A stretch of DNA of 64,000 bases from Abditibacterium sp. (GCA_965199495.1 CBDASK010000003.1:960001-1024000); one strand, 5' to 3'. Counted from the stretch's first letter, positions 1-64,000 are shown. Program-made: numbers and translations. Notes: generated from the letters alone by a model not told the origin.

Positions 1-36
1 CTTTTGGTCATCGCGTTCTTCGTTATCTTTGGACAT
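1..36 (-). CDS. 5' end of a gene running off the window (MSKDNEERDDQK...)
   Basis: ATG at 36 on the minus strand, preceded by a purine-rich AAAGGAAAAAA tract; frame open to the edge. Confidence 0.5.
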   Translation of the reverse strand, partial: MSKDNEERDDQK

Positions 37-124
37 AATTTTTTCCTTTTGGGTTGGCTTGCGCGCGTCAGTCTAACAATTTGGATTTCTCAGAACAGCT
101 TAACGTTCACCCAAGCGCGCGCCC

Positions 125-268
125 GTCATTTCGAGTGAGGCACGAACTGAGAAATCTTGCGCCCGCGCGGCAGCGCAGATTGAAGCTATTCTTACGTTCA
201 GGCTCTCGCATCATTTCCGCTGGCGCGGGGCCAACAGATTTCTCGGTTCGTGCCTCACTCGAAATGAC
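125..268. repeat. Palindromic element family A (GTCATTTCGAGTGAGGCACGAAC...GTTCGTGCCTCACTCGAAATGAC)
   Basis: About 30-bp terminal inverted repeats; second copy with near-identical arms at 54240-54389. Confidence 0.9.
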
Positions 269-320
269 AGGCGAAGCTGGTGGACAACTTTCACCTTTTC
301 TTTGGACCTGCGCGCCAAAT

Positions 321-917
321 TCAATTCGTCGCTTCCAAAACGCGCGCAACTTCGTTCAACTGACGAGCGAACTCGTCATCGCCAATCGCGGGCCGAACCC
401 GCGCGCCAATCGGTTCGCTCAGTTCGACCCACGAACGGCAGCCCAAATCCCCCGCGCGCAGTTCATAACGAATCGGCTCATCGGCAACATAAACGCGCAA
501 CGCGGCACACAACAGCGTTTTGTCGGGCTGATAACCAAAGCGCAAATCCAAATAATGCACGCTCCAGATGTGCGGCACTGCTTTGAGCGCCTCTTCCGCG
601 CTTTCGTCCAATTTCCACACGCGCTCAACGCGCGCGAAATGGCGCAGATACGCGGTTTTCGCGGTTTCGTCGGTTTCGCGCGGCGTCAAATCCCACAAAT
701 CGCGGTCGGCTTCTTTGACCAAAGCGCGCTCTTGATGCAGCCACGTCGGCAGCAACCAAAAATTGGAATGTTCGAGCGCGAAGTGTCCGTCTTCGTCCAA
801 CAAACCGCCTTTGCGCAATAATACGATTTGACGGTTACGCGCCAAGGCTTCTCCGGTGATCGCCCATTCTTTGAGTGCGTGCGAAGTTGCGATAGTGAAA
901 AGTTGAGTTTCCGGCAT
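321..917 (-). CDS. DUF1802 family protein
   Basis: ALKEWA..EAL..Q.VLLRKGG..E and FWLLPTWLHQ, plus C-terminal GCRSWVEL. Confidence 0.8.
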   Translation of the reverse strand: MPETQLFTIATSHALKEWAITGEALARNRQIVLLRKGGLLDEDGHFALEHSNFWLLPTWLHQERALVKEADRDLWDLTPRETDETAKTAYLRHFARVERVWKLDESAEEALKAVPHIWSVHYLDLRFGYQPDKTLLCAALRVYVADEPIRYELRAGDLGCRSWVELSEPIGARVRPAIGDDEFARQLNEVARVLEATN

Positions 918-942
918 CAGTTATGCCCATTCAGTGCGACTT

Positions 943-1446
943 ATGTTCCCTCTCCAAAATGGCGATGCCGCCCCCGATTTCACCCTGCCCGACACCAATG
1001 GCGACAGTTGGAAATTGTCCGACCAGCGCGGCAAAATGACGATTTTGTATTTCGGTCGCGGCGAATATTGCCCGACGACGCGCGGCGAATTCGCCAACTT
1101 CAACAGTTATTCGCGCCTGTTTCCCAAAATGAATTGCCAGTTCGCTTTCGTCGTCAACGGCGGCGCGCAGGAACACGCGAAGTGCGCGCGCGAACTACGC
1201 ATGAGTTTGCCGATTCTCATTGATAGCGACGGCGCCGTCGGCGAGCAATACGGCATTTACGGCGTCAACCACAACGATATGAAGCGCGACGACTACAAAA
1301 ATTACATCGCGCCCGGCGTTTATCTCATTGATGGCGACGGCGAAGTCAACGCGTTTTGGCTTTCCAGCGCGCCGCGCGGTTTGCCTTCGCCCGAATGTTT
1401 GCTGGGCATTTTGGGTTACGCGCAGCACAACGACGGCAAATATTAA
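943..1446 (+). CDS. Redoxin / AhpC-TSA family peroxiredoxin-like protein
   Basis: GDAAPDFTLPD..G..WKLSD.RGK, YFGRGEYCPTT, VYLIDGDG; ATG at 943 preferred over GTG 934. Confidence 0.8.
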   Translation: MFPLQNGDAAPDFTLPDTNGDSWKLSDQRGKMTILYFGRGEYCPTTRGEFANFNSYSRLFPKMNCQFAFVVNGGAQEHAKCARELRMSLPILIDSDGAVGEQYGIYGVNHNDMKRDDYKNYIAPGVYLIDGDGEVNAFWLSSAPRGLPSPECLLGILGYAQHNDGKY

Positions 1447-1513
1447 ATCGGCGAAATCGGCGCTTTCCGAAAGTTTTATGATTTCGGAAAACGCGCGCCA
1501 GCCCTTCAAATTT

Positions 1514-2659
1514 ATGCGCACCGTCACATTTCGGGGCCACGCTTTGCCCGATCCGCTCCATTTCCAAAACGGGAGACCCGTCGAATCGGGCGCCGATTGG
1601 GAGCGGCGGCGCGCAGAAATATTGGAATTGTTTCGCGTTCACGTTTACGGTCGCGCGCCCATCGAACGCCCGGACGATCTCTCGTTTCGCGTTCTTGAAA
1701 CGCAAAACGACGCTTCAGGCCAAGCAGCCACCGGCAAGCGCATCGAGATTCGCTTTGGCGGTTTTGCGTTCGAGTTGAAACTGTTCGTTCCCGACGCGGC
1801 GACGCGACCGGCGCCCTGTTTTCTGTTCGCCAACAATCGTCAGGCGCTGGGCGCCGATGCCGTCGAATCCAATTTTTGGCCCGTCACTTACATCTTGAAG
1901 CGCGGCTACGCGACGGCGATTTTCGATATGACGCGACTCGATCCCGATTTCGATGACGGTTTCGCCAACGGAGTTCATGGTCTTTACGATGGCGAGCAGC
2001 GCGCGGGCGACGCGTGGGGCACCATCGCAGCGTGGGCTTGGGGCGCCAGTCGGGCGATGGATTATTTGCAAACCGACGCAACCGTGGATGCGAGCAAAAT
2101 CGCTCTGGTCGGCCATTCGCGCGGCGGCAAAACCGCGTTGTGGACGGGCGCGCAAGACGAACGATTCGCCTTGGTCGTCTCCAACAATTCGGGCTGTTCG
2201 GGCGCGGCAATTTCGCGTGGCAAAACAGGCGAAACCATCGCCGATATCAATCGCAATTTTCCGCATTGGTTTTGCGAAAACTACAAAAATTTCAACGACC
2301 GCGAAAGCGAACTGCCAATTGACCAACATCAATTATTGGCTCTAATTGCGCCGCGCTTGCTCTATGTCGCCAGCGCGGACGACGACGCATGGGCCGATCC
2401 GCAGGCTGAATTCGAGGCGACGGTTATGGCTTCGCCGGTTTACCGGTTGCTGGGCAAAACGGGCGTGCCCAGTTCGATGGCGCCCGCAACCAACGTCGCG
2501 ATGTCGAGCGGACACATCGGCTATCATCGGCGGTGCGGCCAGCACGATTTGACGCGTTTCGATTGGGCGCGCTTCCTCGACTTCGCCGATTTTCACGGTT
2601 GGAACGCCCGCGAATTGCCCGCCGAACCGATTTCAACTGAAATTCCCGATTCAAACTAA
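1514..2659 (+). CDS. CE15 glucuronoyl esterase / acetylxylan esterase-like hydrolase
   Basis: WGTIAAWAWGASRAMDYL, GHSRGGK nucleophile motif, LPIDQHQLLALIAPR; start uncertain (1478 or 1514). Confidence 0.85.
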   Translation: MRTVTFRGHALPDPLHFQNGRPVESGADWERRRAEILELFRVHVYGRAPIERPDDLSFRVLETQNDASGQAATGKRIEIRFGGFAFELKLFVPDAATRPAPCFLFANNRQALGADAVESNFWPVTYILKRGYATAIFDMTRLDPDFDDGFANGVHGLYDGEQRAGDAWGTIAAWAWGASRAMDYLQTDATVDASKIALVGHSRGGKTALWTGAQDERFALVVSNNSGCSGAAISRGKTGETIADINRNFPHWFCENYKNFNDRESELPIDQHQLLALIAPRLLYVASADDDAWADPQAEFEATVMASPVYRLLGKTGVPSSMAPATNVAMSSGHIGYHRRCGQHDLTRFDWARFLDFADFHGWNARELPAEPISTEIPDSN

Positions 2660-2700
2660 AGCAACGCTAGCGAGCGCTGGCGTTGAAATTCTGCTAATTT

Positions 2701-3687
2701 TCAATCTTCGTAGCCATCGGGATGCGATTGGTGCCATTTCCACGCGGTTTCGACAATCGGTTCGATGGACGAATATTGCACCTGCCAACCCAATTCGGAC
2801 TTAGCTTTGGTCGCATCAGCATACAAAGCGGGCGGGTCACCGGCCCGCCGTGGCTGCTCGACGATGGGCACGGTTTTGCCCGTCACGCGTTCAACTGCCG
2901 CGATGACTTCGCGCACGCTGGTCGGCGTGCCCGTGCCCAGATTGTAAAAGAGTTGCGCGCCCGGCTCATTTAACTTATCGAAAACCGCGATGTGCGCGCG
3001 GCTCAAATCGTCAACGTGAACGTAATCGCGCAGACACGTTCCGTCGGGCGTCGGGTAATCGGTGCCGAAAATCTGGATGTTCTCGCGGCGGCCCGTCGCC
3101 GCGTCGAAAACGAGCGGAATCAGATGCGTTTCGGGATCGTGCGCCTCGCCAATTGCGCCATCGGGCGCGGCGCCCGCCGCGTTGAAATAACGAAACGCCG
3201 CGAAGCTCAAACCGCTGGCGCGCGCCACGTTTTTCAGCGCGTTCTCCACGTCCAATTTCGTCTGGCCATACGGGTTAATCGGATGCTGCGGCGTGTCCTC
3301 GGTAATCGGCACTTGGGCGTCGCCATAGGTCGCGCAGGTCGAGGAAAAGACGAATTTTTTAACGTCGTTATCGAGCATCGCCTGCAACAAATGGAGCGTC
3401 GCCGCGACGTTGTTGAAATAATATTTGAGCGGATCGGTCACGCTTTCGCCAACGTAAGCGTAGGCGGCGAAGTGCATGACCAGATCGATTTTTTCGTCGC
3501 GCAAAACTTGGCCCACGAGTTTTTCATCGCCCAGATTCACGTCGTAAAACGGGATTTCGGGCGCGACGGCTTTGCGATGGCCGTAGACCAGATTATCGAG
3601 GACGACCGGACGATGCCCGGATTGTTGCAACAGACGCACGCAGTGCGAGCCGATATAGCCCGCGCCGCCGACAACTAAAATATTCAT
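2701..3687 (-). CDS. galE: UDP-glucose 4-epimerase
   Basis: GGAGYIGSH, HFAAYAYVGESV, FSSTCATYG, YGQTK, RYFNAAGA, DGTCLRDYVHV. Confidence 0.95.
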   Translation of the reverse strand: MNILVVGGAGYIGSHCVRLLQQSGHRPVVLDNLVYGHRKAVAPEIPFYDVNLGDEKLVGQVLRDEKIDLVMHFAAYAYVGESVTDPLKYYFNNVAATLHLLQAMLDNDVKKFVFSSTCATYGDAQVPITEDTPQHPINPYGQTKLDVENALKNVARASGLSFAAFRYFNAAGAAPDGAIGEAHDPETHLIPLVFDAATGRRENIQIFGTDYPTPDGTCLRDYVHVDDLSRAHIAVFDKLNEPGAQLFYNLGTGTPTSVREVIAAVERVTGKTVPIVEQPRRAGDPPALYADATKAKSELGWQVQYSSIEPIVETAWKWHQSHPDGYED

Positions 3688-3748
3688 GATGGAAATTTGA
3701 CGCAGCGCAGTATGCCGCAAAAGGTAAAATCCGTGAATTACTGCGCGC

Positions 3749-4291
3749 GTGAAACTTTATCTCAAACTGGCATTAATCGCCTCGCTCTTTGCAGCCACGC
3801 CGTCCGCGTCCTCTTTTATCAAACCCGCGCAGGCCGCCGAAAACGCGACGCAACGCGCGGGCCGCGCGGCGATTGCGGCGCAGTATCGTATCAGCGATGC
3901 GGCTATTCTTCGCAAAGATGTGCCGACGCTAATCGGCCAGATGACACCCGATTACAAGAGCTACGAAAGAGACGGCACCGTCGCGGATCGAGCGCAAAAC
4001 GAAGCGGCGTTGCGCCTGATGCTCAGCGGGAATTACATGGGAATTAAGTTTCAATTCACCAAAGCGCAGAGCAAAATTTTGTCGCTGACGTGGCGCGGCC
4101 CCGACGCCATCGTGATGGCGCAAAGCACTTTGGTCGGCACCGGACAGCGCGGCAACAAATCGGTGCGCGTCGAAGTCGTCGGCCTTTCGCGCGAATATTG
4201 GGGCAAAACCGCGCGCGGATGGCAGGTGCGCCAATCGGTCAATATGGAAATGAAACGCTGGATTAACGGCGTGCGCGACCCTTCGATGTAA
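3749..4291 (+). CDS. Secreted NTF2-like (DUF4440-type) protein
   Basis: Signal peptide ending AQA; NTF2-like pattern ending W.KT..GW.V. Confidence 0.55.
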   Translation: MKLYLKLALIASLFAATPSASSFIKPAQAAENATQRAGRAAIAAQYRISDAAILRKDVPTLIGQMTPDYKSYERDGTVADRAQNEAALRLMLSGNYMGIKFQFTKAQSKILSLTWRGPDAIVMAQSTLVGTGQRGNKSVRVEVVGLSREYWGKTARGWQVRQSVNMEMKRWINGVRDPSM

Positions 4292-4337
4292 AATGTGCGC
4301 GTTTTATTTTATTGGATGAACTATGGGGGGTTACGCG

Positions 4338-4498
4338 CGCGATCCCCGCGCTGTCATTCTGAGCGAAGAGAGGCACGAACGAAGTCGAAGAATCCATGAC
4401 GTAATGGCCTCGACGAACGTCAAATTTAATCGCAGCCGGTGGCTTCTTCGACTTCGTTCGTGCCTCTCTTCGCTCAGAATGACAGCGCGGGGATCGCG
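4338..4498. repeat. Long palindromic element (GTCATTCTGAGCGAAG...CTTCGCTCAGAATGAC), related to family A
   Basis: About 54-bp near-perfect inverted arms between convergent genes; shares GTCATT..GAG and GAGGCACGAAC with family A. Confidence 0.9.
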
Positions 4499-4546
4499 AG
4501 TTATCGGATAAATAATATAAACATCCAAAACCGCACACTAACGCGT

Positions 4547-4975
4547 TTACTTTGCCGCCAGAGTTACTATCGAGTTGGTCGGTTTAGTGCCCAAAATTTC
4601 GGCGTCGTTGACCAGCGAATCCACTTTGATGGGAACCGAAGCGGTGCCGATTTTGGCATCGGAAAAGTCGAAGACGGCGCGCACATAACGCGAACTGAGC
4701 GGCAACGCATCGGTTGGCGAAGCGAGTGGATTGAGCGACATTCCACCTTTCAAATCGCGCAAAACCACGCGCGGCGCCCGAATCGTCACGCGCACTTCGC
4801 GCGGCACTCCGGCGGGGTTGGCGATACGCATCGAAGGCGGCGGCGTGGCTTGGAGCGGCACCACGAAAGTCGCGGTTTCGAGCGGATTGATTTCGCCGCG
4901 CACATGCCCCCACAACGCGATGGCGATGACGAGCGCCACCACTTTCAAATTCCAGTTGTTGACAAGGCGAGACAC
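4547..4975 (-). CDS. cdaR: YbbR/CdaR-like protein (single YbbR domain)
   Basis: N-terminal NWNLKVVALVIAIALW membrane anchor, then P.EVRVTIRAP and DFSDAK.G...VPI. Confidence 0.75.
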   Translation of the reverse strand: MSRLVNNWNLKVVALVIAIALWGHVRGEINPLETATFVVPLQATPPPSMRIANPAGVPREVRVTIRAPRVVLRDLKGGMSLNPLASPTDALPLSSRYVRAVFDFSDAKIGTASVPIKVDSLVNDAEILGTKPTNSIVTLAAK

Positions 4976-4980
4976 GGGGA

Positions 4981-5012
4981 AAGGATAAAGGATTAAGGCT
5001 AAAGGATAAAGG
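4981..5012. repeat. Heptamer tandem repeat (AAGGATA)n
   Basis: aaggata aaggatt aaggcta aaggata aagg. Confidence 0.75.
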
Positions 5013-5096
5013 GAAATCTTTGAAATGGACGCCGAAGCGGAACTATTTTTGCAAAGCCCATTCGCCTGACAGCTTCGCTGTTGTTAAAGCGAAATC

Positions 5097-6221
5097 ATGA
5101 ACATTTCTCGACGTAAACTTCTCGAAACCGGTGGCATCGCCGCCGCCGGACTGGCCGCCGCGCGCGCCGGTCTGCAAAACGCTGGCGCCGCGACGCCTGA
5201 CACCCAAAACGGCGCCGAACCCGCCGCCAGATATCGCCCGGTTCAAGCGCCGCCTTCGGCAACGCTACCGATGCCAAAAACCACGCGACGCGGCGAAATG
5301 CTCTATCGCGAGCTGGGTTCGACGGGCCGCGAAGTTTCGCTCATCGGTTTGGGCGGCTTTCACATCGGCAAGCAAGCCACCGAAGCGGCTTCAGTGCAAA
5401 TCATCCGCACCGCGATTGACCGGGGCATCACCTTCATGGACAATTGCTGGGATTATCACGACGGTCTGAGCGAACTGCGCATGGGCAAGGCTTTGCGCAA
5501 TGGTTATCGCGACAAAGTGTTTTTGATGACCAAAATTGACGGTCGCGACAAGAAAACCGCCGCCAAACAAATCGAGGAATCGCTGGCGCGGCTGGGCACC
5601 GACCATGTGGATTTGCTACAACTTCACGAGATTTTGCGCATGGAAGACCCCGACCGCGTTTTCGCCAAAGGCGGCGCCATCGAAGCCGTAATGGAAGCGC
5701 GTAAAGCCGGGAAAATTCGCCACATCGGTTTCACCGGACATAAAGACCCGTTGGTGCATTTGCGAATGCTCGACATGGCGCGCGAAAACGGCGTGCATTT
5801 CGACACCGTTCAAATGCCAGTCAACGTAATGGATGCGCATTTTCGCTCGTTCCAGAACAAAGTTTTGCCGGTTTTGGTCGCCGAAAAAATCGGCCCAATC
5901 GCCATGAAAACGTTTGGCGACCATTTCATCTTGGATCACGTCACCAAAAGTAACACAGCCACACCAATTGAATTGTTGCATTACGGAATGTCGCAACCTG
6001 TTTCGGTCGTCGTCACCGGCATTGATTCGTTGAAGATTTTAGATCAAGCGTTTGAAGCCGCCAAAACGTGGCAACAGATGTCAGTGGGCGGCCAAAAAGC
6101 GTTGCTGGCGAAAATGGTAACGCCCGCGAAAACCGGGAATTACGAGAAATTTAAAACGACGCCGCACTTCGATTCCACGGCCAACAACCCGAAGTGGCTG
6201 GGCAACGCGGACGCGGCTTGA
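5097..6221 (+). CDS. Aldo/keto reductase with Tat signal
   Basis: SRRKLL twin-arginine leader; YRELGSTG..VS.IGLGG, GITFMDN..DY, SL.RL.TDH.DL.QLH. Confidence 0.9.
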   Translation: MNISRRKLLETGGIAAAGLAAARAGLQNAGAATPDTQNGAEPAARYRPVQAPPSATLPMPKTTRRGEMLYRELGSTGREVSLIGLGGFHIGKQATEAASVQIIRTAIDRGITFMDNCWDYHDGLSELRMGKALRNGYRDKVFLMTKIDGRDKKTAAKQIEESLARLGTDHVDLLQLHEILRMEDPDRVFAKGGAIEAVMEARKAGKIRHIGFTGHKDPLVHLRMLDMARENGVHFDTVQMPVNVMDAHFRSFQNKVLPVLVAEKIGPIAMKTFGDHFILDHVTKSNTATPIELLHYGMSQPVSVVVTGIDSLKILDQAFEAAKTWQQMSVGGQKALLAKMVTPAKTGNYEKFKTTPHFDSTANNPKWLGNADAA

Positions 6222-6237
6222 AAAGAGTTGACCACAA

Positions 6238-6311
6238 AAACAGAACCCGGAGCGGAAGCGACGTGGCTGCTATTTATTCCAGCCACGTCGCTTCCGCTCC
6301 GGGTTCTGTTT
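6238..6311. repeat. 32-bp perfect inverted repeat (REP-like; probable bidirectional terminator)
   Basis: AAACAGAACCCGGAGCGGAAGCGACGTGGCTG and its exact complement around a 10-nt loop, between convergent genes. Confidence 0.85.
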
Positions 6312-6324
6312 GGGGTTTACCGAT

Positions 6325-6714
6325 CTAAATTTCAACTTTATAATCGAGTTTGATTTCGTCGCCGGTTTGTCCGCGAAAACCCCAGTTTTCCGGCGGCGAT
6401 TCTTGAATCGTAATTTCGATGTCCGCAACCGATATTTCAAGTTCGGCAGAAATCGCCGCGAACAAAAGTTTTATCAATCGCTTTTTAGTTTCGACGGTGC
6501 GTCCCGACATCATATTAATTTCGATGATGATGTATTTTTCAGTTCTGTCGGCGGGATAATAAAAATCGGCGGCGTCGAGCGAGAAGAAACGATGAAAGCG
6601 TTTTTCCAAAGGCACTTTCAAAACTTCGACAACGCACGCGTGAACAATGTCGGACAAACGTGATTTAATCGGTTGAAGTTGGTCTTGGCGACCGTAAATT
6701 TTGATTTGTGCCAT
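6325..6714 (-). CDS. Tautomerase family protein (4-oxalocrotonate tautomerase/YrdN-like)
   Basis: KRFHRF, YPADRTEKYIIIEI.M..GR..ETKK.L, NWGFRG..GDE..L.YKV. Confidence 0.8.
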   Translation of the reverse strand: MAQIKIYGRQDQLQPIKSRLSDIVHACVVEVLKVPLEKRFHRFFSLDAADFYYPADRTEKYIIIEINMMSGRTVETKKRLIKLLFAAISAELEISVADIEITIQESPPENWGFRGQTGDEIKLDYKVEI

Positions 6715-6715
6715 A

Positions 6716-6964
6716 TTAGTTTAGCGACTTCCATCGGGCAATAGCTCGGTTGACGCAGACTTCGGATAATTTGAACGCTAACCCTGCCATAAGGCCAAAG
6801 AATAGAGCCGATACGAGAGAATGGTTTCCCGCTAATTGAATCCACCAGCGAATGTTGAGAGCGATAACTATTCGGCGGATCAAGGCTAATAACATCAGAG
6901 CCAAAGTCCATTCCAGAATTAATTTCCCCCACTCCAACGCGTTGCCAAAATGTTTTTTGTTCAT
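6716..6964 (-). CDS. Small membrane protein, lower GC
   Basis: 82 aa with two hydrophobic segments; stop 1 nt before the tautomerase ATG. Confidence 0.5.
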   Translation of the reverse strand: MNKKHFGNALEWGKLILEWTLALMLLALIRRIVIALNIRWWIQLAGNHSLVSALFFGLMAGLAFKLSEVCVNRAIARWKSLN

Positions 6965-7029
6965 TATAAAATTACCGATTAGGACAATCTAAACAATTTT
7001 CAACATCACTACGGTTCCCCTATTTCGAG

Positions 7030-7941
7030 TTACCCTTTGCGCAGAACCGCGCGCAAAGTTCCCAGCGTCGTTTTCGGCAATTGGCGCGCCGCTTTGCCGA
7101 CTTGTCTGGCGAATGGGCGCAGACGGGCGGCGCCTTGTTCGCGGCGAAACAGCGAATTTAACTCGTCGGCCAATAAACGCGGTTGCAAAATCGAAGTCAT
7201 CGTGCCTTCGCGCGCCAGACTGATGTTGCCGGTTTCTTCCGAGACGACGATGATTAAAGCATCGGTGGTTTCGGATAAACCGAGCGCGGCGCGATGGCGG
7301 GTGCCGACGGTGCGCGGCAAATTGGTATCGGTTGAGAGCGGCAAAATGCAGGCGGCAGCTTCGATTTTTTCGCCCTTAATAATACAGCCACCGTCGTGGA
7401 GCGGGTTGCCGTCGTGGAAGATGGCGCCCAGCAGCTCGGCGGAGACATTGGCGCCCAGCGCCGTGCCGGTGGCTGCGATGTCTTCCAAACCCGTCGCGCG
7501 TTCGACGGCGATGAGAGCGCCGGTTTTGGTTGCCGCCATGCCAGTGACGGCGCGCGTGATTTCTTCGACGACGCGCGTTTGCGCCGGAGTCGCGCTCTGC
7601 TGCATCCGAAATCCCAGCAACTCCAACCGACTGCGGCCCAGTTGATCCAGAGCCGCGCGCAGTTCGGGCTGAAACAGAATGACTAACACAACTGCCGAAG
7701 CGAACAACGCCTGCGAGATGAACCAATAAAGCGTGTCCATGCCCAAAAACTGCGCGCTTTTCATCACGACGAGCAAAATCGCCAAGCCTTTGAGCAACTG
7801 CATCGCGCGCGTGCCTTTGGCCAGCGCCAGCAGATAATAAATCGCCGTCGCCACCAACAAAATGTCGAGAATCGCCACCACATCCACTTGGCGCAGCAGA
7901 TGCTTGAGGTGAAGCGCAAACGAAACAGTTGAAGCGGGCAT
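7030..7941 (-). CDS. cdaA: Diadenylate cyclase CdaA/DacA
   Basis: Three N-terminal TM helices, ILFQPELRAAL, GALIA.ER, PLHDG, GTRHRAALG.SE.TDA..IVVSEETG; start set at MPAST. Confidence 0.95.
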   Translation of the reverse strand: MPASTVSFALHLKHLLRQVDVVAILDILLVATAIYYLLALAKGTRAMQLLKGLAILLVVMKSAQFLGMDTLYWFISQALFASAVVLVILFQPELRAALDQLGRSRLELLGFRMQQSATPAQTRVVEEITRAVTGMAATKTGALIAVERATGLEDIAATGTALGANVSAELLGAIFHDGNPLHDGGCIIKGEKIEAAACILPLSTDTNLPRTVGTRHRAALGLSETTDALIIVVSEETGNISLAREGTMTSILQPRLLADELNSLFRREQGAARLRPFARQVGKAARQLPKTTLGTLRAVLRKG

Positions 7942-7948
7942 TGTTTTT

Positions 7949-8056
7949 GGGGAACACGGGACAAGTAGCAAGGAACATGGAAAAACATCGCGTTGTGCAA
8001 TGCGGCAGAAAATCTCAATCTGCTGCTTGTTCCCTGTTCCCTGTTCCTTGTTCCTG
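7949..8056. repeat. Inverted pair of heptamer arrays (GGGAACA/TGTTCCC)
   Basis: gggaaca-type units at 7949-7985 and cttgttc cctgttc cctgttc cttgttc at 8026-8056; the latter lie within the alr 3' end. Confidence 0.75.
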
Positions 8057-9166
8057 ATGGTAGACGCGCGGCACGCGGGCCGAGACCGCGCACAACAGTT
8101 CATACGAAATAGTGTCGGCGCGCGTCGCCACTTCTTCGACGGGCAAACCCTCGCCCCACAACGTGACTTGCGCGCCGATATCAACGTTCTTAGGTGCGTC
8201 GGTGACATCCACCAAGATTTGATCCATCGTCACGCGGCCTACAACGGGGCAACGCGCGCCGCCAATCAAAACTTCGCCACGATTGCTCAAGGCGCGCAGA
8301 TAACCGTCGGCGTAACCGCAAGCGACAACCGCAATTTGGGAGTCGCGCGCCGCACGCCATGTCGCGCCATAGGAAACCGTCGCGCCCGCGTTCACTTCGT
8401 GAATCGCCGTCACGCGCGAAAGTCGCGTCATGACCGGTTTTAATTCGGTTTTATCGCATAAATCGGCGCACGGATGAGCGCCGTAAAGCGCGAGACCGGG
8501 GCGCACGGCGTCGAAGTGCGAGCGTTTGTAACGCAATTGCGTCGCCGAATTGCCCGTGTGTTTTAAAACGTGCGCGCCGATATTTGCTTCGTCTGTAAAC
8601 CGCTCGAAGCGTTGCAGTTGCAGCATCGTCAACTCGTCGTTTTCGTCGTCGGCGCACGCCATGTGGGTATAAACGCCGCGCCATTCGATGTTTTGGAAAC
8701 GTTGTAATTCGCGCCAACGATTTGGCGCCTCGCACCAATGCACGCCCAAGCGCGCCATGCCGCTATCCACTTTGAAATGCGCGGGCAAAACGCGCCCGAT
8801 TTTTCGCGCGACATCGTTCCATGCGGCGGCGAGTTCGCTCGTCCAAATCGTCGGCGTCAATTCGGCGCGCGCGGCAGTTTCGACTTCTGCGGGCAACAAA
8901 GCCGACAATAATAATATCGGTTTTTCGATGCCGCCCGCGCGCAGTTCGGCGCCTTCGTCAACAGAAGCCACGGCGAGCATCTCGACGAAATCTAATTCGC
9001 TTAAAGTTTGCGCGACGGGCAAGGCGCCGTGGCCGTAGGCATTGGCTTTGACCACGCAAATCAGGCGCGCGGGCGCGGCGTTCTGGGCCAAAACGCGCGC
9101 GTTGTGGCGCAGGAAGTCGAGGTTGATGTGCGCCCAATTGGGCCGCGAAAAAGAGAAATCGGTCAC
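8015..9166 (-). CDS. alr: Alanine racemase
   Basis: VVKANAYGHG PLP-lysine motif, HFKVDSGMARLG, VRPGLALYG, GYADGY, GRVTMDQ, TISYE. Confidence 0.96.
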   Translation of the reverse strand: MTDFSFSRPNWAHINLDFLRHNARVLAQNAAPARLICVVKANAYGHGALPVAQTLSELDFVEMLAVASVDEGAELRAGGIEKPILLLSALLPAEVETAARAELTPTIWTSELAAAWNDVARKIGRVLPAHFKVDSGMARLGVHWCEAPNRWRELQRFQNIEWRGVYTHMACADDENDELTMLQLQRFERFTDEANIGAHVLKHTGNSATQLRYKRSHFDAVRPGLALYGAHPCADLCDKTELKPVMTRLSRVTAIHEVNAGATVSYGATWRAARDSQIAVVACGYADGYLRALSNRGEVLIGGARCPVVGRVTMDQILVDVTDAPKNVDIGAQVTLWGEGLPVEEVATRADTISYELLCAVSARVPRVYHQEQGTGNREQAAD

Positions 9167-9240
9167 GAAAACGGCAGTCGAAAAGCCGATACTATTTTAC
9201 CGAGTTAGAGAGTATCAGGCGTTCGCAACCGGAACATTTT

Positions 9241-9352
9241 TTAGCCACAAAAACACAGAACTCACAAAAGGCACAAAAGAGGTTTCCAAAGAACAGAACT
9301 ACCCTTCAAAACTTTTTTGTGCCTTTTATGAGTTCTGTGTTTTTGTGGCTAA
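9241..9352. repeat. Palindromic element family C (TTAGCCACA...TGTGGCTAA)
   Basis: About 38-bp inverted arms built from CACA(A/G)A sub-repeats; relatives at 14281 and 30207. Confidence 0.85.
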
Positions 9353-9513
9353 GGAAAAGGCTCGCAAATCGCGTCCCGTGTATCGGCATTGGTGTTATGG
9401 CTAAGAAAAGTCAAATTAGGTGACACGTAACGCAGCGCCCAGCGTCATACTGCAAAGCAGCGAAAAAAGCTGATTGGCGCTGCCGGAGAAAGCGCACCCC
9501 ACAAGGATTTACT

Positions 9514-9810
9514 ATGCCCACACTTGGACCAATGGAATTGCTGATTATTGCCGGAGTCATCGTGCTTTTGTTTGGCAGCGCCAAACTGCCCCAACTCATG
9601 CGCGGCATGGGCGAAGGCATGAAGGAATTCAAGAAAGCCACGCGCGATGACGATGAACCCACCGCCGTCGCGCTCAACCCGATGGCCGAAAAAGAACGCG
9701 AATTGGATCGCGAACGCGAGCGTCTGCGCGAACGTGAACGCGAATTAGACCGCGAACGCGAACGCTTGACTTCCGGTTCTTCGTCTACAACCAACACCAA
9801 CAGCTTGTAA
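9514..9810 (+). CDS. tatA: Twin-arginine translocase TatA/E subunit
   Basis: LGPMELLII..VIVLLFG..KLPQL.RG.GEG.KEFKKA; AAGGA RBS. Confidence 0.92.
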   Translation: MPTLGPMELLIIAGVIVLLFGSAKLPQLMRGMGEGMKEFKKATRDDDEPTAVALNPMAEKERELDRERERLRERERELDRERERLTSGSSSTTNTNSL

Positions 9811-9826
9811 ATCCCGCTGCAATTGG

Positions 9827-9864
9827 AAAAACTCCGCCCGCCATTTTTGGTGCGCGGAGTTTTC
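9827..9864 (+). terminator. Putative intrinsic terminator after tatA
   Basis: GAAAACTCCGC...GCGGAGTTTTC stem. Confidence 0.55.
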
Positions 9865-9944
9865 GTTTATCCGGGCCAGACTTGCCTCGAAAAAACCGTT
9901 GATTTCGTCTTGAATGTCGCGCGCCTCTCAAATATAATTTTTTG

Positions 9945-10736
9945 ATGTCACTTTTTGGCAAAATTTTGCTGCTCGCTTCGGTTTCGCTTTTCGCGCCTTG
10001 CGCCCACGCCCAAACCGACAAAAAGCTGGCGGACACAATCCCGGCTTCTGTGGCGGCGACGATGCCGACGGGCGTTCTCGACATCGCGACTTACCGCCTC
10101 GCGCCCGCGCCCGGCGAGCCGCAGTTGCTGGTTCATCTGTGGTGCGCGCCGCGCCGCAATCCCGAAGGTTCGTATGGCTATGGGCCGGACTACTACACCG
10201 GCAAAATCACGCGCGAAGAAGCCGGAAATTCGGAGGGATTGCGCCCTTCGCCTTTCATTTACGACATTTTTGTATCCGACGGCAAAGGCGGCTGGGATTA
10301 TCGAAATTCTATTTTCCACAACGCCAACAGCACGCCCAGCGAGATTACCCTGCGGTATCTAAATAACCAAACCAAAAGCGGTTATGTCTTCGAGATCAAC
10401 GGATTTTATGGCGACGCTTCCATTGGTTATCGAAATGTGCGCACGCTTTATGTGTTCACCCATGCAAACTTTTATAGTGATTATTATCCTGAAACGGAAC
10501 AGATTTTAAGGCGCGATTTTAGCGACATCGTCAGACGGCATGTGCTATCGGGCCAAATCTACTACACATTCGACCGAGACGCGCGCGGCTACCTGCGAGT
10601 CAACAAATCCGAGGGCGATTTGGATTTGGAAACCCGGACGAGTTTCGACATACGAACGGTTTCCAAATGGGACGAGGAGGCAAAAGATTGGAAAGCGGGG
10701 CGCCCGGTGAGATTACCGGCGGAGATTAAAAGATAA
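9945..10736 (+). CDS. Secreted hypothetical protein, paralog 1
   Basis: Signal peptide ending AHA; block-wise similarity to the next ORF. Confidence 0.75.
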   Translation: MSLFGKILLLASVSLFAPCAHAQTDKKLADTIPASVAATMPTGVLDIATYRLAPAPGEPQLLVHLWCAPRRNPEGSYGYGPDYYTGKITREEAGNSEGLRPSPFIYDIFVSDGKGGWDYRNSIFHNANSTPSEITLRYLNNQTKSGYVFEINGFYGDASIGYRNVRTLYVFTHANFYSDYYPETEQILRRDFSDIVRRHVLSGQIYYTFDRDARGYLRVNKSEGDLDLETRTSFDIRTVSKWDEEAKDWKAGRPVRLPAEIKR

Positions 10737-10771
10737 GCGGGCGAGCATCGCTCCGCGCGTCCTCAACGTTT

Positions 10772-11515
10772 ATGTTCAAAATTTCCCATTTTCTTTGGCT
10801 CGCGTCGCTGCTTTTGGTGACGTCCGCGACGCAGGCGCAACCCGCCAGCAAAAAACTCCCGGCGCCCGTGGCTGCTACGATGCCGACGCGCATTCTCGAT
10901 ATCGCGACTTACCGCATTGCGCCCGCGCCCGGCGCGCCCAAAATGCTGATTCATCTGTGGGCCGCACCGCGCCGCAACCCAGATGCGGGCGGCACATTTC
11001 ATGCGCCTGCGGGCACTTTCAAAGGCAAAGTTACGGTTGCAGAGGTCAATTCGTTCGACAGTTTGTATACCACGGCATTTAACTATGACATCTTCGCACC
11101 CAACGGCAAAGGCGGCTGGAATTATCTCAATTCCATCATTTATATCGGCACTTCGGCACCTTCCGCGCCGGAGATCCGTTATTTGAACAACGTAACCAAG
11201 CAGGGATTGGTCTTGGAATTGGATCAATTCGGCGGGCAATATATCACCGAACGCACGCTTTATGTGCTGCGGAATTTGGAAGCGGGCAGCTCCTTTTTCA
11301 CACGCGATTTTTCTAATGTCCACCCACCCGCCAATTCGGGCGGCGTCAGTCAGGGCTTTGGCCGTGACGCGCGTGGCTATGTCCAACTCATCAAATCTGA
11401 AGCAGGTCAGGACGAGACAACCGGGAAACTTTTTAACACGCGAACAGTGTTCAACTGGGACGAGAACACGGGCGATTGGAAAGCCGGACGCCCCATCGTT
11501 AGCGAGCGAAAATAG
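10772..11515 (+). CDS. Secreted hypothetical protein, paralog 2
   Basis: Signal peptide ending TQA; shares LDIATYR.APAPG, HLW.APRRNP, YDIF, GKGGW.Y.NSI, RDARGY and DWKAGRP with paralog 1. Confidence 0.75.
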   Translation: MFKISHFLWLASLLLVTSATQAQPASKKLPAPVAATMPTRILDIATYRIAPAPGAPKMLIHLWAAPRRNPDAGGTFHAPAGTFKGKVTVAEVNSFDSLYTTAFNYDIFAPNGKGGWNYLNSIIYIGTSAPSAPEIRYLNNVTKQGLVLELDQFGGQYITERTLYVLRNLEAGSSFFTRDFSNVHPPANSGGVSQGFGRDARGYVQLIKSEAGQDETTGKLFNTRTVFNWDENTGDWKAGRPIVSERK

Positions 11516-11553
11516 CGTTGTAGAAACGTGCGATTGCCTTAAACTCTCGCGCG

Positions 11554-12720
11554 ATGACAATTCCCGATGGCCCCGCATTTTTCCCTTGGCGACGCGAGCA
11601 ATTTCCCTTTTTCCAGCATAAAATCTGCCTGACGCATGCCAGCGTGGCTCCCCTGCCCGCGCGCACGACAGAAGCGCTGGTAGATTTTTCGCGCCGATTA
11701 GCGCACGAAGGCCAGTTCGATTTCGTCAGCCAAGATATTTACGCGCGCGCCAAAGAACGCATCGCGCAAATGCTCGGCAACGGCGCGAAATCCAACGAGA
11801 TCGCGATGGCGAGTTCGACTTCGCACGCTCTGGGTTTGGTGGCGACTTCGTTTCCGTGGCAAGCGGGCGATAACTGCGTCGTCGTTGACGGCGATTTTCC
11901 GGCGAACGTGATCATCTGGAAGAATTTGGAGCCGACGCAAAACGTCGAAATTCGGATGGTGCCCTACCGCGAAAACAGCGAATGGACATGGGAAGATTTC
12001 GAGCCGTTATTGGACGAGCGCACGCGTTTGGTCGCGGTTTCGGCGGTCAATTTTCTGACCGGTTGTCCGTTGGATATTAAGACTTTGGGCGAGAAATTAC
12101 ATGCGCGCGGCATCGCTTTGTGCGTGGATGCGATTCAGGCGTTTGGCGCCGTGGCTACCGATTACAGCGCGGCGGACTTCGTGTGCGCCGACGCGCACAA
12201 ATGGATGCTGGGGCCGTTGGGCGCGGCGTTTACGTGGTTTTCGCCCAAATATCTGAGTCAGATGCGCCCACAAATTTTGGGCTGGCTCGCCGTCGCGGGC
12301 CGCGATAGTTGGTTCGATTATGGAATTGAACCGTTCCCGACTGCCGAGCGATTCGAGCCGGGCGCGCGCAATTATCTGGGCGTCGTCGGCATGGAAGCCT
12401 CGCTCGCGCTGTTGCAGGATGCTGGCATGGAAACAGTGGAAAAACGCGTGGTTGGTTTGCGCGATTACGGCGCGCAGAAATTGGCCGAAGTGGGCGCCAC
12501 AATTTTATGGCGCGGCGACGAAACCAAACCGAGCGGCACGGTTTCGTTTCAAGTTCCCGGCAAAGAGTTAAACGCGCTGTATCAACATTTGGACAAACAG
12601 TTCGCGGTCGCTTTGCGGCCCGACCGCGCGAAGCAGAATTGGATTCGGGTTTCGGCGCATTTCATGAATTGCGAAGACGATTTGGACGAGTTGGCGGCGG
12701 CGGTTAAAGCGTTCGGATAA
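11554..12720 (+). CDS. Class V PLP-dependent aminotransferase (cysteine desulfurase/selenocysteine lyase-like)
   Basis: CVDAIQAFG, DAHKWMLGP.G, AERFEPG, IRVSAHF.N..DD. Confidence 0.85.
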   Translation: MTIPDGPAFFPWRREQFPFFQHKICLTHASVAPLPARTTEALVDFSRRLAHEGQFDFVSQDIYARAKERIAQMLGNGAKSNEIAMASSTSHALGLVATSFPWQAGDNCVVVDGDFPANVIIWKNLEPTQNVEIRMVPYRENSEWTWEDFEPLLDERTRLVAVSAVNFLTGCPLDIKTLGEKLHARGIALCVDAIQAFGAVATDYSAADFVCADAHKWMLGPLGAAFTWFSPKYLSQMRPQILGWLAVAGRDSWFDYGIEPFPTAERFEPGARNYLGVVGMEASLALLQDAGMETVEKRVVGLRDYGAQKLAEVGATILWRGDETKPSGTVSFQVPGKELNALYQHLDKQFAVALRPDRAKQNWIRVSAHFMNCEDDLDELAAAVKAFG

Positions 12721-12759
12721 ACCAAATTTAACGTGTTTGGTTTAAACTATTCTCATCTC

Positions 12760-14271
12760 ATGGCCAATATTTCCCGTCGTCAATTTTTGCAATCAGCCGG
12801 TGGCGTCACGTTTCTGGCGCTGACACCGATTGCCCGCAGCCTGTTCGCCGCGACCGATAATAACAACGCGAAGTGGCCGCTTTTCACCGCTCTACCCTAT
12901 GTGCAGCCGGGCGCCAACTCGAAACTCATTGAGAACGCCGAAACCTTCGTCATCGCGTGGCAAACTGAAGCCAAAGCCGCCGATTTTCGCTGCGAATACG
13001 GCACGACCGAGCGTTACGGCCAGAGCGCGCCCATCGAGCAAACCAAAGTCTGGGCGGGCAACGAGGAAAAAGATGGGCGCATTCACTATAGTGCGCATCC
13101 GACGAAGTTGAAATTGGGCACGCGCTACTATTATCGCGTTTGGTGCAACGGCGAAGAATTGTTCGCGGGCTACCTCACGACGAGGCAGCCACGCGGGACG
13201 CGCATTCGCTTCGCCACGTTTGGCGACAACTCGTATGGCGGCGATGCAGACCGCGCCATCGCGTTTCGGACTTACGAGCAGCATCCCGATTTCGTGATGA
13301 ATACCGGCGATAACGTCTATGACGGCGGGCGCAACGGCGAATACGAAGACCATTGGTTTCCGATTTACAACAACGACAAAGCCTCGCCCGAAACCGGCGC
13401 GCCACTTTTGCGCAGCGTGCCGTTTTATACAGTGCTGGCCAATCACGATGTGCGCGACCAGAAACCGGGCGGCGGGCCGTGCGCCAACTTCGACCGCGAG
13501 CGTGATTATCTGGCGTATTACACCGCGATGCACCTGCCGATGAACGGGCCGCAACCACCGTTTCCCACGACTTGCATCGGCGACGAAGGCCGCATCCAAG
13601 ATTTCAAGCGCGCGGCGGGCGCGCGCTATCCGAAAATGGCGAACTATTCTTACGATTACGGCGACGCCCATTTTCTCTGCATGGATTCCAATGTATACGT
13701 TGATCCAAGCGACGAAGGTATGATTCAATGGATCGAAAACGATTTAAAATCAACCGACGCAATATGGAAATTCGTGACGTTTCATCATCCGGCGTATAAC
13801 GTCGGTAATGCCCATTTTAAGGAACAACATATGCGCGTTTTATCGCCGCTCTTCGAGAAACATAACGTGGATTTTGTGTTGCACGGACACGAGCATAACT
13901 ATCAGCGCACCAAACCATTTCGGTTCGCGTCCGGTGATGAATCAAAGGTTCATAAAATCAATTCGAGCGACCGTTTAATTCCGGGCCAATTCACCATTGA
14001 CAACGCATTCGATGGCGCCAAAAACAACAAACCTCAAGGTATTATTTATCTGACGACGGGCGCGGGCGGCGCGCATCTTTACGATACCGAATTCACCAAC
14101 GATCCATCGAAGTGGCTGCATCCGCAAGACGATAATGCGCCCTATGTCGCGCAAGTTTTCGCCGACCGCCATTCGCTCACGATTTTCGAGATCGCGGGCA
14201 AAACGTTGGACATGAAACAGGTGGACGAAAACGGAAAAATCATAGATCGATTGCGCGTGAAAAAAGCGTAA
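12760..14271 (+). CDS. Tat-exported purple acid phosphatase-like metallophosphoesterase
   Basis: SRRQFL leader, FN3-like N-domain, FGD, TGDNVY, ANHD, FHHP, HGHEHNYQR. Confidence 0.88.
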   Translation: MANISRRQFLQSAGGVTFLALTPIARSLFAATDNNNAKWPLFTALPYVQPGANSKLIENAETFVIAWQTEAKAADFRCEYGTTERYGQSAPIEQTKVWAGNEEKDGRIHYSAHPTKLKLGTRYYYRVWCNGEELFAGYLTTRQPRGTRIRFATFGDNSYGGDADRAIAFRTYEQHPDFVMNTGDNVYDGGRNGEYEDHWFPIYNNDKASPETGAPLLRSVPFYTVLANHDVRDQKPGGGPCANFDRERDYLAYYTAMHLPMNGPQPPFPTTCIGDEGRIQDFKRAAGARYPKMANYSYDYGDAHFLCMDSNVYVDPSDEGMIQWIENDLKSTDAIWKFVTFHHPAYNVGNAHFKEQHMRVLSPLFEKHNVDFVLHGHEHNYQRTKPFRFASGDESKVHKINSSDRLIPGQFTIDNAFDGAKNNKPQGIIYLTTGAGGAHLYDTEFTNDPSKWLHPQDDNAPYVAQVFADRHSLTIFEIAGKTLDMKQVDENGKIIDRLRVKKA

Positions 14272-14280
14272 ATTTTGATA

Positions 14281-14380
14281 GCCACGAAAAGGCACAAAAA
14301 CAACAAAAAGTTTAGAAGAACTCGCCAAAAATAAAGAAAGTTCGTCCAAACCTTTTGTTGTTTTTGTGCCTTTTCGTGGC
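14281..14380. repeat. Palindromic element family C
   Basis: GCCACGAAAAGGCACAAAAACAACAAAA / TTTTGTTGTTTTTGTGCCTTTTCGTGGC between convergent stops. Confidence 0.85.
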
Positions 14381-14385
14381 CAATT

Positions 14386-16452
14386 CTAATTCGCCTCAAT
14401 CGGAAACGCGACTTTGCGTTTCGTCGCTCGCAACGCGCCGTTTAGAATCGCTTTTTCGTCTTCGCCGACATCTTCGCCGCGCGCGATTTTCCCCGTCACC
14501 ATTTCCAAAACTTCGGCCTCGGTTTGCAAAGCCCAGTGATACTCGACGCGCCAAATCCAATCGTTGATAATTTCTTCGGTTGATTCGGCGGAAAGTTCGG
14601 GCGACAGCATGACTTCGGCAACGAGCGATTGCGCGTCGCGACCCAGCAATCCGTTGAATTCCATCGGATTGATTTCTTCGCCTTCGGCGATGCCGCGCGC
14701 CGCGATGTAAATTTCGGCGTGCGTCTCGTTCGTCCATTTGGCGAGCGGCAGATGCTCCAAAATATATTCGCGCCACACGGCGTGGCTGAGCATCATGCCG
14801 ATGAGATTTTTCTCGGCGCGCACGACTCCCAATGGCACATCGGGCGCGACAATGGATTGCGTGGCTTCGCGCAAGTCGTCGGCGTCTTTCTCGCGTTCTC
14901 GCTGGCGCTCTTGCTGTTTTTGCGCCCAAACCGAATTTTGCTGGCGCTTTTCGCCGCCACCAAATCGGCCCGGTTTGTCGCCATTGCCCAACGTCGCGCC
15001 GGGCGCACCGGCTTCGCGCAAGCGTTGGCTGGCGCCCTGCGCCGTCGAATCGGCGCGCAGTTCGCTTTCGACCAGACTTTCGATGCGCGTGCGCCGCTTT
15101 TCCCAATCGTTGCGATTGGTCGGGCGTTCGAGATTTAACAGCGTGTCAACCAAGAAATTGACGTAGCCTTCGCGCTCGATTTTATCCGAAATATCGTTGA
15201 CGATTTCGGCGGCTTCGTGCATCGCCACGGCGCGCTCGGCCAAGTCGCTCATATCGTGCGAATTGACGACGCTTTGCAAGCGAAAGCGCGCCAGAGGCAC
15301 CGCTTCTTCCAAGCCCTGCGCGAAACTGTCGCGCCCGAACTCGCGAATAAACGTGTCGGGATCGTGATCTTCGGGCATCGCCACAACGCGCACATCGAGC
15401 GAATTGCTGGCGAAGAGCGGCGCCGTTCTGAGCGCCGCGCGCATCCCGGCGCTGTCGCCGTCGAAGCACAGCCACACCGTTTTGGGTGCCATGCGCTTGA
15501 GCAAATGAACGTGTTGTGCCGTCAACGCCGTGCCCAAAGTCGCCACCGTGTTGGGAAAATCGGCTTCGTGCAACGCGATGGCGTCCATGTAACCTTCGGT
15601 GATGATTACGCCGTCGCGCTTGGAAACTTCGGGGCGCGCGATGTGCCAGGCGAACAGAACCTGCGATTTATGAAACAGATCGGATTCGGGCGAGTTGATA
15701 TATTTCGCGTCCGAATTGGCGACTGCGCCGCCTTCCAACGCGCGCCCGCCAAACGCGATAACGCGTCCCGATTCGTCCCAAATCGGAAACATCAAACGGT
15801 GACGATAACGATCATACGCGCGGCGTGGCTGCTGTTTGGCGGGCGCGAACAAACCGCCGATTTCTTCTTCGTCCGACTTTTTCTCGATCAGCATTCCGCT
15901 CGCGATGCAATCGTCGTCGGCAAAGCCGTATTTGCGCGCCAGCGTATTTTTCAGTTCGTCCCACGCGTCGGGCGCGTAGCCGATGCCAAACTTCTCCAAA
16001 GTCTCGCGCGATAAACCGCGTTTGCGCGCGTAATCGCGCGCGATGAGACCGGCGTTGCCCTGAAATTGCTCGCGATAAAAGTGCGCCGAAGCCGCCATGA
16101 CTTTCAATAATCGGTCGCGCTGCGAGAGTTCTTCTTTCTGCTCCGCCGTCATTTCGCGCCGTTCGGGAATCTTGACGCCATAACGTTCGCCAAGCATTCG
16201 CCGCGCATCGGGAAACGTCAGGTTTTCTTGCTCCATCAAAAAGGTGAAACAATCGCCGCTTTTTCCGCAGCCGAAACATTTATAGAAACCTTTGTCGCGC
16301 GAAACATTAAACGACGGCGTTTTCTCGTCGTGAAACGGGCAACACGCCTTAAAGCGGTCGCCGCCCGCCGCTTTAAGTTGCACGTATTGGCCGATAATCT
16401 CGACCAAATCGGCGCGGCGGCGTATTTCTTCGGTTATCGGGTCTTGAGCCAT
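14386..16452 (-). CDS. dnaG: DNA primase
   Basis: CPFHDEKTPSF..CFGCG Zn ribbon, RLMFPI, FGGR, KYINSPES, EGYMD, CFDGD.AG, DPD; start at MAQDP. Confidence 0.97.
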   Translation of the reverse strand: MAQDPITEEIRRRADLVEIIGQYVQLKAAGGDRFKACCPFHDEKTPSFNVSRDKGFYKCFGCGKSGDCFTFLMEQENLTFPDARRMLGERYGVKIPERREMTAEQKEELSQRDRLLKVMAASAHFYREQFQGNAGLIARDYARKRGLSRETLEKFGIGYAPDAWDELKNTLARKYGFADDDCIASGMLIEKKSDEEEIGGLFAPAKQQPRRAYDRYRHRLMFPIWDESGRVIAFGGRALEGGAVANSDAKYINSPESDLFHKSQVLFAWHIARPEVSKRDGVIITEGYMDAIALHEADFPNTVATLGTALTAQHVHLLKRMAPKTVWLCFDGDSAGMRAALRTAPLFASNSLDVRVVAMPEDHDPDTFIREFGRDSFAQGLEEAVPLARFRLQSVVNSHDMSDLAERAVAMHEAAEIVNDISDKIEREGYVNFLVDTLLNLERPTNRNDWEKRRTRIESLVESELRADSTAQGASQRLREAGAPGATLGNGDKPGRFGGGEKRQQNSVWAQKQQERQREREKDADDLREATQSIVAPDVPLGVVRAEKNLIGMMLSHAVWREYILEHLPLAKWTNETHAEIYIAARGIAEGEEINPMEFNGLLGRDAQSLVAEVMLSPELSAESTEEIINDWIWRVEYHWALQTEAEVLEMVTGKIARGEDVGEDEKAILNGALRATKRKVAFPIEAN

Positions 16453-16553
16453 GCGAGAGAGTTTAATTGGGCGCGTGCGTAGATTCACGCGCCCGCTTTG
16501 AGGCAGAAGGCAGATGAAAAGAAATTCTCTAAACGGATGGGCGCCCTCGCTCT

Positions 16554-19500
16554 TCAAATCTGCTTTGAGCGCCGCTTAACTGGCACAACGGCGGCTTGGG
16601 CATCGGCGGCGAAAGAAATCGCGGCTTGAACGGCCTCGGCCCTGTAGTTTTGGTCGAAGGGCCGGTTTTCCAGCGTGGCGGCGAGCATCTCCAAGGCTTC
16701 TCGGCGTGGGAGCGGGTCGGCTCCGGCCAGAGGATCGCCTACTAATAAGCAATCGAGGCAACCTTCTTCGCAACGCGCGTCGTGTTCGGGCGAAACGTAA
16801 AGCGTTTGACGCGCGGCTTCAAGCCATTCGCGGCCCAGTTCGGCGAGTTGCAAAACGTGTCCGGCGCCGCCCGGCGTGTTGTCGAACAGAAAAATCGCCA
16901 AGCCTTCGGTCGTCGACGTCACGAAGGCGCCGAGTTCGCGCGCGTCGAGTTCGAGCAGACGCGCGCCCGCGATTTTCAGCGACAATGCCAGCGTTTCCAT
17001 CAGTCGCCTTTTCGAAGCGAAACCGCCCAGCGCGCGCGAAAAATCGAGTTGCAATGCGTCGGTGGTTTCTTTGGCAGCCAGAGTTTGGCGCCGCAAAACG
17101 GGCGCTTCGCCATCGCTCCAACAGCGCCATTTGTCGTTGGGCGCGTCAATGCGCGCGTGTTCGGCGAAGCGTTTCGGCAAATTCGTCCGTCCGTCGCCGT
17201 TGGCTTTGGCTTCGCTGTCGGCGAACCCGCATTTGGTGCAAATGGCGAATCCCAGATTCTTTTCGCCGCCGTTGGCCACCAAAATCTCGCCGTCTTCTTT
17301 ATAATCGGCGTGCAGATGCAAAACGCCGCCAAAGTCGTCCCAGAAGTGCGAAGCCTCGCCGACAGCAAACGTCGTGCTTTCGGGCAAAACCACGCCGACG
17401 CGCTCGACATCCTGCGAAACCGCACGCGGCGGATTCCACGCCGCGCCGGTAAAACCAAAACGCGGCAACAGCAAGGCGCGCGGCGTTTCGCGGGGCGGAT
17501 TCTGACAAATCGGGCACAACCCAACTTCGCCCTGCGTTTCGTAGAAAAAGTGGCCGTTGACACAGCGCGCCGACTGACCGCTAAACCCGATGGCAACGTT
17601 CAAGTTGGCGCCCGTCCAATGTTTGAGCAAGCCGTGTGAAGTCACCAATTTGCCGCCGACCAACAGCTTCGAGCCGGGCACATATTCGCGCAGAGCCATA
17701 ATTCCGGCGCGCTCCAAGCGGAACTTGTCTTCTTCCACGACTTTGCGGCGTTGCGTGTTTTCTTCGCCGTTTTTGCCTTCATCGAGTGCCAAAACTCGCA
17801 ATTTCTGAAGGCCAATCGGAAAACCGTAGCGCGGCAAAAACTGGCGGTCGGCCAAAGTCTCGATGACCGTGGTGTCATACATCGCCTCCATCTGATAACG
17901 CAACGCCGCCGCGATGCGCCAGACCGCGCCCGTCGGGTCGCTCGCATCGAGCGCGCCCCAAGCGGCCAAAAGCTCTTGATAATCGTTCTTCCAAACCGTG
18001 ACTTTCTCGCCGAATTCGAGCAGCAACGTCTTGAGCAGAACATTCCATTGCGATGCATCGCTTTGCAGTTGCTCGCCAACGGGCGTGCCGCGCGTCAGCT
18101 TTTTGGCGCGCTCGAAAAGCTCGGTTTCATCGCCGATTGATTTGAGAAATGTTTCAAACTTTGCGGCCAAACCGCCGCCGATAGTGCCGTAGTTGGGTTT
18201 GGCCTCGTTTTTCCGCCAACGAATGGGCGCGGGCGCGCCCATAAAACCGCCCATTTTTCCGTAGGCCGTCATCGCTCCAGTGCGTTGCTCTTGCGCTTGC
18301 GAACGCGCGAAAAATTCGCCCAACAAAAATGCGGCGAGATGACGCCGCGCCACGCGCTCGCGGCCCAAGTTGACGCGTGGCACGCGCAACTGTCGGCCCA
18401 GATAATCGCCGAAACGCGCGAAAACTTCGCGGTCGAAGGGCGTGGGTTTGGTGTGAGTGAGCGCCAGCGACGAACCATCGGCGCGGCGTCCGGCGCGGCC
18501 CGCGCGCTGAAAATAATTGGCTGGGCCGGGCGGCACGTTCGACATAAAAACCGCGCCCAAACCGCCGATGTCAATGCCCATTTCGAGCGTCGTTGTCGAA
18601 GACAACACGTTGCGCGCGCCGACTTTGAACAGGTCTTGCAAACGCCGGTTTTCGGGCGGCGAAAGCTGCGCCGAATGTTCTTCGGCCCACAGACCAATTG
18701 AGAAAACTGGATCGCTCAGAAACTCACGCCGCAAGCGTCCCAAACGTGGATGCGCATCGAGTTGCTCCGGCGTGGCTGCCATCAGCGCCTTCGCGCCGAT
18801 TTCAGGCGCGGCTCCGGCCACGCTGCGCGCGAACGCCCAACCCGTCGTCGGGCACAGAAAAACGTCGAGCGGCGCACGCAGTCCCAATTTGTCAAAACGC
18901 AGACGAATCGCCTCAATCGAAAGCGTCTTGGTTTGGCCGGTTCGCACTTCGCGCTTATCTTTTTCAAGCCACGACAAATCGGCGTTTAAAAGCTGTTGCC
19001 ACGCCGCCTCCAACACATTTCGATAGAGATTGATGCGTGCAATTTCATCCAAACCGAGGCGTTCCAAAACGTCGAGCGTGAAACGCGAGCGCCGGTGCCG
19101 TTGGGTTTCGCCAATGAAGCGTCCCAAACGCAGACCAAAAATTTGATTTTCGCAGCACCAGCGTCCCAGAGGAATGTAGCCGCTCGAAAACTCTTCGTCC
19201 GCAACGTCGTCGCCCAAGGTCAGAAACCCCTCGGCGCGCATTGTATCGAGCAACGCCGCCAGATAATCGCTCCAATGCGCGCGCAAACCGTTTAGCGTGG
19301 CGCCGCTTAGGATGCCCGCGAGTTGCGGCGGCACTTGCAATTCAGCGAGACCGGGATAGGTGATTTCGGCCAATCCCAGCGTTTCGACCGAGGTGCCGTC
19401 GTTGCCGCGCGCGGCGAGTTGCGCGCCCATCAATAGGCGCAATCGCTTCTTGATTTCTCTGGCGTTTTTCTCCCATCTATCCTGAATCCAATCGCCCGCC

Positions 19501-21911
19501 TGATGTTTGGTCGCGCCGTCGAAATCCATGATTTCGGCGATTAAAGGCGATTGTTCCAAGAGCGCTGCCCAATCGCCCAATCCGCCGCCGACTTCGAGCG
19601 CCCGTAAATCTTCCACAAGTCGTTCGATGTCGCGTTCGTCGCGCATTCGCAGCATTGCGCTGCGATTGGTATCGGCGGCGCGGGCGCGCAAATGGGCCAA
19701 ATCACTTTCGATCTGGGCGATGGTTTCGCCGTTTCCGGCGTTTTCGACCAGCAAACGCGAAAGCGCCGCGCGCACGACCTGGCGTTCGTGCTGGCGCGTG
19801 AGCCGCGGCCCCAAGCGCGCCGCTTCGCCGCGCGAATCGGAAAACGCCAGCAAACGCCGCCCGCCCGCAGGCAGCCACGCCCGCGCCGCCGCCGGAAACG
19901 GCGGCAGTTGCGAGAGCGTCGTCTCGGCCAAAATCGATTGCACCAGCGTGTGCGCCGCGCGAAACCGCTCGAATTCGTTGCTCTGCCCGCAACACGAACA
20001 CGTCGGAAATTTTTTGCTCTCTTCGCGCCATTTCGCAGTTTTAATCAGAGAGTTTTCGGAAAGTTCGTCGTCGGCACGTTCTTCTTTTTCGCCCGTCGCG
20101 CTCAAAGGAAACAATTCGCGGCCCGCTCTCGCGCCCAATTTGCCGAAGACCGGATCGAACAATTGCGTGTGATTGTCATTGCCTTGCAGCGCGAAAAATA
20201 GCGATTTCTCTTCTTTGTCGCCCACATTTGGCTTGGAATAGCCTTTGGTTTGGAGCGGCGATAAAGTCCCATCGCTGGCACACCTGGCGCCCACGAACGC
20301 TTCGCCGCAGTTGTTGCAGCGCACCAGCGACAGCAGAGCGCCCGCGCAGTGCGGACAGTTTTGGCCCGCAGATGCGCTTAAAACACCCCAGACCGGATGG
20401 CGCGGCGTGCCTTTGCAATTGGGATTCAAGCAGATATTGATGCCCGCCGCGCCACGCGCCAATAAGTGAATGCGATGTGGCACGAGCGGATAATCGCCGA
20501 TATTTTGCCGCGCGGCGGCGCCCATTTGCAGCAACAAAGCCGTCGCGCGGCACGCCGTGACTTCATCGGCGGCGCCCCACAACTGGCGCGATAAATCGGG
20601 CAACGATAAGCGACTGTGCGCGCGCAAAATTCGATTGAGTTGCTGCACGAGCGGCGCATTTTCGAGCGCCCACAACACGCGCGCCGGATGGTTTTCGGTC
20701 GTCATTGCGGGCGTTGTCAGGGCAGAATCGGCCACTAAAAGTGGCAAAAGCTGCTTCCATTGGGCGGCGATTTGCGGTTCGGGCGCCAAAGTCGCCTCGC
20801 CGGTTTGAGCATCCAGACAAATGGTGGCTTCACGCGGCCACGCCGTCTCCAAGATCTGCGCGGGCGTTGGAGTTTGAGCGGGCGGCAACGGCGTCGGGTA
20901 TGATTCGGGCGCCCGTTCGCCCGTCACGACGTGAACGGAAGCGTCGTCTTTGCCAAAGAGTTGCGCGGCGAACGCGCGCAAATCGTCGCGCGTGCCGCCC
21001 AGCGTCGCCGAAGTTGCCAGATGCAGAATTTCGTTGGGTTCTTTGCCGCAACGCAGCAACACGCGCCGCAACAACAATGTGATTTCGGCGGCTAAAGTTC
21101 CGGCGTAAAGGTGGGCTTCATCTAAAACGATGGTGCGCAAACTCGGCCCGAAAAACGGCGCGTCCTGCGGGCGGCACAACATATATTCGAGCATCGAATA
21201 ATTGGTGATAATGATGTCGGGCGGGTCTTTGCGCGCTGCCTCGCGGGTGCGGCGGCGCCAAGGAGTGCCGGGCGGTATATCGCGTTTGTCGGCGAAGCGG
21301 TCGTTTTCTGGCGTTTCGCTGGTGAGATGAAAAAAGGAAAATTCGTTTTGCTGGCACAACCATTTTTCCAATCGTTCGACCTGATCGTTGACCAGAGCGT
21401 TCATCGGATAAAGCAAAATCGCTTTCACGCCCGCGCCGCCTGGGGCGGACGAATCGGCCCACAAATCGTTGAGAAGTGGCAGCAAAAACGCCTCGGTTTT
21501 TCCGGCGCCCGTCGGCGCCGTCACCACCAGAACCGGACGCCGATTTTTCGCTCGATGGCGCGCTTCCAACAGCACGGTTTCGCGCTGATGACTGTAAAGC
21601 GGGCGCTCGCGTGGCATCACGCCGCGCGCTTCGAGATGCGCGGCCAACTCCGCATTGAACACTCCGTCGGCAACGAGATTTTCCAAACCCTGATCGCTAC
21701 TTTTAGCGGGCGGCGCGGCCTCGACCCACAAATCGGAAAGCAAGCCGCCGCGCGCGGGCACATCGCTCCACAAATCGCGCAAAATTTGGCCGAGTTGCGC
21801 ATCGCGCACCCAATGACGATCGAGATGAAAATCGACCAAACGAGTTCGCAGCGCGTGAGAAAGGCCGATGGCGTCAATTTGAGCCGCGTCGGAAGAAGTG
21901 AAATTACGCAT
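16554..21911 (-). CDS. Large DEAH-box SF2 helicase with C-terminal DUF1998 (DruE-like), 1785 aa
   Basis: LYSHQ, APTGAGKTEAF, YPMNALVNDQ, TNYSMLEY, DEAH, SATL, FSDSR..AA, EHSAQL, TTLEMGIDIG, QRAGRAGRR, LPRYGFP, FDNTPGGAG, CEEGCLDCL; ATG 21911 lies 4 nt after the upstream stop. Confidence 0.9.
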   Translation of the reverse strand: MRNFTSSDAAQIDAIGLSHALRTRLVDFHLDRHWVRDAQLGQILRDLWSDVPARGGLLSDLWVEAAPPAKSSDQGLENLVADGVFNAELAAHLEARGVMPRERPLYSHQRETVLLEARHRAKNRRPVLVVTAPTGAGKTEAFLLPLLNDLWADSSAPGGAGVKAILLYPMNALVNDQVERLEKWLCQQNEFSFFHLTSETPENDRFADKRDIPPGTPWRRRTREAARKDPPDIIITNYSMLEYMLCRPQDAPFFGPSLRTIVLDEAHLYAGTLAAEITLLLRRVLLRCGKEPNEILHLATSATLGGTRDDLRAFAAQLFGKDDASVHVVTGERAPESYPTPLPPAQTPTPAQILETAWPREATICLDAQTGEATLAPEPQIAAQWKQLLPLLVADSALTTPAMTTENHPARVLWALENAPLVQQLNRILRAHSRLSLPDLSRQLWGAADEVTACRATALLLQMGAAARQNIGDYPLVPHRIHLLARGAAGINICLNPNCKGTPRHPVWGVLSASAGQNCPHCAGALLSLVRCNNCGEAFVGARCASDGTLSPLQTKGYSKPNVGDKEEKSLFFALQGNDNHTQLFDPVFGKLGARAGRELFPLSATGEKEERADDELSENSLIKTAKWREESKKFPTCSCCGQSNEFERFRAAHTLVQSILAETTLSQLPPFPAAARAWLPAGGRRLLAFSDSRGEAARLGPRLTRQHERQVVRAALSRLLVENAGNGETIAQIESDLAHLRARAADTNRSAMLRMRDERDIERLVEDLRALEVGGGLGDWAALLEQSPLIAEIMDFDGATKHQAGDWIQDRWEKNAREIKKRLRLLMGAQLAARGNDGTSVETLGLAEITYPGLAELQVPPQLAGILSGATLNGLRAHWSDYLAALLDTMRAEGFLTLGDDVADEEFSSGYIPLGRWCCENQIFGLRLGRFIGETQRHRRSRFTLDVLERLGLDEIARINLYRNVLEAAWQQLLNADLSWLEKDKREVRTGQTKTLSIEAIRLRFDKLGLRAPLDVFLCPTTGWAFARSVAGAAPEIGAKALMAATPEQLDAHPRLGRLRREFLSDPVFSIGLWAEEHSAQLSPPENRRLQDLFKVGARNVLSSTTTLEMGIDIGGLGAVFMSNVPPGPANYFQRAGRAGRRADGSSLALTHTKPTPFDREVFARFGDYLGRQLRVPRVNLGRERVARRHLAAFLLGEFFARSQAQEQRTGAMTAYGKMGGFMGAPAPIRWRKNEAKPNYGTIGGGLAAKFETFLKSIGDETELFERAKKLTRGTPVGEQLQSDASQWNVLLKTLLLEFGEKVTVWKNDYQELLAAWGALDASDPTGAVWRIAAALRYQMEAMYDTTVIETLADRQFLPRYGFPIGLQKLRVLALDEGKNGEENTQRRKVVEEDKFRLERAGIMALREYVPGSKLLVGGKLVTSHGLLKHWTGANLNVAIGFSGQSARCVNGHFFYETQGEVGLCPICQNPPRETPRALLLPRFGFTGAAWNPPRAVSQDVERVGVVLPESTTFAVGEASHFWDDFGGVLHLHADYKEDGEILVANGGEKNLGFAICTKCGFADSEAKANGDGRTNLPKRFAEHARIDAPNDKWRCWSDGEAPVLRRQTLAAKETTDALQLDFSRALGGFASKRRLMETLALSLKIAGARLLELDARELGAFVTSTTEGLAIFLFDNTPGGAGHVLQLAELGREWLEAARQTLYVSPEHDARCEEGCLDCLLVGDPLAGADPLPRREALEMLAATLENRPFDQNYRAEAVQAAISFAADAQAAVVPVKRRSKQI

Positions 21912-21915
21912 ATTT

Positions 21916-24780
21916 TTAGCGAGAGGATTGAAGTTGTGCGGCCAGTCTTTCGAGCAAGTAGGTCGCGGCAAATTGGCGATTCGTGGAAGATTCGAGCGCA
22001 AAGCGTAGGGCGTGACTGTCGCTATCGCTCGATGTTGCGCCTTCAAGGCGCGCTTTGAGCCGACTTTTTAGTTGGCTAATTTCGGGCGAGCGAGAAACGG
22101 GCGACGCGGATTTTATCGCTTCGAGCGCGCTACGAAAGAGCCGCGCAAATCCCGACTGACCGTTGGCCCAATCGCGCGCGATGGCCAACATCAAAAATGG
22201 GTCGGCTTCGCCCAATTCGCGCAGCAGTTGAGGCGGCGCGGCGCCCGTTTTTTCGCCCCAAACCGCGAATAAGGCTTTGGCGGTGGCGTTGTCGCCGTTC
22301 CAGTTGCCGCGAAACACAGCGCGCACCAACTCGCCGCCGTCGTTGGAAAATCGCAAATCCCAATTGTTGGCCGTTTTGCCCAGCCACGCCCGCAGAACTT
22401 CGATCGGCCAATGGTGAGCCAGAGCGAAATAGAGCGACTTTTGTTCGTGCCAGGGCAAACGCATCCAACGCGCCATCAGCGCGAACCGATAGGCGCGTTC
22501 GCTTTCCCAATTTTTCGGACACAGCTCGCGCCAATCTTCCGTGAAGTGCGCGCCCAACCATGTGCCCGCGAAGGCGATACCCGCGCCCAAAACCGGCGCG
22601 CTTTCGTGCTGAAAACTAAACGGCACAATCCAACGTTTGCCCGCGTCCATCGGCACGATTTGCTCGCCCAATCCCATCGCAAGCGCGCCACGATGTCCCC
22701 AGACCACGACTTTATGGGCCTGCGTCGGTTCGACGGCGGTGCTTAAAGTCAGATGAATTTCGCTGCGCGCGCGGCGCTTCACGTCGAGCAAAATGCCGCC
22801 ATCGCGCACCGAGCGAGCGATTTCGATTCGCGTGTTCTCGCTCGCAAAAGGCGCTTCGCGCACCGAAAGCGGCGCTCCGGACGGTTGCGCCGGGCGCAAT
22901 GCGCGCGGGCGGCGCGGAACCGAGGCAAACGGCAAATCGCCCTGACAAACTTGAGCGTTTTCGTTCCATTGTCCCCAAATTTTCCATTCGCGTTCTTGGC
23001 CGGTATTCCAAATTTCGCTGCCATCGGCAATTTTCCATTCATCGGCGAAATCCATCGAATTTCGCCGCGTCAATCGCCACAACACCACGCAAAGCGGCAC
23101 GTTGACGCGTCGTTCAACTGTCGTTTGTTCATCATTTGGGCCGTTGAGATCGGCCTCTATTGTTACCGTCGCAGCCAGCGTTTGGAGCGAAAATGGCGGC
23201 GCGACGAAGAGATTTTCGCCTTCGGATTGCAGCCAACGCCCGCCCCAGCGTAACGCCCGCACTCTGACCCTGGCCGGACACCGAATTTTCATTTGCCACG
23301 ACTGCCCCAAACGCAAACCTGCGGGCAGCGAAACGACGCTCAAATCGAAATCGCGCGCCCACTCCGGCTCTTCTTTTTGCGGCGTTTTCCAGAACGGCAC
23401 GCCATCTTCCAGAATGCGCGCGTTTTCAAACCAGTCGAATTCGGGCCGCAGAAAAACGCGCTTTCCCATGCGACTATATTGAGTTGGTAACGGCTCGATT
23501 TGCAGATCGTCGTCAACCAGCAACGCGTAAGAAGTCTGCGCGCGCGGCACGGTTTTCCAGACATCGTAGCGACGCCCAGTTTGCAAATTCCACCAGCCGA
23601 ATCCATCCTGAGCGTCCCACAACGCGAGCGCTTGTTTGGCCACGACCTGCGAAACACCAGTCACCAGGCGCGCCGTCAGCGTCGGCTCAATTAAGGGCAG
23701 TTCGCACTGGGCGTGGCTGGGCTTGAAGCGGCGGCTTTTGCCCTGCCGAATCCATTGGCCGACGCACTCGTCTTCGATATAGAGCGCAAGCGCGCCGTTT
23801 TCGAGGTAGGGCGCATTTTCGGGCGCCACGAAATCGAGGAGCGCGACACGAAAAACCGGTTCCAGTCCTTCGAGTTTGAGAGTCGTTTCGCCCAAAAACT
23901 GCGCGAGGGAAAGCGGCGCTTGCGCGTCCCAAATGGTGGCCATCGCCTGCGAAATCCGCGAGTTTTGCGCATCGGTTCGGGTGTTGCTAATTTTGCGCAA
24001 CCCCGATTGTGCACGCGCATTGTCGCATATTTCTTCCGCCCACAAAGGCAAAATCCACGGCGAAGCGATATGTTTAATTTTCCAATCCGACGGCGAAATT
24101 TGGCCGTCGCGCAGTTCGTGCAAATCGTTCCAAAAGCGGCCAAACGAGGCGCTCGAAGTCGAGTTGCCGCGCACCAAATCGCGCACGGGTGTCGGCCAAT
24201 AGTAACCGCACAGCCAGTGCGGAAGCCGTTTTGAACCGGTCAGCGTGAAGCCATATTGAAGTCGAATCGTGCCCATGTAGGCTTGCCGTTCGTCGCCCGG
24301 AAAACAGTGGCGCAAGTTCCAATGATAAGCGGCCCGTTCGATGGCGCGATAGACGCAGCCACGGGGGGCGCCTACATCGTTCCAGAAGACGCCGTGACTC
24401 TCCTCAAAACGATTATTGCGATTTTTATCGCGCTGAATCGTCGGCCAAAGTTCGTCTTCACTGCCTTCTCGCCGCATGGCTTCGGCGCAAAAGACGATCA
24501 GCAACAATCCAAACGCCGTGATTGAGGAAAGCGTTTTTCCAGCAATCCTCACGGTATGTTCTTGATGGCCGCTCGTCCAACTTTTGGCTTCGTCAAATTC
24601 CAAATGGCGCGCCCAATTTTGCAACCATTCCCAGTCGTCTTCGCCGAGTTTGAGTTCGCAAAGCGACCACGGCAAAGCATGAGGCTCCATCCATCCCGCC
24701 TGTTGAGCTTGATTTGTCAGTCGCTCAATCGCTTGAAGCGAGATGGCATCAGAAGAAATTGGCAAATCTTGGAAAATCAT
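21916..24780 (-). CDS. 954-aa Trp-rich hypothetical protein, putative helicase partner (DruH/DruF-like)
   Basis: Long ORF co-oriented with and 4 nt from the helicase; no catalytic motif recognised. Confidence 0.8.
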   Translation of the reverse strand: MIFQDLPISSDAISLQAIERLTNQAQQAGWMEPHALPWSLCELKLGEDDWEWLQNWARHLEFDEAKSWTSGHQEHTVRIAGKTLSSITAFGLLLIVFCAEAMRREGSEDELWPTIQRDKNRNNRFEESHGVFWNDVGAPRGCVYRAIERAAYHWNLRHCFPGDERQAYMGTIRLQYGFTLTGSKRLPHWLCGYYWPTPVRDLVRGNSTSSASFGRFWNDLHELRDGQISPSDWKIKHIASPWILPLWAEEICDNARAQSGLRKISNTRTDAQNSRISQAMATIWDAQAPLSLAQFLGETTLKLEGLEPVFRVALLDFVAPENAPYLENGALALYIEDECVGQWIRQGKSRRFKPSHAQCELPLIEPTLTARLVTGVSQVVAKQALALWDAQDGFGWWNLQTGRRYDVWKTVPRAQTSYALLVDDDLQIEPLPTQYSRMGKRVFLRPEFDWFENARILEDGVPFWKTPQKEEPEWARDFDLSVVSLPAGLRLGQSWQMKIRCPARVRVRALRWGGRWLQSEGENLFVAPPFSLQTLAATVTIEADLNGPNDEQTTVERRVNVPLCVVLWRLTRRNSMDFADEWKIADGSEIWNTGQEREWKIWGQWNENAQVCQGDLPFASVPRRPRALRPAQPSGAPLSVREAPFASENTRIEIARSVRDGGILLDVKRRARSEIHLTLSTAVEPTQAHKVVVWGHRGALAMGLGEQIVPMDAGKRWIVPFSFQHESAPVLGAGIAFAGTWLGAHFTEDWRELCPKNWESERAYRFALMARWMRLPWHEQKSLYFALAHHWPIEVLRAWLGKTANNWDLRFSNDGGELVRAVFRGNWNGDNATAKALFAVWGEKTGAAPPQLLRELGEADPFLMLAIARDWANGQSGFARLFRSALEAIKSASPVSRSPEISQLKSRLKARLEGATSSDSDSHALRFALESSTNRQFAATYLLERLAAQLQSSR

Positions 24781-24991
24781 GGATAACGAGTTTTTTAATT
24801 TAATATCAGTTTCATTACCAGTTTACTAATCAGGCATAATATCCAAACGTTGCTTCGGACTGGCGCGCGCGACAATGGCAATGGCGCCAACAAATTCGAT
24901 GCGTTATAGTGGGCATTCACCGCGTAAAATGTTTTGACATGTCGCCTCTTTGAACCCTTTGGCAAATTAAGTCGAAGTAAACTGATTTACA

Positions 24992-27295
24992 ATGAAACAA
25001 TTTTGTGGTCTCCACCCCGGCTTGTTGTTTGTCGCCGGAGCTTTAGTCTTCGCTGCTCCTTCGGCGCGCGCGCAAAACGCAAAAACGCCGGTGGATTACG
25101 TCAATCCCTATATCGGCAACATCAGCCACTTGCTGGTGCCGACGTTCCCGACGGTGCATTTGCCCAACGGAATGTTGCGCGTGATTCCCGACCGGGCCGA
25201 TTACACTTCGGCGACCGTCGGCGGTTTGCCGATGCTTTCGACCAGCCACCGGGGCCAGTCGGCGTTTAGTCTCAAACCCTACTCTGGGCCGCTCACCGGG
25301 CAACGCCAGAACATGAACTACACCTACGATGGGGAGAAAATTAAGCCTTATCTCTACTCGGTGTCGCTCGATGGTTTCGGTGCCCAGGGCAACGACATTG
25401 ACGTGCGTTTCGCGCCATCGGATAAAGCGGGCATTTATCGTTTCGATTATCCCACCAACGCGCCGCGCTCGTTTTCGTTTGGCGCGGGTCAGGGCAAAAT
25501 CGAAGTCAAAGGCAACACGGTGAGCGCGACGCAGAAATTGGCCAACAACACCAACGCCTACGTTTACATGGTGTGGAGCGAGACGCCGCAAAGCAGTGGC
25601 GTTTTCGATCCGCAGAGCGCGCCCCAAATCGAGAATCCCCAACCCGCCGTCACCACAACGGCTGGCGGCGGCGCCACGGTTTTCGTGGCGTTTTCCGCCA
25701 GTCGCAACGCGATTCAAGCGCGTTATGGCGTGTCGTTCATCAGCCTCGAACAGGCGCAGAAAAATTTGACCGAAGAAATCCCGACGTTCGACATAGACAG
25801 CGTCGCGGCTAAAGGCCGCGCACGCTGGAACGCGGCGTTGGGCAAACTGGCCGTCAAAGGCGGCAGCGAAGACCAGAAAACGGTGTTTTATACGTCGCTT
25901 TATCGCAACTACGAGCGCATGATTGACATTTCGGAAAATGGCTCGTACTTCAGCGCGACCGATGGAAAAGTCCACGCCGACGACGGAACTGATTTTTATA
26001 CCGACGACTGGATTTGGGACACTTACCGCGCGGCGCACCCGCTGCAAATGCTGATTAACCCTAAACAGGAATCGGCGAAAATTGATTCGTATGTGCGCAT
26101 GGCGGGGCAGTCGAAAGAAGGCTGGATGCCGACCTTTCCCGAAGTGACTGGTGACAGCCACCGCATGAACGGCAACCACGCCGTGGCTGTAGTGTGGGAC
26201 GCCTACAACAAAGGTCTGCGCGGCTTCGATTTGGAGGCCGCTTATAACGCTTCCAAGAAAGCGATTATGGAATCCACGATGGCGCCCTGGTCGCGCCGCC
26301 CCGCCAGTGGCGTGGACGCGTTTTATAAATCGAACGGTTATTTCCCCGCGCTCAAGCCCGGCGAAGCCGAAACCGATCCGGCGGTGACGAGCGAGCGGCG
26401 CCAAGCGGTCGCGGTGACGTTGGCCGCCAGCTACGACGATTGGTGTCTGGCGCAAATCGCCAAGCAGTTGGGCAAAACCGACGATTACAAATTCTTTTTG
26501 GCGCGCTCGTATAATTACCGCAATTTGTTCAACCCCGCAACCGGCTTTTTTCATCCCAAAGACAGCGACGGCAACTTCATTCAGCCGTTCGATTATCGCT
26601 TTTCGGGCGGCGTCGGCGTGCGCGATTATTACGACGAAAACAACGGCTGGACGTATCGCTGGGACGTGCAGCACAACGTCGCCGATTTGATTTCGTTGAT
26701 GGGCGGGCGCGAGAAGTTCATCGCCAATCTGGACGCGACTTTCGCCGAACCGTTGGGCCGCAGCAAACGCGATTTTTATGCGGCGTTGCCCGACCAAACC
26801 GGCAACGTCGGCCAGTTCACGATGGGCAACGAGCCGAGTTTGCACATTCCGTATCTGTATAACTACGCGGGCGCGCCGTGGAAAACGCAGCGCCGCATTC
26901 GCTCGCTGCTGGCCACGTTTTTCACCAACGACTTAATGGGCATTCCGGGCGACGAAGATGGCGGCGGCCTGACTTCATTCGTGGTGTTTTCTTCGATGGG
27001 CTTTTATCCCAGCGTCGGCTTCCCGATTTACAATATCGGCAGCCCGATTTTCACCGAAACGACGGTGAATCTGGAAAACGGCAAAAAGTTCATCGTGAGC
27101 GCGCCCAATAGTTCAGACGATAACAAATATATCCAATCGGCCACGCTCAATGGCGCGGCGTGGAACAAACCGTATTTCCGCCAGAGCGACATCGCGCAGG
27201 GCGGACGATTGGATTTGGTGATGGGGCCGCGCCCAAACAAATCGTGGGGCGCCGCGCCCGCCGACGCGCCGCCTTCGGCGGAAGCGAAACCGTAA
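24992..27295 (+). CDS. GH92 alpha-mannosidase-like glycoside hydrolase, secreted
   Basis: Signal peptide, VDYVNPYIG, WDTYRA.HPL, GNEPS.HIPYLY, PGDEDGG, YIQSATLNG. Confidence 0.92.
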   Translation: MKQFCGLHPGLLFVAGALVFAAPSARAQNAKTPVDYVNPYIGNISHLLVPTFPTVHLPNGMLRVIPDRADYTSATVGGLPMLSTSHRGQSAFSLKPYSGPLTGQRQNMNYTYDGEKIKPYLYSVSLDGFGAQGNDIDVRFAPSDKAGIYRFDYPTNAPRSFSFGAGQGKIEVKGNTVSATQKLANNTNAYVYMVWSETPQSSGVFDPQSAPQIENPQPAVTTTAGGGATVFVAFSASRNAIQARYGVSFISLEQAQKNLTEEIPTFDIDSVAAKGRARWNAALGKLAVKGGSEDQKTVFYTSLYRNYERMIDISENGSYFSATDGKVHADDGTDFYTDDWIWDTYRAAHPLQMLINPKQESAKIDSYVRMAGQSKEGWMPTFPEVTGDSHRMNGNHAVAVVWDAYNKGLRGFDLEAAYNASKKAIMESTMAPWSRRPASGVDAFYKSNGYFPALKPGEAETDPAVTSERRQAVAVTLAASYDDWCLAQIAKQLGKTDDYKFFLARSYNYRNLFNPATGFFHPKDSDGNFIQPFDYRFSGGVGVRDYYDENNGWTYRWDVQHNVADLISLMGGREKFIANLDATFAEPLGRSKRDFYAALPDQTGNVGQFTMGNEPSLHIPYLYNYAGAPWKTQRRIRSLLATFFTNDLMGIPGDEDGGGLTSFVVFSSMGFYPSVGFPIYNIGSPIFTETTVNLENGKKFIVSAPNSSDDNKYIQSATLNGAAWNKPYFRQSDIAQGGRLDLVMGPRPNKSWGAAPADAPPSAEAKP

Positions 27296-27297
27296 GC

Positions 27298-27333
27298 AAA
27301 AGGGGAGTGCGAAATGTTTCGCACCCCCTTTTT
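27298..27333 (+). terminator. Intrinsic terminator
   Basis: GGGGAGTGCGAAA-TG-TTTCGCACCCCC followed by a T tract. Confidence 0.8.
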
Positions 27334-27652
27334 GGTTGTGCTTTGTTAATTTGGCGAAGTGCGTCAAACTTGGCTTATGTTGCCTCGCTCCAGATCTCTG
27401 CGCATTTCATTGATAGTTGTGCCGCATGACAACTCCAGTTGCGCTCCATAATTTGGCTTTGATGCCCGATTCGCAATTGCTGCAGGCGAGTAGTTTCGTC
27501 ACTCCAGATACGGATGAAAACAGAGTTCAACAAATGATCAGTTTTAGTCTACATTAATACTTATTAAAGTTATGCAATTGCAGATTTCTATCTACGTGAG
27601 GTAACCTTTATAAACATTTAGTGAGGCTTTTATGTGCTCAGGAGGTGCATAT

Positions 27653-29071
27653 ATGCAGGACAACAACTGGAACGAATCAGACTGCCGATTTTTGACGAAA
27701 GGCCAGCAATGCACCACCCACAGGGGCGAATCTTCTTGGTTTTGCAAACCACATCAGAAAACCTATGGTGAGGTCAGCAATCAAGACTTGCTTGAGCAAC
27801 ATGCAACTGCGACTGCGGAGAGCATTGTCGTCAAGAATAAAGTTATTCATCTGCGTGACGTCAACATGAACGACGGCTCGTGGGATAATTTCTATAATTC
27901 ATGGCATGAGCTAATCAATCGAGACTACGAAGACATGGATATTCTCGAGTGTATTGGGAATATCTTGGAGCAACGTAATTTCTTCGCCAATTTAATGAAG
28001 CAACTTCGCGGTGAGAGAAAGTGGCGTAAGTTTGAGAAGTTAGTGGCAGGAATTCATTTGCCTGGAGAGGCAGGGACGAAAGTCAAATTCGATGATACCA
28101 TTACTGATAAGCGGACTGGGCGGCCCCGGCAGATTGATGTCAGCGTTGTCTCTACTCAGGGGTTTTACAAACATTTGGTAATCATCGAATGTAAAGATAA
28201 ATCGCGTAAAGTAACCGTAGAGTGGATTGAAGGCTTCCGATCCAAAATTGAGGATGTCGGAGCACAAAAAGGCGTGATGGTTTCGCCTCTCGGATTCACC
28301 GAGGGCGCAGTGCAGAAAGCCGAAAGCTATGGTATTGATTTATTCACTCTAACACCCCAACTCAGTGGGTGGATAAAGAGAAAGAAACATCAGACTGAAA
28401 GATTGGCCGTTCCTGATGGCTTTCGTTTTGATTGCCCGCCGCCTCCCAACTACTCTGCCCCCGCTAATCCGTCTTTTGAGAAATTCTTAATACGCTGCAA
28501 TAGCGATAGCTCAATAAAAACTCTACTGGATTTTACTAGTGGCATATGCGAAAGAGCCACTTTAAAGAAGTTCTCATTACCAACGGAAGTAAAAATCAAT
28601 TTTGGAGAGGAGAAACAAAGCCGCTACTCCATACAATTCCCAAATTCTCATACGTTCGTTCCATTATTTAGCATTACGATCAAACTTAAAGCCCATATTA
28701 GGCATGTCAGACACACAACTATTGACATTCCCCCAAAAGTCATCGGTTACACATATAACAATCTTCTGACGGGCGATAAGTATCAAATACGCACCGACGA
28801 TATTCCGAAGGGAGTCGATACAGTTCTTGAGCCAGGGCAATACTACACGGACAAATTTGACTTCAAGTGGTGGTGTATCAGCATTGAAAGCAACGAAGCG
28901 ATCATGTGGCTTCTGGATTTACCCTTGCAAGGCCGAACCATTTGCGTAGAAAGTAAACAATCATTAGATGAGGCATACAATTTTGTTCCTTTGGACGATT
29001 CAGTCGAGCAGAATCGACTGGAAAAGATCTATCGCTCAGCAGTAAGTCGAGATAGCAATACAGAATCATAA
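27653..29071 (+). CDS. Mrr-like PD-(D/E)XK restriction endonuclease-domain protein with N-terminal CCCH-type motif
   Basis: AGGAGG 7 nt before ATG 27653; WRKFEKLV, RQIDV, IIECKD, V.VE.IEGF, GVMVS..GFT.GA...A..YGI.L; clearly lower GC than the flanks. Confidence 0.8.
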   Translation: MQDNNWNESDCRFLTKGQQCTTHRGESSWFCKPHQKTYGEVSNQDLLEQHATATAESIVVKNKVIHLRDVNMNDGSWDNFYNSWHELINRDYEDMDILECIGNILEQRNFFANLMKQLRGERKWRKFEKLVAGIHLPGEAGTKVKFDDTITDKRTGRPRQIDVSVVSTQGFYKHLVIIECKDKSRKVTVEWIEGFRSKIEDVGAQKGVMVSPLGFTEGAVQKAESYGIDLFTLTPQLSGWIKRKKHQTERLAVPDGFRFDCPPPPNYSAPANPSFEKFLIRCNSDSSIKTLLDFTSGICERATLKKFSLPTEVKINFGEEKQSRYSIQFPNSHTFVPLFSITIKLKAHIRHVRHTTIDIPPKVIGYTYNNLLTGDKYQIRTDDIPKGVDTVLEPGQYYTDKFDFKWWCISIESNEAIMWLLDLPLQGRTICVESKQSLDEAYNFVPLDDSVEQNRLEKIYRSAVSRDSNTES

Positions 29072-29082
29072 CCTTTTCCCTC

Positions 29083-29175
29083 ATGGGGCCAATTGCAGTT
29101 TCGGGCGACGGAAGAACTTTGGTAACGCGCGCCTACATAACGCAAGACGGCGTTTGGCTGTGGAACATCAACTAA
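29083..29175 (+). pseudogene. C-terminal remnant of a WD40-repeat protein
   Basis: Translates as PIAVSGDGRTLVTRAYITQDGVWLWNIN*. Confidence 0.5.
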
Positions 29176-29226
29176 AAACGCGCGTTCACTCCGCCCGCTC
29201 GCGCGTCCACACAATCTGATAGCTTT

Positions 29227-30204
29227 ATGCTTCAAGACCGCTTTCATCGCCTCATTTCTTATCTGCGCATCAGCGTGACTGATAGATGCAACTTTCGTTG
29301 CGTCTATTGTATGCCCGCGCTCGGCATAGCCATCGCGCCGCGCGCCGAACTTTTGACGTTCGAGGAAATCGAACGCGTCGCGCGCGTCGGCGCGAGTTTG
29401 GGCGTCAATAAAATTCGCTTAACTGGCGGCGAACCAACGGTGCGGCGCGATTTGCCGACGTTGGTGGCGATGCTGAAAAATATCAAGGGCATCAACGAAT
29501 TGGCGATGACAACGAACGCGGTTTTGTTGAGTGAAATGGCGGCGCCGCTCAAAGAGGCCGGATTGAATCGCGTCAATATCTCGATTGATACGTTGGATAA
29601 AGCCAAAGCGTTCGCTATCGCGCGGCGCGACGATTTCGAGAGAGTTCAGCGCGGCATCGCGGCGGCGCATGAAGTCGGATTGAAAATTAAATTCAATACC
29701 GTCGCGATGCGCGGCACCAACGACGACGAACTTTGCGATTTGGCCGATTTCGCCAGAAGTTACGATGCGCCGATTCGGTTTATCGAATGGATGCCGATGG
29801 GCGAGGCGCGTTTCGACGAAACCAATCAGACGATTTCAGCGCGCGAGATGCGTTTGATTTTGAATCAACGATTCGATCTGCGTGAGCAGCCACGGCGGGC
29901 GGGCGATCCGGCGCGCAGTTGGATTTGCGCGCGAACGGGCGCGCAAGTCGGGTTTATTTCTTCGATGACCGATCATTTTTGCGAGACCTGCAATCGCATG
30001 AGACTGACGGCGACGGGCGGTTTGCGCCCATGTTTGCACCAAGACGCCGAAACCGACGTGCGCGCGATTTTGCGCGACGGCGGCTCGGACGAAGATATTA
30101 GAAACGCCTATTTTGAGGCGGCGGGTTTGAAGTGGGCCGGGCATCATATAAACGATGTGATTCCGCTTTATTCGAGCAAAGATATGGTTTCGATTGGCGG
30201 TTAG
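29227..30204 (+). CDS. moaA: GTP 3',8-cyclase
   Basis: YLRISVTDRCNFRCVYCMP, RLTGGEP, RFIE.MP, FCETCNRMRLT..G.LRPCL, C-terminal IGG. Confidence 0.97.
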   Translation: MLQDRFHRLISYLRISVTDRCNFRCVYCMPALGIAIAPRAELLTFEEIERVARVGASLGVNKIRLTGGEPTVRRDLPTLVAMLKNIKGINELAMTTNAVLLSEMAAPLKEAGLNRVNISIDTLDKAKAFAIARRDDFERVQRGIAAAHEVGLKIKFNTVAMRGTNDDELCDLADFARSYDAPIRFIEWMPMGEARFDETNQTISAREMRLILNQRFDLREQPRRAGDPARSWICARTGAQVGFISSMTDHFCETCNRMRLTATGGLRPCLHQDAETDVRAILRDGGSDEDIRNAYFEAAGLKWAGHHINDVIPLYSSKDMVSIGG

Positions 30205-30206
30205 AT

Positions 30207-30327
30207 TTTTAGCCACAGAGGGCACAGAGAAGCACGAAGAAAATAAAACTACGAAGCACAATTCGAGCGATTAAGTTTTGATGACTTCGTGCTTCTCTGT
30301 GTTTCTCTGTGCCCTCTGTGGCTAAAA
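30207..30327. repeat. Palindromic element family C
   Basis: TTTTAGCCACAGAGGGCACAGAGAAGCACGAAG...CTCTGTGCCCTCTGTGGCTAAAA. Confidence 0.85.
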
Positions 30328-30337
30328 TAAGTTTGTT

Positions 30338-31291
30338 ATGCCTCAACTCATTCACACGCTCGATTCGCACATTGATTTAGTTCACGACGGCGTGACGTTA
30401 TTTTCCTACTTCTATAATTCGCGTGTGCCCGCTATCGAATCGCCGCGCCCTTATTTTCATCCGTTGCGCACGTTAAAAGGCAATATCGTGAGCGGGTTTC
30501 GACCGCACGATCATCGCTGGCATCACGGTTTGTCGATGACGTGCGCCAATTTGAGCGGCCATAATTTCTGGGGCGGGCCGACTTATATGCGCGGCGAAAG
30601 TTATGTGCAATTGGATAACGTTGGTGAACAAATTTCAGTTGCGCACCCGTTTGTGAGCAATACGAGCGATTTGGGATTTGATATGGCGTGGCATTTTGCC
30701 AACGACGATTGCCCGTTGATTATCGAAACACGCTCATTGAAAACCACAATTCAGAATGAGCGTTGGATTCTCGATATAAATTCCAGCTTGACCAACGTCA
30801 AAAACGAATCCTTAATCTGGGGCAGCCCGACGACGCAAGGCCGCGAGAACGCCGGTTACGGCGGCTTGTTCTGGCGTGGGCCGCGCGATTTTATCGGTGG
30901 CGAAATTCTAATGAGCGACAATCGAGCGGGCGCCGATTTAATGGGACAGACTTCGCCTTGGCTGGCTTATATCGGGCAACACGACGAAACCGACGATTAT
31001 TCGACGTTAATCTTCGTGGACGATAACCGTAATCCGCGTCATCCGACACCGTGGTTTGTGCGCAACACGACGCCGATGGTTTGTCCCTACTTCGCGTTTC
31101 ACGAAGAATACGAGCAAGCTCTGCACGAAACTTTAGAGTTGAATTATCGAATTATCATCGCCGACGGCAAATGGAATCGCGAACAAATTGAAGCGGTGAT
31201 TTCTTCCGTAGAGACACCGACCGGGTGCCCCCTGGGCGGATGTCTAAATAGGTTAAAATTGCATCGAAACACAGCATTTTCGACCTTTTAG
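30338..31291 (+). CDS. DUF6807 / 'PmoA-like' family protein
   Basis: RPYFHPLRT..G, PHDHRWHHGL, NFWGG.TY, GYGGLFWR, WFVR; the last ~30 codons derive from a REP doublet. Confidence 0.8.
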   Translation: MPQLIHTLDSHIDLVHDGVTLFSYFYNSRVPAIESPRPYFHPLRTLKGNIVSGFRPHDHRWHHGLSMTCANLSGHNFWGGPTYMRGESYVQLDNVGEQISVAHPFVSNTSDLGFDMAWHFANDDCPLIIETRSLKTTIQNERWILDINSSLTNVKNESLIWGSPTTQGRENAGYGGLFWRGPRDFIGGEILMSDNRAGADLMGQTSPWLAYIGQHDETDDYSTLIFVDDNRNPRHPTPWFVRNTTPMVCPYFAFHEEYEQALHETLELNYRIIIADGKWNREQIEAVISSVETPTGCPLGGCLNRLKLHRNTAFSTF

Positions 31292-31337
31292 ACATCCGCC
31301 CAGGGGGCACCCGGTCGGTGTCTCTACGGAAGAAATC
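31198..31337. repeat. GTAG-type REP doublet (REPIN-like), family D
   Basis: 51-bp perfect inverted arms; each arm is GTAG followed by an AGACA...TGTCT hairpin; relative at 62415. Confidence 0.9.
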
Positions 31338-31348
31338 GCGCGCTAAAT

Positions 31349-31762
31349 TTAAGTCAATCCCAACTGCAAGCGCGCCACTTCGCTCATCATTTCCATCGAA
31401 TACGTCGGCGCCCACACGACTTCGACTTCGCAATCCGTCACGTCGGGAATCGCGGCGATTTTGGTTTCGATTTCAATCGGCATCGTGCCAGCGACCGGAC
31501 AGGCCGGACTGGTCAGCGTCATGCGCACGTAAACTTCGCCCAGATGATTGACGGCGATGTCGTAGATTAAACCCAATTCGTAGATGTTGACCGAGATTTC
31601 GGGGTCGTAGATGCCGCGAATCACTTCGACGACTTTCTCGTGAATCACGGCTTCTTTGGCGCCTTCGGGGCGCGCGGGCGCGTTGGTCGGTTCGTCCATC
31701 GGATGCTCGGCGGGCGCGGAGTTCAAAACGTCGTTCATAAGTGAGGTGGCGGGATTATTCAT
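31349..31762 (-). CDS. sufT: Fe-S cluster assembly protein SufT / DUF59
   Basis: IYDPEISVNIYELGLIY, MTLTSPACPVAG, VW.P....MMSEVARLQLG. Confidence 0.9.
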   Translation of the reverse strand: MNNPATSLMNDVLNSAPAEHPMDEPTNAPARPEGAKEAVIHEKVVEVIRGIYDPEISVNIYELGLIYDIAVNHLGEVYVRMTLTSPACPVAGTMPIEIETKIAAIPDVTDCEVEVVWAPTYSMEMMSEVARLQLGLT

Positions 31763-31767
31763 GATTT

Positions 31768-31878
31768 TAAGTGTCAGGTGGCAAGTATCAGGTGGCAAGT
31801 GACGAGTTTGAACGAGGCGACGAAGTTGGATTCTCCACAACTTCTCCTTGTTACTTGTCACCTGCCACTTGTCACTTT
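31768..31878. repeat. Inverted pair of heptamer arrays (AAGTGAC/AGGTGGC type)
   Basis: aagtgtc aggtggc aagtatc aggtggc aagtgac ... gttactt gtcacct gccactt gtcactt, filling the sufE-sufT gap. Confidence 0.8.
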
Positions 31879-32296
31879 AAACGGCCATTTTCGTGGCCAG
31901 AGTTTTGATGCGCGTCACCATGCCCGCCAAACCGTTGCGGCGGCCCATGCTGAGATGTTGGTCTAAACCCAACTGTTCGAGCAAACCGTTCACATCGAAA
32001 TTGATGATTTCTTGCGGCGTGTAGCCCGAATAAACCGAGCGCAGAATCGCGATTAAACCTTTGACGATGGTCGAATCGGAATCGGCGAGAAACTCGATGT
32101 GCTGGTCATCCTTGCTATCGGCGACCATCCAAACTTGACTCTGGCAGCCAGTGACGATGTTTTCGTCGGTTTTTTCTTCGGTGGGAAAAGCGGGCAAATC
32201 GCGGCCCATGTCAATCAAAAAGCGATAACGGTCTTCCCAGGCGTCGAACATCTCGAAGGCTTCGGTCAATTCCGAGGCGCGCTCATTTTGTGTCAT
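31877..32296 (-). CDS. sufE: Cysteine desulfuration protein SufE
   Basis: WEDRYRFLI.MG..LP, VTGCQSQVW, ADSDS.IVKGL, HLS..R.NGL. Confidence 0.93.
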   Translation of the reverse strand: MTQNERASELTEAFEMFDAWEDRYRFLIDMGRDLPAFPTEEKTDENIVTGCQSQVWMVADSKDDQHIEFLADSDSTIVKGLIAILRSVYSGYTPQEIINFDVNGLLEQLGLDQHLSMGRRNGLAGMVTRIKTLATKMAV

Positions 32297-32401
32297 GTCC
32301 CTTTTAGACTAACCAATCCGTGCGAGGTGCGTCTAATTTTGGCAAAATAGAATCGCAATTCTGTTGCATCAAGGTCGTCAGTCGCAATTTACCTTTCTAT
32401 C

Positions 32402-33469
32402 ATGTTTTCAGCCTCACATCTTCGCGCCCTCACTTTGGGCGCCGCTCTTTGTGTGCCCGCCCTTGCGCTGTCGGGTTGCGGCGGCGGTAGCGGCCCTTCA
32501 GCGCCGCCAACTCCCACCAATACTCCCACGCCGGGAGCCACGCCGACACCGACGAATCCGGGTGGCGGCAGCCAATTATTGTTCGATGATTTCAGTTCGA
32601 GCAAGATCAATTCGGGCGTGTGGAGCTTTTACGATCAGTATCAGCCGTTGCAGCGCACGCGCTTTGGTAACAACGGCATCAACCTCAACGAAGGTGGCGT
32701 CAGTTTTACGCGCCTGACGCTTGATTCGTATAATCCCACGCCGCAGTTCAAGGGCAATTTTTTTCGCGGCACGGAGATTACTTCCAAGCAATCTTTCATG
32801 GTCGGCAACGGCATCGAAGCTGAAGCGCGTTTGCGCGCGCCGGGTTTGCCGCCGGGCATCGTGTTCGCGTTTTTCATGATTAACAATCGTTACATTGGAG
32901 CGCAAACGCCCGCCAACTATCGCAAAGACGAAATGGATTTCGAGTTTCTGACCAAGCAGCAAGACGATTTCGGCAACCGCAATCAGGTTTATACCAACGT
33001 GTGGAACAATTGGAACGAAGGTCTTTACGGTTATGATGGCGATTCGAGCAACAACACCACGCCCGACCGCGATCACGACGATCTGGTTTATGGCCCGTCG
33101 GTTGATCCCAACTACGATTACGCCAACTGGAACACCTACAAAATCCGATGGTATCCCGACCGCACCGAATTCTACGTCAACGACAATTTGGAGCGCACCG
33201 AGAGCGAAGTCAAACCCGATCAAGCGTTATCAATTGACTTCAATATTTGGACGCCAACACCTGATTTCCAGCAGGCCTTTAGCGGTAGTCTGCCGGGGCC
33301 GGTCTCGAATGCCGATAATCCCGACCGCAAAATTTACAATTTCGATGTGGACTATGTGCGCGTGAAAGCCTTGACGAGTGGCGCCAATAGCGCGCGCGTG
33401 GCTGTCGGTGCCGAGGCCGCCCAGCCGCTACCCGCGACGGCCAAATCGTATCGCACGTTGGGACGCTAA
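32402..33469 (+). CDS. GH16 family glycoside hydrolase lipoprotein
   Basis: LSGC lipobox, Pro/Thr linker, catalytic DEMDFEF (ExDxE), VDYVRV. Confidence 0.8.
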   Translation: MFSASHLRALTLGAALCVPALALSGCGGGSGPSAPPTPTNTPTPGATPTPTNPGGGSQLLFDDFSSSKINSGVWSFYDQYQPLQRTRFGNNGINLNEGGVSFTRLTLDSYNPTPQFKGNFFRGTEITSKQSFMVGNGIEAEARLRAPGLPPGIVFAFFMINNRYIGAQTPANYRKDEMDFEFLTKQQDDFGNRNQVYTNVWNNWNEGLYGYDGDSSNNTTPDRDHDDLVYGPSVDPNYDYANWNTYKIRWYPDRTEFYVNDNLERTESEVKPDQALSIDFNIWTPTPDFQQAFSGSLPGPVSNADNPDRKIYNFDVDYVRVKALTSGANSARVAVGAEAAQPLPATAKSYRTLGR

Positions 33470-33490
33470 GCGTTTGAGAGTGCAACAAAC

Positions 33491-36713
<3,223 letters not shown>

Positions 36714-36795
36714 GAGCTTCTTCCTCTCGGTGCCAAAGTCAACGTTAAAATATGCAGCCTTTGCACCGAGAGTGAGACACCAATCCATTTCAACC

Positions 36796-37413
36796 ATGCA
36801 AGAACGTTTATTTTCCATCAGCGCCAAATTAAACGAGTTGGCGCGCCGCGACGCCGATTGCGAACTGGCGGATTCAGCCAATCATTCGTATCAGTTGAAT
36901 CCGCCGCTGGAAATCGCTCAAATCGAGGAATTTGAGACAGCGCACAGCGTTGTTTTGCCCGCCGATTATCGCGCATTTCTGCTGAAAATCGGCGATGGTG
37001 GCGCCGGGCCTTACGACGGTTTGCCGCGCCTGAGCGCCATGCAAACGGCGGGGTTGGATGCACCGTTTCCCCATCGCGAGTTCTTTGACGTCAGCGATGA
37101 AACGAATCTGCCTATGGACGCTTACGGCGGCCAATGGACGGCGGGCACGCTACAACTGAGCGATCAGGGTTGCGGTATGCACGATTTGCTGGTTATATCT
37201 GGCGCGGCGGCGGGCCTGATGTGGCAAGACGACCGCGCCAACGGATTTGGTATTTTTCCGCTCGCGCGCAACCGCGAAGAGTTGGGCGAATCGCAGGAAG
37301 ACACCATACCCTTTACCATCGCCGAAGAGCCAGCCGAGCGCCTCTCTTTTCTGGATTGGTATGAATGGTGGCTCGACTGGAGTCTGGCAGAAATAAAAAC
37401 GCTCAGAGAGTGA
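36796..37413 (+). CDS. SMI1/KNR4 (SUKH) family protein
   Basis: LNPPL..AQIEEFE....V.LP.DYR.FL..IGDGGAGP, DQGCG...LV.SG...G.MW, SFLDWYEWWLD. Confidence 0.85.
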   Translation: MQERLFSISAKLNELARRDADCELADSANHSYQLNPPLEIAQIEEFETAHSVVLPADYRAFLLKIGDGGAGPYDGLPRLSAMQTAGLDAPFPHREFFDVSDETNLPMDAYGGQWTAGTLQLSDQGCGMHDLLVISGAAAGLMWQDDRANGFGIFPLARNREELGESQEDTIPFTIAEEPAERLSFLDWYEWWLDWSLAEIKTLRE

Positions 37414-37439
37414 ATTTCAACGGCCTAATCAATTCAATC

Positions 37440-40400
37440 CTATTTTTTCATCCGATCCAAGTGCGCCTTGAGAAACTGGCCGGTATACGACTTCTCATTC
37501 TTCATCACTTCTTCCGGCGTGCCCGTGGCTATGAGTTCGCCGCCGCCCGCGCCGCCTTCTGGCCCCAGATCAATGATATGATCGGCGCACGCGATTAAAT
37601 CGAGATTATGCTCAATCACTAAAATCGTGTTGCCTTGATCGGTCAATCGCTGCAAAACCTCGATCAAGATTTTCACGTCGGCCATGTGAAGTCCGACGCT
37701 CGGCTCGTCCAAAATGTAAAGCGTGTGGCCCGTCGAACGCTTGGCGAGTTCCGTCGCCAATTTCACGCGTTGCGCTTCGCCGCCGCTTAGCGTCGTGGCT
37801 GGTTGGCCCATGCGAATATAACCCAGACCGACATCGCAAATCGTGCCCAGTTTGCGATTGAGCGCCGGAATCGCCTCGAATTCCTTAAACGCGTCCTCAA
37901 CGGTCATCTGCAAAATATCGGCGATAGAATGGCCTTTATATTTGACTTCCAAAGTTTCGCGGTTATAGCGTTTGCCGCCGCAGACTTCGCAGGGCACATA
38001 AACGTCGGGTAGAAAGTGCATCTCGATTTTGATGATGCCATCACCCTCACAGTTCTCGCAGCGCCCGCCTTTCACGTTGAAACTAAAGCGCCCCGGCCCG
38101 TAGCCACGCGCCTTGGCCTCGCGCGTGACGGCGAACAAATCGCGGAGAGGCGTAAACGCGCCGGTATAAGTCGCCGGATTACTTCTGGGCGTGCGACCAA
38201 TCGGACTTTGGTCAATGTTGATGATTTTATCAATCAAATCCAATCCGATAACCTCGTCGTGCGCGCCCCAACGCACGCTCTGTTTCGAGAGTTCATACGC
38301 CAAACGCGGATACAAAATATCTTGAACTAACGTTGATTTACCCGAACCTGAAACACCTGTCACGCAAACTAAACAACCCAAAGGCACTTTTACATCAATC
38401 CCTTTTAAGTTATGTTCGCGCGCGTTTTTAATTTCGATAGTGCCCTGCGCTTCGCGGCGCGTTTCGCGCATCGGAATTGTTTCTTTGCCGCTCAGGAATC
38501 TGCCTGTCGCGCTCTCTTTACATTTCAGAATATCGTCCAAAGTGCCCTGCGCGATAATCTCGCCGCCGTGTTCGCCCGCCGCCGGGCCGATGTCCACGAT
38601 GAAGTCCGCCGCGCGCATCGTGTCTTCGTCGTGTTCGACGACGATGACGGTGTTGCCCAACTTTTTCAGCCGTAACATCGTGTTAATTAACTTTTCGTTG
38701 TCGCGCTGATGCAAACCAATCGAAGGCTCATCTAACACATACAAAACGCCGACTAAACCACTTCCAATTTGCGTCGCCAAACGAATACGTTGCGCCTCGC
38801 CACCCGATAACGTCGCCGCCGCTCTATCTAACGATAAATAATCCAAACCGACATCCACCAGAAACTGCAAACGCTCCTGAATCTCTTTAACGATGGGCCG
38901 CGCAATCGTGCGCTCGCGCTCCGAAAGCGAGATTAAAGCATCGGTGTCACCCGGCGTGGCTACAGCTTCGTCGCCCATCACAATCGGGCCTTTAGCCTTG
39001 CCATTACGCTCGCCGCGCGTCAATTCGTCCTGTCGCTTCGCCAAATCTTGGGCCGCCGTTTCCAACGTTTCGCCATCGGTTTCGTTGGTCAACGGGTTGC
39101 CATCGTTGTACGCTTCGGCGCCGAACTTCAATTGGCTTTGCCGTTTCAGTTCGCCGAAAAAGCGCGCCGCATCGCCCACGCTAATGCCCGTCACATCGGA
39201 AATGCCTCGCTGCCCAACCGTCACCGCGCGCGGAAACGGTTTAAGACGCGCGCCCAAGCAACTCGGACACGGACGGTCGCTCATGTATTTGCCCAACTCT
39301 TCGCGCCACTGGTCGCCAAGTTCGGTATATTCGCGCTTCAAACTATTCAATACGCCTTCCCACGCGATATGATAACTTTTCTTGCGACCGTGCATATTGG
39401 TGTAGGTAATATGCACTTTACGGTCGCCCGACCCATTTAATACGACATCTTTGGCTTTATCGGATAATTCGCTCCAAGGTGTCGAAACCGAGAATCCGAA
39501 TTCTTTTTCCAAAGCCAGCATCATCTGTTTCTTATAATTCGAGTTGCTGCGTCGCCAAGGCGCTAAAGCGCCATTGTCAATCGCCAAACGCGCGTCGGGC
39601 ACGACCAATTGCGGATCGAATTCCTGATGAAAACCCAAACCCAAACATTCGGGACAGGCGCCATAAGGCGAGTTGAACGAAAAGGTGCGCGGTTCTAATT
39701 CCTCAAACGAAATGCCGTCGTAGGCGCAGGCGAAATGCTCGGAAAACGTCAGCACTTTCTCGGACGGTTCTGGCTCGCCGTCGCGCGTCACGATTTCGAC
39801 CATGACGATGCCTTCGGCCATTTTCAAAGTCGTCTGAACCGAATCGGCGATGCGCATTCGTTCGCTTTCGCGCGCGATGATGCGGTCAACCACGATTTCG
39901 ATGTCCTGCTTTTCGTAACGTTCGAGCTTGATGTCGTCGGTCTCGTCCAGATTGTAAATTTGGCCGTTGATGCGCGCGCGCGCGAAACCTTTCTTGCGCG
40001 CGTCCTCGAAAATCTTCTTGTATTCGCCCTTGCGCCCGCGCACGAGCGGCGCCAGAATATGCAGCCGCGTGCCTTCGGGCAATTCCAAAATCCGATCCAC
40101 GATTTGATCTACCGTCTGGCGAGCCACGACGCGCCCGCATTCGGGACAGTGCGGCGTTCCGGCGCGCGCATACAACAGGCGCAGATAATCGTAAATTTCG
40201 GTGACGGTCGCCACAGTCGAACGCGGGTTGCGCGACGCGGTTTTCTGATCAATCGAAATCGCGGGCGACAAACCTTCGACGAAATCCACATCGGGCTTGT
40301 CCATTTGCCCCAAAAACTGGCGCGCATACGACGACAAACTCTCGACATAACGGCGCTGACCTTCGGCATAAATCGTATCAAAAGCCAATGAAGATTTGCC

Positions 40401-40685
40401 CGAACCGGACAAACCGGTGATAACGACGAGTTTGTCGCGCGGGATATTCACGTCGATATTCTTGAGATTATGCTGGCGCGCGCCCTTGACGATGATATAT
40501 TTATCCGGCGTGGCTGCTTCAATCGCCCTGGTTTTGCTCGCGGTTTTCTTGCGAATTGCTGGCTTTGTTTCTGCGATTTCGGCGCTAATCACCTCGGCGT
40601 CAGGCGCTTGGATTTCGGTCTTTTTCGCGGGAGATTTGCGGGCAGTTGCGGCTTTTTTGGCGGGAGTTTTAGCGGCGGTCGGCAT
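37440..40685 (-). CDS. uvrA: Excinuclease ABC subunit A
   Basis: [23 protein letters not shown], two LSGGEAQR signatures, Zn-finger CxxC pairs. Confidence 0.98.
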
Positions 40686-40761
40686 AAGGAAATTGGGTGA
40701 AAAAATCGCCCATTGACCGACTGATTAAACGCGCAAAGGTGCCGTGTTTTTGCGCTTTGGT

Positions 40762-41099
40762 TTAATCCTCTTCAAGCGATTCTTCTAACAAAGGCTCGAT
40801 GTCGCGCGAATGCCGCGCGACTCGCAAAACAACGATTCCATCGCCCGAAGCCAAAGGTCGGTAATAAATGAGGTAAGAGCGAAACCCTTTCACTGGCGAC
40901 TGGCGAATGGAATGGAGGTGCGGTTTGGTCGAATCGCAGGGTGAGCCGATATAAGGCATATCGGCCAACAAATCCAACTGCAAGCGCACGGCGGCAAACA
41001 ATTTGAACGTTCTGTCTTGCGCGTCCTCACCCAAAACTCTGCGATGCCCTCCAAATCCTTACGCGCTGAAGGCAACACGATGAACGTGTTTTGACTCAC
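40762..41099 (-). pseudogene. RelE/ParE family toxin, frameshifted
   Basis: MSQNTFIVLPSARKDLEGIAEF in one frame continues as LGED...LADMPYIG...FRSYLIYYR...VLRVARHSRD in another; one extra T in GAGTTTTGG restores the frame. Confidence 0.8.
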
Positions 41100-41393
41100 G
41101 TTGTGTTCTTCCCTCTCGCTTCAACTTTTGCGATGACATCGGAGTGAAGTTTGTCCCACCAGGCGTCGTCGGCGATCTCGCCTTCGCCACTTTTGAGTGC
41201 CTCCTCCAACAGCTTTTCCTCACGAGCCAACTGATCGGGAGTTAAATTTCGCTCGACAGCATACTCTTTATAACTGCGCTTTTCGCGCAAAATAGAACGC
41301 ACATATTGCGCATTATCTTCAAAACCGCGCGCGCGCTTCTTCGCTGATGAACTGAAGTTCCTCGTCGGGCAACTCGATTTGTAAAATGCTCAT
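41096..41393 (-). pseudogene. ParD-like (RHH) antitoxin, frameshifted
   Basis: MSILQIELPDEELQFISEEARAR then GFEDNAQYVRSILRE...LLEEALKSG...DAWWD in another frame; one extra GC in the (GC)5G run restores it; GTGA overlap with the toxin. Confidence 0.75.
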
Positions 41394-41402
41394 GCTTTCA
41401 TT

Positions 41403-42317
41403 TTACTCCAAATCTTCGCGCCCGATACGCGATTTCACCACGCTCGCCAATCCCAAAGTCAACAGCGCGCCCGCGCCAACTTTCAAGCTCACTCCCAACG
41501 GATCTTTGACGCGCGAGGGCAAAGCGATCAGCGAACCGTCGGGGGCATAAGTCGCGCTTTCGCCGACGTAACGGCCATGTTCGGGCGGCGAAACTTCGCG
41601 CGCGAAGTCGCGCAAGGCACCAGCCACGTCGCCGCCGCTCATCGGTTTGCCGTGTCCGGCGCCGATGGTTTGCGGGTTCAACTCGGCCAATTTATGCGTG
41701 CTTTCGAGCGCCGATTTCCAATCGGGCGTGGCTGGCGAGGCCGAACGCGCCAACTCCTGCGGCACTTGCAGCATCGCGCCCGGCCATTTGTCAAAGTTCG
41801 CCGTGCAAATCGCGTCGCCCGCGATTAACGTTTTGGTCTCGGCGTCCCACAGCGAAATATGGCCGGGCGAATGGCCGGGCGTTTCGATGACTTTCCAGCC
41901 GGACAAAAAATCGAGTTCGCCGCTTGAAGGAATGAATTGCAAACGGTCGCCGAAATCGTATTCGGGATGTGGAAAAAATCGCGTCAAAAACGCGAGCGCG
42001 CCGCCAACTGTCGGATCGAACGGCGGATAGGCTTCTTCGCCATCGAGATACGGCTTTTCGCGCGCGCCGATATAAATTTTCACGTTCCACTGCTCGGCCA
42101 AAGCAAACGCGTTGCTCGAATGATCGAAATGGCCGTGCGTCAAAACGATGGCGACTGGCGGTTTGCCGAATTCGTGTTCCAAGGCTTTCAATGCGGGCAA
42201 ACCGGGCTTAATGCCGGTATCCACCAAAACCCAGTTATCGTCGGGCGTGTGAACGGTGTAGGCGTTGACAAACGCGATGGGAATGACGTGAACGTGCGGC
42301 GCGATTTCTTTGGGCAT
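41403..42317 (-). CDS. MBL-fold metallo-hydrolase
   Basis: LVDTG, LTHGHFDH, TPGHSPGH, LIAGDA, GHG; start at MPKEIAP. Confidence 0.88.
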   Translation of the reverse strand: MPKEIAPHVHVIPIAFVNAYTVHTPDDNWVLVDTGIKPGLPALKALEHEFGKPPVAIVLTHGHFDHSSNAFALAEQWNVKIYIGAREKPYLDGEEAYPPFDPTVGGALAFLTRFFPHPEYDFGDRLQFIPSSGELDFLSGWKVIETPGHSPGHISLWDAETKTLIAGDAICTANFDKWPGAMLQVPQELARSASPATPDWKSALESTHKLAELNPQTIGAGHGKPMSGGDVAGALRDFAREVSPPEHGRYVGESATYAPDGSLIALPSRVKDPLGVSLKVGAGALLTLGLASVVKSRIGREDLE

Positions 42318-42354
42318 AATTGTGCGCGGGAACCGCGAATTTGATGCCGCGTTG

Positions 42355-42703
42355 TTAGAGCATTGGAAACTCTTCTCGATGTTTGATGCACAGTTTCGCC
42401 AAGTGTATAAAGGCTTCGCTATCATCCAAATATCTGGAACGTAAAGCTCTAAACACACCATACCAACCACTTTGATTTTCATTGAGTTGCTGGCACGCCC
42501 ATTTACAAAAATCGTTCCATCGCCTCGATTCTTGCGCTGCACCTTCATTGAAATTATGCGAAGCCATGCCACTATAAAATCCATTCAAGAAAGCGGCGGC
42601 TTCTTCTAATAGTGCCATTGAGCGTATACATTCTGGGGCGAACGCATATGCCCTCGACTAAAGTCGTGATCGATTGCTCATTGTAAAGATCTTTTGCATT
42701 CAT
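42355..42703 (-). pseudogene. Frameshifted low-GC hypothetical gene
   Basis: MNAKDLYNEQSITTLVEGICVRPRMYTLNGT joins LEEAAAFLNGFYSG... if 1 nt is removed near 42610. Confidence 0.55.
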
Positions 42704-42713
42704 ATCTCGTAAA

Positions 42714-44072
42714 TCAACCCAACGATTCGCGCCCCAACTGCGCCGCCAATCCGACGTAACTCGCCGGAGTCATCGCCAACAAGCGCGCTTTGTCGTCTTC
42801 GTCCAATTCCAAACTTTCGATGAAATCTCGAATCGTCGCTTCGTCCATCGTGGCGCCGCGCGTCAGTTCTTTCAATTTTTCATACGGATTATTGATGCCG
42901 GCTTTGCGCATTACGGTTTGAATCGGCTCGGCCAAAACTTCCCACGAATTATCTAAATCGCGTGATAACGCCGCCTCGTTGAGTTGCAATTTATTCAAAC
43001 CGCGTTTCAAAGACGAAAGCGCGACCAAACTATAACCGATGCCAACGCCCATATTGCGCAATGCGCTCGAATCGGTCAAGTCGCGTTGCAAACGCGAAAT
43101 CGGCAGTTTGCCCGCCAGATGATCCAGCATCGCGTTGCCCAAACCCAGATTCGCTTCGGCATTCTCGAAATCAATCGGATTGACTTTGTGCGGCATCGTT
43201 GAACTGCCGACTTCGCCCGCGATGACGCGTTGCTTGAAATAGCCCTGCGAAACATACGTCCAAATATCGCGCGCCAGATCAATCGCAATCGTATCAAATC
43301 TCACGAGGGTTTGAAACAGTTCGGCGATGGCGTCGTGCGATTCGATTTGCGTGGTGAGCGGATTATATGTCAAGCCCAACGAGCCGACGAAATCGCGCGC
43401 GATTTGGGGCCAATTCGCATCGGGATAAGCCGCGACGTGCGCGTTAAAATTGCCGACCGCGCCATTGATTTTGCCGAGATATTCCTGATTCCCAATCTGT
43501 TCCAACTGCCGATTGAAACGCGCCACGAAAACCGCCAACTCTTTTCCCACCGTCGTTGGCGAGGCGCTTTGTCCATGCGTGCGCGCCAGCATCGGCACAT
43601 CGGCCCATTCGTCGGCCAACTCGCTAATTTTATTAACGATGGCAAACGCGGCGGGCCGCCAGACATCAGCCACGCCGCCCTGCAACATCAAAGCGTGCGC
43701 CAGATTGTTGATGTCTTCCGACGTGCAGGCAAAGTGAATCCATTCGCGCGCATCTTCGAGCGAGGTATTTTCCAACTGTTCTTTGAGAAAATACTCGACC
43801 GCTTTCACGTCGTGATTGGTCGTCTTTTCGATGGCCTTGACGCGCGCGGCATCGTCATCGGAAAAATTAAGCGAAATCGCGCGCAGCGTTTTAATTTCAT
43901 CGAGCGAGAAATCGCGCACGCCGGGAATTTCGTCGGATTGCGAGAGCATGAGCAGCCATTCGATTTCGACGTGAACGCGAAATTTAATTAAAGCGGCTTC
44001 GGAGAAAAACGCGCGCAACGGTTCGGTTGCGGCGGCGTAACGGCCATCGAGTGGCGATAAAGCTTGAATCAT
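42714..44072 (-). CDS. purB: Adenylosuccinate lyase
   Basis: ALSPLDGRY, TNHDVKAVEY, ARTHGQ.ASPTT.GKE, GSSTMPHKVNPIDFEN. Confidence 0.97.
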   Translation of the reverse strand: MIQALSPLDGRYAAATEPLRAFFSEAALIKFRVHVEIEWLLMLSQSDEIPGVRDFSLDEIKTLRAISLNFSDDDAARVKAIEKTTNHDVKAVEYFLKEQLENTSLEDAREWIHFACTSEDINNLAHALMLQGGVADVWRPAAFAIVNKISELADEWADVPMLARTHGQSASPTTVGKELAVFVARFNRQLEQIGNQEYLGKINGAVGNFNAHVAAYPDANWPQIARDFVGSLGLTYNPLTTQIESHDAIAELFQTLVRFDTIAIDLARDIWTYVSQGYFKQRVIAGEVGSSTMPHKVNPIDFENAEANLGLGNAMLDHLAGKLPISRLQRDLTDSSALRNMGVGIGYSLVALSSLKRGLNKLQLNEAALSRDLDNSWEVLAEPIQTVMRKAGINNPYEKLKELTRGATMDEATIRDFIESLELDEDDKARLLAMTPASYVGLAAQLGRESLG

Positions 44073-44217
44073 CGGTGTTTAGGTTTACTCAAACCTTTAA
44101 CTCTGCGGGCTTAATTTCAGCGCGCGCACTCGATATAAAACAATCTTGTCGTAAGACAAAAATGGATTTGCGGAGAAAGCGCGCTTCAAACGGATTGGTC
44201 AAACTTAAAAAGATTTT

Positions 44218-46353
44218 ATGACCTCTTCCGATTTATCCATCTTTGGCGGCGTGGCTGCTGTTGTTGACCCCGCCGACATTTCGCCCGAAGAAACGACCGC
44301 AATATTTCCTGACTCCGTTGAACTGGCGTATCAAGCGCACGCGCCGCGTTTGCTCGAAATTTTAAGCGAGGACAAATATCGCGCGCTCACTATTTTTAGC
44401 GTCGCCGACTTGAAAGCCGTCGAAGCCAATGTCGGAGAAGATAAAAAAGGCAAGGCCACGATTCAATGTTTGGTGACGAACAAGCCGCGTCTCGCCAAAC
44501 CCGAAGAAGTCGTACGCCAACTCTGGCTGGCGCGCTTGCTCAACCATTATCACTATCCAAAAACGCGGCTTGCCATCGAATTTCCCGTCACTTTTGGCCG
44601 CGATAACACCAAGCGCGCTGACATCGTGATTTTCGATAAAGATCGGCCCACGGTTCCCTACATCATTATCGAAGTTAAAGCGGTGAAATTGAAGGACGGC
44701 AAAGACCAACTCAAAGCGTATTGCAACGGCACGGGCGCGCCACTTGGCGTGTGGTCGAACGGCGGCGAAACCATCGTTTATAATCGGCGCGGCCCCAACT
44801 TCTTTGTTGAAATCCCCGATTTTCCCGCGTCCAATCAAACCATCGAAGAGATCGTCAATGAGCCTTGGACGCTGGAGATGTTGCGCAAAAAATATCAGAC
44901 GAGGGAACGGCATCGCCCGCTTAAACAGGTCATTGAAGAGATGGAAGACGAGGTTTTGTCCAACGCCGGAGTTGACGTGTTCGAGGAAGTTTTCAAGCTG
45001 ATTTTCACCAAGCTCTACGATGAACTCTCGCATCATCAGGGCGCCTCAAAAGCTAAATTCCTGCGCTTTCGCAACCAGAATACAGAAACCGAGTTGAAGA
45101 ACAAAATCGGCGATCTGTTCGATGAAGCCAAAGAGAAATGGGAAGGCGTTTTCGCGCAGGGCGACCCGATTAAATTGTCCGGCTCGCATTTGCAGGTTTG
45201 TATCGGTGCGCTCGAAGAAGAAGTGCTGTTCAACTCGAATTTAGATGTGGTGGACGAAGCCTTTGAATATCTCATCAACAAATCGAGCAAGGGCGAAAAG
45301 GGCCAGTATTTCACGCCGCGCTGGGTGATCGATATGTGCGTGAAGATGCTCAATCCTAAAGAAACCGAGACCGTGATTGATACCGCGTGCGGCTCGGCGG
45401 GCTTTACGGTTCACTCGATTTTTCACGTTTGGCGCGAGATTTTGCGCGACGAGGGCATCGAAATGTCGCACCTTTTCACGGCGGAAAAGAAGCCCGAACG
45501 GTGCAACGAATACGTGCGCGAGAAAGTGTTCGCCATTGATTTCGATGAGAAGGCGGTGCGCGTGGCTCGTTGTTTGAACCTTATCGCGGGCGACGGGCAG
45601 ACCAACGTTTTGCACCTCAATACGCTCGACTTTCGGCGTTGGAGCGACACCATCAAAAGCTCCGACTGGCAGGACACTTACTACGAAGGTTTCAAGAAAC
45701 TGAAGAAATTGCGCGCGGGCAAACCCAAAGACGACGACAAAGACGCTTATCGCTTTTTCGGTTTCGACGTGTTGATGGCCAACCCGCCGTTTGCGGGCGA
45801 CATCAAACAAAGCGATATGTTGGCGCCCTACGACATGGCGCACAAAGCCAACGGCAAACAGGAAAACAAAGTCGGGCGAGATCTGCTGTTCATCGAACGC
45901 AACCTCGACTTTCTGCGCCCCGGCGGACGCATGGCGGTCGTCTTGCCGCAGGGCCGCTTCAACAATTCGAGCGACAAACGCTTGCGCGAATTCATCGCCG
46001 ATAAATGCCGAATTTTGGCGGTCGTTGGCATTGACGGCAACACCTTCAAACCACACACCGGCACCAAAACCAGCGTGCTGTTCGTGCAAAAGTGGAACGA
46101 CGACGAAAACCTCGGCCCGCTTTGCCTCAAGAAAGACGATTACCCGATTTTCTTTGCGACCCAACAACTGCGCTCCAAAGACAATTCGGGCGACAAACTA
46201 CTGGCGCGCGGCAAAGACGGCAAATTGATGTTCGATGATCACGGCCACTTCGTGGTGCAGCACGATTTGTTCAATCACGAAGGCGAGACGAAGGACGGAA
46301 TTTACGAAGCGTTTCATCAATTCGCCGCCAAAGAAGGCTTGTCTTTTTTTTGA
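44218..46353 (+). CDS. Fused restriction endonuclease (HsdR_N-like) plus N6-adenine methyltransferase (Type IIB/IIG-like RM subunit)
   Basis: PEEVVRQ, RADIVIF, IIEVK, GKDQLKAY nuclease motifs; GQYFTPR, IDTACGSAGF, NPPF methylase motifs; no helicase domain. Confidence 0.9.
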   Translation: MTSSDLSIFGGVAAVVDPADISPEETTAIFPDSVELAYQAHAPRLLEILSEDKYRALTIFSVADLKAVEANVGEDKKGKATIQCLVTNKPRLAKPEEVVRQLWLARLLNHYHYPKTRLAIEFPVTFGRDNTKRADIVIFDKDRPTVPYIIIEVKAVKLKDGKDQLKAYCNGTGAPLGVWSNGGETIVYNRRGPNFFVEIPDFPASNQTIEEIVNEPWTLEMLRKKYQTRERHRPLKQVIEEMEDEVLSNAGVDVFEEVFKLIFTKLYDELSHHQGASKAKFLRFRNQNTETELKNKIGDLFDEAKEKWEGVFAQGDPIKLSGSHLQVCIGALEEEVLFNSNLDVVDEAFEYLINKSSKGEKGQYFTPRWVIDMCVKMLNPKETETVIDTACGSAGFTVHSIFHVWREILRDEGIEMSHLFTAEKKPERCNEYVREKVFAIDFDEKAVRVARCLNLIAGDGQTNVLHLNTLDFRRWSDTIKSSDWQDTYYEGFKKLKKLRAGKPKDDDKDAYRFFGFDVLMANPPFAGDIKQSDMLAPYDMAHKANGKQENKVGRDLLFIERNLDFLRPGGRMAVVLPQGRFNNSSDKRLREFIADKCRILAVVGIDGNTFKPHTGTKTSVLFVQKWNDDENLGPLCLKKDDYPIFFATQQLRSKDNSGDKLLARGKDGKLMFDDHGHFVVQHDLFNHEGETKDGIYEAFHQFAAKEGLSFF

Positions 46354-46399
46354 ACAGCCCCTTCGATGAAGCCAATTATCAGGCTTTGTTGAAGGGGCT
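46331..46399 (+). promoter_or_regulatory. Candidate -1 programmed ribosomal frameshift signal
   Basis: AAGAAGG, then T_TTT_TTT (46344-46350) in frame before TGA, 5-nt spacer, 18-bp stem 46356-46373/46382-46399. Confidence 0.7.
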
Positions 46400-47810
46400 T
46401 AACGCCCAAGAGGTTAAGTTTTCAGATTTGGAAGATACGCTTCGCATTGATTCGGAATATCATTCGCCACATTTTTTAGCGTTAGATAAGAAAATTCGCA
46501 GTGGGAAATTTGATAATCTGGAAGATTTGGGGCGCTTAATTCCTGGCCCGTTTGGTTCGGCGTTTCATGTCGAAGACTTTGTTGAAGACGGAGAATTTCG
46601 CTATGTGCGCGGCAAAGATGTGAAGCCTTTCTTTGTCACCAATAACGACAACGTTTATATGCCCGCTACCGATTTCGAGCGCATGAAAGAATTTGGGCTT
46701 CAGGAAAATGATGTTCTGGTTTCCGTCGTTGGGACTTTAGGTAATGCTTCATTGGTGACAGCGGATGTGCTGCCCGCCATTTACAGCTGTAAAAGCACAG
46801 TTTTTCGTTCAGACGATGTTGATGCGCGTTATCTGGTTGCCTTTCTCAATTCGGAATTGGGCCGTCAATTATTACTTCGCAGAACTCGCGGCACCGTTCA
46901 AACAGGCTTGAACTTGCCTGACTTGAGAGCGATTGAATTGCCACGTTATTCGCCGGAGTTTGAAACCGCAATTGGCGATTCAATCGCCTTGTAAGACAAG
47001 GCGATTGAAGATTCCAAATCGCTCCACGCGCAAGCCGAGACGCTGTTACTTCGTGCGCTTGGTTTGGAGAATTGGCGTGCGCCCGTCACCAACAATTACA
47101 CGGTGCGTTCGGGTTCGGTGTGGGATGCCGCGCGCCTCGACGCCGAACATTTCCACCCGCAATTTCAGGCAATGCTCGACCATGTGAAATTGCATGCCAA
47201 GCGTTGTGAAGTTCTTTCTGAACTTTGTCTTCTTATCGACCACGGTAAACAGCCACCCTACGCGGAAGATGGGCCAGCCTTTTTGTTTTCGCAAAAATAC
47301 ATTGGCAAAACTGGCATCAATTACGATTTCCCCGACGATGAGGGCGCCACGCGCATTGACGGACAATTTGCCGCCGACAATGCCGATTATCTTTTGCGTC
47401 GCAATGACCTGGTTCATTACTCAGTTGGCGCCTATATCGGCAGAACTCAACCATTTTTGGAAGACGAGCCGTTGGCAATGCCAGGAAGTTTCATCACCTT
47501 AATTCGCGCTGACGAAAGCAAAATCCACCCAATTTATCTTGGTTGCGTCTTAAACAGCATAGTTGGCCAGATGCAAACTGATAAAATGAAAAGTGCCAGC
47601 GCGCAGCCCTACATTTATCCAAAAGACATCCGCCAATTTCTCGTGCCATTTGTCGCGCCGGAAATCGAAAGCGAAATCGTGGATTGCGTCGAACACAGCC
47701 ACGTCGCCAAACGGCTCGCCAAAGCGTTGCTCGAACGCGCCAAGCGCGCGGTCGAAGTCGCCATCGAAGCAGACGAGGCGGCGGGACTTTTGCTTTTGGA
47801 GGAAAAATAA
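46350..47810 (+). pseudogene. Specificity (HsdS-like) subunit with two TRDs, interrupted by an in-frame TAA at 46992-46994
   Basis: ORFs 46350-46994 and 47064-47810 share a frame; repeated RIDSEYH..F / RLDAEHF..QF half-motifs; YL.AFLNS..G..(L/Q) in both halves. Confidence 0.8.
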
Positions 47811-48553
47811 TGAGACTTGAAAGATTTCAAAAATCGGCGCGTATTCCGGTGCGCGTGCGCAACGGACAAATCGAATTTCTTTACGACACCGAATTTCCAC
47901 CGCTCGAAGACGGGGCGTTAGGTGAATTGGTCGTGGACATCAACACCGTCAAAGACCCGGCATGGCAAAAGTTTTTGGTGGCAAAAGAGCCGGTTCTGAC
48001 CGCAGATGCGGGAGATTTCGTCGCCTTTAAAGTAGCCACAGATAAAGGCGCAGACAAATTGAAAGAGCATTTAATTTCTTTCCGGCAAAATCTCGACTTG
48101 ATGAATGCCAAAGTTGATAATCCGCGCGACGCCCAAGGTCTGGCGACATTTGGCGATGGCTTTGGAGTTCTGGGCCAATTGACGACGCCACTAACGATCA
48201 ACTTGCGGGGAGAAAACTTGTCCAAACTTTCTGGAGGTGCCGTTGAAATTCCTGCGTTGCGCGAACTCAAGCGACCTCATCAAGCAATCTCTCTCAATCA
48301 AGCCTTGGTCATGGTGTCACGAACCTTTGAGCCAGAGCGAGAAAGCAACGTTGGTGACGCCTTCCGCGACATCTATTTGCTTACTGAAGGTCGGTGGGGT
48401 TTGCTGGATGCAATCCGAAGTGATTTTGAAGCTCAACACGAAATCGAACGCTGGGAAGCCATAGGTCTTGACCCGCAAAAAGTCCGCGAACGCATCAGCA
48501 ATAAGGGCGGGCTTCTATCCAACGAAACCACGCGCAAAAAACCGCCAATTTAA
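47810..48553 (+). CDS. Hypothetical protein (247 aa) coupled to the RM specificity gene
   Basis: TAATG stop/start overlap at 47808-47812 with GGAGG upstream. Confidence 0.75.
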   Translation: MRLERFQKSARIPVRVRNGQIEFLYDTEFPPLEDGALGELVVDINTVKDPAWQKFLVAKEPVLTADAGDFVAFKVATDKGADKLKEHLISFRQNLDLMNAKVDNPRDAQGLATFGDGFGVLGQLTTPLTINLRGENLSKLSGGAVEIPALRELKRPHQAISLNQALVMVSRTFEPERESNVGDAFRDIYLLTEGRWGLLDAIRSDFEAQHEIERWEAIGLDPQKVRERISNKGGLLSNETTRKKPPI

Positions 48554-48627
48554 TCCCAAATCGCCCGATTTTGGCGGCTGATTTCACGCTCAATTTCAAA
48601 CTTTCACGAGGGGCATCTGGATTTGGC

Positions 48628-48795
48628 TTGTCACGGCCTCCTTTCGATCTGTCGCGGCCTCTTTTCGACTCGTCATGGGCTGTTTTTTATCTATCGTGGC
48701 CTGCTTTCTATTCGTCACAGGCTCGATTGCATCTGTCGCGGCCTGCTTTCGATTGGGCGCGACCTCGACTGGATTTGCGGCGTCCCGCTCTCGCT
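48628..48795. repeat. Degenerate 21-bp tandem repeat, 7-8 units
   Basis: Consensus about (C/T)TGTCGCGGCCTGCTTTCGAT; units start at 48628, 48649, 48670, 48691, 48712, 48733 and 48754. Confidence 0.8.
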
Positions 48796-48813
48796 TTGTG
48801 CTTGTCACTGCTG

Positions 48814-48822
48814 TGTTATAAT
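48814..48822 (+). promoter_or_regulatory. Extended -10 promoter element
   Basis: TGtTATAAT about 60 nt upstream of an AGGAG-ATG. Confidence 0.5.
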
Positions 48823-48882
48823 GCCTGCCATTCCGGCGTCGCACCCCAATTTTCCAACCGGAATAATTAGGAGACAAAAATT

Positions 48883-49044
48883 ATGTCAGACGACGATTTG
48901 TTACAACGTTCGCGGCTCAAGCGCATTCTGGTGTTCGACGCCAATAACTCCGGTGCCTTCCCCGCGTCGGGCGCGATGCGCGATGTTTTGGCGCGCATGA
49001 GCGCGCTCGATGGTGAACTGGATGAATTGGCGTCTTCGCAATAA
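48883..49044 (+). pseudogene. 53-aa ORF, probably a truncated gene
   Basis: AGGAG RBS at 48869; MSDDDLLQRSRLKRILVFDANNSGAFPASG...ELASSQ*; protein-like ISEKDAFTARK continues after the stop. Confidence 0.5.
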
Positions 49045-49172
49045 ATTAGCGAAAAGGACGCGTTCACTGCGCGCAAACCGAAATCGCATATGCGTTTGTG
49101 GACGTGATTTTTGTGGGTTGGGAACAATTGTTTGGCGCTCGCGGTCAATGGCGCGATTCGGAGAGTATTCCC

Positions 49173-50687
49173 ATGTCCAATTCCAAAAACCGCGCTTTTA
49201 TTGCGCTGAGTGCGCTCGCGGGCGGCGCCATTTTGAGTTCGTGCGCTAACTCGCATTCCAACGCTCAAGACAAAGTGATTCCCGTTTTGCAATTCCAGCA
49301 AAACAACGCGGAGCAACCCAAAGTTCGCCTCGTTGCCAATGAAATTCCGGCTCAACCCAAACCCGTGAAACCTGCCGTTTTAACGCCATCGCAATTCGTA
49401 GATTATTCCGGCGCCATCGAAAAAACTGCTGCCATGACGGTTGATGCGCGCGCGCAGCAGATGGCGCGCAAGCTCGGCCTTGAGGTTCTCAATGTGACTT
49501 GGGAAGACACCGGGCGCTACAAAGATTCGAGCGTCGGGCCGAACATTTCGGACATGACGATTCAGGTCGCGGCGCGCGATCCGCGCACCGAGAAGCTCGC
49601 CGTGGCTGCGATGCCGGTGATTCGTCAGCCCAATTTTTCCGATGTGACCGCCGACCTTGATCCGCGCGAATTCACGATTTTGGTTGGCAATCAGGCGAGC
49701 CGCGCGCTCAAACGCGTTTCCCTCGCCGATTTTTTGAATGCGCCAACCGCGTTTATGACGCGCCCGTGGAAATGGAAAGGCGACAAACAAACGCTGAGTG
49801 CGCCGCGCGACTCGAAAGTTTTGGTTTCGGCGCAAGCCTGCTTTTTGCCGATTCCCAAACAGGGCGAAGCAGTTTTTAATCCGGTGATTTTCAATTACCA
49901 ATCGGTCAAAGACGATCCGGCGGTTCTGACGATTTTGGCCACGCGCGAAGGCACTTCGATGACCATCATTGACAACACGCGCGACGCGTTTGAAACCGGA
50001 AGCGTGTGGGGCCAGCGTTTGTTTCATAACGCCAACGGCGAGCGCGCGTCGCTGACGGGCAAACGCGAAAGCGATTTCGTCAAAGCCAATCCGGGCACCG
50101 GAAAGAGCGCGCCGCAAGCGGGCAAAGAGAGCGGTTTGAACATGGTTTTGCTGATTCAAGTCCCGCTTAAACAGAAAAACCCGATGAACTTTGGGATGGC
50201 GATGGACAAGGCCGCGCCAATGGCAGCGCCGCCGATGGAGCGAAGCCGCGCCCGCAGCGATGTCGAAAACGCGGTTATCGGGCACGGCGCGCTCGAAGGC
50301 AAGTTCACCGAAACCGATGGCGGCGAAATCGAGCGCGACCCGCAGTTTCCCGTCCGCGTGACGGTGCAGTTTTATAAAGCGACTTCCAACGGCGTGGTTT
50401 CGGAAAACGATTTGAAAGAGATCAAAACGCAGATTAATCGCGTTTATTCGCGCAGCGCTTACGTCGGAAGTCTGGTGACGGGCGGCGAAACCGGGCGCGT
50501 CACCGAATACGAAGGCGTCAAAGTGCAACCGGCGGATTGGTGGCAGCAGTTTTGGAAGCGCCACGAAAGGGATACCGGCGATTCGCGCGAAGTGGCGCTC
50601 GCCAAATTGCGCAAATTATTGGGCGATGACTATCTCAATCGTCCGGTGAGCGATTTGTATTTGCGAGATTTACTGCGCCGAACTTAA
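49173..50687 (+). CDS. Hypothetical lipoprotein
   Basis: GGAG RBS, LSSC lipobox, conserved-looking VTWEDTGR..S.VGPNISDMTI block. Confidence 0.75.
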   Translation: MSNSKNRAFIALSALAGGAILSSCANSHSNAQDKVIPVLQFQQNNAEQPKVRLVANEIPAQPKPVKPAVLTPSQFVDYSGAIEKTAAMTVDARAQQMARKLGLEVLNVTWEDTGRYKDSSVGPNISDMTIQVAARDPRTEKLAVAAMPVIRQPNFSDVTADLDPREFTILVGNQASRALKRVSLADFLNAPTAFMTRPWKWKGDKQTLSAPRDSKVLVSAQACFLPIPKQGEAVFNPVIFNYQSVKDDPAVLTILATREGTSMTIIDNTRDAFETGSVWGQRLFHNANGERASLTGKRESDFVKANPGTGKSAPQAGKESGLNMVLLIQVPLKQKNPMNFGMAMDKAAPMAAPPMERSRARSDVENAVIGHGALEGKFTETDGGEIERDPQFPVRVTVQFYKATSNGVVSENDLKEIKTQINRVYSRSAYVGSLVTGGETGRVTEYEGVKVQPADWWQQFWKRHERDTGDSREVALAKLRKLLGDDYLNRPVSDLYLRDLLRRT

Positions 50688-50775
50688 CCGATGCCAAGAA
50701 ATCCGCCACGCAATCGCACGCGCAAGCGGCTGACGTGAGGCATTAATTATAGTCGTTCTCGTCAATCAAGATAAA

Positions 50776-50807
50776 AACGGGCCGCATTCGAGAAAATGTG
50801 GCCCGTT
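50776..50807 (-). terminator. Putative (bidirectional) terminator
   Basis: AACGGGCCGCATT...AATGTGGCCCGTT between convergent ORFs. Confidence 0.6.
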
Positions 50808-50811
50808 ACGT

Positions 50812-51200
50812 TTAATCCACGGGAGTTACATCGTTTCCGGGATACCACTTGTGGGAAATCTCAAAGCCTTCCATATCCTGATAGTTTAGTTTACGATTGT
50901 GATAAATTAACCCGAAATAGCCCATTTGTTCCGGCGTGAGCGTCGTCGTGGTTGCCGGAACTTTGTAATATTTGTGGGCGATTTTGAGCAAAACCTTATT
51001 CAGTTCTGCTTGTCCTGCGGGCGTGCCGCTCCACAGAAAGTTGCGGCGTGCATCGCGCATGGTGACGTAGCGGCCATCGCCTTTGAGGGTTGAGGTTTGT
51101 TCGACGGGCGTGGCTTCGCGGCCAAAACCGGCGCGATAGAAGCGCGTAAGACCGATTGCAATTTTTCGTTGGAATCGTCTTGCAGTTGCAAAACGAAGAA
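50812..51200 (-). pseudogene. 3' remnant of an unknown gene
   Basis: Frame is open from about 51200 (…LTRFYRAGFGREATPVEQ…) but the first ATG is only at 51060. Confidence 0.4.
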
Positions 51201-51427
51201 TAGATTACGCGCTCGAACAGACGGCCAAAACGGGCATCGGCTCGGGCGCCATTGCCGATGCCGCGACCGGTCTGGGCAGTCGGATTTTCGCCTTTGAATT
51301 TCTGGCCGGCCCCTACGCCGTGGCTCATCTGCGGCTGACGCAGACCATCAAAGCTCGAAGCGGTCATCTCCGATTCTTTCTTGTCAACGACAACTTCTAC
51401 TGCATCAAACGTTTCAACTCCTATTGA
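51200..51427 (+). pseudogene. Internal fragment of a Type ISP-like N6 DNA methylase/RM gene
   Basis: Startless frame IDYALEQ...G.GAIADAATGLGSRIFAFEFLAGPYAVAHLRLTQ. Confidence 0.7.
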
Positions 51428-51448
51428 GACGCTACCCAAAACTCGCCG

Positions 51449-52597
51449 TTAATTCGCGGCGGGTTTGGCTTTGCGCCGGGCGCGCCGTTCGAGCGGCGCG
51501 CGGTGTTTAAGGTCTATCATCGAGCGGTCGCCGATCCACTGCGCGGGCGGCGCGGCGAAGTGTTTCGCCATCTCGTTCAGGCCTGCCGCGTATTGCGCGC
51601 GATGCGTTTTGAAATCGGCCCACGCTTCGTCGGCGGGGCGCAGCGAAAACCCGGCACGCTGCAAGCGAGCGCGCGCCATGTCGAACTCGCTGCGTTCGAC
51701 GCCAACGGGTGGGCTTTCGTCTTCGTCGAAGCGAAAACCCATCCAATGCGACAAATCCACCACGGTGTGCGTGCCCATGCGAAACATCAGGTGGGCCGCA
51801 CCAATCGGCGTGGCTCCACATTTGTCGCAGGGCGCCACGGTCGTTAAGAGCAACGTCGCGCTATCCAAAACCGCGCCCAAAGCGGCCAACCAACTTTCGT
51901 TATCGTGGCTCGAACGGAAAAACAACAAAATCGGATAGGCGATATGACTCTGTAAAACTTGCGCCGACCACACTTCCCATTGATCGAAAAGATCGGGCAG
52001 TTTTTCCAACAAACCCAACCGCGAATAATTTTCTAAAAGCGCTACGCCCGAAGGCGGGCTGCCCGCGCGCGCATCCAGTCCCAGCGCCAAAACTTCGCGG
52101 CGCTCGAAGGCGTTGTAAAGTGTGAACAGCAGCGAAATCACGAGGGCGAACACGGCCAAACCGGACGCGCCCGCCATCAGAGCGAGCGTGCGTGCGAACA
52201 AATCGGTCGGCGCGTAATCGCCGAAGCCGATGGTCAAAAGCGTCACGCCCGCGATATAAATCGCCTCACCGGGCGAATGGACGGTGGGCGTGAAATGCGA
52301 GCGCAACGACCAGAAAACGATGCCAAAACCCAGCAGCAAACAACTCACCCACAAAACCAGAGTCAGCATCAACGCAAAGGGCGCGAAGGTGCCCAGAAAG
52401 TCTTCGCGCGAGTCGCCTTCGGGCTTGCGATGCGCCAGATTGCGCCACAATGGCCACAGCCGGTCAGTGAAAACCGGCGCGATGCGCCAGCGCCGCGAAC
52501 TCCAACGCGGCACGATCACACTTTGAAAAATATCGTGCAAAACCAGCACGACCAAAACGCAACCGACCAGCATTTCAAAATCTTGGAAAAATGTCAT
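51449..52597 (-). CDS. Potassium channel family protein (two-TM pore, Ion_trans_2)
   Basis: TLLTIGFGDYAP selectivity-filter motif, RAGSPPSG, HIAYP.L.FFRS.H.NESW. Confidence 0.85.
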   Translation of the reverse strand: MTFFQDFEMLVGCVLVVLVLHDIFQSVIVPRWSSRRWRIAPVFTDRLWPLWRNLAHRKPEGDSREDFLGTFAPFALMLTLVLWVSCLLLGFGIVFWSLRSHFTPTVHSPGEAIYIAGVTLLTIGFGDYAPTDLFARTLALMAGASGLAVFALVISLLFTLYNAFERREVLALGLDARAGSPPSGVALLENYSRLGLLEKLPDLFDQWEVWSAQVLQSHIAYPILLFFRSSHDNESWLAALGAVLDSATLLLTTVAPCDKCGATPIGAAHLMFRMGTHTVVDLSHWMGFRFDEDESPPVGVERSEFDMARARLQRAGFSLRPADEAWADFKTHRAQYAAGLNEMAKHFAAPPAQWIGDRSMIDLKHRAPLERRARRKAKPAAN

Positions 52598-52687
52598 TTA
52601 AAATTAGATTTACGATTGGTCGTCATCCATAGGTCATACGCCCAACGAAGTCACGAATTCAGTTTGTCGAATCACGCAATTTCCCAT

Positions 52688-54195
52688 TCAATATTTCGCG
52701 TTCCACAGCACGACTTTCTTTGCTTTGGCTTTGCGAAAACCCGCGATATTATCTTGCTGCATATAAACCAGATCCAAAGTTTTTACGCGCTCTGCGGGCG
52801 CGTGGCTGCCATTCCACTGGCGCACTAAATACGCCACATAATAACCGCGATGCGCCGCGTTTTCGACGGGCCACAGATTAAGCAGATATTTTTGCCATTG
52901 CGCGTCACGGAATGTGCCCGATAAATTGGCTTGTTCCGCCCACGATAATGGCGCGCCATTGATTAAGTTCACTTTGCGTCCGTCATTCAACGTGGCGGCA
53001 GCGACCAGCCAGCCGTCTTCTTTGAGCGGGAACGGCGCGAACATATTCCAGATTTGATCGATGCGCAGCGCCTCGCCAATCCAGTTCCAACTTTGCGGGA
53101 AATACGGCTGATAACGATTGAAATCGAGCGCGCGAAAATTCCAGGCGAAAATATACAACAGAAAAAACCCGGCGCTCGCCTGCTGAGCCACCGCGCGCCA
53201 CATCGGGATGGAGCGAGTCAGCGAACCGCGCGCTGCAACGCGCGCCCGCATACGCCCCATAATTTCGCGAAGGCGCGTGCCCGACGCGCCGAATCGCGTA
53301 TCGGCGAATTCCCAAAATTCTGTCGGCACGAACAGCAGCCACGCCGCCGGCGCGATGAAGGTGAACACGCCCAATGTCAGGCACAAACCCATCGCGAAAT
53401 GGAATCCGATGAAAATTGCGACCATCAATAATCGCAAACGCCAGAACGGAAGCAGCGCCAAAAGCGGCCCAAAACGTTCGAGAGCCACCGTTGCGAACGT
53501 CAAAATTCGCAGCGCATCGGGATAATGCAACAGCGCGCGGCCCAGCGGTCGGCTCAGTTGGTCAATCGAAAGCGCGTAACCAATCGCCGTGCCGTCCATG
53601 CGCCACGAAGCGTCGGTTTTGAGCGCCGCCGTGAACCAGTAGACAAAACAAACCTGTAACAACACCGCGACCGTCGCGACTGAGAGCTGCGGCTCGTTGT
53701 TCGTTTTTTCATCGGGCGAATTCGTCAACCAACGATCCAACGAAGCGCGCGCGCCCAAGGGTAGAAACATACTCCAGAACAACATTAGGCGCAGCAAAAC
53801 GTCGCCGCCCTGCAACACCATCGGGTTGCGATTGTGCAGCGAAACTAATAAAAGCCACGAAATGAAAGTCGCGATGCCCGTTCGATAACCAACAGCGCGA
53901 GGGCCGCCACCACTTGAATCCCTAACAAAACGCCCTGCCCGCCCAACGTGCCGCTCATCAAATGAAAACTGAATAACGCGGGTAAGCCCGCATAAATCTC
54001 GATTTGCGCGGCGCGCGGCAACACGCCCGCATCGGTGTAAAACGCGCCCAGATTGGCGATGCGTAGCCACAAATCCGACAACAAAACCAGCGCCAACGCC
54101 ACGCGAAACAGCGCCAACGAACGCGCGTCAATGCCAAAAATTCGCCCCGCAAACGAGTGGAACGAATGGATTTGGGAAAAAGCGAACGAGCGCAT
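52688..54195 (-). pseudogene. HTTM-domain membrane protein, frameshifted near 53890
   Basis: FGIDARSLALFRV...FYTDAGVLPR in one frame; GYRT...SLHNRNP....GGD.LLR..LFW.MFLPLG and Q.WNMFAP in another. Confidence 0.8.
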
Positions 54196-54234
54196 GAAGG
54201 GAACAGGCCGGTAGATATTCAGATGCCAGAGGTC

Positions 54235-54394
54235 GCGATGTCATTTCGAGTGAGGCACGAACCGAGAAATCTTGCGCCCGCGCGGCAGCGCATGTTCGAG
54301 ATGTCGTTACATTTCGGCTTTGGCTTGGGCAGTATTTCCGCTGGCGCGGGGCCGAAAGATTTCTCGGTTCGTGCCTCACTCGAAATGACATCGC
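54235..54394. repeat. Palindromic element family A, second copy
   Basis: Arms nearly identical to 125-268; central ~40 nt differ. Confidence 0.9.
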
Positions 54395-54428
54395 GCTTCC
54401 AACCCTCTCCGAAATCCCATTATCCGAA

Positions 54429-56126
54429 TTAATGTCCGCCGCCCGCGCCTTCGCGTAGGGTGACGGCGGCGGGCGCGGCTTCGGGCGAGATGATCGCGTT
54501 GAAGCGGTCGCCCGCCTCAAATTCCAGTTCGGGCGAGGCGACCAACAATTCATCGGCGCGCTCGATGGTGACGATGACGCAACCGGCGGGCAAATCCAAA
54601 TCGCCCAATCGCTTGCCATCGAAAGCCGCGTCGGGCGCGACAGTCAGTTCGAGCAGCAGGTTTTGCTTGAGCTGCGGTTTTTCCTGTGCGCGCGTCAAAT
54701 CGCGACGCAGCAAGGCTTCGTAAATCGGCGCATCGCCCAACGAATCGGCGACAATGTAGGCGCAGAAACAGGCGATTAAAAGCGGCAACATCAAGTTATA
54801 GTTGCCGGTCATTTCGACGATAAGCACGATGCCCGTCAGCGGCGCGCGCACGATAGATGTGAAGTAGGCCGCCATGCCGACGACGGCGAAAACCGCCGCA
54901 TCGGGCACCTGTTTAGGCAGCAAAATTTGGCCGATTTCGCCGACGGCCAGCCCGATTTGCGCGCCCAAAACCAACAGCGGCGCGAAGATGCCGCCCGCCG
55001 CGCCGGTCGCGTAACTCACCATCATCATCACGAAGCGCAGCGAAAACAGGCCGGGCAGATGAGTAAGCGGGATGGTGCCCGCCAAAGTCTGCTCGACGAG
55101 ATCGTGACCGTTGCCGCCGACAATCGGCAAATACCACGCGACAACGGCGAGGGCGCCGCCGACCAATGCACCGCTCGCGCCGGGTTTCCATGCGCGCGCT
55201 TTGGTGAACAGGTTCAGCGTGAACAACAACGCGCGATTGAAAACCACGCCCAGCGCGCCCGCAGCAATGCCCAGAATAACGAATAATGGCACGCATTGCA
55301 GCGGCGGCACCGCATATTGTTCGATATGAAAAACCGGCAGTTGTCCCAGCAAAACGCGACAGATCACGTCGCTCGTCACGCACGCGACGAACGCGACGGC
55401 GAACACGCCGGGCGCGAAATCGCGTTGCACCTCTTCCAACACAAAAACCAATCCGGCGAGCGGCGCGTTAAACGCGGCGGCTAAACCAGCGCCCGCGCCC
55501 GCAGCGATCAAATTCTGGCGTTCGCGCGCGGTCGCGCCCATCCAATCCGAGACCATCTGACCGACGGCGCCGCCCATCTGAACCGTCGGCCCTTCGCGGC
55601 CCAACGTCAGGCCAGCGCCAATCGCGAGAAAGCCCGCCGCGAACTTCACCGGCAACACGCGCTTCCAGCGCAGGGGCCGCAACCGGTGCAAAACCGCCTT
55701 CAAATGCGGAATGCCCGACCCCGACGCTTCGGGCGCGAATAAGGGCACGAGGGCCACGCCGAGGCCCGCGAAAACCGCACAGAAAATAACCGTGACCGGC
55801 AAACCCCACCAATACTGGTGGCCCAAATCGAACAGGTTATCGCGCCAGTTTTCGGCGAAATCGAGCAGACCACGAAAACAAACCGCCAGCAAACCTGTGA
55901 TCGCTCCGACCACGAAAGCGCGCGGAAACTGGCGCCGTCTGCGTTCGTGGGCGCGCACGAAATCGCGCACTTCGCGCTTGACCTCGCCCGGCGTAATCGG
56001 CGGCTCGTCATCGTCAAGCGGCTCATCGGCGACATCAACCTCCATTGTTTCGAGGTCTGCTTCGATAGCGCGGCTGGCGCCCGAAAGCGGTTCTTCGGTT
56101 GCAGAGTTTTCGGAGGCGGAAGGCAT
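54429..56126 (-). CDS. clcA: H+/Cl- antiporter ClcA with C-terminal TrkA-C domain
   Basis: GSGIP, GREGP, AAAFNAPLAG..F.LEE, GGIFAP, PIY; C-terminal LPAGCVIVTIER...GD; start uncertain. Confidence 0.9.
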   Translation of the reverse strand: MPSASENSATEEPLSGASRAIEADLETMEVDVADEPLDDDEPPITPGEVKREVRDFVRAHERRRRQFPRAFVVGAITGLLAVCFRGLLDFAENWRDNLFDLGHQYWWGLPVTVIFCAVFAGLGVALVPLFAPEASGSGIPHLKAVLHRLRPLRWKRVLPVKFAAGFLAIGAGLTLGREGPTVQMGGAVGQMVSDWMGATARERQNLIAAGAGAGLAAAFNAPLAGLVFVLEEVQRDFAPGVFAVAFVACVTSDVICRVLLGQLPVFHIEQYAVPPLQCVPLFVILGIAAGALGVVFNRALLFTLNLFTKARAWKPGASGALVGGALAVVAWYLPIVGGNGHDLVEQTLAGTIPLTHLPGLFSLRFVMMMVSYATGAAGGIFAPLLVLGAQIGLAVGEIGQILLPKQVPDAAVFAVVGMAAYFTSIVRAPLTGIVLIVEMTGNYNLMLPLLIACFCAYIVADSLGDAPIYEALLRRDLTRAQEKPQLKQNLLLELTVAPDAAFDGKRLGDLDLPAGCVIVTIERADELLVASPELEFEAGDRFNAIISPEAAPAAVTLREGAGGGH

Positions 56127-56287
56127 GACGGCGTTAACCAGTATAGAAAGCCGGGTTTCGGTTAGCAGATAAACTCCTTCTAAGATTGCTCTTACCCACG
56201 ACTTGCAGCAAAAAAGCAACGTTGTTATGATCCATTTATTACAATCGAAATTTAATTTTCGGTTACGTCATTTACAAGGAGAGAAAA

Positions 56288-56617
56288 ATGAACGATTCCA
56301 CCAACCAAAAATGCGAGACTCAGGACAAATGGGAAGCCATTCACGATTTCATGCCGCCCGGCCCAGCGCGTCTGCGCGTCAATGGCACCTTACAAATGCC
56401 GACGCCGGGCTACAAACTTTCGCTGCACCAGGCGAACCCGCAGGGAATTAATCCGCAAATCCTGTTGCTCCAATTGGATACCGAAGCGCCGACCGATGTC
56501 GTGCCGCAGGTCATCACGCCGACCCCAGTGCGCTACGAACTGGAAACCGACTTCGATTACACCCACATCACGATTTTGCCCGCGATTACGACGATTGAGG
56601 TGCAAAAAGTTTATTAG
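56288..56617 (+). CDS. Hypothetical protein (109 aa)
   Basis: AGGAGA RBS; W.A.HDFMPP...L.V.G...PTPGY...L..A.PQGINP.IL.L. Confidence 0.75.
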   Translation: MNDSTNQKCETQDKWEAIHDFMPPGPARLRVNGTLQMPTPGYKLSLHQANPQGINPQILLLQLDTEAPTDVVPQVITPTPVRYELETDFDYTHITILPAITTIEVQKVY

Positions 56618-56704
56618 TCATCGCCAGAGCGTAGCCTCTGGCAGCAGTTTCGAGCGGTTGGAAACACAGTGGTAACGCGCGTTCGCTAAAATAGAGCGCG
56701 CATT

Positions 56705-57742
56705 ATGAAACAACCTCTCGGTATTTTAACCGGCGGCGGCGATTGTCCCGGCCTCAACGCGGTCATTCGCGCCGTCGTGCGCCGCGCCGCCGTGCAAGAC
56801 ATTCCAGTTCTGGGCATCCGGCGTGGCTGGGACGGACTGAGCGACGGCGATTTTATGCCCTTAACGCGCAGTTCGGTTTCGGGACTTTTGGCGCGCGGCG
56901 GCACGATTCTGGGCACTTCGCGCACCAACCCACTGGCCGACCCCGATATGCTCAACCGCATTCAAACCAACTTCAAGCAGTCCGAGTTGAGCGGTTTGAT
57001 CGTCGTCGGCGGCAACGGCACTTTAGCGGCGGCGCGCGAGATGTGGCATCGTCATCAAATGCCGGTCGTGGGCGTGCCCAAAACCATTGACAACGATTTG
57101 CAGGGCACCGATATGACTTTCGGTTTCGATACTGCCGTTTCGATTGCCACCGACGCCATTGACCGACTTCACACCACAGCCGAATCGCACGACCGCGTGA
57201 TGATTTTGGAAGTCATGGGCCGCATGGTCGGCTGGATCGCAGCCACGGCGGGCATCGCGGGCGGCGCCGACATCATTCTGGTGCCGGAAAAACCGTTTGT
57301 CATTTCGGAAATCATCAAACTCATCGAAGCGCGCCGCAAACGCAAACTGACGTTTTCGATTATCGTCGTCGCCGAAGCCGCGCGCCCCGACGAAAGCGAA
57401 GATTTTCTCTCCGAAGAAACCAAGCAAATGCTCTACGACGAGCGCAATCTGGGCGGCATCGGGCGCCAGTTGGCGCGCGAAATCGAGAAGCGCACCGACA
57501 TCGAAACGCGCGTCACGGTTTTGGGCTACACGCAACGCGGCGGCTCGCCGACTGCGTTCGACCGAGTGTTAGCCACGCGCTACGGCATGGGCGCCGTCGA
57601 GTTGGCGTTGGACGAAAAATGGGGCCAAATGGTGGCGATTCACGGCGGCAAAATGACCAGCGTCTCGCTCGACGTGGCGACTGCCGAGCCGAAGGTTTTA
57701 GACCCGGATTTGTATCGCACGGCGGAGATGTTCTTCGGTTAA
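56705..57742 (+). CDS. pfkA: 6-phosphofructokinase
   Basis: LTGGGDCPGLN, GGTILGTSR, PKTIDND, EVMGR, LGYTQRGG.P.AFDR. Confidence 0.95.
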   Translation: MKQPLGILTGGGDCPGLNAVIRAVVRRAAVQDIPVLGIRRGWDGLSDGDFMPLTRSSVSGLLARGGTILGTSRTNPLADPDMLNRIQTNFKQSELSGLIVVGGNGTLAAAREMWHRHQMPVVGVPKTIDNDLQGTDMTFGFDTAVSIATDAIDRLHTTAESHDRVMILEVMGRMVGWIAATAGIAGGADIILVPEKPFVISEIIKLIEARRKRKLTFSIIVVAEAARPDESEDFLSEETKQMLYDERNLGGIGRQLAREIEKRTDIETRVTVLGYTQRGGSPTAFDRVLATRYGMGAVELALDEKWGQMVAIHGGKMTSVSLDVATAEPKVLDPDLYRTAEMFFG

Positions 57743-60180
57743 TTCCAATCCACTTTAATTTCGGTGCGATTGTGCGCGGCGTCGGTCAAAACGAACGTCA
57801 CGACGGCGTGGCGCCCGCGCCAATCAGTGGGCACGGCAACGGGCGCGGCGAAAATACCGTTTTCGCCGCGTCGCAGTTCAACGCGCGAATTCCACGGAGT
57901 AAACGCCGAAACGCGGCGCGTCAGGTCATCGGTGCGCAGGCTCAATTTCCAATTATGACCGGCGCGCCCGATGGCAGCCACGCCGTCAGGCGCGGTATCG
58001 TCAACCAGATAATTCATCGTCAACCGTTGCCGTTGTCCACTCGCGTCCACAATGAGAATCGTCACTTCGTATTGTCCCTGATCGGCGTGGCCGGGCACGT
58101 CGAAACGCGTTTCCCACGCTTTTTTCTGCGCATCGTAAGCCAGCGGCAAAAGGCTGCCATCGGGCAAAATCGCGATGACGCGCTGGCAGTCGGCGGGCGC
58201 AATCACCGAAATCAACGGATCGCCACGCTTGAGATAATACTGCTCTGCGGTTAGTCCCATAGCGCCCCACCCGTTCTTTTCCCAATCCAGATAATTCTGC
58301 GCGGGCTTGTTGGTCGCCTTAGCCTCGCGGTCGAGGGCCGCGCGCAATTGTTTGAGTTTGCTCTGGTTGGCAGGAGTTTTGGCTTCTGCTTGCAACACTT
58401 GATACGCCTTTTCGTGCGCCAGCGCGCGGTGAGCATTGATAATTGCGTATTTGCTGCTTTCGTATTGCGTCCAATCCCCTTGATGATGTGGCACGCCGTT
58501 GTAGACCAAATCATCCATTTTTTCCACGCGCGTTTGTAACGCGTCGAGGCGTTTTGGATCGGGCGCGGGCTGCACCATTTCCAATCCCAAATCGTCGGCG
58601 ACATCGTTGATGGCGCGTCCAGCAGCGAACTCGATGAACTGCTGCGGCTTCCAATTTTTGTCTTGCGAGGCGACTCGTTTCAACTCACTTTGCAACCGCA
58701 TAGCGCGCGCCGAATTTTGGCCATTTTTTAACTGTTCAGCAATCAGCGCGTCGGCCAGTGAATTACCGGATTGGAACATATAATTCTCCGTAGGTTTTGC
58801 GCCCGCCGCGACCAAATTGGCCTGAATGCGCTTCAAGCGTTCGTCTTGTGGCGAAATTTTCGCGTTAGCGCGAGACACGTCAACAGCCGCCGAGACCCGA
58901 TCCAACTCCTGATCGAGATAAAACTGCAACGGCTGACGATACCCTGCCCCCGGATTTTCTTTTTCGAGTTTGGCCGTCAACTGTTGAAAGTTCTGCTTTT
59001 GCGCCGCCGCGCTTTTGGCGTCGCGCTGAGCATAAGCCATCGCATAGGCGCGCCCGGCGTTGTCGCGGTCGTCCTGCGCCGTAATCATCTCGAAATTCTT
59101 ACGTTCGGCGCGTGGAACGGCGAGCCAACTCGTCCACTTCGAGACCAGACCAAACCGCTTCGAGAGCGTCACGACTTTGAAACGGTTCGCGGGATTTTCG
59201 CTCAAGCGTTCCAGATAGCGCGCCGCCCACAAACGCGATGCCGCATTGTCGGGCGCGCGCTGGGCGGAAAATTGAAGGCTCACCGATTCGCTGTTGAGCG
59301 AAACAATGGCCCGCCCCGCGCCGCGATAACGACCGTAAACCGTATAGTTTTGCCCGCCTTTTACGCGGTCAACGCGCGGCGTCAGCACATCATAAGTTCG
59401 CACGCCACTAATTTTGAAGCGAGGTCGCATAATCGCATCGCGCGGCGTCAGCGCGATGGCGAAAAATCCATCTTTGCCGCCATCGCGCGCAGCCAATAGC
59501 GAAGCTCGCAACGGTGCCGCGTTTTGCCTAAATATGACGCGTGCATCCGATTCGGGCCGATAATCGGTTCGGTTCACGCTCAAAACGCCGTGTTTGAAGG
59601 CGCCCATATTCGATTGCAAAGTGCCCGCACCGCGCACGCTCAGCCGAAAACGATCTAATTTCGCGTCTTTGTCTTGGCCGACTAAGTCGCGCAACGGATA
59701 ACTCCACAACGCGCCGCCCGCAATCGCCGGAAGCGCCTGCGCCAACTGGACTTCGACTTTCAAATCCTGCCCGGCGAACACGGGATAAATGCGCGCGCGA
59801 AAACTGTTGGTGCCCGTCATTTCGATCAAAGCGGGATCAGCGACGTAAGTCGTAATCGTTTGATAAATCCGCGCCGCGCGCGCCCGTTCGACCACGCGCG
59901 CGGTCACTTTTTCTTTGCCGTTCCAATAAGCGAAACCAGTCACCACATCGCCGGGTGGCGCCTGATAGAAAAACTCGGCTTCGATGTCGCTGCCCACAGG
60001 ATTAACGTAAGTCGTAGTCACCGTCGTGCGGGCAAAAGCGCCCTGAATCGTCGCATCAACCGCCAACGCGCGAACGTGTAACGCTTGCGCATCGCCGCCT
60101 TTAGGTTTGAGAAGGGCGCTCGCATCCGACGCCGTGGCTGCACTCGCCAACACTAAAATCAACACGAGAAATTTTCGCAT
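57739..60180 (-). CDS. Secreted VIT-domain protein lacking a vWA domain
   Basis: Signal peptide, VIT motifs (EAEF...P...VTGFAYW, ARAARIY, DPALIE, FRARIYPV), RLWA, LSKRFGLVS.WTS.LAV. Confidence 0.75.
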   Translation of the reverse strand: MRKFLVLILVLASAATASDASALLKPKGGDAQALHVRALAVDATIQGAFARTTVTTTYVNPVGSDIEAEFFYQAPPGDVVTGFAYWNGKEKVTARVVERARAARIYQTITTYVADPALIEMTGTNSFRARIYPVFAGQDLKVEVQLAQALPAIAGGALWSYPLRDLVGQDKDAKLDRFRLSVRGAGTLQSNMGAFKHGVLSVNRTDYRPESDARVIFRQNAAPLRASLLAARDGGKDGFFAIALTPRDAIMRPRFKISGVRTYDVLTPRVDRVKGGQNYTVYGRYRGAGRAIVSLNSESVSLQFSAQRAPDNAASRLWAARYLERLSENPANRFKVVTLSKRFGLVSKWTSWLAVPRAERKNFEMITAQDDRDNAGRAYAMAYAQRDAKSAAAQKQNFQQLTAKLEKENPGAGYRQPLQFYLDQELDRVSAAVDVSRANAKISPQDERLKRIQANLVAAGAKPTENYMFQSGNSLADALIAEQLKNGQNSARAMRLQSELKRVASQDKNWKPQQFIEFAAGRAINDVADDLGLEMVQPAPDPKRLDALQTRVEKMDDLVYNGVPHHQGDWTQYESSKYAIINAHRALAHEKAYQVLQAEAKTPANQSKLKQLRAALDREAKATNKPAQNYLDWEKNGWGAMGLTAEQYYLKRGDPLISVIAPADCQRVIAILPDGSLLPLAYDAQKKAWETRFDVPGHADQGQYEVTILIVDASGQRQRLTMNYLVDDTAPDGVAAIGRAGHNWKLSLRTDDLTRRVSAFTPWNSRVELRRGENGIFAAPVAVPTDWRGRHAVVTFVLTDAAHNRTEIKVDWN

Positions 60181-60244
60181 GATTCTTATTATAAGTTACA
60201 TTTTACGAAAAGTCAAATTTTGGAGTGATGATATTAAGAATTTT

Positions 60245-61432
60245 TCAAACTAATTCAAAGCGCTCGCGCTCATTGCGCTCTGAATTCAACGCCACGACAT
60301 CGTTATACAAATCGAGCAATTGACCGACGCGGCGTTCTTTGCTAAATAATGGCGCGCGTTCGAGGGCGCGCTTTTTAAACTGCGCGCGCAGTTCCGGCTC
60401 GCAAACTAATTTGGCGACGGCTTCGCGAAAACGGTCTTCGTTGTGCGGCACCAAAAACCCGTCGCCGTCGGGTTCGATGGCTTCGGCGGCGCCCATCGCG
60501 TTGACGACGACGCACGGCAAACCGGCGCAGAGCGCTTCGGCGATGCTCAAACCTTGCGTTTCGGTGCGCGAGGCGAAGGTGAAAACATCGGCGGCGGCGA
60601 AGTAATTGGGCATCTCTTCCGGCTCGATGAAATCGGTAAAAACCACGCGCTCGCCGATGCCCATGCGGGCGGCGTGGCTGCGCATCGCGTCCATATCGGG
60701 GCCGCCGCCGACCATTAATAGTTTGGCTCTTTGATTTGTGAGAATAGGAGCCACGGCGCGCATCAAAAATTCCAGATTCTTTTCGGGCGCGATGCGTCCG
60801 ACATACAACAGCGCGACTTCATCGTCACCAATTCCTAATTTGGCGCGCGTCGCGTCGCGGTTGCCACCGGCGAATTTTTTGGTGTCAACGCCCGTCGGTA
60901 AAACCTGCGTCGAAGTGGCGGGCGACAATTTCTGAATCACGCGCTCGACAGCGTTCGACGGCGCGATCACGCGATCGGATTTTTCCAGCATTCGCTTGAC
61001 GCGCCACAAAATATACCAGCGCGATTGTTTCTCGCTTGTAATCGAATAATGCGCGTAATGATGATAAAGCGTGTGAAACGTCCAGACGAGCGGCAGTTCG
61101 TGGAACTGCGCCCAGTGCGCGCCCAGGTTGCCCATGATAAACGGCGAATGCGCGTGAACCACATCGAATCGTTCTCGCCGAAAACGCATGGCAGTTAAAG
61201 GCGCGATGCGGCAGATAAAGGGGAAAGTGACGGGATAATCGGGCGCCTTGAACCAGTGCCCGGCGGCGAAACGCACCACATCATCGGTATCGTCTTCGTG
61301 ATCGGTGAAGCGCGGCGCGAAGACGACGACGCGATGACCGCGCGCGCGCAGTTCGAGGGCGGTCGTGTGCGCCGAAGTCACGACGCCGTTTTTCGTGGGC
61401 AGATAAGTGTCGCAGAAAAAGGCGATGTTCAT
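60245..61432 (-). CDS. GT4 glycosyltransferase (diacylglycerol glucosyltransferase-like)
   Basis: DTYLP..NGV..S, H.HSPF, TFHT.Y, YVGRIAPEKN, F.FASRTETQGL...EA. Confidence 0.9.
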   Translation of the reverse strand: MNIAFFCDTYLPTKNGVVTSAHTTALELRARGHRVVVFAPRFTDHEDDTDDVVRFAAGHWFKAPDYPVTFPFICRIAPLTAMRFRRERFDVVHAHSPFIMGNLGAHWAQFHELPLVWTFHTLYHHYAHYSITSEKQSRWYILWRVKRMLEKSDRVIAPSNAVERVIQKLSPATSTQVLPTGVDTKKFAGGNRDATRAKLGIGDDEVALLYVGRIAPEKNLEFLMRAVAPILTNQRAKLLMVGGGPDMDAMRSHAARMGIGERVVFTDFIEPEEMPNYFAAADVFTFASRTETQGLSIAEALCAGLPCVVVNAMGAAEAIEPDGDGFLVPHNEDRFREAVAKLVCEPELRAQFKKRALERAPLFSKERRVGQLLDLYNDVVALNSERNERERFELV

Positions 61433-61533
61433 GGAAACAAGTGCGCCTCAGTCTAACGGATTTGCGCACGGCTTTTCGTTGCTCAGTTCGGCCAATGGGA
61501 ACTTAATTTGCTTTTCGGGCCTTTTGATTTCAC

Positions 61534-61986
61534 ATGAAAAATTACGATAAACCTTCGCAAGCCGAACTGAAACAACGCCTCACGCCGATGCAATATGATG
61601 TCACGCAAAACGACGCGACCGAGCCGCCGCACCGCAACGAATATTGGAACAACGAAGCCGATGGACTTTACGTGGACATCGTTTCGGGCGAGCCGCTGTT
61701 TAGTTCGCGCGAAAAATTCAATTCGAGTTGCGGTTGGGCCAGCTTCGATAAACCCTTGGAACCGGAAAATTTCGTCGAGAAAACCGACAGCAAGTTCGGA
61801 ATGCGCCGCACTGAAGTGCGCTCCAAACACGCCGATTCGCATTTGGGCCACGTTTTCGACGATGGGCCGACCGAAACCGGCATTCGTTATTGCATGAATT
61901 CGGCGGCGATGAAATTTATTCCCGTTGATGAATTGGAAGCCGAAGGTTATGGCGAATACGCGAAGTTGTTTGAAGACAAAAAATAG
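61534..61986 (+). CDS. msrB: Peptide-methionine (R)-S-oxide reductase
   Basis: LTPMQY.VTQ...[34 protein letters not shown]. Confidence 0.96.
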
Positions 61987-62003
61987 TTTTTTTGCAAAAA
62001 CCC

Positions 62004-62032
62004 TTGACATGCCCCGCGATTTTCCGTAAGAT
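62004..62032 (+). promoter_or_regulatory. Sigma70-type promoter of the tRNA operon
   Basis: TTGACA (62004-62009), 17 bp, TAAGAT (62027-62032), with an AT-rich upstream tract. Confidence 0.85.
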
Positions 62033-62046
62033 ATTACGAGCATTAT

Positions 62047-62120
62047 CGCGGGGTGGAGCAGCCCGGTAGCTCGCAAGGCTCATAACCTTGAGGTCGCAGG
62101 TTCAAATCCTGTCCCCGCCA
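62047..62120 (+). tRNA. tRNA-fMet (CAT), initiator
   Basis: CGCGGGG 5' end with unpaired C1, CAAGG-CTCATAA-CCTTG anticodon arm, GGTTCAAATCC T-arm; CCA not encoded. Confidence 0.95.
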
Positions 62121-62199
62121 TTGGAAGTTAAAATGCAAAAAGGAAGAAAATTTCGATTTTCTTCCTTTTTGCGACTTTAACCGACGAAATCAAAAATCT

Positions 62200-62272
<73 letters not shown>

Positions 62273-62300
62273 CTTTCCTCAGATTTAATCCGAGAATATC

Positions 62301-62373
<73 letters not shown>

Positions 62374-62376
62374 TTT

Positions 62377-62412
62377 AAAAAAACCTTCGCTTTTATTAAG
62401 CGGAGGTTTTTT
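62377..62412 (+). terminator. Intrinsic terminator of the tRNA operon
   Basis: AAAAAACCTTCGCTT...AAGCGGAGGTTTTTT. Confidence 0.85.
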
Positions 62413-62414
62413 GT

Positions 62415-62528
62415 TTTTAACCCGTAGAGACACCGACTTGTCGTGTCTAAAACGTAAGTGAACTCGTTGAGCTTTATAAGAACCATAACGTTTTAGACAC
62501 GACAAGTCGGTGTCTCTACGGGTTAAAA
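62415..62528. repeat. GTAG-type REP doublet, family D
   Basis: 41-bp perfect inverted arms CCCGTAGAGACACCGACTTGTCGTGTCTAAAACGT. Confidence 0.9.
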
Positions 62529-62644
62529 GAGTCGCATCAAACAAAACATCTTAAAACACCTGTGCCGCATTTCGCCTTACTTAACCTTGCGCGTTTTTGT
62601 CAAAATTAAAGAGGTCGTTCTCCCCGCGCCACTGAGGTCACTTC

Positions 62645-63949
62645 TTGATTCCCATATTTTCCCGTTGCACTTTCCTTTTCGCCAGCACGTCCGCCCTCGC
62701 CCTGCTCGCCGTGAGCGGTTGCTCGTCCAAATCCGGCACCGGCTCAGGTGCAGCCACGCCGACGAGTTTGAATATCGTTTCGCCGCATTCGCACGAAATT
62801 CGCGACGAATTTGAGGCGATATGGATGAAATCGTATCCCGAAACTTCGATTAAATGGATTGACCAAGGCGGCACTGCGGACGATTTGAAATTTGTGCGCG
62901 ACCAATTCTCCACCGGCAGCAAAGACAAAGGTATCGGCATTGACCTGTTTTTTGGCGGCGGCGGCGAAACTTTCACCGAACTCGAAAACGATAAATTGCT
63001 GGCGCCTTTGCCACAAACTTACGGCGTGCCCGCGCAATTGAATGGCGTACCATTGGTCGGCAAAAACAGCGATTGGGTGGCGGCGGCTTTGTCGGGTTTT
63101 GGCATTTTGTATAACAAGAAAATCGCCGCGCGCGATGGGTTGCCGATTCCACAAACGTGGTCGGATTTGGCTAATCCCCAATTGCAGGAGCGCGTCGAAT
63201 TGGCCGATCCGCGCCATTCGGGTTCGGCGCACACGGCTTACGAGATTATTCTGCAAACCAACGGCTGGGACAAAGGCTGGAAAATTTTGACGGCGATGAC
63301 CGGCAACGCGCGCAAATTCGCGAGTTCTTCGTCCGAGCCGTTGCAAGACGTGAAAAATGGCGAAGCCGTGTTTTGCTCAGCGATTGATTTTTATGCGACC
63401 AACGCCATCGCGCAGGCGGGCAAGGACAAATTGGGTTATATCGAACCCAAAGGCCAGAACATCCTGACTGCTGACCCAATCGCGCTGTTGCCGGGCGCGC
63501 CCAACGCCGAAAAAGCCAAAGAGTTCATTGCAATGGTGCTGTCGCCCGCGGGGCAGAAGCTGTGGTTCGCGCCGCAGGGCACGCCCGGCGGGCCAGCCAA
63601 CGCCACGCTTTATCGTTTGCCAGCGCTGCCCGCCGCTTACAAAGATATTCCCAAAGGCGCGTGGACGCAAACCGATCCCTATGCTACCAAAGTGACGGCC
63701 AACTACGACGCGAATAAAGCCGCTGGACGCCGTCGCGCCTTGGACGATTTGATCGGCTCGGTTCTGGTGGATAACTTGAATATGATCAAGCGCGATTGGA
63801 AAAAGAATCCGATTCTGGATCAAGTCGGCTATGTTCCAGTCAGCGAAGCCGATTTCGCTGTAATCGCGACCAAATGGGACGACCCGCAGTTCGCTAATAC
63901 CACCAAAACCGCGTGGAATGCGGCGGCGCAAAAACATTTCGGCGGATAG
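62645..63949 (+). CDS. ABC transporter substrate-binding lipoprotein (Fe3+/AfuA-like)
   Basis: VSGC lipobox, DLFFGGG, GILYNK, P.TW.DL, ADPRHSGSA, A.EFI..VLS..GQ. Confidence 0.85.
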   Translation: MIPIFSRCTFLFASTSALALLAVSGCSSKSGTGSGAATPTSLNIVSPHSHEIRDEFEAIWMKSYPETSIKWIDQGGTADDLKFVRDQFSTGSKDKGIGIDLFFGGGGETFTELENDKLLAPLPQTYGVPAQLNGVPLVGKNSDWVAAALSGFGILYNKKIAARDGLPIPQTWSDLANPQLQERVELADPRHSGSAHTAYEIILQTNGWDKGWKILTAMTGNARKFASSSSEPLQDVKNGEAVFCSAIDFYATNAIAQAGKDKLGYIEPKGQNILTADPIALLPGAPNAEKAKEFIAMVLSPAGQKLWFAPQGTPGGPANATLYRLPALPAAYKDIPKGAWTQTDPYATKVTANYDANKAAGRRRALDDLIGSVLVDNLNMIKRDWKKNPILDQVGYVPVSEADFAVIATKWDDPQFANTTKTAWNAAAQKHFGG

Positions 63950-64000
63950 TTTTCAATTTCACCAATGCTCTCGCTTTCTTTCCAGAACATCCGAAAACAG

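Follow-up and report, generated by a model that had tools for sequence, protein, structure and literature searches.

The junction between the RM and S genes of a restriction-modification locus from Abditibacterium sp. is probably a programmed -1 ribosomal frameshift cassette, through which free RM and an RM-S fusion would be produced from one message. The probability of this reading, drawn from comparative sequence analysis, is put at about 0.8. The locus occupies positions 44218-47810 of the window, that is, the whole stretch of 64,000 nt that was analysed (GCA_965199495.1 CBDASK010000003.1:960001-1024000), to which all coordinates refer. Of 79 homologous loci that could be evaluated, 71 show the same arrangement, and the loci that carry the cassette span 12 phyla. 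The features of the locus, each with the evidence on which it is placed, are as follows.

44218..46353, plus strand: RM gene, 711 aa, the 0-frame product (open reading frame list, translation, Pfam, PADLOC, PDB relative)
46331..46337, plus strand: SD-like AAGAAGG, 6 nt 5' of the heptamer (sequence; alignment consensus)
46344..46350, plus strand: slippery heptamer U_UUU_UUU in the X_XXY_YYZ phase, inside the T8 run at 46344-46351 (sequence, translation)
46351..46353, plus strand: 0-frame stop TGA of RM (sequence)
46356..46399, plus strand: hairpin, the putative stimulator, with arms 46356-46373 and 46382-46399 and loop 46374-46381 (fold, covariation)
46350..46994, plus strand: first half of the S gene (TRD1), in the -1 frame (NCBIfam MAD5-like, PADLOC Specificity_I, alignment to full-length S)
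46992..46994, plus strand: TAA nonsense codon in S (alignment to full-length S; contigs of two runs)
46995..47810, plus strand: second part of the S gene (CR1, TRD2, CR2), same frame (alignment; PADLOC Specificity_I PDLC03181)

The RM gene ends TTG TCT TTT TTT TGA, and five nucleotides (TGAAC, 46351-46355) separate the heptamer from an 18-bp stem that contains 3 G-U pairs and closes an 8-nt loop. Translated in the -1 frame, the hairpin reads SPFDEANYQALLKGL. These elements had been described in a sequence-only reading of the same DNA, whose RM end, heptamer position, phase, spacer, stem, loop and G-U count proved correct to the base. As that reading had also held, the -1 (S) frame is open from 46239 and S has only a weak TTG start. 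This TTG, at 46350, is the only start nearby and a by-product of TTTTGA. Translation likewise returns the proposed lengths of 711 aa for RM and, for the predicted fusion, 925 aa as written or 1197 aa with the TAA read through. The 91-nt region around the cassette folds with an MFE of -37.5 kcal/mol, in comparison with -21.3 +/- 3.1 for shuffled sequences (z -5.26), and none of 200 shuffles was as stable. A search against Rfam matched no family, with one miRNA model at E = 2.

The RM chain combines a PD-(D/E)xK-type nuclease (Pfam HSDR_N_2, residues 95-203) with a gamma-class N6-adenine methyltransferase (N6_Mtase, residues 343-629), and its translation shows the D...EVK and NPPF motifs. The PADLOC model MTase_I PDLC03034 matches it end to end with 1112 bits. 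The two S halves match Specificity_I and MAD5 models (PDLC03181 at 47064-47807, E 1e-28) and can be aligned with S proteins 470-490 aa long; the TAA interrupts the gene here. No helicase-like open reading frame or HsdR gene was found among the neighbours scanned between 41.4 and 50.7 kb. Despite the MTase_I match, a classical Type I HsdM was rejected, as a nuclease domain is present at the N terminus of the chain itself and the locus holds no HsdR; a MADS system was also rejected, with MAD2 at 318 bits against an NCBIfam equivalog cut-off of 720, and MAD5 at 58 and 39 bits against 400. Type IIB enzymes exist as "RM + S" or as single-chain "RMS" forms, and BsaXI has the composition (RM)2S, according to passages of PMC11997821. 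The best solved relative of RM is RM.BsaXI (PDB 8w0p, E 1.2e-23), an (RM)2S enzyme, with similarity limited to the methylase region, residues 341-630. The type IIB assignment made earlier for this RM + S locus is thus supported at the level of protein sequence comparison.

The local S gene carries a nonsense codon, for which reason the system in this genome is probably dead. The TAA falls where CR1, the central conserved helix of S, begins, and the part of S that follows is intact in appearance and apparently cut off from translation by it; TAA is also the commonest stop among long open reading frames of the window (17 of 29). A Logan contig of depth 46 is identical over 46200-47100, including the T8 run and the TAA, and is probably the source of this assembly; the TAA is present as well, at low depth, in a contig from another run of the same study. 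Truncated at 925 aa, the local RM-S fusion would probably be inactive; the cassette itself is intact in the window. No close ortholog of the locus was found in the genomes of 40 relatives (41 including the window's own), the best match reaching 67% identity.

Homologous loci were compared at the junction. After a search that found 130 relatives, 80 were kept, and one contig stops short of the junction, leaving the 79 evaluable loci, which share descent and transfer, so that the counts given here do not represent independent events. In 65 of the 79, U_UUU_UUY in phase is followed by a spacer of 5-7 nt and a hairpin, and S lies in -1; in four, all from Flavobacteriia, G_GGA_AAG takes the same place, with the hairpin and S in -1; and two have the tetramer U_UUU with a hairpin. 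The heptamer is in phase in 65/65 of the U-run cassette loci with S in -1. The 0-frame stop follows the heptamer directly in 23 of these loci, one codon on in 16 and nine codons on in 26, and hence shifts among loci while heptamer, spacer and -1 relation stay fixed. A further 59 metagenome loci, which were chosen by the pattern itself, gave stop offsets of 17/26/16 and a -1 frame open in 59/59. One identical cassette was found in three E. coli chromosomes. Both heptamer kinds belong to the types H_HH.U_UU.Y and G_GG.A_AA.G, which sections of PMC4066793 count among those that shift most efficiently by -1 in E. coli; U_UU.Y is described there as a good tetramer, and U_UU.U_UU.C and G_GG.A_AA.G as belonging to the heptamers that IS elements use.

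Codon choice at the slippery site departs from that of the rest of the gene: TTT serves as the heptamer's first Phe codon in every cassette locus, versus 32% in RM bodies, and the codon preceding that Phe codon is mostly AGT, which makes up 11% of Ser codons. The SD-like AAGAAGG does lie 6 nt upstream in the window, as had been claimed, and the homologs give a consensus AAGGAG 8 nt 5' of the heptamer; however, the K-E codons beneath it are kept in in-frame fusions too, and a role in shifting is consequently inseparable from coding. Similarly, SFF and PFD...LLEGL are conserved as protein in the in-frame fusions, which means that part of the sequence conservation at the junction is due to coding.

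The RNA structure of the hairpin is under selection. Across homologs the consensus stem comprises 13 bp, compared with 18 bp in the window, and 82.8% of its cells are paired versus 40-61% in slid controls. Double-change cells number 83 versus 37.5 in shuffles, a value reached in 0/500 shuffles; pair 62:79, for example, is GC in 31 and AU in 25 loci, and pair 63:78 occurs as CG, UA, AU and GC. When the region was recoded synonymously (200 recodings each), the native MFE was -29.5 kcal/mol in comparison with -12.9 for the recodings; in 67 of 72 loci no recoding was as stable, and in 72/72 at most 5% were. The sense fold is stabler than the antisense in 69/72 loci, the G-U pairs making the fold strand-specific. 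The Gly codon of the 3' arm is GGG in 72/72. The comparison of homologs that the sequence-only reading had proposed thus spoke for that reading: they keep an in-phase heptamer, a constant spacer and a compensatory hairpin, and S is devoid of a conserved start.

The reading frame of S provides further evidence. In 49 of 65 loci there is no canonical start 5' of the conserved SPFD codon, and seven loci have no ATG, GTG or TTG up to +60 nt. Through the hairpin region the S frame is stop-free and both other frames contain stops. One loop codon encodes R or K in 67/72 loci by means of 11 different codons, and another encodes Y, L or F in 71/72 by means of nine; judged from this codon pattern, protein-level constraint on the S frame extends across the loop of the hairpin.

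Natural relatives show what such a fusion would look like. At least 60 single-chain RMS proteins of 850-1223 aa, including an annotated 1179-aa open reading frame on pAQ6 of Picosynechococcus PCC 7002, are colinear with the predicted fusion and follow the pattern ...KKExLSFF-linker-(P)FDxx[KR]YxxL[LM][ED]GLE; in-frame RMS relatives retain AGTTTTTTT at the junction. The earlier proposal of a recoded RM-S fusion gains from this colinearity, which extends to the junction ...LSFF-xx-SPFD.... Seven loci depart from the cassette, three being in-frame RM-halfS fusions and four having an ATG for S. None of the seven has the hairpin, the most stable window of 45 nt reaching -12 to -18 kcal/mol, and the T run is absent in six, L015 keeping T6 with an S start that reads MIPPND.... 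In a quick IQ-TREE search, which left out eight rows with internal stops (L023, L035, L039, L042, L055, L062, L066 and L079), each exception was nested separately within cassette clades. In one more locus, L079, RM and S are in frame across the cassette; this locus was set aside as a probable assembly indel, the RM gene of this MAG contig being itself interrupted.

Under the frameshift reading, a ribosome translating RM would reach U_UUU_UUU with tRNA-Phe in both P and A sites, where the GC-rich hairpin 5-6 nt further 3' would resist unwinding. Some ribosomes would slip back by one base, both tRNAs re-pairing with UUU, and would read ...LSFF-LN-SPFDEANYQALLKGL... into S to yield the RM-S fusion, while those that do not slip would stop at the 0-frame stop and release free RM. 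The binding of RM to S is that of a textbook pair. On the model of BsaXI, which is (RM)2S, a single RM-S chain together with one free RM would make the enzyme complete, and the efficiency of the shift would set the ratio. Shifting, its efficiency and the (RM)2S-like assembly are what we infer from these data. Since in-frame full-length RMS enzymes exist, free RM is not obviously required, and the argument from stoichiometry is the weaker for it. A wider account has, in our estimation, an even chance of being right: in this motor-less RM family, widely transferred over the 12 phyla, -1 frameshifting would be the normal mode of expression, and the ratio of free RM to RM-S would build an (RM)2S-equivalent from two chains. 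The hairpin would double as coding sequence for the linker, and the family would have changed repeatedly among three arrangements, namely frameshifting, a fusion read in one frame (in many cases with half an S, which would dimerise) and an S of its own that starts with ATG, making this the first recoding known to be built into an RM or defence enzyme.

The alternative that survives best, although it is unlikely, is translational coupling, according to which only free S would be made, by reinitiation at a TTG in the 3' arm (in the window, there or at TTG 46350), the hairpin masking the start until it is opened by a ribosome that completes RM, and RM-S would not arise. A TTG does occur at +30/+33 nt in most loci; at +33 it encodes the second L of LLEGL within the 3' arm, and PGAP places the start of S there, for instance in a Klebsiella plasmid. 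In the relative L033, S begins with ATG at exactly that position. The junction itself bears an ATG in some loci, among them L039 and about 9 of the 59 metagenome loci, which read SMSPFD. These starts indicate that free S may also be made. In addition, the nine-codon stop class places the RM stop in the loop, about 9 nt 5' of the TTG, and GGAGG is present in the 3' arm. That GGAGG, however, lies downstream of the TTG instead of upstream, and seven loci lack any ATG, GTG or TTG up to +60 nt. The S frame is moreover constrained as protein 5' of the TTG, where the peptide forms part of S in the ATG-start L015 and in the in-frame relatives, and coupling leaves unexplained why there should be two canonical kinds of in-phase heptamer, a fixed distance to the stem and a constant -1 relation despite a moving stop.

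Transcriptional slippage, in which RNA polymerase would add one U in the T7-T8 run so that a fraction of the mRNA encodes the fusion in frame, without any ribosomal shift, is very improbable as the main route. A one-U insertion would yield the same fusion, and, according to part of PMC4066793, UUUUUUU is rarer than expected in every frame of E. coli genes, for which slippage is a possible cause. Yet many loci carry T6C, two have T4 only, and the four Flavobacteriia loci have G_GGA_AAG, neither of the latter runs being slippage-prone; replacement of the U run in one clade also speaks against phase variation, which the sequence-only reading had kept with slippage as alternatives. A strongly selected hairpin 5-6 nt downstream is, furthermore, a signature of ribosomal shifting and not of polymerase slippage. 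A minor share of product from slippage at T8 may nevertheless occur. It is just as improbable that the junction involves no recoding, being either a phase-variable or mutated T run in a once-fused RMS (a pseudogene or assembly error) or a site serving DNA recombination that swaps S modules: the peptide retained at the junction of in-frame RMS relatives, the in-frame L079, the broken S of the window and the different S modules of the sister RM genes L005 and L007 (which indicate that recombination near the junction does occur) fit this, but run length is fixed per class over the 12 phyla, 65 of 66 U-run loci share one and the same frame offset, the one in frame is L079 with its interrupted RM gene, and sequence conservation alone would account neither for compensatory pairs nor for the strand asymmetry due to G-U pairs, nor for a stability beyond that of synonymous recodings.

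Regarding precedent, no report of ribosomal frameshifting in restriction-modification systems was found in full-text searches of the literature, which were accompanied by term look-ups in PMC3711429, PMC5009743, PMC11997821 and PMC4066793. The 69 candidate gene clusters listed in the supplement of PMC4066793 could bear on this point. The term "hsdS" occurs once in PMC4066793, where our guess is that it may be a strain genotype (hsdSB).

If the frameshift reading is true, a programmed shift would be conserved over 12 phyla with two different heptamers, and recoding would set the subunit stoichiometry of a restriction enzyme. Few programmed -1 frameshifts with good support are known from bacterial genes that are cellular and not mobile. 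The finding would also connect RM + S with single-chain RMS, the two known layouts of type IIB enzymes, and hundreds of S genes whose start is at present placed at an internal TTG would have their annotation corrected. For frameshift studies, the cassette would offer a natural, compact stimulator of the hairpin type.

Among known systems, E. coli dnaX, which encodes tau and gamma, has an in-phase heptamer, an SD-like element upstream and a stem-loop at a short spacer, and yields two products in a set ratio that enter one complex. The RM-S cassette shares the in-phase slippery heptamer, the downstream stem-loop at a short spacer and the upstream SD-like element, the last of these only putative here, and is predicted to share the output of one message, two products in a set ratio and one complex. 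The heptamers differ, being A_AAA_AAG in dnaX and U_UUU_UUY or G_GGA_AAG here, and so does the consequence, as the dnaX shift truncates the protein (gamma) whereas the RM shift would extend it into the next gene. In the OrfA/OrfAB arrangement of IS3-family elements (IS911, IS3), as covered in sections of PMC4066793, the shift likewise fuses adjacent overlapping frames, the downstream one being without an efficient start of its own; RM-S, in contrast, is not a transposase, and its stimulator is a plain hairpin that encodes a conserved peptide.

With the "RM + S" type IIB enzymes BsaXI and BcgI, as presented in passages of PMC11997821, the locus shares a nuclease-methylase chain, a separate S, here predicted to have two TRDs, and the absence of a motor subunit among the neighbours scanned; the word "frameshift" does not occur in that source. 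Most relatives here, unlike type IIB systems of the BsaXI/BcgI kind, have a third conserved gene, for whose fold Foldseek against the PDB gave no match at E <= 0.001 and VIA-align only Z values of 4-6. Single-chain RMS proteins of this family match the predicted product in domain content and order and in the peptides at the junction (LSFF ... PFD..[KR]Y..L[LM][ED]GLE), and differ in being read in one frame, with the hairpin broken by linker insertions and one product only.

The junction between the nuclease-methylase gene (RM) and the gene of its specificity subunit (S) carries an intact cassette of slippery heptamer, short spacer and hairpin in the window, with the following elements:

Features of the RM/S junction (window coordinates)
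44218-46353: RM open reading frame, 711 aa, last codons TTG TCT TTT TTT TGA
46344-46351: T8 run at the end of the RM open reading frame
46344-46350: heptamer T_TTT_TTT in the X_XXY_YYZ phase
46356-46373 / 46382-46399: uninterrupted 18-bp stem (three of the pairs are G-U), loop of 8 nt

The stem begins 5 bases past the heptamer, and the 91-nt junction region folds at -37.5 kcal/mol, in comparison with -21.3 ± 3.1 for shuffled sequences (z = -5.26). S lies in the -1 frame relative to RM, which is open from 46239. The sequence-only reading had proposed a 711-aa RM chain and an RM-S fusion of 925 aa as written, or 1197 aa if an internal TAA were sense; checked on the window sequence, all its coordinates and lengths were correct.

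The 711-aa protein contains HSDR_N_2 (PD-(D/E)xK; residues 95-203) and N6_Mtase (343-629) domains, and is covered end to end by the PADLOC model MTase_I (PDLC03034, 1112 bits). NCBIfam MADS models scored far under their cut-offs on the window RM and S. Among proteins of solved structure, the 711-aa protein is closest to the RM chain of BsaXI, a type IIB enzyme (E = 1.2e-23, methylase region). Both downstream pieces match S-subunit models and jointly align with full S proteins of 470-490 aa. No motor subunit was found among the scanned neighbours (purB, a metallo-beta-lactamase-fold protein and two unknowns).

A scan for relatives, with one genome per species, found 130 loci, of which the best 80 (59-73% identity) were kept and given L-number handles; 79 were evaluable, one contig stopping short of the junction.

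Junction types at the 79 evaluable loci
65 loci: AGTTTTTT[TC] in phase, spacer of 5-7 nt, GCCCCTTYGA...TTGGAGGGGC hairpin, S in -1
4 loci (Flavobacteriia): in-phase G_GGA_AAG immediately before the stop, spacer as in the 65, hairpin compensated and richer in AU, S in -1
2 loci: tetramer U_UUU only (a single TTT codon less), spacer and hairpin as in the 65
1 locus (L079): in frame, its own RM gene interrupted
3 loci: in-frame RM-halfS fusions
4 loci: own ATG for S

The stop of the RM frame varies among the 65 loci: 23 have it right behind the heptamer, 16 one codon on, and 26 nine codons on, within the hairpin loop. Cassette-bearing loci represent 12 phyla. A strict pattern recovered 59 further loci from metagenomes (stop classes 17/26/16), all 59 with an open -1 frame; being chosen by the cassette pattern, they are evidence of breadth only. 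The cassette is also present on a Klebsiella IncF plasmid (L081, NZ_LR890357) and in 3 of 5426 complete E. coli genomes; the plasmid junction is 100% identical over 801 nt to the three chromosomes (NZ_CP076272, NZ_CP133811 and NZ_CM169500), so the system is mobile among enterobacteria. In run X6, from the same study, a contig piece matches the window at 46342-46385 only, a 44-nt cassette core with one difference; the RM end preceding it is unrelated to the window, and therefore a different organism in that study has a homologous cassette.

In the window, the TTG at 46350 is the sole nearby start of S. Of the 65 loci, 49 offer no ATG, GTG or TTG to the S frame in the stretch from the last upstream stop to the codons of SPFD, the conserved N-terminal peptide of S; in 11 of the other 16, the start is a TTG arising from TTTTGA. 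At 7 loci a canonical start is absent as far as +60 nt. PGAP annotates S from a recurrent TTG at +33 (in LLEGL), the TTG within the hairpin from which the L081 and E. coli annotations call S. Before the +33 TTG, the unpaired loop encodes R/K in the S frame in 67 of 72 rows of the hairpin alignment (11 different codons) and Y/L/F in 71 (9 codons); the S frame is free of stops there, and both other frames contain them. This loop peptide belongs to S in relatives with an ATG at the junction (L015, MIPPNDMRHKALL; metagenome loci reading SMSPFD) and likewise lies within the S part of the in-frame fusions. Judged by these patterns, S has no own start, and translation in the S frame appears to run through the hairpin. 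Coupled initiation of a free S at the +33 TTG fails, as seven loci offer no start and the S frame is constrained ahead of that codon. At some loci free S may additionally be made. L039 and about nine of L091-L149, the loci reading SMSPFD, have an ATG overlapping the RM stop (ATGA) just before SPFD, and could produce both free S and RM-S.

The hairpin is under selection as RNA. In the alignment of 72 rows (the window and 71 loci, ungapped in the stem region), RNAalifold returned a 13-bp consensus stem with compensatory changes at 6 pairs. The 18-bp structure pairs 82.8% of cells, versus 40-61% with partners slid by 1-3 columns, and double-sided changes occupy 83 cells versus 37.5 ± 5.6 in shuffles, none of 500 reaching 83. 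Each native 45-nt hairpin was further compared with 200 recodings that left the peptide of the S frame unchanged and followed the codon usage of that locus: mean stability was -29.5 kcal/mol versus -12.9, no recoding matched the native in 67 of 72 rows, and at most 5% did in all 72. Frequent G-U pairs make the fold strand-specific, and in 69 of 72 rows the antisense folds less stably than the sense. Locus G+C spans 28 to 65%. The 3'-arm Gly codon is GGG in 72/72 rows, the heptamer's first Phe codon is TTT without exception (32% in RM bodies), and the preceding Ser codon is mostly AGT (11% in RM bodies). Transcriptional slippage on the T run fails, since neither the four G_GGA_AAG junctions nor the two with only the tetramer hold a slippage-prone run. 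Phase variation of the run, or decay of a formerly continuous gene, fails as well, with the -1 arrangement recurring across phyla.

Seven exceptions, the three fusions (918, 947 and 922 aa, all with a half-S that holds a single TRD, the target-recognition part) and the four loci where S starts at an ATG, have no such hairpin: of the 45-nt windows at 90 positions, the best reaches only -12 to -18 kcal/mol. The T run is absent in six, T6 being retained in L015. A maximum-likelihood tree from a quick search, built on 73 RM sequences after removal of eight rows that had internal stops, nests each of the seven separately within cassette clades. A junction query against a collection of 5.8 billion proteins returned many proteins of 1150-1200 aa that carry HSDR_N_2, N6_Mtase and Methylase_S in a single chain; at least 60 of these have the junction sequence ...KKExLSFF-(2-40 aa)-(P)FDxx[KR]YxxL[LM][ED]GLE, colinear with the window's predicted shift product ...KEGLSFF-LN-SPFDEANYQALLKGL. 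The PCC 7002 pAQ6 gene is such an in-frame fusion, in which a linker insertion disrupts the hairpin. Between L005 and L007, and between L003 and L004, RM genes are nearly identical and junction types and S modules differ; comparison of the loci suggests that recombination in or close to the conserved junction exchanges S modules. A recombination signal as the purpose of the element fails, the hairpin being selected as RNA.

In the window, S is interrupted by a single TAA nonsense codon (46992-46994), after which the remainder is apparently intact and the same frame resumes to 47810. S proteins vary at the aligned residue, and the closest TRD1 relative has Q there. The codon stands where the first conserved helix of S begins; TAA is an ordinary stop in the window, ending more of its long ORFs (17/29) than any other; and the window ORF scan shows no canonical start between the codon and 47064. 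The local S is therefore probably inactive. Shortened S genes also occur in L035, L044, L068, L069 and L080. No close ortholog of the locus was found in 40 relatives' genomes (41 including the window's own), and it looks like an acquired island adjoining purB.

A third gene of about 263-275 aa is conserved directly after S among L001-L081 (e.g., L017:7347-8138); it was found in 39 loci, in most starting 2-7 nt past the S stop. It matched no Pfam or PADLOC family and is labelled hypothetical in Atlas. Its confident AlphaFold model (pLDDT 89.6) weakly resembles HEPN toxins and Cas13b in structure (Z 4.3-5.2), which, with an invariant R-x4-H-G motif (R231, H236, G237), suggests a HEPN-type RNase, perhaps an abortive-infection back-up. 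This gene is absent from the window, where an unrelated 247-aa ORF (MRLERFQKSARIPV...; 47810-48553) begins at the S stop, with no match in Pfam, NCBIfam or PADLOC.

The most likely mechanism would be tandem slippage promoted by the downstream hairpin, with two tRNA-Phe slipping where the heptamer is U_UUU_UUY, and tRNA-Gly and tRNA-Lys where it is G_GGA_AAG; ribosomes that do not shift would yield RM, and those that shift RM-S. Passages of PMC4066793 place both classes of heptamer in the group that shifts most efficiently in E. coli, and rank U_UU.Y second among tetramers. The frameshift mechanism itself is classical. The literature searched yielded no account of recoding in restriction-modification systems, and the use of this mechanism by the RM-S enzyme family appears undescribed. 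Type IIB enzymes are laid out as RM + S or as single-chain RMS, and BsaXI has the composition (RM)2S, as stated in parts of PMC11997821. By analogy with BsaXI, we infer that RM-S and RM would assemble into an (RM)2S-like enzyme and, by extension, that the shift ratio may matter; the weight of the latter is weakened because full in-frame RMS enzymes exist, and mildly supported because all three nested in-frame fusions carry a half-S, a dimer of which would hold two RM per two TRDs.
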